Source of the DNA: Antechinus flavipes
Taxonomy: Eukaryota
Length of the DNA: 64,000 bases
Direction of reading: 5' to 3'
Assembly: GCF_016432865.1 (NCBI RefSeq)
Contig: NC_067400.1
Coordinates: 629,052,001 to 629,116,000 of the forward strand
The notes under the pieces are model-generated. The model worked only from the letters and a program-made list of their open reading frames with translations. It did not search any database and was not told the origin of the DNA. Of this stretch, positions 1 through 64,000 are shown piece by piece. Numbering within the stretch: position 1 is the stretch's first letter; each line of letters begins with the position of its first letter. The position numbers were made by a program, and so were the translations under genes.

Positions 1-463
1 CTTCCATTCATGTGGCGCCCCGCCCCCGACCTAAAAGTTTTCCTCTCTCCAAGGTCCTGCCGGCTACGCGTCCCACCCCCGCTCCCTCCATTAGCCGTCT
101 TGTCCCATCCCACCGATGGCCCCGGCCCCCAGTCTCCACAATGAATCCTCAAACCTCCAGCTCCCCATCTATCCCCGGACACCCCAAACTACACGCCCCG
201 CGTCACCCCAAAACGAGCACAGGAATCCCTCCTCTTGATTTGCCCCCTGATTCTCCTCCACTTCCTCTGCACGTCTGGGGCACCCGCCCGCCACCCACCA
301 ACTAGTTGCCATGGCGATGGTCCTGTGGCATCTCCCCAGCCCGTGCCACAGCCATGAGGAGTTCCTCGAGAGGCCTGCGCACAGCAGGAGCCTAATCCAT
401 GCCGACTCCGCTCCGAAGGCGCCCCCACACACAGACCCTGACACCCACAGCAAAGTCACACCC

Positions 464-469
464 TTTAAT
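464..469 (-). terminator. Candidate PPP1R12C polyadenylation signal (ATTAAA)
   Basis: tttaat on + strand, about 770 nt downstream of the stop codon. No AATAAA was seen nearer. Confidence 0.35.
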
Positions 470-607
470 CGCGGTGCCCCGTGGCCACGGCAGGTCTCAG
501 GAAAATACTTTCTCTCAGCGTGGGTGCCCTCCCCCCACCCCCATCCCGACCCCGACCCCAGGCGGCGGGTGGCAACCCCGGCCACAAAAATAGAAGCCTC
601 CTTCCCC

Positions 608-615
608 TATTGCAC
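608..615 (-). promoter_or_regulatory. miR-25/32/92 family 8mer seed site (GTGCAATA) in PPP1R12C 3' UTR
   Basis: tattgcac on + strand, lying in the inferred 3' UTR. Confidence 0.4.
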
Positions 616-1237
616 ATCATTAGTGGGCGTGGGGCCCCCAGAAAAAACCCACGCCCCTATATACACGTCCCAGCAGCCCCGGCCGAGGCTCGAGGGGGCA
701 GGGACCATTGGCACATTCTTTGCTCCCTGGAGGGGGGAGGGGAGGAGGGGGTGGCAGCACACGTGGGGGGGGAGGGACGAGGAGGGGGAGGGGTGGCTGG
801 GGATCTCTCGGCGCCTTGCTCCCCAAAGTCTGCATCCTCCTCCAGCCGCCCCGGGCCCCTGCCTCCTCCAGGCAGCTCAGGGCCCGGCCGCTTTCATCCA
901 CTTCCTCCGGCCTTCCGCTCCCTTCGCTCCGCGCTGCGCCCCTCCCAGGGGCTGGTCCCATCCTTAGCAGCCCCAGCTCCCCTCCTCCAGCTCCCCGCCA
1001 GGGTCCCCAGGCTCCTTCCAGCCCAGGCAGCTGGATCCCCAGGGCCCTGAGGGGCTGGGGAGTGGTGGGGTATGGCTTTTTCAGGGGAGTGATTGGGGGG
1101 AGGAGATGCGGAGGTCCCCTCCAGGTCCCCAAGTTTCACACAAAGGAATGGTTTGTGGCAGAAGCAGCTGCATAAATAGGGGTGAGGGGAGCACGGGGGA
1201 GCAGAGTCGGCCCCCCCACCTCCCGGGGGTGGGGGAA

Positions 1238-4200
1238 TCACTTGGAGAGTTTGCTGATGACCCGGATCAGGGCTGCGTTCTCATCCTTCAAGCGCTGGTT
1301 GTCGGCCCGAAGGTCGGACAGGGCCTGAGAAGGGGGGAGGGGTGTCAAGAGGGAAGCAGCAAGACTACCCAGATTCCCCCCCCCTTCCCCCGCCCCAAGC
1401 CACTCTTCTCACCTTCAGCTCTTCCTCCAGCTGGGCTGCCTTCCTCTCCAGGGCCCTCCGCTCCTGGGGAAGGGGCCCGTCAGACGAAGGGGAGGACGGG
1501 GCCGGGCCCCCCCACCCCAGATGAAAAATCTCCCAGGGAAGCTTCAGGCCTGGGCCCACCCGGGTGCCCCTCCCCCCCTTCCCTTTCCTCCCACTTACAA
1601 ATCTCTCCAGCTCCAACATGGCCGGCCGCTCAGCGTACTGCTCTTGTCTCTGGGGGGGAAGAGAAGGTTGAGGGAAAGGAGAGAGGGAGAGCTCGGAGCT
1701 GGAAGAGGCGAGTGGGGGGAGGGGCGAGAGCAGGGGCGGGGCGAGAGCAGGGGGTGGGGCAGAGTAAGGACAGGGGGTGGGGCTGGGCAAGAGAACGGGG
1801 GCAGGGCAGAGGCGGGGCGAGGACAGGGAGCGGGGCGTGGGGAGCACTGACCTGCGTGGCCCGCTCCAGCTCCACCTTGAGCTGTGACAGCCCCAGGGTG
1901 GTCTCCTGCAGGGTCTCCCTCAGCCTCTCGTTCTCCCCCTGCAGGCTCAGGTACAGCTGCGGCACAGTCGGGGCAGGGGGCACCGCTCAGGACTCAGAGC
2001 CCTTGGAGAGCTCCGCCCCAAGCCCCGCCCTCCAGCTCTCCTGGCCCCGCCCCAAGTACCCCCCCAAAAAAGGCTTACCTTGCGGAAATTGCTGCTGTCC
2101 GGGGGCCGGTCCCCGGGTTCCGCCTGAGGCTGGAGTCCCTTGGAGCCGTCCACCACGCTGGGGACCCAGGAGACCCGGTCAGTCCGCAGGCCCAGGGCAC
2201 GCCCCTCCCCCCCACCCGCCCTCCCGCTGGGCCTCAGGTACCTGGAGGCGGGGCTCTCGGCGCTGGTCAGGGGGTCCGTGGGCTCCGCCTCCTCACCCTG
2301 AAAGCACAAGGGGGTGTGGGGATGGGCACTAAGGCCCCGCAGAAAGGGGGCCCCTGAGCTGGGCCCGGGCCCTCAGAGACTCAAAGGCCCCCCAACACCC
2401 GCCCCACCGGCCCTCGGCCCTCACCTCGGCCGGCCCCCGATGCTCCCGCCGGCCTTTCCGGCGGTCTGGAGCCGCCTGCTGGCTGCGCCCTTCGCCCTCA
2501 GGTTCGTCTGCTGGAGTGAGAAGGGGTCAGAGCGGGACCCCCGCGGCCCACCTGCCCACGCCCTCCCTAGTGATCACAGGGGGAGGGGGAGCCGGGGGCG
2601 GGGCCTCCCCCCCTTTCTGTACCTCTCTGGACTGCGGAGTCCGAGTTCTCCAGCCCAGGGACCCGGGGCCTCCGAGCAGGGTCCTGGAGGATGGGAGGGG
2701 GTATCAGCCAAGGCGGGAGCTGGCCCTGGTGCCCCCCAGCTCCCCCACCCTGACCCCCAGCTCACCAGGCTCTCGGGGCACCTCTCCTCCTTGTCTGGTG
2801 CAGAGGCCCGCACGCTCTTTTCCGCCTCCTTCAGGTCGGTCAGCGTCACCCCCTGGGGAAAGGGGACAAATGAGATGGGAGGAGCTGGGGGGGGGGAGGG
2901 GGAAAAGGGGCGGGGCACTCGTGGGGGGGCGGGGCACTCGTGGGGGGGGGGCACTCGGGGCTCGGGCCTCACCTGGGTGGATCTCCGGGACTGGCGCATG
3001 AGCCGGGAGCGCGCCTTGCGCTGGGACTCAGACTCCTCATCCCTCACGGGCATCTGGTAGGATCTGGGGGGGGCAAAGGGCACGGTCAGGAGCCGGCTCT
3101 CGGGCACTGCCCGCTCCCGATGCCCGTCTCTCCCCCTTCCCCCATCCCTGTTCCCCCTCACCTCCGCCGCTCCCGGGAATCGGTGGGGACCGGCAGTGGC
3201 GTCGGGGGCTCCACAATCCTGGGGTTCGGGAGGGGAGATGACCGTGAGCCCCGACATTTCGGCAAGGGCTCCTCACCCCCCCTTCCCCTCCCCACTCTGC
3301 CTAGGGTCTGGCGCACTCACGCTTCAGGGGGCTCATTCAGCTTCTGGGAGAGCGTGGGGGTCACACGGGCCAGACGGGGCTCCTTGGTCTGAGGGAGAGG
3401 GGAGGAGTCTCCTCAAAGGTCACTTCCAAAGCCAGCCCAGACCCCCCACGCAGATGAGTCGGCCCTGCGCCCCCCCCCCCAGCAGCCAGCCCCTTGCCGG
3501 CCCCTCCTCCTCACCTTGGGGCTGGGGGAGTCCGGGGTCTGTGGGGTAGATACTCCGTTCAAGGCACTGGGTTCTGGGGGAGGGGGGCGGTCAGAGGTCA
3601 GCAGGACTCCTCCCCCCGCCACCCCCCACCCCCCCAGGCCCCGGGGCTTCCTCACCTGGGCCTTCCTCCTCACCCTCCTCCTCATCACGCAGTGGGGGGG
3701 CCCCGGAGCCCCCCGGCCGCCGCTCCTTGGAGAGATCTTGGAGCGAGATCTTTTCTCTGCTGCTCAGGCGGCACACGGAGCTCCTGTGGGGACACGAGGA
3801 AGGGGTGAGGGGCCCCGGGGGGGGGGGAGCCCGGCCCGGCCCAGCCCCGGCCCAGCCCTACCTCCTGTGTTTGCCACTGGGCGGCGGCGGCGGCTCTGGG
3901 CCGGCCTCTGTCCCGCGCTCCTGGGCCAGGGCCTCCTTCTGATTGCGAAGCTGAGGGAAAAGGGAGGAAGGGGGTGGCCGAGGGGTCCGGGGAGGAGGCA
4001 GAGTGAGAGGGCCACGGTCCCCCCGGGGAGGCTGGGGGGGACCCGGGGGAGGGGAGTCCCCGAGGGGTGAGGCCGAGGTGGGGGCACCCTGGGGGGGGAA
4101 GGCCTGGAGGAGGGGTGACGGGGGAGACCCCTGGACCTCACATCTTCCTGCTTCTGGGCCAACTCCTCCAGAAGGCTGAGCACGTCCTCGTCGGCCAGGT

Positions 4201-7200
4201 CACAGGGACGCTGCCCCTGCAGCGGGGGAAGGGAGGAGGATGAGGGAGGCCGAGCCCCAGCCGCACCCCACCAGGGCCCCCGTTGCTCCCTTCCTTTTGT
4301 GGGCATTTATTTAACCCCTACTGTGTGCACCCATTCCCCAGCTTCGGGAGACGGGTGGGGGCAGTGAGTGCCCCCCAGGGAGACCCTTAGCACGCCCCCG
4401 CCCCCGGGGGCCGCAGGGGAGCTCGGGCCTTCCCTGGCCCCGGGAGCGGCTCCGTCCCCGTAGGCCCGGCTGCCCGCGGGGGAGGACGGGCCCCAAGGGC
4501 CGGGGCCTGCTCAGAGCCTTCTGACAAAAGGGAGCCAGGATTTACTGGTAGAAAGGTCCAGAAAAACCTAGGGAGCTTAAGACAGTCTGAGCCCTAAGGG
4601 GGGGCCGCGGAGGAGGGGGCTGCGGGGGAGCCGGGGGCGCGAGCTGGGCACGGCTGCGGGGAACACCTTGGGCGCCGCCCAGGGACCTCTCTGCCCGCCC
4701 CAGTCCGATGCCCTCTCCCCGCCAGCCGGGCCCGACCACGTGGGCGCAGATGCCGGGGAGCACAGACCCCGGCCCGCAGGCGCCCCCCAGGCCCTCACCG
4801 CGTGGGTTAAGGAGTCCATGCCGCCCCCGTGCTCGGCCAGCAGGCGGCAGGCGTCCTCGACGCCCCAGTGGGCGGCCGCGTGCAGCGGCGTCCAGCCGTC
4901 CCCGTCCCGCAGCTCGGGGTCGTAGCCGGCCTGCAGGAGCAGCCTGCGGGGACAGAGGCGGGGGGCTGACGGGCGCGGCGGCCCCCCGGCCCCCAGCCCC
5001 CCGCCCCGCCCCGCGCCCGGCCCGGCCCCCACACCTCATGACCTCCATGTAGCCCTTGGCGGCGGCCACGTGCAGGGCCGAGGCGCCCGTGCGGGGGTGG
5101 CGGGCCTCGGGCATGGCGCCCCCGTTGAGCCAGCACCGCGTGTCGTGCAGCAGCAGCTCCTCCTCAGCCCGCTTGGCGGCCTCCACGTCCACGCCTTTGG
5201 GGACGAGAGACAAAGCGCCGTCGGCTCCCGGAGGGGGCCCGGCCCCGCCGCCCCCGCGCCCCCTCGGCCCCCCGCCCACCTCGGCGGGCGATCTCCGCCC
5301 TCAGCAGGCTCTCCATGGCGTCGGCCTCCGCCAGGTCCAGGGGCAGGTCCCCGTCGCTGTTCACGGCGGCGATGTTGGCGCCGTGGCCCAGCAGGTACCT
5401 GGAGGCGGGCGGGGGAGGGTGAGAGGAGACCCCGGCAGGGACCCGAGCGTCCGAGCCTGGGGCCCCAGGAGGTTGCAGGTGGGGGCTGGAGCTTAGGGGC
5501 GCGACCTTGGCAGCCAAGTGGAGGAGGGACTGGAGCGAAGAAGGGCCCGAGGCCGCCAGGAGACACATGGGGGTCCCTGAGGGCCGTCCTCTAGAGGAAG
5601 AGCCGAGGGTCCGGGACCACCCGGAGGGGGACAGGGAGTGATCCGGAGGAGGAGCACCAGGGGAGCTGTGCACACCCACGTACACACTGGCACACGCCCA
5701 GCAGGGAGCCCCTCCCCCGCCATCCCGCAGCCTCGGGCCGTTCCCCCACCAGCCTCACATGTGTCTGAGCTCGGGGAGCGGAGGGGCCGGCGTCCCCGGG
5801 CTCTCCGAGGGTCCCTGCCCCGACGAGTGGCCCCAGGGCGCCCACCCTGGGGGCAGTGACGGGCTGGGCGACAAAGGTGAGGGCGCCCCTCCCCCCAAGC
5901 CTGGGGCTGCCGAGGAGCACCGAGGACCAATGGCGGTTCCCCCAGTTTTCTGGGCCGGGGCAGGACCGGGGGAGGGAGGGGCCCTCGTGCCTTCCGAAGG
6001 CCAGTTAGAAAATGCAGAAAAGCCCGGCGGGGTCAGGGGGCGGGCGCTCGTCATCCCAGAGACCACCCAGGCAGAAAGAGGGGGCGACCGTCACTGGCTG
6101 GCACGGAGGCGCGGCCCAATGACCCTCCATCCTTCTAAACTAAGGAAACCCCCGGGGGTGGGTCTGGCGGGCAGTGCCCGCTCACAGCCTGGCACGGGGA
6201 GAGGCCGAGGCGGACGGCAGCCACAGCGGCCCAGGAGGCCGTCCGGGATCCCTCATCCCCTCGGGGTCCAGCAGCCCCTTCCCCGCCGTCTGCCTCGGTT
6301 TCCCCAACTACAAAATGGGACCACAGGACCAGGGCCGCCGGAGGCATCAGATGAGATCCCGGCGCAGGGCTTGGCACCCAGCGGGTGCTTGATCAAAAGT
6401 GTCTCCCCCCCTTGGGCCCAGGGAAGACCCCGGCCTTGTTCCTGCCTCTCCCTCTGCGAGAAGCAGTAACTAAGATCCCGTGCGCTCGGCGGGTCCCGGG
6501 CCCAACGGAGGGGCCGCCCGAGAGCCGGGGGCTCGCCCTGGGGACCGGCCCTGGCGTCCCCCGCGCAGTGGGGCCGGCGCCTCGGGCCGACACATGCACG
6601 GGGCCAGCCCTTGGGAAGCCACCTCGCGCCGTCCTCGTGGGCAGCGCCGAGACAGAGCGAGGGGTCCGGCCGGGAGGGCGGGGACGGCACACAAAGCTTG
6701 GGGGGCTCAGCGGGCAGCGGCCTCCGTCCGGGAAGGCCGTCGAGGGCCGCGGGAGGCAGCCGGGGGAGCCACGCCGGTCCTTCCTCAGAGGCGCCAAGGG
6801 AGGCCCCCCAGGCTTTCCGGGGACTCCCCGCTCCCCCACGTCTGAACCCCCTCCTCTCAGCAGGGCCCCGCCCACCAAAGGCCGTCTGAGGGGGCACAGG
6901 CAAGCCCAGGAGCCCCCCCCCTGGGCCCCGGAGCCTTACTGGGCAATGTCCAGGTATCCACAGGAGGCGGCCACGTGCAAGGGGGTCCAGCCCTCGTTGT
7001 CGGCTTGGTTGACCGAGGCCCCCTCCTCCACCAGGAAGCGGACCACCTCCAGGTTCTCGTCAATGCAAGCCTGGCAGAGAGAGCGGGGGAGCTCAGCCGG
7101 CCTCCGCCGGCCGTGGGGGAGGGGGAGAGCCCGGCCCTCCCAAGCCTGAGCCCCGAGGTGCCCAGGGGGCAGAGGCCCCCCTCCCCCTGCCCCCAGCCCC

Positions 7201-9144
7201 CGGGCCCAGAGAGGAGGGAAGGCACCGAGGGCCAGGGGGATGAAGTCATGGAAACTCAGGCGGGAGGGGGGCCGGGCCACCCCAGCCTGGGAACGGGCTG
7301 AGCTCGGTCTCCGTTTATTTCCTCCCCGATGTCATGGAGACCCGGGGGGGGGGGGGGGGGACAGGGGGCCTCCCCTACAAGGTCGTGGTGAGAGCGGAGG
7401 GAGGGCCCGGAGCCAGCTCAGCCACCCGGCACCTGGGACCCGGCCCTGCTGCCCCGAGGCCGGGGGGCGCCTGGGGTCTCCGGCCTCCCTGGGGACGGGG
7501 GGGGGGGGGGGGTCCGGGGACACGACCTCCAAGGCCCCTGGCTAGGAGGATGCAGCGAGGGCAGGTCCAGTCCTCCGGCCCCAAGGACAAGGGACAAATG
7601 TGGCCACGGGAGGGAGGTCCAGAATCCAGCCTCCGCAGGCCGGCTTCCGGGCCTTCCCCGCTCCCCCGGGCAGGGAGACAGCCCGCCGCGACCCCGAGGG
7701 GCTCCCCTGGTCCGGGGAAGTGCAGGGGGGGCAGAGCGGGGGGCACTGACAAGGAGGGACGGGCCAAGGCTGCACGAGGACTGGGGGGCGGGTCTCAGGG
7801 ACCCCGGCCAGGCCGCCCAGACACTCCCGGAGCCCCAGAGGGACCCGCGCCCGTCCGGGATGGGCCGGAGGAGTCAGAGGGTCCGCAGAAGGTGCTCGCC
7901 CCCAGGGGCAGCCCCGGCCCTCGTGTGACAGAGGGGGCGGAGGAGGGCAGGAGGGAAGGACTTGGTCGGCGAGCGGGTCAGGAACGCTCTGGTTCGGGGG
8001 CGAGCTCCCGGGAAGCCCCCAAAGGCCCAGCTTGGGGACGAGGGGGGGTCTCCTCCAGACCTCCCAGCTTCCTTGGATCCGCGTGTTTACACACAGCGCC
8101 TGGCACCCAGAGGTGCAAACCCTGGCCCAGACTGCCAAATAAGGAGTCCAGGAGGGAAGGGCCACGCTGGGGCCACTGGCAGGAAGGGCCCTCTGAGGGG
8201 CGGCAGCACTGGGGGGGAGGGGGCTGCCTCCTGGGCGCCGGGAGAATAGCACTGGCAGAGCTGGGGGGGGGTCCCGCCTTCTGCCTCCTCCCCCAGGCCC
8301 TACTGGTGCAACTCAAGAGCCCCCCTCATGCCCCCCGGACCCCCACCCCTGGTGGAGGGCACTGATGCTCCGTGCTGTCAGCAGCTAGGGCCCCCCAGCC
8401 CCGCATCAGGGGCTCTCCCATCCCGGGACCCCGGCACCGAGTGCCCTGCATGATGCCGGCCGCTGGGCAGCAGCCATGGACCAGGCCCCCCTAGCACCCT
8501 CAGCCGGGGCCGCCCCTCCCCCGCACCGAGGGCAGGGCACTGATGCTGTCTGCTTGGTGCTGTCCGGGCCGGGCCCCCAGAGCACCCCCCGCACCTGTGC
8601 CCCCTCCCCCCCCTCCCCCAGCCGCCCCTCCCCCGCACCGAGGGCAGGGCACTGATGCTGTCTGCTTGGTGCTGTCTGGGCCGGGCCCCCAGAGCACCCC
8701 CCCCACCTGTGCCCCCTCCCTCCCTCCCTCCCCCCTCCCCCCGGGCCGCCCCTCCCCCGCACCGAGGGCAGGGCACTGATGCTGTCTGCTTGGTGCTGTC
8801 CGGGCCGGGCTCCCAGAGCACCCACCCCCCCTCCCCCCTCCCCCCGGGCCGCCCCTCCCCCGCACCTGGTGTAGCGCGCTGATGCCGTCCGCGTTGGTGC
8901 TGTCCAGCAGCCCCGGGCCGGGCCCCCCGCGCACCATGGCCCGCGCCTCCTCCAGGTCCCCGCCGGCGCACGCGGCCAGGAACTCGGCGGCGCGCTCGAA
9001 GCGTACGGTGCGGGCCCGGGCCCGGCCCCCACCGCCCGCAGGCTCCCCGGAGCCCGCCGCCCGCGCCCATTGCCGCAGCTGCTCCTGCCGCCGCTCCCGG
9101 GCCGCGCCCGCCCCCGCGCCCGCCTCCGGCGCCGAGCCCGACAT
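1238..9144 (-). CDS. PPP1R12C: Protein phosphatase 1 regulatory subunit 12C (MBS85, MYPT family), 21 coding exons, 687 aa
   Basis: Exons in transcription order: 8866-9144, 6940-7070, 5280-5398, 5035-5194, 4799-4943, 4142-4216, 3862-3950, 3656-3783, 3515-3573, 3321-3388, 3162-3218, 2973-3063, 2766-2852, 2623-2683, 2425-2510, 2242-2297, 2079-2157, 1852-1956, 1599-1649, 1413-1463, 1238-1324. All are GT-AG and total 2064 nt in frame. Motifs: MyPhoNE-like RRQEQLRQW, RVxF (RTVRF), ankyrin repeats ([36 protein letters not shown]), inhibitory site RRSTQGVT, C-terminal leucine zipper ...[11 protein letters not shown]. Confidence 0.95.
8484..8865 (-). repeat. Tandem ~103-124 bp repeat derived from the PPP1R12C exon1/intron1 junction (3 clear copies, degenerate remnant near 8355-8390)
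   Basis: Each unit GGACAGCACCAAGCAGACAGCATCAGTGCCCTGCCCTCG|GTGCGGGGGAGGGGCGGCC mirrors the true junction GGACAGCACCAACGCGGACGGCATCAGCGCGCTACACCAG|GTGCGGGGGAGGGGCGGCC. Confidence 0.85.
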
Positions 9145-9190
9145 CCCGGCCCGGCGTGGCCCGAGCGCGGAGCCCGCGCGGGGATCCCCG

Positions 9191-9202
9191 GCTGCCGCCG
9201 CT

Positions 9203-9249
<47 letters not shown>

Positions 9250-9250
9250 G
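9191..9250 (-). repeat. (CGG/GCG)~20 trinucleotide repeat in the PPP1R12C 5' leader
   Basis: gct gcc gcc gct (gcc)n gcg on + strand; reads as 20 Ala in the frame of the ATG at 9144. Confidence 0.95.
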
Positions 9251-9339
9251 CCCGACCCTCCCCGATCCCCCGATCCCCGGCGCGGGGGCCGCCGGGAAGG
9301 CGCCGCCGTCGCCGAGCCCAGCCCGCCGCGGGCCCCGCC

Positions 9340-9581
9340 GGGAACCGTAGTCCGCTTTGCGCGCCTCTCTTCCGAGGCACGCCGGGAAGTGTAGTCGCTC
9401 CGGAAAACTGTCCCGGGAAGCCTCGAAATTGAGTTCTGCACTTGCGCCTTAGGGACCTGAGCCCCGGAGCACGTCGGGAAGCGCAGTCCCAGATCCAAGC
9501 AGCCTACGGAGTTTGGGCGGGGTGGGCGGGGTCGGCTCCTTACGACGTCTGCGCGGACCGCGGCATGCCGGGAAACGGAGT
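9340..9581 (-). promoter_or_regulatory. PPP1R12C CpG-island promoter with ACTACAnnTCCC-type motifs
   Basis: ACTACGGTTCCC (9340-9351), ACTACACTTCCC (9384-9395), ACTGCGCTTCCC (9476-9487), ACTCCGTTTCCC (9570-9581); CpG-dense. Confidence 0.6.
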
Positions 9582-9879
9582 CTGGGCGGCTTGTGGTAAG
9601 AGGTGTGAGGTTTTCATCCCAACCTAGCCTGCCTGGTTGGATGCCTCAACCCCAGCGAGGCGCCCCCTGTGGAGCCCAACGGAGTCACTGAAGAACCGGG
9701 GGGATCCTGTTGGGAGCTGAGGGAACCGACGCCGAAAACTGACCTGCAGACGCACGTGTCTCCACTCCCTGGTCCTCCTTTCCCTGTGCCCCCCACCCCC
9801 CATTCCGCTTTACGGGGTCCCACCAGAACCCTGAGCCACGATCATCCGGGACTCTGCGCTCTCTCTTGCAGCCGCACCC

Positions 9880-12200
9880 CTTTCTCTCCAGTCATCCACG
9901 AGCATCAATTAAGCACCTACTGTGTGCCAAAACACCCGCATCCGCTCGAGGAGCCTGCCCCGTGCCGGGAGTCGCCAGCGGGGAAGGACACGAGCCCGCA
10001 GAAGTCCCCCCGTGGGCAAAGACAGCAAACTGCCCACGCCTCTGAGGGGTCCATTCCCAGTCACGAAGCATCCCCAGAGGGTCCCGGCAGCCTCGAGATG
10101 CTGGAGAAGGACCAGGATGGAGACAGAGGACAGACGTGCCAGACAGGTGGCAGCTCCCCACACTAGGATCCACCCAGGGGCTGACTGAGAAACTGCCTTA
10201 TTCCTAAAAGAAAAAAGGAGGAAGAAAAGGGAGAGAGGAGAGCTGAGTCTTAGAGGAGGTCTGTGCAAGGAGCATCCAGAAGGCCAGCGTGGCAAGAGAG
10301 TCGAGTGTAAGAACCAGAAAGGAGGGAGGGGCCAGGATGCGAAGGACCCCGGATTTTACAGTTGATCCTGGACATTAGTTCAGCCCTCCACATCTCTCAC
10401 ACGGATTATTGCAGTAGTCTTCCAATGGCACCGTCTGTCCCTGTGCCTCCCGTCTCATACTTCCTTGGCTCCACCTTGATTTCCAGACTCGAAAAGGAGT
10501 GGCAAGGATGTTCTCCCACCCTTTCACACCTTACAGGTCCCAGTAGGTCATCATCCAATCCCGTTCCTTTTCCTCCAGCACCTGATTCTTTATTGCCATC
10601 CCAAAGTTCCAAGCGGACTCTCCCCAGCCTTGCACTGGGCCCTCTGGAATTCTGGTTCCAAAAACATGCTTCATCCCAAACTTCTGTCCACTCCTTCCAT
10701 CCCCCTCATCCGCCGGGGAGGAGGGTCTTGCCCGCCTCCAGTCTCTCCCCATTCCATCCTCCATTCAGCCACCAAAGGGATTTCCTAAAGTGTTGTCACC
10801 TCCCTTGCTCAATAACCTCCTGTGTTTCAACCCTCCCCTTCAGGTTCAAATAATAAGCTCTCTCTGAACTTCAGGCTTCTTCCCCCTCTGCCTTTCTAGC
10901 TTCGAACCTTACTGCCCCACACTCCATCCGGGGACTCCAGCCTGGGCTGTCCCATGACCCTCCCCCTCCTGGCTGCAGGCATTCTCTCTGGCTGCCCCTC
11001 ATAGCTGGAATACTCTCCACCCCGCCTTCTTCCTTCTAGTCCCAAATAGAATCCCATCTTCTGGGGGGGAGGGGGAGGAGCTGGCCGGCCCAGGGCGATA
11101 GAAAGATAGAACCATTAGGTCTGAGCTGAAAGCAAGGGACAGCAACCTCCATAAAGTCAGTGAGTCTGTATGGCCCAAGAATGATGCTACAAACATGCAG
11201 ATGAGCCTTGGCAGAAAAAGGAACCCTGGAAAACACTCCACAAAGCCTTTACCAACCTAGTGGTTTGCTTGTCGTCTGCCCCTTTAGAGCTCCTTGAGGG
11301 TAGGGATTGGCTCCCAGGGCTTAGCACGGTGCCCGGAGCCTGGGAAATGATTAGGGCTTCTCAGTGGTTTCTCTGCCTCTCCTCTCCCCAATCCAATCCG
11401 CCCTCCCTCCCCAGGAAACTACCAGAGGAGTTTCCTTAAAGTAAGGTTTGGACCACATCACTTCCATACTCAGTAAACTCCAGTGGCTCCCTATTACCCC
11501 TGGGGGCGGGTAGAAATTCTCTTTGACATTAGGTCTTCTCAACCTGGCCCTTCCTCGCTGCTGACTCTTTTCACATAATTCTCTGCACAGTCTAAATGCT
11601 CGTGTGCTGCCTTCCCTCCTTCGTTGCGTCTGGCCCTCGGGCTCTGGCTGTCTTCAGTGTGTCTGTCCGTTCCCCTCTGTCTTTCTCGCCCCCATTTCCT
11701 TCCTAACTCAGCTCCGCTTCACTCCCTGCACCACAACCTCATCAACTGCTTTGAGCTGAGCACGTATCGTTTCCATTCCAGTCACAAACCCCAGACAACT
11801 CGATGCTGCCTTTGTTTCTGGATGGAGTGGCTCAGTCTATACCCGTGGTCCTCTCCTCATCCCATTCTTTTTCATCATCAGAGCAGCTTTTGTCTAGTGC
11901 TAAAAGATTTGGTCACAACACGTTTTGAGAAGAGTCTCTCACTTTATCCCACAGTCCTCCAGATGAGGTAAGTCAGAGGTGCAGTGTCCTGTCCAGGGTC
12001 ACGCAGCTAGTCTGTGGTCCCACGGGCATTCAGGTTTTCCCGGCCGCGGGAACCCTTTGCCACCTACAGCACCCCGGCTGCCTCGACCTCGTCTAAGTGT
12101 CCCCCCTCACTAGGATGTCAGCTCCTTGAGGGCAGGCTTTGCTTGGGGATCTGTATCACCGGTGGTTAGCACACTTCCTGGCACACGGTATCCAATCCCC
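9880..12200. mobile_element. Cluster of old L2/MIR fragments in the PPP1R12C-TNNT1 intergenic region
   Basis: L2 3'-end-like text (catcaattaagcacctactgtgtgcc; ttattgcagtagtcttccaatgg; agctccttgagggcagg) and a MIR core (agaggtgcagtgtcctgtccagggtcacgcagctagt). Boundaries are approximate. Confidence 0.6.
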
Positions 12201-13472
12201 TGACACGTTCGATGAGAAATACTGTCTGATTTCTCCCCGCTTTTACTCCCCTCCTGCCCCCAATTAGCGGGCATTCCTTGGGCATACATGCAGTACCTCC
12301 GGGGCCACCCTGTGAAGGTGAGCGGAGCTCCCGAGTCTTCAGGACCCTGGACAGCCGCCACCAAGTCCCTTTGGGTTCTAGCCCAAGGCGACCCCTGAGC
12401 AAGGAAGAGCAGCCCATTTGTGGGCTTTAAAAGGAGAAGGGACTTCCACGCATCTCTCCCCTCTCCCCAGCAGCTGCTCATGCATGAGGCACACATGAGC
12501 ATTGCCGCAGCCCTGGACCGTGGCTTCAGGCTCACAGCTGTCTGTTCTGCTGAGCTTTCTGTCCCCCGGAATAGGGGACTGACGGACTGAGAGGATCATC
12601 TTCAGCCTTAGGAGCCGACCTGGTGGGGAAGCTCTGCCCCACTCCTGGAGAGCAGACCGGCAGTGACAGCTGCCTTCTGTAGCCACAACCTTTTCTGAGA
12701 ACACTGATAACCTGGAGGGCCAGCCTGGGGGGGGGGGGGCAACTCGGAGGGCCAACCTGGGCTGAGGGGAAAACCCGGACCAGGGGGACAACTCGGAGGG
12801 CACCCGGACTGGGAGGACAATCCAGAGGGACAATCTGGACTGGGGGGACAACCTGGAGGGCCAACCCAGACTGGCTGGCCCAACTCCAGGGAGATAAAGG
12901 TTGCTCATTCATCTCCTGACCCTTTGTCAGAGTGAACTCCAGCCTTTTGTATCGAAGCTGTTCTTTTGTATGGAGGGGAAACAGCTGCCCTATCTCTAGT
13001 GCCCATCGCTTTCTTCGCTATTCCTTTTGGGGAAGAGCTTAAATGTGGACCAAAACTCAGCTCTTTAAGTGGCTTTCCCTGGCAGTCTGGGCGAGGGGCC
13101 GATGAGAGCCCAAAATAAGACAGCTTAGCCCAGTGCTTGGCACATGGACGCTTATGCTGTTGCTGACTTCTTAAAGACCTAGTGAGGGCAGCAGCCCTGA
13201 GGTGGGTGGGCCAGTGCTAATGCTACAGTTTTCATATTCTTACATACATGTCCCCCTCCCACCCCCCCCACCGGATGTACGCTCTCTGAGGGCAGCAACT
13301 CCAAAGCCGCTATGCATTCCACTGAAGGCAGCACTCGGTCAGGGCCCTCTTGTCACCAGGATCCCAGTCTTGGGGACAGGACTGGCCTGGTCCTAAGAAA
13401 GGAATCATGTGGGATCCTCCTTCCTTCCAGAAGAACCAAAGATCGACTTTTGGCAGACTACCCAGGAGTGTG

Positions 13473-13478
13473 TTTATT
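13473..13478 (-). terminator. TNNT1 polyadenylation signal AATAAA
   Basis: tttatt on +, about 135 nt after the TGA. Confidence 0.8.
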
Positions 13479-13613
13479 CAAGAAGAGCAGGCAAGAAGCT
13501 GAAGGTGGGTACGAGGGCGGCTGCCTGCAGGGTCAGAGGAGAGGGGGCATCTCGGGACCAGATGGGAAGGGTCACTGTGATCCTCTCTCCAGGCCTCTCC
13601 TTGGATGGAAGGC

Positions 13614-16600
13614 TCACTTCCAGCGTCCGCCAACACGACCCTTGCCGGCCCCCTTCCTACTGCTCAGGGAGAAGGATGGGAGTCAGAACCGGGGCTGGAT
13701 GGGAGTCAGAACGGGGGCTGGATGGGAGTCAGAACCGGGGCTGGATGGGAGTCAGAACCGGGGCTGGATGGGGTCCCAGGAAGCCCACTTCCCAGCTCCG
13801 CAAGCACAGGCTCACAACCACCAGACTTGCTGTCCATGGGGGCTCAAGGACAGGCAGCTGATATTTGTGGGGTTTATTGGATCAGCATGAGCCGGCTCTC
13901 TAGTGTGCCACGGCCTGGGGGGGGCTGTTTCTCATCACTGTCACGGGCAGTGGACTTGGAAGTGTCAGAGTCCTGCTCTCGAGCAAGGGAAGGGGAGGAT
14001 CTAGGCGGGTGTATAGCATGCGGTACGGAGGGAGGGGAAGGACAAATTGAAGTGCGGAGGGACCCAGAACCATGGAGACTGAGTCTTAGGGAGAGACACG
14101 CTTGAGGCGACAAGATGCTAGGGGGTACTGAGAAGACATGCTCGGCCTGAGACAGAAACACAGAGACAGATTGGGGTGGGAGAGAAAGAGACAGAGGGAG
14201 AGAAACAGAAAAAGGGGAGGAGAGGACAATGGAGAGAGAGAAAAAGGGGGGAGAGATCCAGGCAGAGGGAGGGGAGAGAGACAAGAGGGGGAAGAAAGGG
14301 AGTCAGCTGCCCCCGGCCTGTGTCTATACTAGCCCTCACTGCCCAGAACTCAGCAGGCCATCCAAGAGAGGCTTGGGCCCGATGCCCTCGGCCCCCTTCT
14401 GGCCAGGACGCTTTTCTCATGGAGCTAGAGTTCTAGCTCCTTCCCTGCTTCTGGGCTCGTGTCTCTTAATGTGTCCCTACTGAGTTTCCTTTTTGTCCTC
14501 CACACTACACTGTTACCTCATGCTGAACTTGCAGTCCACTAACACCCTCAGATCTTTCTTGGATTCATGATTATCTATCCATGCGTCCCCTAAAATGTAT
14601 TTGCAAAAGTTTTAATTTTTTTTACCCTAAGCATCAATTATTGACTTAGATACTGCAGCGAATGAGTGATCTCACGGTCTCCTACACTTCCTCACAGAGG
14701 ATGCATTTGGAGCCTGCTCTATGCCCTACCCATACCAGCAGGTCATGTGTCCAGCCCCCCAGGGGCCTTGGGTACCAGCAGGCCACGTGACCAGCCCTTG
14801 CTCCCCCCACTTTCTTCTCCCCCAGTTGTCTCTATGGTGTCATCCTTCCCACCAACTTTGGTGTTGAAGCCTCGGGCTGTGGCCCACTGCCACCCACTGC
14901 CCACTTCTCTATGGTCCCCGGGGTGGTCTTCCCTCCAGCTCATTGGACACCGGCGTTCCCCGGCTCCCAGCCAGCAGAGCCTTGGAGCCTCCTCACTTAC
15001 TCAGTGGAAGAAGCTGGCGCCCAGAGTGGGGCGGCCCAAAGTCGCCCAGCCGTTAAGTGTGAGGGGGTGTGGGGACCAGACATTTTTCCCTCACTGACCA
15101 TCACTTGTACATGACCACAGGACGCTCTGGCTAGAGGCCTGGATGTTGGGGAGCAGCTCGGGGCCCCAGGGCCCTGCCCAAGGCCCAAAGGCCGGGTAGG
15201 TGTGACCCAGTCTCCATGGCTGCCGCAGCCTGGACGCCCTGAGGGATCGGCCTCCGGCTTGGCCATCCAGCTGCATGTGAGTCCGCTCAAGGCCGCAGTC
15301 TCCGCCCCCTCAGCCAGGCCCCTGAGGGCTTCCCTGTGGCCTTAAGCAAGTACCTTCCCTCTTTGGAGACCTTTCCTGGGGTGTAAAACCACCCTCTGGG
15401 ACTCAGTGGCCCCTTCCAACCTGGCGTCTGGGAGCCCTGACCCCCGCCAGGGGCCAAAGGGTAAGCCGGGCTTTCCCCTAGACTTCCATCCCATAGATTC
15501 TGCCCCGGACCCGGGCCTGGTCACACGCGGCGGCAGCTCCACTTGGCAGCCCCAAGGATGCCATCCTGCCCTTTGTCCCGTGACTGGGGGAAAGGTCATC
15601 CCCCGGAGGCGGCACATGGGGGCTCACCCCCCAGGAGCCTGCTTCCGAGGGGCCCGGGGCCACTGACTGCCTCTGAATCTGGTCCCTCCCCCGGCCCCAA
15701 AGGCAGCGCCCTCTGCAGCCCGGTCCCGATCTGCCGGGATTGGTCCCGTCCAAGAGGGAAACGAGTGCCCCGGGGTTCTCTGAGACCACAGCCTCCTTTT
15801 CTAGAGCTCCATTCCCATCCTTTTAGTAATGAGCCGGAAATCCTGATCACCATTAAATGAAGCTCACTGCTTGAGGAAGAGGAGGGGAGGGAAGACACAC
15901 ACACAGAGCTACAGACACAAGGAGGGAAAGCGAAGCCCAGGGGACCCCCCGGAGAGGGAGGCGGAGACACGGGGAGAGAAACGGCAGGAGAGCTGCGGGA
16001 GGGGGGCGTCGGAAGAACGGGGGCGGGGCTGAGACCCACTTACAACTTCTGGGCATGGCTGATCCGGTTGTAGAGAACGTTGATCTGGGGGTGGAGAAGG
16101 ACGGATCAGAGGGATGGGAGATGGGGGCCCCTCCCTCAGGTCCCCCCTCCCTCAGACCCCCCCCGCCCCGCCCCGGCTCACCTCATACTTCTGCTGCTTT
16201 AGCTTCTCGGTCAGGTCAAATTTCTCCGACTCCAGCTGGTGAATCCAGTCGGACAGCTCCCGGGCCTTCTCCCTGCGACGGGGGCGGAGACCATGGGCCC
16301 CACCCCGCGGCGCCCGTCCCTGCTCCCGCCCCGCCCTCCTCCCTGCCCCGGCTGTCTCTCTCCGCTCCCGCGCTGACCCTCCTCCTCTCGGTCCCCCTCG
16401 GGTCCCTGCCCGGCCCCGCCCTCCTCTCTGCCCCGTCGGTCTCTCTCCGCTCCCGCGCTGACCTCCTCCCCTCGCCCCCCCCCCCCGGGGTCCCTGCCGG
16501 CCCCGCCCTCCTCCCTGCCCCGTCGGTCTCTCTCCGCTCCCGCGCTGACCTCCTCCCCTCGGTCCCCGCTGGGGTCCCTGCCGGCCCCGCGCGGCGCCCG

Positions 16601-19600
16601 TCCCTGCTCCCGCCCCGCCCTCCTCCCTGCCCGGTCTGTCTCTCTCCCGCGCTGACCCCCCTCCCCTCGGTCCCCCTCGGTCCCTGCCCCGCCCCTCTTC
16701 CCTGCCCTTATCGCCCCGCGGCCGCTCTTCCAGGCCGCCTCCCTGGGCCGGCCTCCCCTGGGGGCGGGGATGCGCCCGCGCCAGTCCCTCTCCAGCCCCC
16801 GGGGCCTCCAGGACCGAAGGGCGCGCTCCTGGGCGCCGAGTCCGACGCTGAGACCCCGGACTCCCATCCACAGCTGCGGCTCTGCGTGACGGTCGTGTCG
16901 CCGGCGGGCCGCGCGCGCCCCCTGCTGGCCGCGAGCCGCCTCTGCCTGCCGGGGAGCCGCCTCTGGGCTCCCCTTTTATTCTTCGCACTCCCTCCCCGGC
17001 CCGGACGGGTTCCTGATTAGAGCTCGGCAAGTGCCGGGTCTCCGTGGCCCCCGCCCCGCGATTCCCTTTTCTGCCTCTAAACCCTCCTTTCGTCCCATCA
17101 TCCATTTCTCCAAGTTTCCATGTTCTTTTGTTTCCCTCTTCGTCCTGTTTCTGTCTCCGAACTTCCGTACGGGTGTAGTTACCTCTGCTCTGCGAGTTTC
17201 TCTCAGTTTTTCTCCCCCCCCTCCATTTTTTCTCTCCCTCCTCCCCCTCCTCCATTTTTCTCTCCCTCCTCCCCTCCACTTGTACTCCCACCTGAGCTGC
17301 TCCTCCCCCATGTGATCGATGTTCAAGGGTTTCTTCCGCTCAGACAGAATCCTCTGTTTCATCTCTCTCCCAGTCTGGCGTTTCCCCCGCTTTTGCTCGG
17401 CCTGGCGGGGAGGGGGGATAGATGAAGCCCCCCCAGCCCGACCCCCACCCCGAGCCCCCTCCTCCTCAGAGGCCCCGCCAACGTTACCTTGACCAGGTAG
17501 CCCCCAAAGTGGGCGCCCATGTTGGACAGGACCTTCTTTTTTTTGGCATCATCCTCAGCCCTTTTCTTCGCCTCTTCCTCCTCCTTCCTCATTTTTTCCT
17601 CCTGGGGGGCGGGGAGAGGAAGGGTGCAGAAAGATGGAAGCAGCTCGTTGGGGGGGGGGGGGAAGCTGTCTCGGGTCCTTCCAAAGGCCGCCCCCACCCT
17701 CTGGTGTCGCCGGGGCTTTGCGCCTCTGCACCCTCCTCCAGGGCCGGCTCCTTTGCTAGGGTGTAAGCTCCTGGGGACGGGCAGGGCAGAGGTTCGGTAC
17801 AGTGTCCTCAGTGCCTTGCTGGGCCGGGGAAGCACCTTCTCTCTCACTCATTCATTCCCGAAGAAGCAGACCCGGAGAGGCTCATGGGAGCCCGCAAGCG
17901 GCTGCTTCACTAACCTTTTTCCTGGGCAAAGTCAGAGCTCAAGGACCCTTAGGGAGCATCTAGCTTTAGAGATGAGGAGCCGGGGCTCAGGGGGGACCAG
18001 GGCCAGCAGAAAACAAGGAGCCCCAGAAGGCTCAGGGGGTGCAGGGGAAGGGAAGGGGGCCCACCGCCAGCTTGGCTTGTCGCTCCCTCTCTTTCTCTGT
18101 CCGGACTCGCTGCTGCTCCGCTCTCTCTGCTCTCCGGCGTTCCTGAGGGAGAGGCGAGGGAGAGGAGAGGATTGCCCCCCATCCTCCCCTGCACCCCCTC
18201 TCCCTGTGGCACCAGCAACTCCTGGGAAAAGTCAGAAAGTAAGGAAACCAAAGCCCTGATTCGCGTGATCTGAGGAACGGCCCTTCCTCAGTCTCTTGGG
18301 GTCTCAAGTCCCCTCCTCCTAATAACAATAACATTACCGCAAGGCTTCTAGAGTAGGCTTGCAAAGAACCTTCACAGCTATTATCTCACTGAATCCTGAC
18401 AAAACAACCCACAGCACCGAAGAATTGTTCCACCGTTTCTTTACGATTTATTATTGGTAAATGTTGGATTTGTGTAGCTGTCATTTCCTGGGCGGGGAAA
18501 GTTTAAGCAGCTCTGGCCTAAGCCGCCGGGGTGCCTCCAAAGTAAGGAAAGGCATTCATGGGGCTTTAGGGACGCCCTCGCTGGGGCTCAGTTTCCTCAT
18601 GAGTAAAATGGAAGCGTGAGGTCCCAAGGGCTACGAGATCTCCATCGGTGACCTTGTGGTCTCTCAAACACGAGGCTGATTCCGACCCCGAATCGCAGCC
18701 CTGGAAGGTTGCCTGGGAGGAGACTCTTGGCCTTGTGGGAGCTTGGGGAAGTCCCTGTACCTGTCCCGGAGGCCAGTGTCAGGGGCCCACAGTTGGGGGA
18801 GGGGGATGCCTTGGCTCCGCAACACTCACAATCCTGTCCTTCAGCCCCACGAGCTCCTCCTCCTCCTTCTTCCTCTGCTCAAAGTGCACATCGATCAGGG
18901 TCTGCAGCTCCAGCAGGTCCTTCTCCATGCGTTTTCGGTGGATGTCCTAGGGTGACATTTGGGGCATGGGGAACTTGTTTCAGAGATCATTAAGGCAGGT
19001 CTTGTAGCACTAGCTCCCAGGCTTCCCTGCTGCAGCCTTGTAGCCACATGGAGACTTCGAATGTCCCGGGTCGGGTGGCCTTCGGGAGACCAGGCTCGGG
19101 GCCCACATTTCCCAGTTTAGGGCTTCAGGAGGCGGCCCTGTGGGGTGAAAGGGCTGGTGCTGAGCAGCACCTGCTCGAGACCCCTCCCACCAGCCAACGA
19201 GCAGGCAAGAAGCTCCCTCTTAGACTTAAAGCCAGAAGCTCCAGCCCCGCACCCGGAAAGCCCCAGTGCCCAGTCTCCTCCCTCCACTCACATCGAAATC
19301 GACTCTCTCTCCCTCGGGGATCTTTGGTGGGATCAGTGGAGGCACCATGGGCCTGCTGGGGCAGGGAAGACAAACAGAGGTTGGACTAGTGAACAACTCA
19401 CAATCAGGGCCAGGATCTCCTTTTCCCCTCTTCTCTCTTCCCCCAAATCTTGGACAATAAGAGAGCAAAGGGAATCTTCCAAAGGCTGCGGGAATGTCTT
19501 CGGGAGGGTGGGCCCCTGAGCGCCGCTCACACGTCCCCTTGAGACCATTTGGGGAAGCACAGAATGGCGGATTTCACTCGTAGGCTTGACCAAGTCCCCA

Positions 19601-22111
19601 TTCCTGGTGAGTCTCGTTTTCCTTCTATCTATAATGCAAAGACTCAGCAAACATTTCCTAAACTCCCTTCCTGTACCATTTTGGTCAAGACTTCCTGCGT
19701 GAGGGCAGCTAGGTGGTGCAGTGGATAGAGCACTGGTCTTAGAGGAATCAGAAGGTCCTGAGCTCCAATCTGACCTTAGACACACTTGGACTTTTCCTAG
19801 TTCTATAATCTACCANNNNNNNNNNNNNNNNNNNNNNNNNNNNNNNNNNNNNNNNNNNNNNNNNNNNNNNNNNNNNNNNNNNNNNNNNNNNNNNNNNNNN
19901 NNNNNNNNNNNNNNNNNNNNNNNNNNNNNNNNNNNNNNNNNNNNNNNNNNNNNNNNNNNNNNNNNNNNNNNNNNNNNNNNNNNNNNNNNNNNNNNNNNNN
20001 NNNNNNNNNNNNNNNNNNNNNNNNNNNNNNNNNNNNNNNNNNNNNNNNNNNNNNNNNNNNNNNNNNNNNNNNNNNNNNNNNNNNNNNNNNNNNNNNNNNN
20101 NNNNNNNNNNNNNNNNNNNNNNNNNNNNNNNNNNNNNNNNNNNNNNNNNNNNNNNNNNNNNNNNNNNNNNNNNNNNNNNNNNNNNNNNNNNNNNNNNNNN
20201 NNNNNNNNNNNNNNNNNNNNNNNNNNNNNNNNNNNNNNNNNNNNNNNNNNNNNNNNNNNNNNNNNNNNNNNNNNNNNNNNNNNNNNNNNNNNNNNNNNNN
20301 NNNNNNNNNNNNNNNNNNNNNNNNNNNNNNNNNNNNNNNNNNNNNNNNNNNNNNNNNNNNNNNNNNNNNNNNNNNNNNNNNNNNNNNNNNNNNNNNNNNN
20401 NNNNNNNNNNNNNNNNNNNNNNNNNNNNNNNNNNNNNNNNNNNNNNNNNNNNNNNNNNNNNNNNNNNNNNNNNNNNNNNNNNNNNNNNNNNNNNNNNNNN
20501 NNNNNNNNNNTGTGACCTTGAGCAAAGAGCATTTCTCTCTTTCTGAGCCCCCACCCCCATCTGTGAAATGGGAGAGGATTAGTCACGTTCCCTGTGGTTT
20601 GGGATTGCCCGCTGGGCGCAGTCCAGTTAGGACAGGCACTCACCTGGGTTTGGGGCGCTCCTCTTCTGTAAGGAGGGAGTTGAAGACAGAGAGAGATAAT
20701 TAGAGAGGGGAAAGTGGTTGGGAGACTAATACCTCGCTTGATCCTAGGCTCGGGAGGATTGGGAAGGTCTGGGTCTGGGCACCGATTCCTCTTGCCCTCG
20801 GGGAGGAGGGTACAATGGGTAGGGGGCGCAGAGCTGGGATCACACAGCGACCATATACATTCACAATTTGTTGGGGAGTGTTCCCCATCCCTCCAGGGAT
20901 CCCTGTTTCCCGGCTCCCGGTCCCTTCCCGCTCAGGGACCCAGATATCCCCCCTCAGCAAATCCTTCCTCAAGGACCCATTGGACCTGCCCCTGTAGCAC
21001 TCCTCTCCCACCCCCTGAGGGACCCAGGTCCCCCATTAGGGATCTCCCAGTTCCCACCGCTGCCACTCGCCAACTTCAGGCATCCAGGACCTCCCGACCC
21101 CCAGCTTTCTTAGGGACCCCAACCCCCTCCCTCCCAACCCCAAACCTTTGAATGTATATCAAGGAAAGAAGGCAGGTGTGGGAAAGGGAGGAGTGGGTGC
21201 GGCCCCTTGAAGGGGGCTCGATATTGCTTAGAGAACACCCAGGGGGCGAGTGAAGGGCCGCGGCCTGGATGGGATTTTCCCCCCTGCCCGGGTTCCCGGA
21301 GACGGAAGCGAAGCGACCACCATACCTCGCTCTGCAACCGGCTCGGACTCCTCAGGGGCTGGGGTGGGGGGAGAGGGAGAAGCGAGGAATTGGGGGAGGG
21401 GGAGGGTCCCGCCAGCAGCGCAGGGGGAGGGGAGAAAGAGGAGAGGCTGTTAAAGGGCAGAATCTGGCGCCAGGTGGAGAGTCCCCCCCATAATGCCACT
21501 GGCAGCCCCCTTGCCCTCTCTGGGCTATCACCCTCCCCCCCCAGCCCCAGGGGGACCCAAGGATCTCTAAGCGCCTTTCAGGCATTAGCGGTCACCCAGC
21601 CGTAAGAACCCGGAAGCCGCCGTCCCAGATTCAGAGATCCGAGCACCCCTCTGTCACCCTTCCGTAGAACTCACCTTCCTCCTCCTCCGCGGCCTCCTCC
21701 TCTGAGGTCAGGGAACCCACCGCATGGAGGGAGAAAAAAGAAAAAAAAAAAAAAAAAAAGGTTGTCTTTGGGAGGGGCGGTGGACAGCGCCGTGGTGCTG
21801 AAAGAGTTAAAGCCGCCGCCTCCTCTCCCTGCTCCCAAGTCCGCGGGCGCCTGGGCGGCCTTCGTGGCTCTTCTCGAGTTCAGGACAGAGCACGGCCCCG
21901 GGGGGCCGAACCCCAGAGCCCACCCCCTCAGGACCCAGGAGTCCTGGTCCTCCTTTCCCTCCCCATCCCAGGGCCCTGCACTCACCTTCCTGCTGTTCCC
22001 TATAGATTGGGACAGGAGAGAGGAAGAAGTCAGATCAGACATCAAGGTGCGCCCTCTCCCCACCCCCCCCAATACTTACTCCTCATAATCCTGCTCCTCG
22101 GTGTCTGACAT
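13614..22111 (-). CDS. TNNT1: Slow skeletal troponin T, 13 coding exons, 262 aa
   Basis: Exons: 22080-22111 (ATG), 21986-21999, 21675-21701, 21326-21358, 20644-20665, 19292-19355, 18830-18946, 18065-18142, 17488-17601, 17292-17401, 16182-16272, 16044-16084, 13614-13659; total 789 nt. Sequence [11 protein letters not shown]...[36 protein letters not shown]...KGRVGGRWK*. The non-coding first exon was not located. Confidence 0.96.
13672..13772. repeat. 23-bp minisatellite (~4 copies) just upstream of the last TNNT1 exon
   Basis: ggatgggagtcagaaccggggct repeated. Confidence 0.85.
16310..16720. repeat. GC-rich imperfect tandem repeat in TNNT1 intron 11
   Basis: Recurring ccctgccccggtcggtctctctccgctcccgcgctgacctcctcccctcgg blocks. 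Confidence 0.75.
16915..16930 (-). promoter_or_regulatory. CTCF consensus site in an intronic CpG island of TNNT1
   Basis: Minus strand GGCCAGCAGGGGGCGC, matching the CTCF core CCAGCAGGGGGCGC. Confidence 0.65.
19703..19785 (+). mobile_element. tRNA-derived CORE-SINE (MAR1/WSINE-like) fragment
   Basis: gggcagctaggtggtgcagtggatagagcactgg...ctgagctccaatctgacc (A/B box-like head typical of marsupial SINEs). Confidence 0.7.
19816..20510. other. Assembly gap (N run) inside TNNT1 intron 6
   Basis: Run of n. Confidence 1.
21782..21802. promoter_or_regulatory. Non-canonical REST/RE1 element: perfect right half-site abutting an inverted perfect left half-site
   Basis: GGACAGCGCC (21782-21791) followed directly by GTGGTGCTGAA (reverse complement of TTCAGCACCAC), in TNNT1 intron 3. 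Confidence 0.45.
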
Positions 22112-22849
22112 TGTCGGAGGAACCTGGGGAAAGATGGTGGAGGGGTTAGGGTTAGTGTGCGGCCACTGAAGGGATGGAGTGGGGGGGGAGGGGGCAGGAT
22201 CGGGGCCCTTCCCCCACCAGCCCCACCACCTGTCTTCTGGTCTCGGGACACTGGGGGATGGGAAGGAACCCGATCGGGGAGATTAGCCCTGGGCATTCCT
22301 GGACAAACAATAGCCGCCCCCGCTCCCGCTCCCATCCAGTCAGAAGCTATTTCTGGGGGTCTCGGGCCAGGGCCAAGGCCAGGATGTGGCCGAATAAGGA
22401 TAGAGTTACCCCAGGCCCTGACTCACGACTGCCCTTGTCTCCTCTCACCAAGCCCCTGACCTTAGGCCTTCTCTCGGACCATCCCCAACCCACCCCAGTC
22501 TCGTATTCTTAGAAGCTGACGTTTGGGCTTCCCTCCTGGAGCCTTACAGATAGGGAAACTGAGTCCTACGGAGGGAATGGAATTTTCCAAGGTCATCGTT
22601 AAGTCAATAATAGTAGAAAAGAAAGTTCCTGGCAATGAGTCTTATTCCCCCTCCCCACCCTCCTCACCCTCGCCCATTCTCTCGGATTTTGACAGCTCAG
22701 TAGGTTTCCTCTCAACCTGTACGCAGCCCCCCACTCTCACTGGAAAGCGGGGCTCCTCTAATCCCGTCTCCCACTGTTTGCGTCTATATCTGCCCCTGTT
22801 TGGGGCGGTCTGCAATTCTGACCGCATCATTGTCTCTCTCACTGCCCCT

Positions 22850-23500
22850 TTGCCTTTTTCTGTCTCTATTTGTCTGTCTCTGTCCATCTCTGTCTGTGAC
22901 TGTCTACTCATCTGTCTCTGTCCATGCCTATCTCTCTTTATTCCATGTCTGTCTCTCTGTCTCTGTCCCTGTATCTGTGTGTCTGTCCTTCAAGCTTCTC
23001 TCTCCCCCTTATCTCCCCATGTCTCTCTCACTGTTTGCCTCTCTGTCTCTGCCCCCTCTCTGTCTCTCTCCCCTTGTCTCTGCCCTTCTGTCTCTCTCCC
23101 TGTGTCCATCTCCCTTGTCTCTGCCCTTCTCTCTGTCTCTCTCCCCTTGTCTCTGCCCTCTCTCTGTCTCTGCCCCCTGTCTTTCTCTCTCCCCTTGTCT
23201 CTGCCCTTCTCTATGTCTCTCTCCCTGTGTCCATCTCCCTTGTCTCTGCCCTCTCTCTGTCTCTGCCTCCTCTCTGTCTCTCTCCCCTTGTCTCTGCCCT
23301 TCTCTCTGTCTCTCTCCCTGTGTCCATCTCCCTTGTCTCTGCCCTTCTCTCTGTCTCTCTCCCTGTGTCCATCTCCCTTGTCTCTGCCCTTCTCTCTGTC
23401 TCTCTCCCTGTGTCCATCTCCCCTTGTCTCTGTCTCTATCCCTCGAGCTCCTCCCTCCTCTGCTATCTCTATCTCCCCATGTCTCTCTTTTTCTGTCTCC
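22850..23500. repeat. CT-rich low-complexity/tandem repeat (ctctgtctct...ccttgtctctgccc)
   Basis: Polypyrimidine tract with internal ~36-bp periodicity. Confidence 0.85.
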
Positions 23501-23785
23501 CATCCTCTGAATCTCAGAGCTGGAAGGACCAGAGACCAGTCTCTGCAACCTGTTCCTACAGGAATGAAGAATACAAAGGGACTATTTCCAGCGGTTATTT
23601 GACCTGGAGCTGGCCCGGCACGCGGAGCTCACTGGTTCCGGGACCCCCTTCCCTCTGGGGCAGCTCTAACCATTAGCACATGTCCCTGAGCAGAGCCTGG
23701 CCCTGCCACCCTCTGCCTTTTCCCAAGGGCGTCTCCCTCTTTGCTCCCCGTCTCCCTTTCTCTCTCTCTGCAAGATGTCCCAGCT

Positions 23786-24240
23786 CGGGGCTTGGGGAAG
23801 GGGCCCAGCACCGGCTCTGGGACTTGGGGAAGGGGCCCAGCACCGGCTCTGGGACTTGGGGAAGGGGCCAGCACCGGCTCTGGGACTTGGGGAAGGGGCC
23901 AGCACCGGCTCTGGGACTTGGGGAAGGGGCCCAGCACCGGCTCGGGGACTTGGGGAAGGGGCCCAGCACCGGCTCTGGGACTTGGGGAAGGGGCCCAGCA
24001 CCGGCTCTGGGACTTGGGGAAGGGGCCCAGCACCGGCTCGGGGACTTGGGGAAGGGGCCCAGCACCGGCTCGAGGTTTGGGGAAGGGGCCCAGCACCGGC
24101 TCGGGGCTTGGGGAAGGGGCCCAGCACCGGCTCGGGGTTTGGGGAAGGGGCCCAGCACCGGCTCGAGGTTTGGGGAAGGGGCCCAGCACCGGCTCTGGGA
24201 CTTGGGGAAGGGGCCCAGCACTGGCTCGAGGAGGGGAAGG
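23786..24240. repeat. 32-bp minisatellite, ~14 copies
   Basis: Unit ggggaaggggcccagcaccggctctgggactt with 1-bp length variants and no spacers. Confidence 0.9.
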
Positions 24241-25359
24241 CTCCATTACCTGGGGCTGAGGCTTCAGTAAAGAGCAGGGGTTGGCTTGAAGCTGGGACAG
24301 TGGCTGTGAGTCAGGGACAGAGAATCAGTGCTTTATAGCCTCAGCCTGGGGGAGGGGAACCTCCCAAGATATGCGGGGTCTCTGAGGCAGGGCTGCCACG
24401 GGCTCCTCCTCCCTTCACCCCGGCTGACTCCTGGCTCCCCTCGGCCCTGCCCGGACCCTCCTGCCTTCTTGTTGGCTGTCCCCGGTGTGATGGGGAGGGG
24501 GAGGGGGCATTCCCCCCTCCTCTATTGCTCGAAGAATCTTTTTTATTGTGTTTCTGCCTCGGGATTTCTCAGTCTGGCTCCATCGGTCCCGGTCTCTGTC
24601 TCTCCTTCCTCTTTTCTCCCTCCCTTGTTCCTTCCTTCCTCTTCCTCTTGCCTTTCTTAGTTCCCTTCTCCACTCCCAGAGCCCCCCTTTCCCTTACCCT
24701 GGCCCACACCCCCTACCTCTGTGTAGGCCCATTTCCTGGACTCAGGTCTTTCCCTACTCCCATATACCCTCTACTCATCTAACAAAGTAACGTCTCTAAA
24801 GGGCAGCTCTGTCTCTCATCTCTCTGTCTCTGTCTCTCGTCTCTCTGTCTCTGTCTCTCATCTCTCTGTCTCTGTCTCTCATTCTCTCCCCACCCCCACC
24901 CCATGCCAGGGCCTCCTTATTACCTTCAGGATCAACAGGGAAATAATCCTATTTGACTTTTAAAGCCGCTCCCAGCCTTAGTTTCCCCCACATACCCCCC
25001 CTTTCCAGTGTTACATTTTACTCCCCTCCACACGCGGGATGATCCAAAGAGACGACCTCCTTGCTATTCCTTGTGCAGGACATTTGGTTTTCCCAGCCCC
25101 TGCCTTGGGGCCGCTTGTCCCCCATGCCGGAACGCTCTCCCTGCTGCCCTCCACCTTCAATCCCGCCCGTGCCCCCTCCCCAATTCCGAGGTCGCCCCCA
25201 AAACGACATCACTTGTGTGACCTGTTCGTTCTCACCCATTAACCTGTGAGCTCCTGGAGGGAAGACTTGCCTTTTCATCCCCGGGGACCAGCCCAGGACC
25301 TGGCACCGAAGAAGTGCTTCAAAGATTCTATGGTCTGTCCCTCTAGTCTCACCCGCCAT

Positions 25360-25485
25360 CTGACCCTGTCTCTTTCTCTATCTCGGTCTCTCCTCTCAAT
25401 CTCTCCTTCTCTTTCTCTGTCTCTCTTCTCTGTCTCTCCCTCTCACTGTCTCTCCTTCTTTCTCTTGGTCTCTCCTCTCTCTCAG

Positions 25486-25525
<40 letters not shown>

Positions 25526-26270
25526 TCTCTGTCTCTCTTCTCTGTCTCTCCTCTCTCTCTCAGTCTCTCCTTCTCNNNNNNNNNNNNNNNNNNNNNNNNN
25601 NNNNNNNNNNNNNNNNNNNNNNNNNNNNNNNNNNNNNNNNNNNNNNNNNNNNNNNNNNNNNNNNNNNNNNNNNNNNNNNNNNNNNNNNNNNNNNNNNNNN
25701 NNNNNNNNNNNNNNNNNNNNNNNNNNNNTCTCTCAGTCTCTCCTCTNNNNNNNNNNNNNNNNNNNNNNNNNNNNNNNNNNNNNNNNNNNNNNNNNNNNNN
25801 NNNNNNNNNNNNNNNNNNNNNNNNNNNNNNNNNNNNNNNNNNNNNNNNNNNNNNNNNNNNNNNNNNNNNNNNNNNNNNNNNNNNNNNNNNNNNNNNNNNN
25901 NNNNNNNNNNNNNNNNNNNNNNNNNNNNNNNNNNNNNNNNNNNNNNNNNNNNNNNNNNNNNNNNNNNNNNNNNNNNNNNNNNNNNNNNNNNNNNNNNNNN
26001 NNNNNNNNNNNNNNNNNNNNNNNNNNNNNNNNNNNNNNNNNNNNNNNNNNNNNNNNNNNNNNNNNNNNNNNNNNNNNNNNNNNNNNNNNNNNNNNNNNNN
26101 NNNNNNNNNNNNNNNNNNNNNNNNNNNNNNNNNNNNNNNNNNNNNNNNNNNNNNNNNNNNNNNNNNNNNNNNNNNNNNNNNNNNNNNNNNNNNNNNNNNN
26201 NNNNNNNNNNNNNNNNNNNNNNNNNNNNNNNNNNNNNNNTCCTTCTCCCTATCTGCTCTTTTCTCTAGCT
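25360..26270. other. (CT)n-rich tract interrupted by N gaps (25576-26239)
   Basis: CT microsatellite flanks an N run that contains a short sequence island. Confidence 0.9.
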
Positions 26271-27818
26271 CTGTCTCAGATTTTTAAGTCGGACGATCCC
26301 TCCGTGACCCTGCAGCCCAACACCCACCTGACCAGTGATTACTCCTCTCCTAGACTCAATCCGTGCTTCAGTCTCTACTCCAAGTCCAGGCGGAGGCCTC
26401 CTCCACTTTGGCTCTCTGCAGTTTTCCTAGCCTCAAGCCTAATGTACCCATTGCGCTTAGTTCTCCTGGGACCGGAGGGAAGAGAGCCGATTCCTCTTCG
26501 GCCAGCTGGCCACAGGACGCAGCTCTCTCCCCTGCGCCCAGTCTGGTTCTCTCCAGGCTAAACGTTCCCAGTTCCTTCAACCGCTTGTCCCAGACCGTGA
26601 ATGTGTTTGGGCTTTTTTATTGTCTCCATCTCCCCCTTGTTTTTCTATTTCTCCATTTCTCCGTCTCTATCCACTTGTTTGTTCCTGTCATTGTCTCCTG
26701 GTCCCTCCCCCTGCTTTGTCTCCCATCAAAATTTCCCTCTGGTGACATCAGACCCTACATGGGGACGACAGGTGTGTGGGGGAGGGCATCCTGGCAGGAG
26801 GCGGCGGGCCGGCCGGAGCCAGGACGGTCGCGAGCCCGCGGCCGTGCCCCCCGTGCCCCCGATGGGCCAGCCCCGGGCCGGCTTGGCCGAGGCCCCGGAT
26901 CTCCTCCCTCGGGGCCAGAGCTCGTAACCGATGCTGCATCGGGCTTTGCTGGGGCCTAAATAAAACTCCTGACAGAGCCGGAAAGGCCCGTGGGGGGGGC
27001 TGGCTGGGACCCCCACGTTACAGGGGCGGCCCCCGGGGAGGAGGCGCAGGGCTGGGACCAGATCAGGGCTCGCTCTGCCCCAAAACCAAAGCGGGATCAC
27101 AGAGTTCGGGCCAGGAGAGCGGTGTCTGCTTAGCCGCCGTCCCGGCGGGCACAGGGCCGGGTGATCTCTGTCAGCGGCTCCCAGGGACCCGCGCGGCCTT
27201 TCACAGACTGGCCCAGGTTCCCCTCCTGAGTCGCCCCTCAGCACGCCTTCGTGCGAGGGCCCCCCCCAGCCTTGCCAGGAACGGCTTCCTCTTGGCTCAC
27301 TGGGAGGCTCCCGGCTCCTCTGTCCCAGCCCCTCGCCGGGCACTTGCCTCACCCCGTGCTGTACCGATTACCAGCCCTCCTGGGCTCCAGGGCCCCACTT
27401 TGGGGTCCGTATCAGCTCAGGGTCTGGCGCCCACAAGCTCTCCACGTTTCATCTTTGGAGTCGCCGTTAGCGCCCGAGCCCTCCCTCGGGCAAGGAACGA
27501 GCTCCCGGCTGGGAGCTACTTACAGAAGATCTCCCAGTGATGGGACAAGGGGGAGGATCACCAGAGGTCACAGGTGGATAAACTGAGGCTCAGAGACTGG
27601 AAAGGCTTGACCAAGATCACAAGGCCAATAAAGGACAGCCTATCGGACCCGAGGGACCCGAGACCGTAGTTTCTTCTTCCGTTTTCCGGGTCAGACGCTG
27701 AGGCCCCGAGGGGGCTCCGACCCTCCCGGGGGCACCTGGAGCTTCGGGCCCAGCCCCCCCCCCGGTCCCCAGAGGACTTCCTCAGACAAACCCTCGCCGA
27801 CCCCGACTCAGAGAGAAC

Positions 27819-27824
27819 TTTATT
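27819..27824 (-). terminator. TNNI3 polyadenylation signal AATAAA
   Basis: tttatt on +, about 48 nt after the TGA. Confidence 0.85.
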
Positions 27825-27871
27825 CAAGGCTGGGCGCGGGCCCGGGTTTGTCAGAGGGAGGCTGCCGCCCA

Positions 27872-31893
<4,022 letters not shown>

Positions 31894-32005
31894 GTTGTTA
31901 GGGGACTGGATGAGTCTCCGGGATGACCTTGGGGGGCTGAGATCCGCTAGCCTCCGATCTCTTCGGGCTCCTCTGGGGACAGTGTGTGACAAAAGCCAAG
32001 GGGAG

Positions 32006-32060
32006 GCTAAATATACTGCCGCAGGGGAGATAAGGGGGCCTGGAGGGGGGGAGATACCCC
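32006..32060 (-). promoter_or_regulatory. TNNI3 proximal promoter: AT-rich TATA/MEF2-like box and GATA sites
   Basis: gctaaatatac (32006-32016), AGATAA (32028-32033), gagatac near 32051; about 115-165 nt upstream of the ATG. Confidence 0.65.
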
Positions 32061-32555
32061 GTGTCTGGCAGACACCTCCCTCAGGTCCACAGGGAGCCAA
32101 GAATCCGGACACGCCAGCCCCTCCTCCCCAGGGACCCAGAGGCCCTCTCTCTGCGGTCTCAGAAAGTTCTCGGCCACCCTAAGGGGCCTCCCCTAGTCCC
32201 TCAACAATTCAGGCACCTTACCCCACCCCATCTGGGAGCCGAGTCTCTTCCTCCTCGGCACCTGCTTCCAAGTCCCAGCCCTCTGCCCCTTGGGGACCTC
32301 CCCGGCTTGATTCTCCAGAACCGAGGTCCCAGGAACCCCAGCCTATTCACATCTCTGAAACCCACCCGGCTGGCTCTCTGGCCCATTCTTCTCAAAGACC
32401 AGAGGACCCAGACCCTCCGCCCTCAGGAAGCAAGGCATCCCGAGCCCGAGCCATTGTTCTTGGGGACCCAGGAGTCCTGCCACCCCTGTCCCTTAAGGCG
32501 GTGGCGACACGCCGCACTCTCTCCCAGATCACAGACTGATGATGGGGTTCGATTC

Positions 32556-32561
32556 TTTATT
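32556..32561 (-). terminator. DNAAF3 polyadenylation signal AATAAA
   Basis: tttatt on +, about 155 nt after the stop and about 550 nt from the TNNI3 promoter. Confidence 0.8.
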
Positions 32562-32716
32562 CTAACAAGTTGCGACTCCCTGGGAAGGACAGGGGACGCC
32601 GAGCCCCAGAAATCCAGGGAGACGCGATCAGAATCTTGGGGCCAACATAGTCGTGGGTCGGGGAGGGGGCAGGGGCCTAGGAGAAACTAGAATATTCGGG
32701 GACCAAAGGGTCCCCT

Positions 32717-35700
32717 CTAGAATTCGGTGGCGAAGTCAGGATCACCTGCGCCTCGTGTTCTGGAGCCAGAGTCGTTGGGGGAAGGGTTCGGAAATGCCGA
32801 AGGTGGGGTCAGTCTTGGGGAAGAGGGGGCACCGGATTCCCCAGAGGGCATTCCAAGATCATCAGGACCCTTGGCAGGTCCCAGAATGCCCGGGAGGGCG
32901 GGGGCGGAGTGCCCAGGGGGCGGAGCCAAAATTCCAGAAGGCCCTAGCTCCGCATCTGTAGGCAGGTTCATTGTCTTTGAGGGAGGAGTCACATGGCTGA
33001 GGGGCGGGTCCCTCATGCCCCCAACTTCTGGGCTAGTGGCTGGTCTAAGAATGCCATAGGGGGCGGGCTCAGAGGCCCTAGGAGGCGGGGTCAGTGCTCC
33101 AGGAGCCTCAGCCTGGGAGGATGGGCTCTGAATTTCAGAGGGGGCGGGCTCAGAGGCTTTAGGAGGCGGGGTCAACGCTGCAGGAGCATCAGCCTTGGAG
33201 GATGGGCTTTCAATTTCAGAGGGGGAGGGCTCAAAGGCCCTAGGAGGCGGGGTCAGTGCTCCAGGAGCCTCAGCCTGGGAGGATAGTAGACTCTGAATTT
33301 CAGAGGGGGAGGGCTCAGAGGCCCTAGGAGGTGGGGTCAGTGCTCCAGGAGCCTCAGCCTGGGAGGATGGGCTCTCAATTTCAGAGGGGGCGGGCTCAGA
33401 GGCTTTAGGAGGCGGGGTCAACGCTGCAGGAGCATCAGCCTTGGAGGATGGGCTTTCAATTTCAGAGGGGGAGGGCTCAAAGGCCCTAGGAGGCGGGGTC
33501 AGTGCTCCAGGAGCCTCAGCCTGGGAGGATAGTAGACTCTGAATTTCAGAGGGGGAGGGCTCAGAGGCCCTAGGAGGCGGGGTCAGTGCTCCAGGAGCCT
33601 CAGCCTGGGAGGATAGTAGACTCTGAACTTCAGAGGGGGCGGGCTCAGAGGCCCTAGGAGGCGGGGTCAGTGCTCCAGGAGCCTCAGCCTGGGAGGATAG
33701 GCTCTGAATTTCAGAGGGGGCGGGCTCAGAGACCCTAGGAGGCGGGGTCAGTGCTCCAGGAGCCTCAGCCTGGGAAGATAGTAGACTCTGAATTTCAGAG
33801 AGGGCGGGCTCAGAGTCCCTAGGAGGCGGGGTCAGTGCTCCAGGAGCATCAGCCTGGGAGGATAGTAGACTCTGAATTTTAGAGGGGGCGGGCTCAGAGA
33901 CCCTAGGAGGCGGGGTCAACGCTGCAGGAGGATCAGCCTTGGAGGATGGGCTCTGAATTTCAGAGGGGGCGGGCTCAGAAGCCTTAGGAGGCGGGGTCAG
34001 TACTCCAGGAGCATCAGCCTGGGAGGATGGGCTCTCAAGTTCAGAGGGGGCGGGCTCAGAAGCCTTAGGAGGCGGGGTCAGTACTCCAGGAGCATCAGCC
34101 TGGGAGGATGGGCTCTCAATTTCAGAGGGGGCGGGCTCAGAAGCCTTAGGAGGCGGGGTCAGTACTCCAGGAGCATCAGCCTGGGAGGATGGGCTCTCAA
34201 TTTCAGAGGGGGCGGGCTCAGAGGCCCTAGGAGGCGGGGTCAGTGCTCCGGGAGCATCAGCCTGGGAGGATGGGCTCTCAATTTCAGAGGGGGCGGGCTC
34301 AGAAGCCTTAGGAGGCGGGGTCAGTACTCCAGGAGCCTCAGCCTGGGAGGATGGGCTCTCAATTTCAGAGGGGGCGGGCTCAGAGGCCCTAGGAGGCGGA
34401 GTCAGTGCTCCAGGAGCATCAGCCTGGGAGGATGGGCTCTCAATTTCAGAGGGGGCGGGCTCAGAAGCCTTAGGAGGCGGGGTCAGTACTCCAGGAGCCT
34501 CAGCCTGGGAGGATGGGCTCTCAATTTCAGAGGGGGCGGGCTCAGAGACCCTAGGAGGCGGAGTCAGTGCTCCAGGAGCATCAGCCTGGGAGGATGGGCT
34601 CTCAATTTCAGAGGGGGCGGGCTCAGAGGCCCTAGGAGGCGGGGTCAGTGCTCCAGGAGCATCAGCCTGGGAGGATAGGCTCTGAATTTCAGAGGGGGCG
34701 GGCTCTTGGGCATCAGGGGGCGGGGTTAAAATCTCTGTGTTAGTCTCCTCAAGGGGCGGGGCTTTGGCCTTCTGACAAACACTCGGGGCCTCCTCTTCTG
34801 GCTGGGGCTTCCGAGAGAAGCGCGCGAAGGTTTCGGGGGGACCCTCGTGGGACTCCGGTGCGAAGCCAGCAGCCTCAGCCAGCTCTCGGACCCGATCACG
34901 GAAACTCTCTAGCTGGTTAGGCCGCAGATCCACAAGGTACCTAAGGACGGAGGTTAAGTCAGGGCTCCCAGAGGCCCCGCAGCCTCAGCACCCAGGCCGG
35001 GCGGACAGCGCTCACCTGGCCAATTCCACAATCAAGCGTCCTCCGGGAGCCACGCAGGCCCCGAGCTCCGGGCTCAGCTGATGGACCATCCTGCAGAGAG
35101 GAAGCCAGGATTAGAGAGCTGGAGAATGGTGTTCCCAGATCCCTCGAGGGGGGATAGGCCATTTTTATTCGGGATCCCTGGGACAGGAAGGGCTGAACAC
35201 CTGCACTTGGGTCACTGGGGGAGAGGTCTGGGAAGTCGGGACTCCTGGAGTCCCGGGAAGGAAAGGACAGAGCTCTTAGGTCCCGCAGGAGGACGGGGAG
35301 GTGGGGAATCAGTGCTCCCGGAGTCTCTGGGAGGATCCGTTCTCCTGGAGGAGAGGGCCACGGAACAGTGCTCCCGGGTCATCGGCAGGAGAGGGCAGGG
35401 GATCAGAGTTCTTAGTCCCTGAGGGAGGAGGGACTGAAACAAGATGCCCCGCCCCTTTCCTGGAGAAGAGGGCTGGGAATCTGCTCCTGTCTCTTATGGA
35501 GGAGTTGGAAATGGGGATGACACCATCCCTGAGAGGAAGGGGTTGGTTTGCTTCCGAGTCCCTGAACAGAAAACCGGGGGCTCAAAATTCCCGAGTCTCT
35601 AAGGAGAGGCCTGGAGAGTCAGGACGCCTGGGTCCGAGGGAGAACTGGGGTGAGGGTTGAAGGATCAAGATTCTTTCTGGTAGAGGGAGGGGAAAGGGGC

Positions 35701-38700
35701 TCCCGGTTCAGGACGCCTGAGACCCTGAAGGAAAAGAGACAGTTTGAGCCGGGAGGAACTTGGGACGTAGGACTGCCGCCCGGACTCCTGAGGCAACCTC
35801 GGCCAGGGGCACTCCCTCAGTTACCCGCAGGACACGTAGAGAAGGTGGAAGCGGCTGCTGTAGCGCTTTCGGTGGTGCAGCGTCGGGGCGGTCCCCAGGG
35901 GCAGGAAGTGCACCCGGAAAGGTCTGGAGCCCGCCGGGTCTGAAGGCGAAGAGACCGGGAAAGAGAGAGGGGCACTCAGTGCCAGGGAGAGGAGGACGGC
36001 CCGGAGCGGACTTTCCTGCCCCGCCCGTTACGCACCAGCACAAGCTCCTCCCGGGCACTTCCCTAAATTCAGCCTCAGGGGAGGCACTTTCCCTTTCCCT
36101 GCCCCTTGCCCTCGGCAGGACTCCCATCCCCCTCCTACTGGCCTCAGTTTCCCCTCTAGGAATCCAGATGGTCTCAAAGAGCCCTAAGTGGGGGGGAGGG
36201 AGGGAAGACTCTTAGAGAAAGGAGACTAAAAGGAGGGGCTGGTACTCGGGAGGAGGAAAGTTTGGGGGCCTCTTGTCTGCGCTCACCGGACCCTGGAGCC
36301 CCGCCCTCTGCCTTGGTCTCAGGCTCGGCCCCAGACCCCTCCTCCTCGGCAGCCCCTAGGCTTCGAAACAGCGAGGTCACGTTGTGCAGGGAGATCTCAC
36401 CAGCGCACTGTGGGAGGGACGAGCAGGACATGTGGGCGGAGCCTGGATAAATGGGCGGAGCTGTGGAGTGGAGCAATTGTGGGGAGGGGAAGAAGAGGCC
36501 CAAAGGGGGCAGATTTGGGTTAAAGAGTGATATAGATGGAAATGGGACCCGAAGTCTTCCCGGAGGAAACGGAAGAGATACTTGGAGCGGAGAACCGGAG
36601 GCCCAGAGACAATCCCGAAGGCAAAGCGAAAGGGGGAAGCCAGAGACGCTGAGGGCGAGAGATGGAAACAGTGAGGGGGAGAGCCAAGGAGACAGAGAAC
36701 CGGGGCCACAGAGATGGAGAGTCAGGGAGGCCTTAGGTCCGACCAGGCCAAGGCCCGGGAAAGAGCAAGAGGAAGGGAGAAGGCCGGGAGGTGGAAGGGA
36801 GAAGGACGAGAGATGGGGCTCCCTGGGCACCTTAACAGGGGTTCCGTTGCGGCTCTTCAAGATGCTCTCATCGTCGGACTCGATGCCAAAGGCCACGAAC
36901 GGCCCCGTAGCCACGTCCCCCCAGTAGCCTCGCACAGCCACGCGCTCCCCTCGCTGAGGTTGGGGGAGACATGGATCAACTTGTGGACATCTGGGACCCC
37001 CAGGAGACTGACAAAGGGGCACTGGAGCCCTCAAATGTCAGAAGCTTGGAAGGGGGGCTGCTGGGACCCCGGAGACACAGGGCTGGGAACCTGAAGGCCC
37101 AGATCTCCTGAAATACAGGACTGGGGGAGTGGGCGGACCAGAATTCCCGAGAAGCCTGCCAAAGTGGGCAGAAACCAGAACTTTCGATTTCCTGAGGTGG
37201 TAGACTTAAGTTAGACTCCCACAGTCCCCTGAGGTGGTGGCTTCATTACTGGGTGATCAAGGGCTCGGAGGGATTAGGGGCGACTGGGACCCCTTGGGAG
37301 ATGTCTGCGTCCCCAGGAGCTGGGACAGGGAGCCTAGAGCACGCACGTGGCTCATCAGGCGTCCTGACGCTAGCGTCCGATTGGGGAGCTGATAGGCCGA
37401 AGCATCCCGAATCTCGAAGGCCACACTGGTTTCCCGCCAGCGACGAAACTCTCTGCTGTTGATGACCCGGGCCTGAGAGACAGAGGAGCTCAAGGACCCA
37501 GCAATCCTCCCAGCCCTTTGACCTTCCCACCTCTTCAGGCGATCAGTCTCCTAATCTCCACCCTTCAGCTGCCAGATGCCCCCGTGCAGAGGCACCTAAA
37601 ACTCCATTTCCCAGCATCATCCGGGAGAAGTGTAGGGGGGCCTTCCAACAACACTCCCTGCACCTACTGGAAACGGTAGTTTTCTCTCCCACCAGCCTCC
37701 CAGGGACCTCGGAAGTCCAGGCGCTCACCCCTCGGTCATGCAGCTTCATGTGCAAGTCCCAGTCGCTGACCCCGATTCGGGCGTCATAGCGGGAGCCCAG
37801 GTAACCCCGGAGTCGAGCGTCCCACAGGCGGCTCAGGGGGAAGGAGGCCTCGGCCTCGGAGGCCGCCCAGAAGGTGAACACGGCCTCCAAGGAATCCCGC
37901 TCCCGGTACTGAGAACCGAAAGAGAGGGGGACCATGGGAGACGCCTCTGCGACAGGGCAGGAGGCCGCCGGGACAAGAAGTGGAGCTCCAGCGGCAGCTC
38001 TTCCAGGACAGGGACTGATGCTGGTCTTCTCTGTTCATCCCCAAGCCTGCCCCTAAGAGGCACTTCACAACTGTTTTCTCTCCATCCATCGTCCATGCAG
38101 CCAGCCTCATCCATCCGTCCTCCATCCTCCATCCATCCATCCATCCCCCCCTCTATCAATCAGCCTTCCACTGCCTTTCTCAGAGAGCCGGAACAATCGT
38201 TCTCATTGCCCTTGGATCCCTGACGCCCAACTCAGCCCTAAAAGGCGTTTCACAAACTCTCCTTCTCCCCATTCACCAGATCCGGCCCTTGAGATAAGGA
38301 CAGATCCGAGATCTAGCGGGATCTGAGGAACAACAAGACGGGTCTAACCACAGTGGGGGAGAACGAAGAGGGGCGGGGCTGGGGGGAGGAATCATGAGCA
38401 CGAGAGCTGAAATGGTCAGTGGGGGCCAAGCGGTGAAGGCCTTTGAACGTCAGGAGGAGTTTCTAACGGATCTTGGAGGTTTATGATTTAATCATAAGCC
38501 CCTGGATTTTGTGCAGCCGAGGGTGGTCGGGTGGTCTCGGGACTGGCACTTTGGAAGCCCACCCCGGGGGGGGGGGGACGAGACTCGGGGACGCCCCGTA
38601 GAAGCCATCGGCCAGGTCAGAGTGAGGGGCGATCAGGCCGGAAGAAGGGCTCGTCAGCGGAGGGGAGTGGGGTGAGAATTAAGAGGAAGGGAAAGGAGAG

Positions 38701-40146
38701 GAGCGGCCTCCACGCTCGACCCCACCCCCAGCCTTAGGGCGGGAGCTGCGCACCAGCCTCCGGGCATCGGCTCCTCCCCCTTTCCCACCCCCAGCCCGTC
38801 CCCCACCTCAAACCTTGAGCGCTTCCAGGCTGAGCTTGGGAAGCTGAGCAGCCAGATCCTCCGGCTCGGGCAAAAGGCGGCGCATGCGCTGGGACTGAGC
38901 GCGAATGTACTCGGCCACCTGGGTCCGCACGAGCCCATTCCCCCAGAGCTCCAGGAATGTCTCGCTCTTTTCTGTGGGGAGGCGGGGGAGGGCGGCTGGG
39001 ACCGCTGGGTCCCAGAGGGAGACGCTTGGGTGTCCCACAGGACTGAGGCTAGGAGTAGGGACGCCTGGGTCCCCGAGGGCAGAGGCTGGAAGCAAGGGCT
39101 CGAGTCCCCGATGTGAGGGGAGTGAGGATAAGGATGCGGGGATTCCCGGCAGGGTTGGTTTGGGAGCTGGGACGCCTGAATCCTGGAAAGGGGCATGCGC
39201 CGGGAACACGGACTCCTGCCCCCCCCCCCCCCAGGGAACTTCGGACACCTGGGTCCCGGCCTGGGTTGGGGGTGCTCCACTGCAGCCTCCGTAGGCTCAC
39301 CTTGAAGGCCCATACTCTCCGGAGGCTCGAAGGCCAGGTTGAGGATGAGAATCTGGCGCGCCACCGCCTCCAGGTTGTTCTCCAGGACGAAGAACTGGGA
39401 GTCAGTAGGAGAAAAGATGGGGGAGCCCAAGATCAGGAATGGCGGCCTTCCCTGGCCCCTTCCACGGTCCAGGCCCCCTCCTGGGGACTTTCATGCAACC
39501 CAACAGGCACCCCCAAATAGTTGTTTTTTGTTTTGTCGTTGCTGTTTTGCTGAGGCAAGTGGGGTTAAGTGACTTGCCCAGGGTCACACAGCTAGGACAT
39601 ATTAAGTGTCTGAGGTCGGATTTGAACTCGGGTCCTCCTGACTTCAGGACCTGTGCTCTATCCCCCAAATAGTTTTTAAGGGTCTGCTCTGTGCAGGACA
39701 TACAGAAACCATCCCAGTATTGGGAGTCCCGGCCCCGGCCTTCTCCCAGCCCCCAGCCTCCGGGGGAGCCCTGCTCACATTGAGCTTCCGAGGGGGCCAG
39801 CGCGGAGTCTGCGCCAAGGTCCGCAGGATGTGCCGCGCGTCCACCGAGCCCAGGAGAAGGATGTCGAGTTCCTGGGGGTCCCCGGGGCTGGGGGCATCGG
39901 GAGGACCTGGGATGGAGCAGGGAGGAGTTCGGATCACACGCCTCCTCCGTCGGGCAGGCCCTGCCTCCTCTCCGCGCCCAGCCTGCTCCCAGCCAACCCA
40001 GCCCAGAGGCCTCTTGGGACCGAGATGGGGGCGGGGAAAGGCGGGGGGGGGGGGTCCTCACATTCCGCCTGCAGATCCAGCGCCGGGGACAGGCCCCACC
40101 AGGCCACCGAGCCAAAGCCCTCCCCCGAGCCAGTCACCGTCGTCAT
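32717..40146 (-). CDS. DNAAF3: Dynein axonemal assembly factor 3 (PF22 homolog), 11 coding exons, 1142 aa with a greatly extended repeat tail
   Basis: Exons: 40062-40146, 39779-39906, 39301-39394, 38814-38971, 37729-37908, 37347-37472, 36831-36953, 36287-36407, 35825-35939, 35016-35090, 32717-34940; total 3429 nt. Motifs [74 protein letters not shown]. Confidence 0.95.
33056..34730 (-). repeat. Coding VNTR in the DNAAF3 last exon: ~21 units of 81/84 bp ([27 protein letters not shown])
   Basis: Units counted from the 738-aa ORF. Length variants differ by exactly one codon. Confidence 0.95.
39521..39664 (-). mobile_element. Marsupial-type CORE-SINE with A-rich tail in a DNAAF3 intron
   Basis: ggggttaagtgacttgcccagggtcacacagctagg...tgtctgaggtcggatttgaactcgggtcctcctgacttcagg...gtgctctatcc. 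Confidence 0.8.
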
Positions 40147-40479
40147 GACCTTCGGGGCGGTTCCGGAGCTAAGCAAGGATCACCTAGGAGGCCGAGTCTC
40201 CCGCGTCCTGCCCCTCAGTCCCCGCCGCCGTCCCGGTCCCTCTTCTCTCCCCGAACTGAGAAGGAACCGATAGACTGAGCAGAGTCCGGATAACCGGGGA
40301 GCGCCCCCCAGATGCTGGACGCCCCCACCTTGTCCCCAAACTCTGCCCAATTCCCCTCCCCAGCCCTTCACCCTGGGGCGCTCCGACCAGGCTCTAGCTC
40401 CCCTTTGCGCCCCCAAAGACGCTTCTCCTCTCCGGACCCGCCCCTTCCAACCAACGGGTCAATGGAAGCGCGCGGAGCC

Positions 40480-40770
40480 CGACTTGCCGGCCAATGGGAG
40501 AGAGCAGCGGGCCCCCCAACTCCCGTAGCGACGGTAAGGACGCCGTTGCTCCTGGCAACGTAAGAGCCAATAGTAGCGCGTGGTCAGCCCTAGAGGGCGG
40601 GCTCCGAAGGCAGAGTTCAGCTAGGAAGTGGTTGCCCGGAAAGCTGCCGGACCAATGGTGACCTGGAGGCCTCGGACCCGTTACCCAGAGCAACCAGGGG
40701 CCGAGGCGAATGCGCAGGGAGGACCGTCTTTAAGCCGACAGTCTGTGTTAGGCCCGGCGCAATGGCGTCT
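40480..40770. promoter_or_regulatory. DNAAF3 CpG promoter with an RFX X-box and CCAAT boxes
   Basis: GTTGCTCCTGGCAAC (40545-40559), typical of RFX-driven ciliary genes; CCAAT near 40490, 40567 and 40652; YY1-like caatggcg near 40760. Confidence 0.7.
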
Positions 40771-41199
40771 CCGGCTCTCCCCGTGCGTCCCTCGCTCAGC
40801 CGCACGCCCCTGCCCCGTCCCGCCCCGGCTCTCCCCGGCTCTCCCCGTACATCCCCCACAGCTGTACACCCCTGCCCCGTCCCGCCCCGGCTCTTTGTCG
40901 CTCCGGGAGTCTGAGGTTCCCCTACTGCCGCCTCCTTTCCATCACCAGCTATTCCTCGGAACCCTCTAGCGCCCGCCCTTGCACAAGCGGCTTCCCAGAT
41001 GGGTGGGGGGCCCGGCCGGGCCGCCACCTGCAGCCTTTCAGCGTGGTGGGCATCCTAGCAAATGGTGCACACAGGGATAAACGAGAGCACGTTTTATCGT
41101 ATTTAACGTATTTAGAGGCACGGAGCGCCAGGAGACGGTTCTGGTTCCGTTAAACTAAAAAGGGGTCGAACAAATAAAAGCGACGTAGCCAAGATTGGA

Positions 41200-42070
41200 A
41201 GAAAAGCAGAAAATGGACTTAGGGGTCTCTCAGATACAGCGCAAATATAGAGAGGGCTTTCTCAAATCTATAAGCATATGAGCCCTGTCCTCATCAATAA
41301 ATAGTGGAAGGATATGAAGTTTGTCACTGAAAAAATCAGAACCGTGAAGTCACGTGGGAAAGGCTCTGAATCACTGAGCAGAGAAACACAAAATGAAACA
41401 ACTTTGAGGTAGCTTCTCACACCTGCAGACTGGCTAAAATGATAGGAGGGGGAAACTACAAATACTGGAGAGGACGTGGGGAAAGTGGGACACCAAGACT
41501 GTTCATGGGACTGTGAATTTACCCGACCGTTTGGGAGAGTAAGCTGGAATTATGCCCGGACAATCAAACTCTATGCCTTTTGGCCCAGCGATAGCATTGG
41601 ATCCGTTTGCCCAAGTGATCAGGGAAAAAAAGGGGGAAAAAAACCCTACGTATTCTAAAATATTGATAATAGGTCTCCTTGTGGGGGCAAAGAACGGGAA
41701 ATCAACGTGAGCCCCACAATCCGGGAATGGCTGAACCAGTTTTGTGATGGAATTCTACTCAGTGCTACAAGGACGAGCCAGATGATTTTAGAAAAGCGTG
41801 GTAAGACTTGCATGAAAAACGAAGATGAAAATGAGCAGAACCAAAAGAACATTGTGCACGGTAACAACCATATTGTTCGAAGAAAAATTGAATGTTATAA
41901 ATATTCAAATCAACTACAGAGGAAGATGCTCCCCCCCTCCAGAGAAAGAAATAATAAAAAGAAGGATCTATAGCAAGATTTTATATATATTTATAAATCT
42001 GTATCAGACCATGGCTTTCTCTAGTGTGAGATGGGGGTGAAGGAGGGAGATGGTTCAAAACTTAAAATTT
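41200..42070 (+). mobile_element. LINE-1 3' fragment (ORF2 end and 3' UTR), decayed
   Basis: A-rich L1-like text (actttgaggtagcttctcacacctgcagactggctaaaatg; gaatggctgaacc...gatggaattctactcagtgct). Confidence 0.7.
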
Positions 42071-43010
42071 AACAAAAAAATTAATTTCTAAAAGAAATTA
42101 TTATTTACCTAGATGTACATCACTTTGCAAAGAGCTATGCAAATGGTAGCTGTGGTTTTAACTATGATCGTGAGTTTGGATTCACTTATTTGTGTATATA
42201 GCGTACCTACTAACACATGCACCCGGCTTCTTGGGGCAGGGCAGGGTTTATTTTTGTCTTGTATTCATAGTGCCTAGGGAAGTGGCTGGCACATCAGTAA
42301 ATGTTTAATAAATTTTGCTGACTGAAATGGAACTGAAGCAATCCTACCTCTACTCCAGCCTTCCTGCCTCCCGAGGACTCGGTTCTCCCATCCCTTCCAT
42401 TCTCCCAGATGGCCCTTTCCTTTCCAGTCCCCGAGTGATTAAGAGGTCACAAATCTTGAGCCTCTACTCCCTGGATCTAGTCTCTCAAGGATTCATAAAG
42501 CACCTACTATGTACAAGATGGAATCTAGATATTTGGAGACACCCAGCAAGCAGGCTGTGCTCTGACCTCGGTAGCAAGTTTTTGCATCCCGGATGATCTC
42601 CCCCTCTGGTAAAGTGTATTGTTTTGACCAGCACCAGGTGTTCTCTGGGATTTGTGACTTTGGATTTATTGGAGTTCCCCCTATTTCCCAGGGACCTGAG
42701 AGCCAGGAGCAGGGGATGGCTGCAGCGGAAAGCTTCCATCCCAGCTCCCGACAGCTAACGATTCCTGAACTCCTGTGCTTGCAGAACGGAACCGGGGATG
42801 GCTGCATTCACGCTCCCGCCAAATTAACCGGTTCTGGTTATCAAGGCCCAACAGCTTTTAAGACTGGAGACCATCACCCTGGACCAGATTGTTCCCACAG
42901 GACCCAGGAACATCTGCATTGTCCATGAATAAGCCTGCCTTGGAAGTGCTAATCCATGCCTAAGAATGATTGTTAGAGTCAAGCCTCTTGTGGTTTGGGG
43001 CATATATAAA

Positions 43011-43012
<2 letters not shown>

Positions 43013-43042
<30 letters not shown>
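43013..43042. repeat. (GT)15 microsatellite
   Basis: Direct reading. Confidence 0.95.
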
Positions 43043-43045
<3 letters not shown>

Positions 43046-43529
43046 TATATTGTGCAAGACATAAATATAATACAGAATATTAAATTATAATTATTAATAC
43101 ACAAGCCTCAGCATGTCGAGCCTTCCTTCTCAGGATGGGGGGCTTCCACTTGTTTTTTTCACTGGGACATAAACTGCTACTGGATCCTGACACACCTGCC
43201 TCTGTCCTGCTCGGCTCGGCTCCAGCCGCTCCCAGACTAGAGGCTGCTTCTGGTCCAGGTGACAGCATTAAGCATAAAGAGATATTTCCTGTCCTGCAAA
43301 GGAATCAGCATCCTACTGGGGGTGATAGGAGACCCCAGAGAATCGGCGATGTGGAGCAGAAAGACACTGTTCAGTCCAACCCCTGCATTTCATAGTTAGG
43401 CAAAGGTAAAGTGACCTGTCCCAGATAACCATCTGAGCCAGGATTTGAATCCAGTTCTTCCCGTCTACTAATATGTTCAATGGTGGTTTCTGAAGGAAGA
43501 GAGGCTGGCACCAAAGGGCAGACAGAAAG

Positions 43530-45060
43530 ACACGCTGAGTGTAGGGCATGGCCCATGAGTCGAGTCCCAAAGGAAGCCAGAGGATAGAGGACAGAGTGCA
43601 TTCTGGGAATGAGAGACAGCTGGACATAGGGTCAGAGATAGGAAATGGTGTCTTTCATGGGGAAGACCATGTAAATCAGGATGGCTAAAATATAGACCCT
43701 AGGAGGGAGAACATTGGGTAGGTAGTCAGCTCTGAAAGACTGGGAGGAGCCTTTTTCAGACACTGAATCTGGTCCTAGAAGGAGTTTTTGAGCAGAAATG
43801 AGCCATGCTTGGTTAACCTCAGGCTTCAGGAAAAACATTTTGACAACTGCGTGGAGGTCCCCGTGCGAGCTTTTGGTCCTTCGTCTCCACCCTGGCCTCC
43901 CTGGCTCCTTTTGAGTCTCAGCTACATCCCCAGCCTTTGCAAGAAATCTTCCTGATCCCTGTCATAGAGTGCTTTGCCTGGGAGCCCATCCCCATTTCGT
44001 CCTGTATATGTGGCTTGTGCTGCCCCCTTCGAGTGGGGGCTTGAGAGCAGGAACGCTCTGTCACCTTTCCTCATGTTTCCAGGACTTCGGACAGGGCCTG
44101 ACACAGCACAACTGCGAGCTGGGGGGCAGCGGGGTAGAGACGGACTGGCGCAGGAAGAAAGTGGACAGTGACCATCCGATGAGGAGTCTGTGGCAGACCA
44201 GCAACGGGGGCCACAGATAGGCTGGCAACCACACGCGTGGAAAGCAGGGGGAGCAAAATGGCCAAGCGCTGGCAGCTGGAGAGGAGGGGAGAAGGGGACA
44301 TCCGGGGCTGAGATTGGGAAGAGGGGCGACCTGGGATAGGGGAGTCCTCATCAGCAACGGCAGGAGGAGAGAGCGGAGACTCCCGGCCTGGGTAGGAGGC
44401 TTGTTTGGGGCGTGTTGACTTGGAAGCGCTTAGGAGCCAGCGGGCAGCTGGGAATGCACAGCTGAGGGAGGAGAAGTGGGTGTTTGAATCTGGCACTCGG
44501 CGGGCAGATGAAAACAGAGGAAGCCGATGAGGGCCCTGAGAGAGAGAATCTGGAGAGAAGGGGGCGGAGGAGAGAGCCTGGAGGCATGCCCGCAGTGAAG
44601 GGGGGGGGCAGAGCCCCAGCAAAGAGATGAGCACACATGGAGACCCAAGAGACACCAAGGAAGTGGTTTATCTGAGGGTGAAGGAAAGGGGAGAAGAGGG
44701 AGGAGGGAGGAGGGAGGAGGAAAGAGGGAGGAGGGAGGGGTCATTCGCATTAAATGTTGCATCAAAAGGTCACTTGATTTAATGTTTAAGCCACAGTAGG
44801 TGATCTTGGAGAGAGCAGCTGTAGCTGGTGAGGTCTACAGCCATTCCAAGGGATGGGAAACAAGCGGGAAAATAAGAGAACGGCCTGAGTGTAGACAGTT
44901 TGTGGGGAGGTTGACTATAAAAGAAAGGAGAGCTATAGGACAAGAGATGGCCTTAAAGGGGTCACGTGAAAGTGTCTTTCAAGAGTTGTGGAGACCTTGT
45001 TATACTGAAGGCTGCTGGGAAAGGGCTAACATGGAAATGAAGGGCGAAAGGGAACGCTGA
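43530..45060. mobile_element. L2 fragments
   Basis: ggagtttttgagcagaaatg...; ttgagagcaggaacgctctgtc; gtgatcttggagagagcagctgtagctgg...gagtgtagacagtttg. Boundaries are approximate. Confidence 0.55.
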
Positions 45061-45588
45061 TTGAAGGGGTCTAACCCCGTCAAGCACAGGGATGGAAGCA
45101 AAAGTAGGAAGGGCTGTCGGATCATGGGCCATGCAGGCAGAACACTTGTGGGTGCTGGGGATATCAAGGGTGTGGGCTTCCCCTTCTCCAAGGCCAGCCC
45201 ACCCCCATGGTCCAGGCTTACCTCTCCTCAGCTCAGAGCTCTCGGGGGCTCAGCCTCCCCCCCCAGTCCGTTCTGAGGAGCCTCCTCTTAAACCCCCTCT
45301 AAGGACCCAAGATTTTCTAAAGGATCAAGGAGCTAAGAGGCATCCTTTGCCCTGAGCCATCTCTCAGGCTCTCTCTAAGACAGCTTAGACTCCCTCTTTC
45401 TCTCCCTCCCCAGCCACTAACACGATCTGCAGGCTGTGACTTCCCAGAGATCAGGGAGACCCGGCCCAGTGTTCAGATGGAGAAACAGACCCTCGCAGGG
45501 TGGCTGCCTCCGTCCGGGCCTGGGTTCCCAAGCCTCGGCCTCTAGGATGCTGGTGGCAAGTGGGGTCTGGCCCTGGGCCCCGGAGCTT

Positions 45589-45609
45589 GGTGCTGTCCTT
45601 GGTTCTGAA
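45589..45609 (-). promoter_or_regulatory. Canonical REST/NRSF RE1 site
   Basis: Minus strand TTCAGAACCAAGGACAGCACC versus consensus TTCAGCACCACGGACAGCGCC; half-site spacing is canonical. Confidence 0.8.
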
Positions 45610-45738
45610 TGCAGGGAAATCGCCCCACAGCCAGCACAGCCCCCACCCCCGAGGCCCCAAGAAGACATTACTGCGACCTACCCAGAGCGCACCACGGCAC
45701 ACTGCGTGCAAACACCGGCTCGGAGGTAGGAGGACTGA

Positions 45739-45744
45739 TTTAAT
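45739..45744 (-). terminator. PTPRH polyadenylation signal (ATTAAA)
   Basis: tttaat on +, about 250 nt after the TAA. An AATAAA on + overlaps it at 45742-45747. Confidence 0.6.
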
Positions 45745-45993
45745 AAATTAAGACATAACATAGACAGGCTGTATTTGGGGGGGGGGCACAGTAGGAGTTC
45801 AGGGGCCTTCCTCATCTCCAGGAGGGCAGGGCTCAGCCCCTCAGACATCTCCCCATATCCACATCACTGATTGGATGGCACCGAGAGACCCAGACAGCTG
45901 GATGCCCTGCCCCTCCCCACCGGGTCCTCGCGGGTCCGGCTCCCGACCCCCAGGGGAGGGCACCCGAACCCTGAACCCCGGGAAGCAGGGCTC

Positions 45994-63411
<17,418 letters not shown>

Positions 63412-64000
63412 CTTAATGAGAAGAGAGAAGAAAAGCAGTGGGGAACAGCTTCCCAGGCTCCCCAGCACAGCTCCAGTCCCTCCCCAGTCCAGGTTCCCCC
63501 CACTCAGCTGCCAAAGCAAAGTGAATGTCAAAGTACAAGTGAACCAAGTCATGGTCCAGCTCCACAACCACCCCACGTCCATTGCATTAATAGACAAATT
63601 TACTTTCACCTTAAATAATGATGAAAGTATATGTACACTAAAGACTTGTTTTCAAAATAATTTTCGTTATGACTTACCAGCAAATGCTTGGTTTCTGTTT
63701 TATGTTCCTATATACTGGGTTCACATTAAAATTTTCCCAGTAAAAAAGGGTCATGAGTGGAAAGAGTTTGAGAAGCTCTGCTCTAGAGCAGTGATTTTCC
63801 AAGTATTCTCCCAAGGATCCTGGGGGTCTCTGAAACACTTTAATTCATTATTGCTTCTGATGTCTAATATGGTAAGCATCTATAAATATAACCCACATAA
63901 AGGAAAACTCTTTGGACAGAACCACAAAAATTGTTATTAGACTAAATGTAATGAGGGCAGTGGTCAGTAGCCTCACACTTTTGAGGACAGGTCGCGTGAA

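What the first reader, a model, noticed from the sequence alone, without database searches (positions are those of the whole stretch)
32717..34940. DNAAF3 has a ~560-residue in-frame tandem-repeat tail that doubles the protein
Seen: the last exon is one open frame of 2224 nt holding about 21 copies of LTPPP[R/K]ASEPAPSEI[E/Q]SPSSQA[D/E]APG[A/V]. Unit length varies only by one codon (27 vs 28 aa), and there is a higher-order duplication (units 15-17 match 18-20). It has about 21 TP and about 17 SQ sites, is PEST-like and is predicted disordered. Knowledge: DNAAF3/PF22 is a cytoplasmic dynein pre-assembly factor (PCD gene), about 540-590 aa in human with a short low-complexity tail. Inference: frame preservation suggests the repeat is translated and tolerated or selected. 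It could act as a multisite phospho-array, degron or condensate-forming spacer for dynein assembly particles, possibly in sperm.
Basis: partly seen in the sequence, partly recalled or inferred. Interest (0 to 1): 0.75.

Follow-up and report, generated by a model that had tools for sequence, protein, structure and literature searches.

The report
Repeat-expanded DNAAF3 tail in Antechinus
The last exon of the yellow-footed antechinus DNAAF3 gene really holds 20 in-frame copies of an 81-base unit that roughly double the protein with a floppy, acidic, proline-rich tail, but this is the extreme case of a repeat-prone tail found in DNAAF3 across mammals, and nothing shows it is more than tolerated.

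Summary
Observation confirmed. On the minus strand, 32717-34940 is one open exon holding an 81/84-bp array: 20 full units plus one degenerate unit, open in only 1 of 6 frames. Upstream exons hit DUF4470/DUF4471 and TNNI3 lies downstream, so the gene is DNAAF3. The window is identical to the Antechinus flavipes reference assembly.

The RefSeq model from this same DNA has 844 aa. It skips 11 units through two weak GC-AG gaps. Contigs from an RNA-like run carry the skipped sequence at the same per-copy depth as the unique 3' end, which favours the full reading of about 1,142 aa.

The unit count rises across marsupials: opossum 0, wombat 2, possum 3, bilby 5, Tasmanian devil 16, antechinus 20. Eutherian DNAAF3 tails are also tandem arrays (14/15/28-aa periods on a proline heptad) but far shorter.

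Three estimates of non-synonymous to synonymous change come to about 0.65, and the absence of stop codons is uninformative. The best reading is a transcribed coding minisatellite that enlarges an intrinsically disordered tail under weak constraint. The phospho-array, degron and condensate roles remain untested.

The scan also noted a comparable coding minisatellite in sororin in this genome; I did not check that note.

The parts
32717..34940 (-). Last coding exon of DNAAF3 (coding part, 740 codons plus stop). The first base completes the Arg codon begun in the previous exon.
   Evidence: ORF and sequence; identical to the A. flavipes reference locus carrying RefSeq DNAAF3.
34730..34939 (-). 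Pre-array part of the exon (70 aa): the last predicted helix of the globular domain (residues 7-23 of the exon product), then a linker.
   Evidence: AlphaFold2 predicts a helix at 7-23 only; 4 aa differences from devil over 70 aa.
33095..34729 (-). Coding minisatellite: 20 full units of 81 or 84 bp (27 or 28 aa), 62.6% G+C, net charge -49.
33014..33094 (-). 21st, degenerate terminal unit, matched by a terminal unit in every marsupial examined.
32720..33013 (-). Post-array tail (98 aa), proline-rich and not repeated; includes a 31-aa extension past the end seen in non-dasyurid marsupials.
32717..32719 (-). Stop codon TAG.
32556..32561 (-). AATAAA poly(A) signal. RNA-like coverage ends here (contig from 32557) and is zero over 32300-32496.
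34941..35015 (-). Last intron (75 nt, GT...AG).
   Evidence: the junction ...ELAR|YLVDL... is the same in all marsupial orthologues.
35016..35090 (-). Penultimate coding exon (75 nt).
   Evidence: matches P0002.
34019..34585 (-). First stretch skipped by the RefSeq 844-aa model (567 nt, 7 units). The only intron-like ends available are GC...AG.
   Evidence: RNA-like 60-mer depth fits 2 copies rather than the 1 left by the gap.
33107..33433 (-). Second stretch skipped by the RefSeq model (327 nt, 4 units), GC...AG with a very poor donor.
   Evidence: a 64-mer that the gapped form cannot contain is present in RNA-like contigs at 1.71 times single-copy depth.

Best explanation
This is a genuine coding minisatellite in the last exon of Antechinus flavipes DNAAF3. 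An 81-bp unit (27 aa, with an 84-bp variant) was amplified to 20 copies, presumably by unequal exchange or replication slippage. Because the unit length is a multiple of three, copy-number changes never break the frame. The array is transcribed as part of the last exon and ends at the normal poly(A) signal.

If translated, it adds about 550 residues of acidic Pro/Ser/Ala/Glu-rich, intrinsically disordered chain to the methyltransferase-like core. That gives a protein of about 1,142 aa, against 541 aa in human.

It is the extreme of a general property. The C-terminal disordered region of DNAAF3 is built from a proline heptad and expands, contracts and homogenises lineage by lineage in therian mammals. 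The amino-acid sequence is only weakly constrained, so the most likely state is a tolerated, near-neutral lengthening of a flexible spacer or tail.

Shown: the array, its frame, gene identity, presence in RNA-like contigs, the comparative series and weak constraint. Inferred: the expansion mechanism, translation of the full length, and lack of a new function.
For: - Array and frame.
- Gene identity: Pfam DUF4470/DUF4471 on upstream exons; window identical over 13,430 nt to GCA_016432865.2, with TNNI3 downstream.
- Transcription: run X3 behaves as RNA. It has 88 Mb of contigs, depth about 1,400 over 32689-33076, at most 4 on introns and 0 beyond the poly(A) signal. Array contigs sit at per-copy depth equal to the unique 3' end, with ratios of 0.95, 1.71 and 2.10 for 1, 2 and 2 copies. 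This includes a 64-mer that cannot exist in the RefSeq-gapped form.
- Comparative series of full units: Monodelphis 0, Gracilinanus 1, Dromiciops 1, wombat 2, wallaby 2, possum 3, bilby 5, devil 16, antechinus 20.
- Concerted evolution: interior units are closer to same-species units than to the other dasyurid, while edge units are shared.
- Eutherian tails are also arrays. A 14/15/28-aa period appears in gopher, rat, voles, mole-rat, armadillo and big cats. Motif spacing peaks at multiples of 7. The gopher has a 42-bp, 11-copy array at the same place.
- Weak constraint: 0.64 and 0.66 for the flanks against devil; 13 synonymous and 20 non-synonymous unit variants, ratio 0.63, p=0.25; 4 non-synonymous and 2 synonymous changes against a sister species.
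- Disorder: composition on the disordered side of the charge-hydropathy plot; AlphaFold2 pLDDT below 50 for all but a handful of residues after about residue 40, and no secondary structure after residue 23.
- The human and Chlamydomonas C-terminal regions are described as inherently disordered and of unknown role (PMC10835030).
Against: - The RefSeq model built on this very DNA is 844 aa and omits 11 units. I could not see the evidence behind it.
- No exon-exon junction into the last exon was seen in reads. Contigs of the conserved upstream exons were absent from the RNA-like run, probably removed by the tool's human-likeness filter.
- Contigs cannot give the strand, and depth ratios come from only three contigs.
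- DNA run X1 has contig depths that do not match the window's copy numbers. An 8-copy 47-mer sits at 4 times single-copy depth and some 1-copy pieces at about 2.5 times. The array may therefore differ between haplotypes or individuals, or the assembly may not be exact.
- There are no protein data.
- Near-neutral substitution does not exclude selection on length, charge or motif number.
Confidence: 0.7

Rival explanations
1. The expansion is functional. It provides a multivalent, proline-directed phospho-array, a PEST degron or a condensate-tuning spacer that changes how DNAAF3 works in dynein assembly particles, perhaps favoured by sperm competition in dasyurids.
For: There are 23 TP, 20 SP and 17 SQ sites and 40 S/T-x-x-D/E sites. 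PESTfind-style scores exceed +5 for 18 of 26 segments. An [ST]PP-type motif is the one feature shared by marsupial and eutherian units that are otherwise unlike. Large arrays are kept in two dasyurid genera. Disordered regions of assembly factors are proposed to give multivalent transient contacts, and assembly occurs in liquid-like compartments (PMC12633730, PMC7785291).
Against: Non-synonymous to synonymous ratios of about 0.63-0.66 show no significant constraint. Unit number varies from 0 to 20 among marsupials with working cilia. Tail length varies more than tenfold among eutherians. No phosphorylation, stability or localisation data exist for this tail.
Confidence: 0.12
2. Much of the array is removed from the mature mRNA, so the RefSeq 844-aa form is the real main product and the protein is only about 1.5 times the usual size.
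For: The RefSeq model P0002 comes from this exact sequence and lacks 189 + 109 aa of whole units. Both gaps can be drawn with GC...AG ends, and the gaps keep the frame.
Against: No GT-AG placement exists. The GC donors are poor (CAG|GCTGAT and GAT|GCTCCT). An RNA-like run holds a 64-mer that the gapped form cannot contain at 1.71 times single-copy depth, and a 60-mer at 2.10 times where the gapped form predicts 1. No joints were reported. Reads of 100 nt cannot define gaps between near-identical units, so the gaps may come from alignment of other evidence or from shorter alleles.
Confidence: 0.1
3. The array length is an assembly artefact: over-expansion, or a mosaic of two haplotypes.
For: The assembly was built from noisy PacBio reads with canu/wtdbg2 and polished with 100-bp reads (PMC9290055). 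Contig depths in DNA run X1 do not match the window's copy numbers. The devil long-read assembly has a visibly error-ridden patch in its array.
Against: At 1.65 kb the array is far shorter than the reads, at about 100x coverage (PMC9290055). All units here are clean and in frame. RNA-like contig depths fit the window's duplicated blocks. The devil carries about 16 units both in its long-read assembly and in an independent, uninterrupted devil protein record of unrecorded source.
Confidence: 0.05
4. The unit is kept for a DNA-level role, such as an array of Sp1-like GC boxes or a recombination-prone motif 0.8-2.8 kb upstream of TNNI3, and the coding effect is a by-product.
For: Each unit carries GGGGCGGGC-type boxes on the plus strand (consensus). 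The same 11-mer GAGCCCGCCCC occurs in the gopher 42-bp unit but in another reading frame. TNNI3 starts near window 31893.
Against: Any Pro/Ala-rich coding sequence gives such boxes. A single shared 11-mer in G+C-rich DNA has roughly a 1% chance by my estimate, with no other support. There are no binding or expression data. The array lies inside a transcribed exon.
Confidence: 0.03

Closest known systems
DNAAF3 / PF22 C-terminal inherently disordered region (human 541 aa; PMC10835030, PMC12633730)
   Same: Same gene and position: a disordered tail after the Rossmann-like, methyltransferase-related core, encoded by the last exon, with unknown role.
   Different: The tail after the ETFARF motif is 699 aa here, against a eutherian median of 89.5 and a maximum of 220 (n=78). 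It is made of a 27-aa higher-order unit instead of 7/14-aa units.
Eutherian DNAAF3 tail arrays (pocket gopher 42-bp x 11, rat, voles, mole-rat, armadillo, big cats)
   Same: In-frame tandem arrays in the same exon, proline-rich with an [ST]PP core and acidic residues, homogenised within lineages, just upstream of TNNI3.
   Different: The unit is 14-15 aa and the arrays reach at most about 170 aa. The unit sequences cannot be aligned with the marsupial unit at protein level, and a tail search found marsupials only.
Coding minisatellites (VNTRs) in disordered protein regions, e.g. MUC1 20-aa repeats and the PER3 18-aa repeat (from my own knowledge, not tested here)
   Same: Units are a multiple of three bases, G+C-rich, change copy number by unequal exchange, evolve in concert and are tolerated in frame.
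   Different: Copy-number polymorphism within the species is only hinted at here. No phenotype is attached.
Titin PEVK 26-28-residue proline/glutamate-rich repeats (from my own knowledge, not tested here)
   Same: Works like: a 27-28-aa Pro- and Glu-rich unit repeated many times to form an unstructured, charged, extensible chain.
   Different: No sequence relation. There is no lysine-rich charge pattern, and no mechanical role is known or expected for a cytosolic assembly factor.
Sororin (CDCA5) exonised minisatellite in this same genome (scan note s1-196615, not checked by me)
   Same: An in-frame minisatellite rich in proline-directed sites that nearly doubles a conserved protein in Antechinus.
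   Different: A different gene and unit; an internal exon rather than the C-terminal tail.

Membership tests
DNAAF3 / PF22 orthologue | DUF4470 and DUF4471 domains encoded by the same gene. | tested here: met
   Exon-by-exon Pfam scan: DUF4471 E=3.7e-25 and 5.7e-16; DUF4470 E=8.6e-07, plus a weaker piece.
DNAAF3 / PF22 orthologue | Conserved position next to TNNI3, and identity with an annotated orthologue. | tested here: met
   The window is identical over 13,430 nt to the A. flavipes locus that carries RefSeq DNAAF3, with a troponin I gene downstream. Devil, bilby and gopher have the same layout.
Coding minisatellite (VNTR) | Head-to-tail units of about 10-100 bp with high identity. | tested here: met
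   Period 81, 20.2 copies, 91% matches.
Coding minisatellite (VNTR) | Unit length a multiple of three, and one frame open through the array and into conserved downstream codons. | tested here: met
   Units of 81/84 bp; 1 of 6 frames open. The post-array tail is in the same frame in antechinus and devil, with no indels over 113 codons.
Coding minisatellite (VNTR) | Copy number differs between related species, with concerted evolution of units. | tested here: met
   0 to 20 units across nine marsupials. Interior units are nearest to same-species units.
Coding minisatellite (VNTR) | Copy number varies between individuals of the species. | tested here: inconclusive
   Contig depths in DNA run X1 do not fit the window's copy numbers, but short-read contigs cannot size the array.
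Intrinsically disordered region | Low hydropathy with high net charge, enrichment in P/S/A/E, and no predicted secondary structure. | tested here: met
   P 24%, S 18.5%, A 16%, E 11%; net charge -49; disordered side of the charge-hydropathy boundary. AlphaFold2 gives only a helix at 7-23, with 683 of 740 residues below pLDDT 50; this was a single-sequence run, so low confidence alone is weak.
Multisite phosphorylation array | Repeated kinase consensus sites. | tested here: met
   23 TP, 20 SP, 17 SQ, 40 S/T-x-x-D/E.
Multisite phosphorylation array | Sites are phosphorylated and phosphorylation changes behaviour. | not testable with these tools
   No proteomic data were available.
PEST degradation signal | Segments free of K/R/H that contain P, D/E and S/T and score above +5. 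| tested here: met
   18 of 26 segments score above +5 with my implementation of the PESTfind formula. This is a sequence criterion only; turnover was not tested.

The most novel reading that the evidence does not exclude
The number of [ST]PP-bearing heptads in the DNAAF3 tail is a tunable valency that sets how the enzyme partitions into, or dwells in, dynein assembly condensates. On this reading, dasyurids with intense sperm competition were selected for about ten times the usual valency, making the array an adaptive, phospho-regulated scaffold rather than a passenger.
Probability: 0.07. Interest if true: 0.6.

Novelty: new member of a known kind. Interest (0 to 1): 0.3.

Why it matters
The role of the disordered C-terminal region of DNAAF3/PF22 is an open question (PMC10835030). 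Nature has varied its length from under 20 to about 700 residues in mammals with working cilia and sperm. This argues that exact length and sequence matter little. It also offers ready-made long and short versions for rescue and condensate tests.

In practical terms, the RefSeq antechinus model (844 aa) and the devil model (627 aa) both look wrong in this exon. Coding minisatellites like this one break gene models and long-read polishing.

Tried and rejected
- Pfam on the last-exon product found no family.
- I looked for splice junctions into the last exon in reads. No joints were reported, and the conserved exons were missing from the RNA-like run, probably filtered, so splicing could not be shown directly.
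- I tried to size the array from contig depth per bin and dropped it, because contigs that fit several places are summed. Only three single contigs were used.
- I tested whether the RefSeq gaps could be GT-AG introns. None can; only GC-AG with poor donors.
- I considered the devil frameshifts as evidence of decay. I rejected this because the indels are clustered in a patch of about 400 nt, the frame returns for the last units and tail, and an independent devil protein record (source not recorded) reads through.
- A search for the marsupial tail outside marsupials found nothing at E<=0.001. This is a word-based search, so it is not proof of absence.
- Bilby DNA could not be fetched.
- The review on disordered regions of assembly factors (King 2024) is not held, so I could not check whether the tail repeats are described there. 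Full-text searches for DNAAF3 with 'marsupial' or 'tandem repeat' gave nothing relevant.
All searches were exon by exon or used database proteins, and the 1,142-aa figure is arithmetic.
Full report
**What is there**

On the minus strand, 32717-34940 is a single open exon. An AG acceptor lies at 34942-34941 and the frame runs from 34939 to the TAG at 32719-32717. An AATAAA lies at 32561-32556.

Tandem Repeats Finder reports an 81-bp array at 33058-34705 with 20.2 copies at 91% identity. Cutting the protein at LTPPP gives 20 full units (34729-33095). Thirteen are 27 aa and seven are 28 aa; the extra codon is one CTA (Leu). A 21st degenerate unit follows at 33094-33014.

Higher-order blocks are recent. 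Units 15-17 and 18-20 differ at 2 of 246 nt, and units 3-4 and 5-6 at 2 of 162 nt. Only one of six frames is open across the array, and the array has no other copy in the window.

**Which gene and which genome**

Upstream minus-strand exons match Pfam DUF4471 (E=3.7e-25 and 5.7e-16) and DUF4470 (E=8.6e-07). A protein search with the exon product returned marsupial DNAAF3 proteins.

The locus that encodes the RefSeq Antechinus flavipes DNAAF3 (GCA_016432865.2, chromosome CM028219.1) is identical to the window over 13,430 nt, and a troponin I gene follows it. So the window is the published A. flavipes reference. That assembly was built from about 100x PacBio reads with canu/wtdbg2 and polished with 100-bp reads (PMC9290055).

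**The annotation conflict**

The RefSeq protein (P0002) has 844 aa, although it comes from this same DNA. It matches the exon product except for two in-frame omissions, of 189 aa (7 units, window 34019-34585) and 109 aa (4 units, window 33107-33433).

Within the range where each omission can be placed, no GT-AG pair exists. Only GC-AG pairs fit, with poor donors (CAG|GCTGAT and GAT|GCTCCT). Adding the 298 skipped residues gives 1,142 aa. I did not build the joined model; this is arithmetic.

**Reads**

Of the runs that hold the stretch, X1, X5 and X9 behave as genomic DNA. They have about 3.1-3.4 Gb of contigs, even depth and covered introns. X3 behaves as RNA. It has 88 Mb of contigs in all, depth about 1,400 over 32689-33076, at most 4 on two intronic pieces, 0 on the last introns and 0 beyond the poly(A) signal.

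Short-read contigs break inside the array, so its length cannot be read off. Three X3 contigs can still be compared with the unique 3' end:

| Contig (window) | Copies in window | Depth relative to unique 3' end |
|---|---|---|
| 33598-33658 | 1 | 0.95 |
| 33146-33209 | 2 | 1.71 |
| 34064-34123 | 2 | 2.10 |

A piecewise check shows that the 64-mer (33146-33209) cannot exist in the RefSeq-gapped form. The 60-mer (34064-34123) would be left with one copy there. So this sample's RNA carries the skipped units at full level.

There are limits to this evidence:
- Contigs give no strand.
- No exon-exon joint was seen.
Their absence means nothing.
- In DNA run X1 the contig depths do not fit the window. 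An 8-copy 47-mer sits at 4.0 times single-copy depth and several 1-copy pieces at 1.7-2.6 times. This hints that the array differs between haplotypes or animals but does not prove it.

**Relatives**

Full units before the shared degenerate terminal unit:

| Species | Full units |
|---|---|
| Monodelphis | 0 |
| Gracilinanus | 1 |
| Dromiciops | 1 |
| Wombat | 2 |
| Tammar wallaby | 2 |
| Brushtail possum | 3 |
| Bilby | 5 (nearly identical) |
| Tasmanian devil | 16 |
| Antechinus | 20 |

The devil count comes from P0001. This 1,048-aa protein has no source name, and its non-repeat residues are the devil's.

The devil RefSeq protein (627 aa) stops inside the array. In the devil long-read assembly the array has about the same length (L002:11321-12653). 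It carries a 2-nt deletion, then a patch at 12018-12450 riddled with single-base deletions. The frame then returns for the last units and the tail. That pattern fits unpolished long-read consensus, not gene decay.

Interior units are closer to units of the same species than to any unit of the other dasyurid. The first unit, the 'PPAA' type unit and the terminal unit are shared. So the dasyurid ancestor already had several unit types, and both lineages have since turned their arrays over.

**The wider pattern**

A search with the full antechinus protein listed 120 mammalian DNAAF3 proteins. Eutherian lengths are 468-643 aa. The exceptions are a 711-aa rat isoform and three read-through fusions with troponin I.

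Many eutherian tails are themselves tandem arrays:
- a 14-aa period in pocket gopher (perfect), rat, mole-rat, lemming and armadillo;
- a 28-aa period in a vole and a spiny mouse;
- a 15-aa period in big cats.

Even short tails (horse, orangutan) read as heptads of the type hydrophobic-x-x-P-P-x-E. Spacings between such motifs peak at 6-8, 14, 21, 28 and 35. The gopher locus has a 42-bp, 11-copy array at the end of the last exon, about 1.2 kb before TNNI3.

After the ETFARF motif the tail measures:

| Group | Tail length (aa) |
|---|---|
| Eutherians (n=78) | median 89.5, maximum 220 |
| Devil | 585 |
| Antechinus (window) | 699 |

A search with the opossum tail alone found only marsupials. 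This is a word-based search, so it sets a limit on sensitivity rather than proving absence.

**Constraint**

- Variable columns among units fall 9/7/13 by codon position.
- The 33 distinct unit variants split 13 synonymous to 20 non-synonymous. This gives a site-normalised ratio of 0.63, not different from neutral (p=0.25). The chance of no nonsense change among them is 0.52.
- Against devil, the ratio is 0.64 for the 70 codons before the array and 0.66 for the 113 codons after it, with no indels.
- Against a sister species (run X5), the post-array tail has 4 non-synonymous and 2 synonymous changes.

So the amino-acid sequence is weakly constrained. What persists is the open frame, the composition and the downstream tail.

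**Properties**

The array is 24% Pro, 18.5% Ser, 16% Ala and 11% Glu. It has net charge -49 and pI 4.05, and it lies on the disordered side of the charge-hydropathy boundary. AlphaFold2, run on the single sequence, predicts only a helix at residues 7-23 of the exon product and gives pLDDT below 50 for 683 of 740 residues.

By sequence criteria the array is PEST-like and rich in S/T-P, SQ and acidophilic sites. Whether any of these sites is used is unknown.

**Reading**

The best-supported account is a transcribed coding minisatellite. It has lengthened the intrinsically disordered tail of DNAAF3 to an extreme in dasyurid marsupials, and it is tolerated because that tail has little sequence or length constraint.

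Published work describes human and algal DNAAF3/PF22 as a methyltransferase-like core followed by a disordered C-terminal segment of unknown role (PMC10835030, PMC12633730). I found no paper describing the repeats. One relevant review is not held.

The scan has also noted an in-frame minisatellite that nearly doubles sororin in this same genome (s1-196615). I did not check that note; if it holds, such expansions are not rare here.

Noticed in passing
window 33107-33433 and 34019-34585: The RefSeq A. flavipes DNAAF3 model (844 aa) skips these two in-frame stretches of the array. Only weak GC-AG ends are possible, and RNA-like contigs contain the skipped sequence, so the model is probably too short.
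   Followed up: yes
L002:12018-12450 (Tasmanian devil, GCA_902635505.1): This patch of the devil DNAAF3 array is riddled with single-base deletions, while neighbouring units are clean and the frame returns afterwards. It looks like unpolished long-read consensus and truncates the devil RefSeq protein to 627 aa.
   Followed up: partly
L003:6761-7217 (pocket gopher), proteins P0069, P0115, P0112, P0048, P0014, P0036: Eutherian DNAAF3 tails are also in-frame tandem arrays (42-bp / 14-aa units, 15 aa in big cats) built on a proline heptad. The repeat-prone tail is therefore a therian-wide feature that I did not find described.
   Followed up: partly
window 33095-34729 and L003:6761-7217: The 11-mer GAGCCCGCCCC (reverse complement is an Sp1-like GC box) is in both the antechinus 81-bp unit and the gopher 42-bp unit, but is read in different frames. 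This could be chance in G+C-rich DNA or a trace of shared DNA ancestry.
   Followed up: no
window 32720-32812: Dasyurid DNAAF3 runs 31 aa beyond the '...SSPR[L/F]' end of possum, wombat, Dromiciops and Gracilinanus proteins, suggesting loss of the ancestral stop codon.
   Followed up: no
proteins P0026, P0043, P0113: Several eutherian annotations join DNAAF3 and cardiac troponin I into one 753-763-aa read-through product. Here the two genes are about 0.7 kb apart (DNAAF3 poly(A) signal at 32556, TNNI3 gene start near 31893).
   Followed up: no
window 34676-38113: DNA run X1 of the same species differs from the window at 19 positions over 3.4 kb of DNAAF3 but at none over 32300-33087. Its array contig depths also do not fit the window, so a second haplotype with a different array structure is likely.
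   Followed up: partly
window 19816-20510, 25576-25728, 25747-26239, 50216-50595: Runs of N (gaps or masked stretches). None is near the finding, and they were left alone.
   Followed up: no
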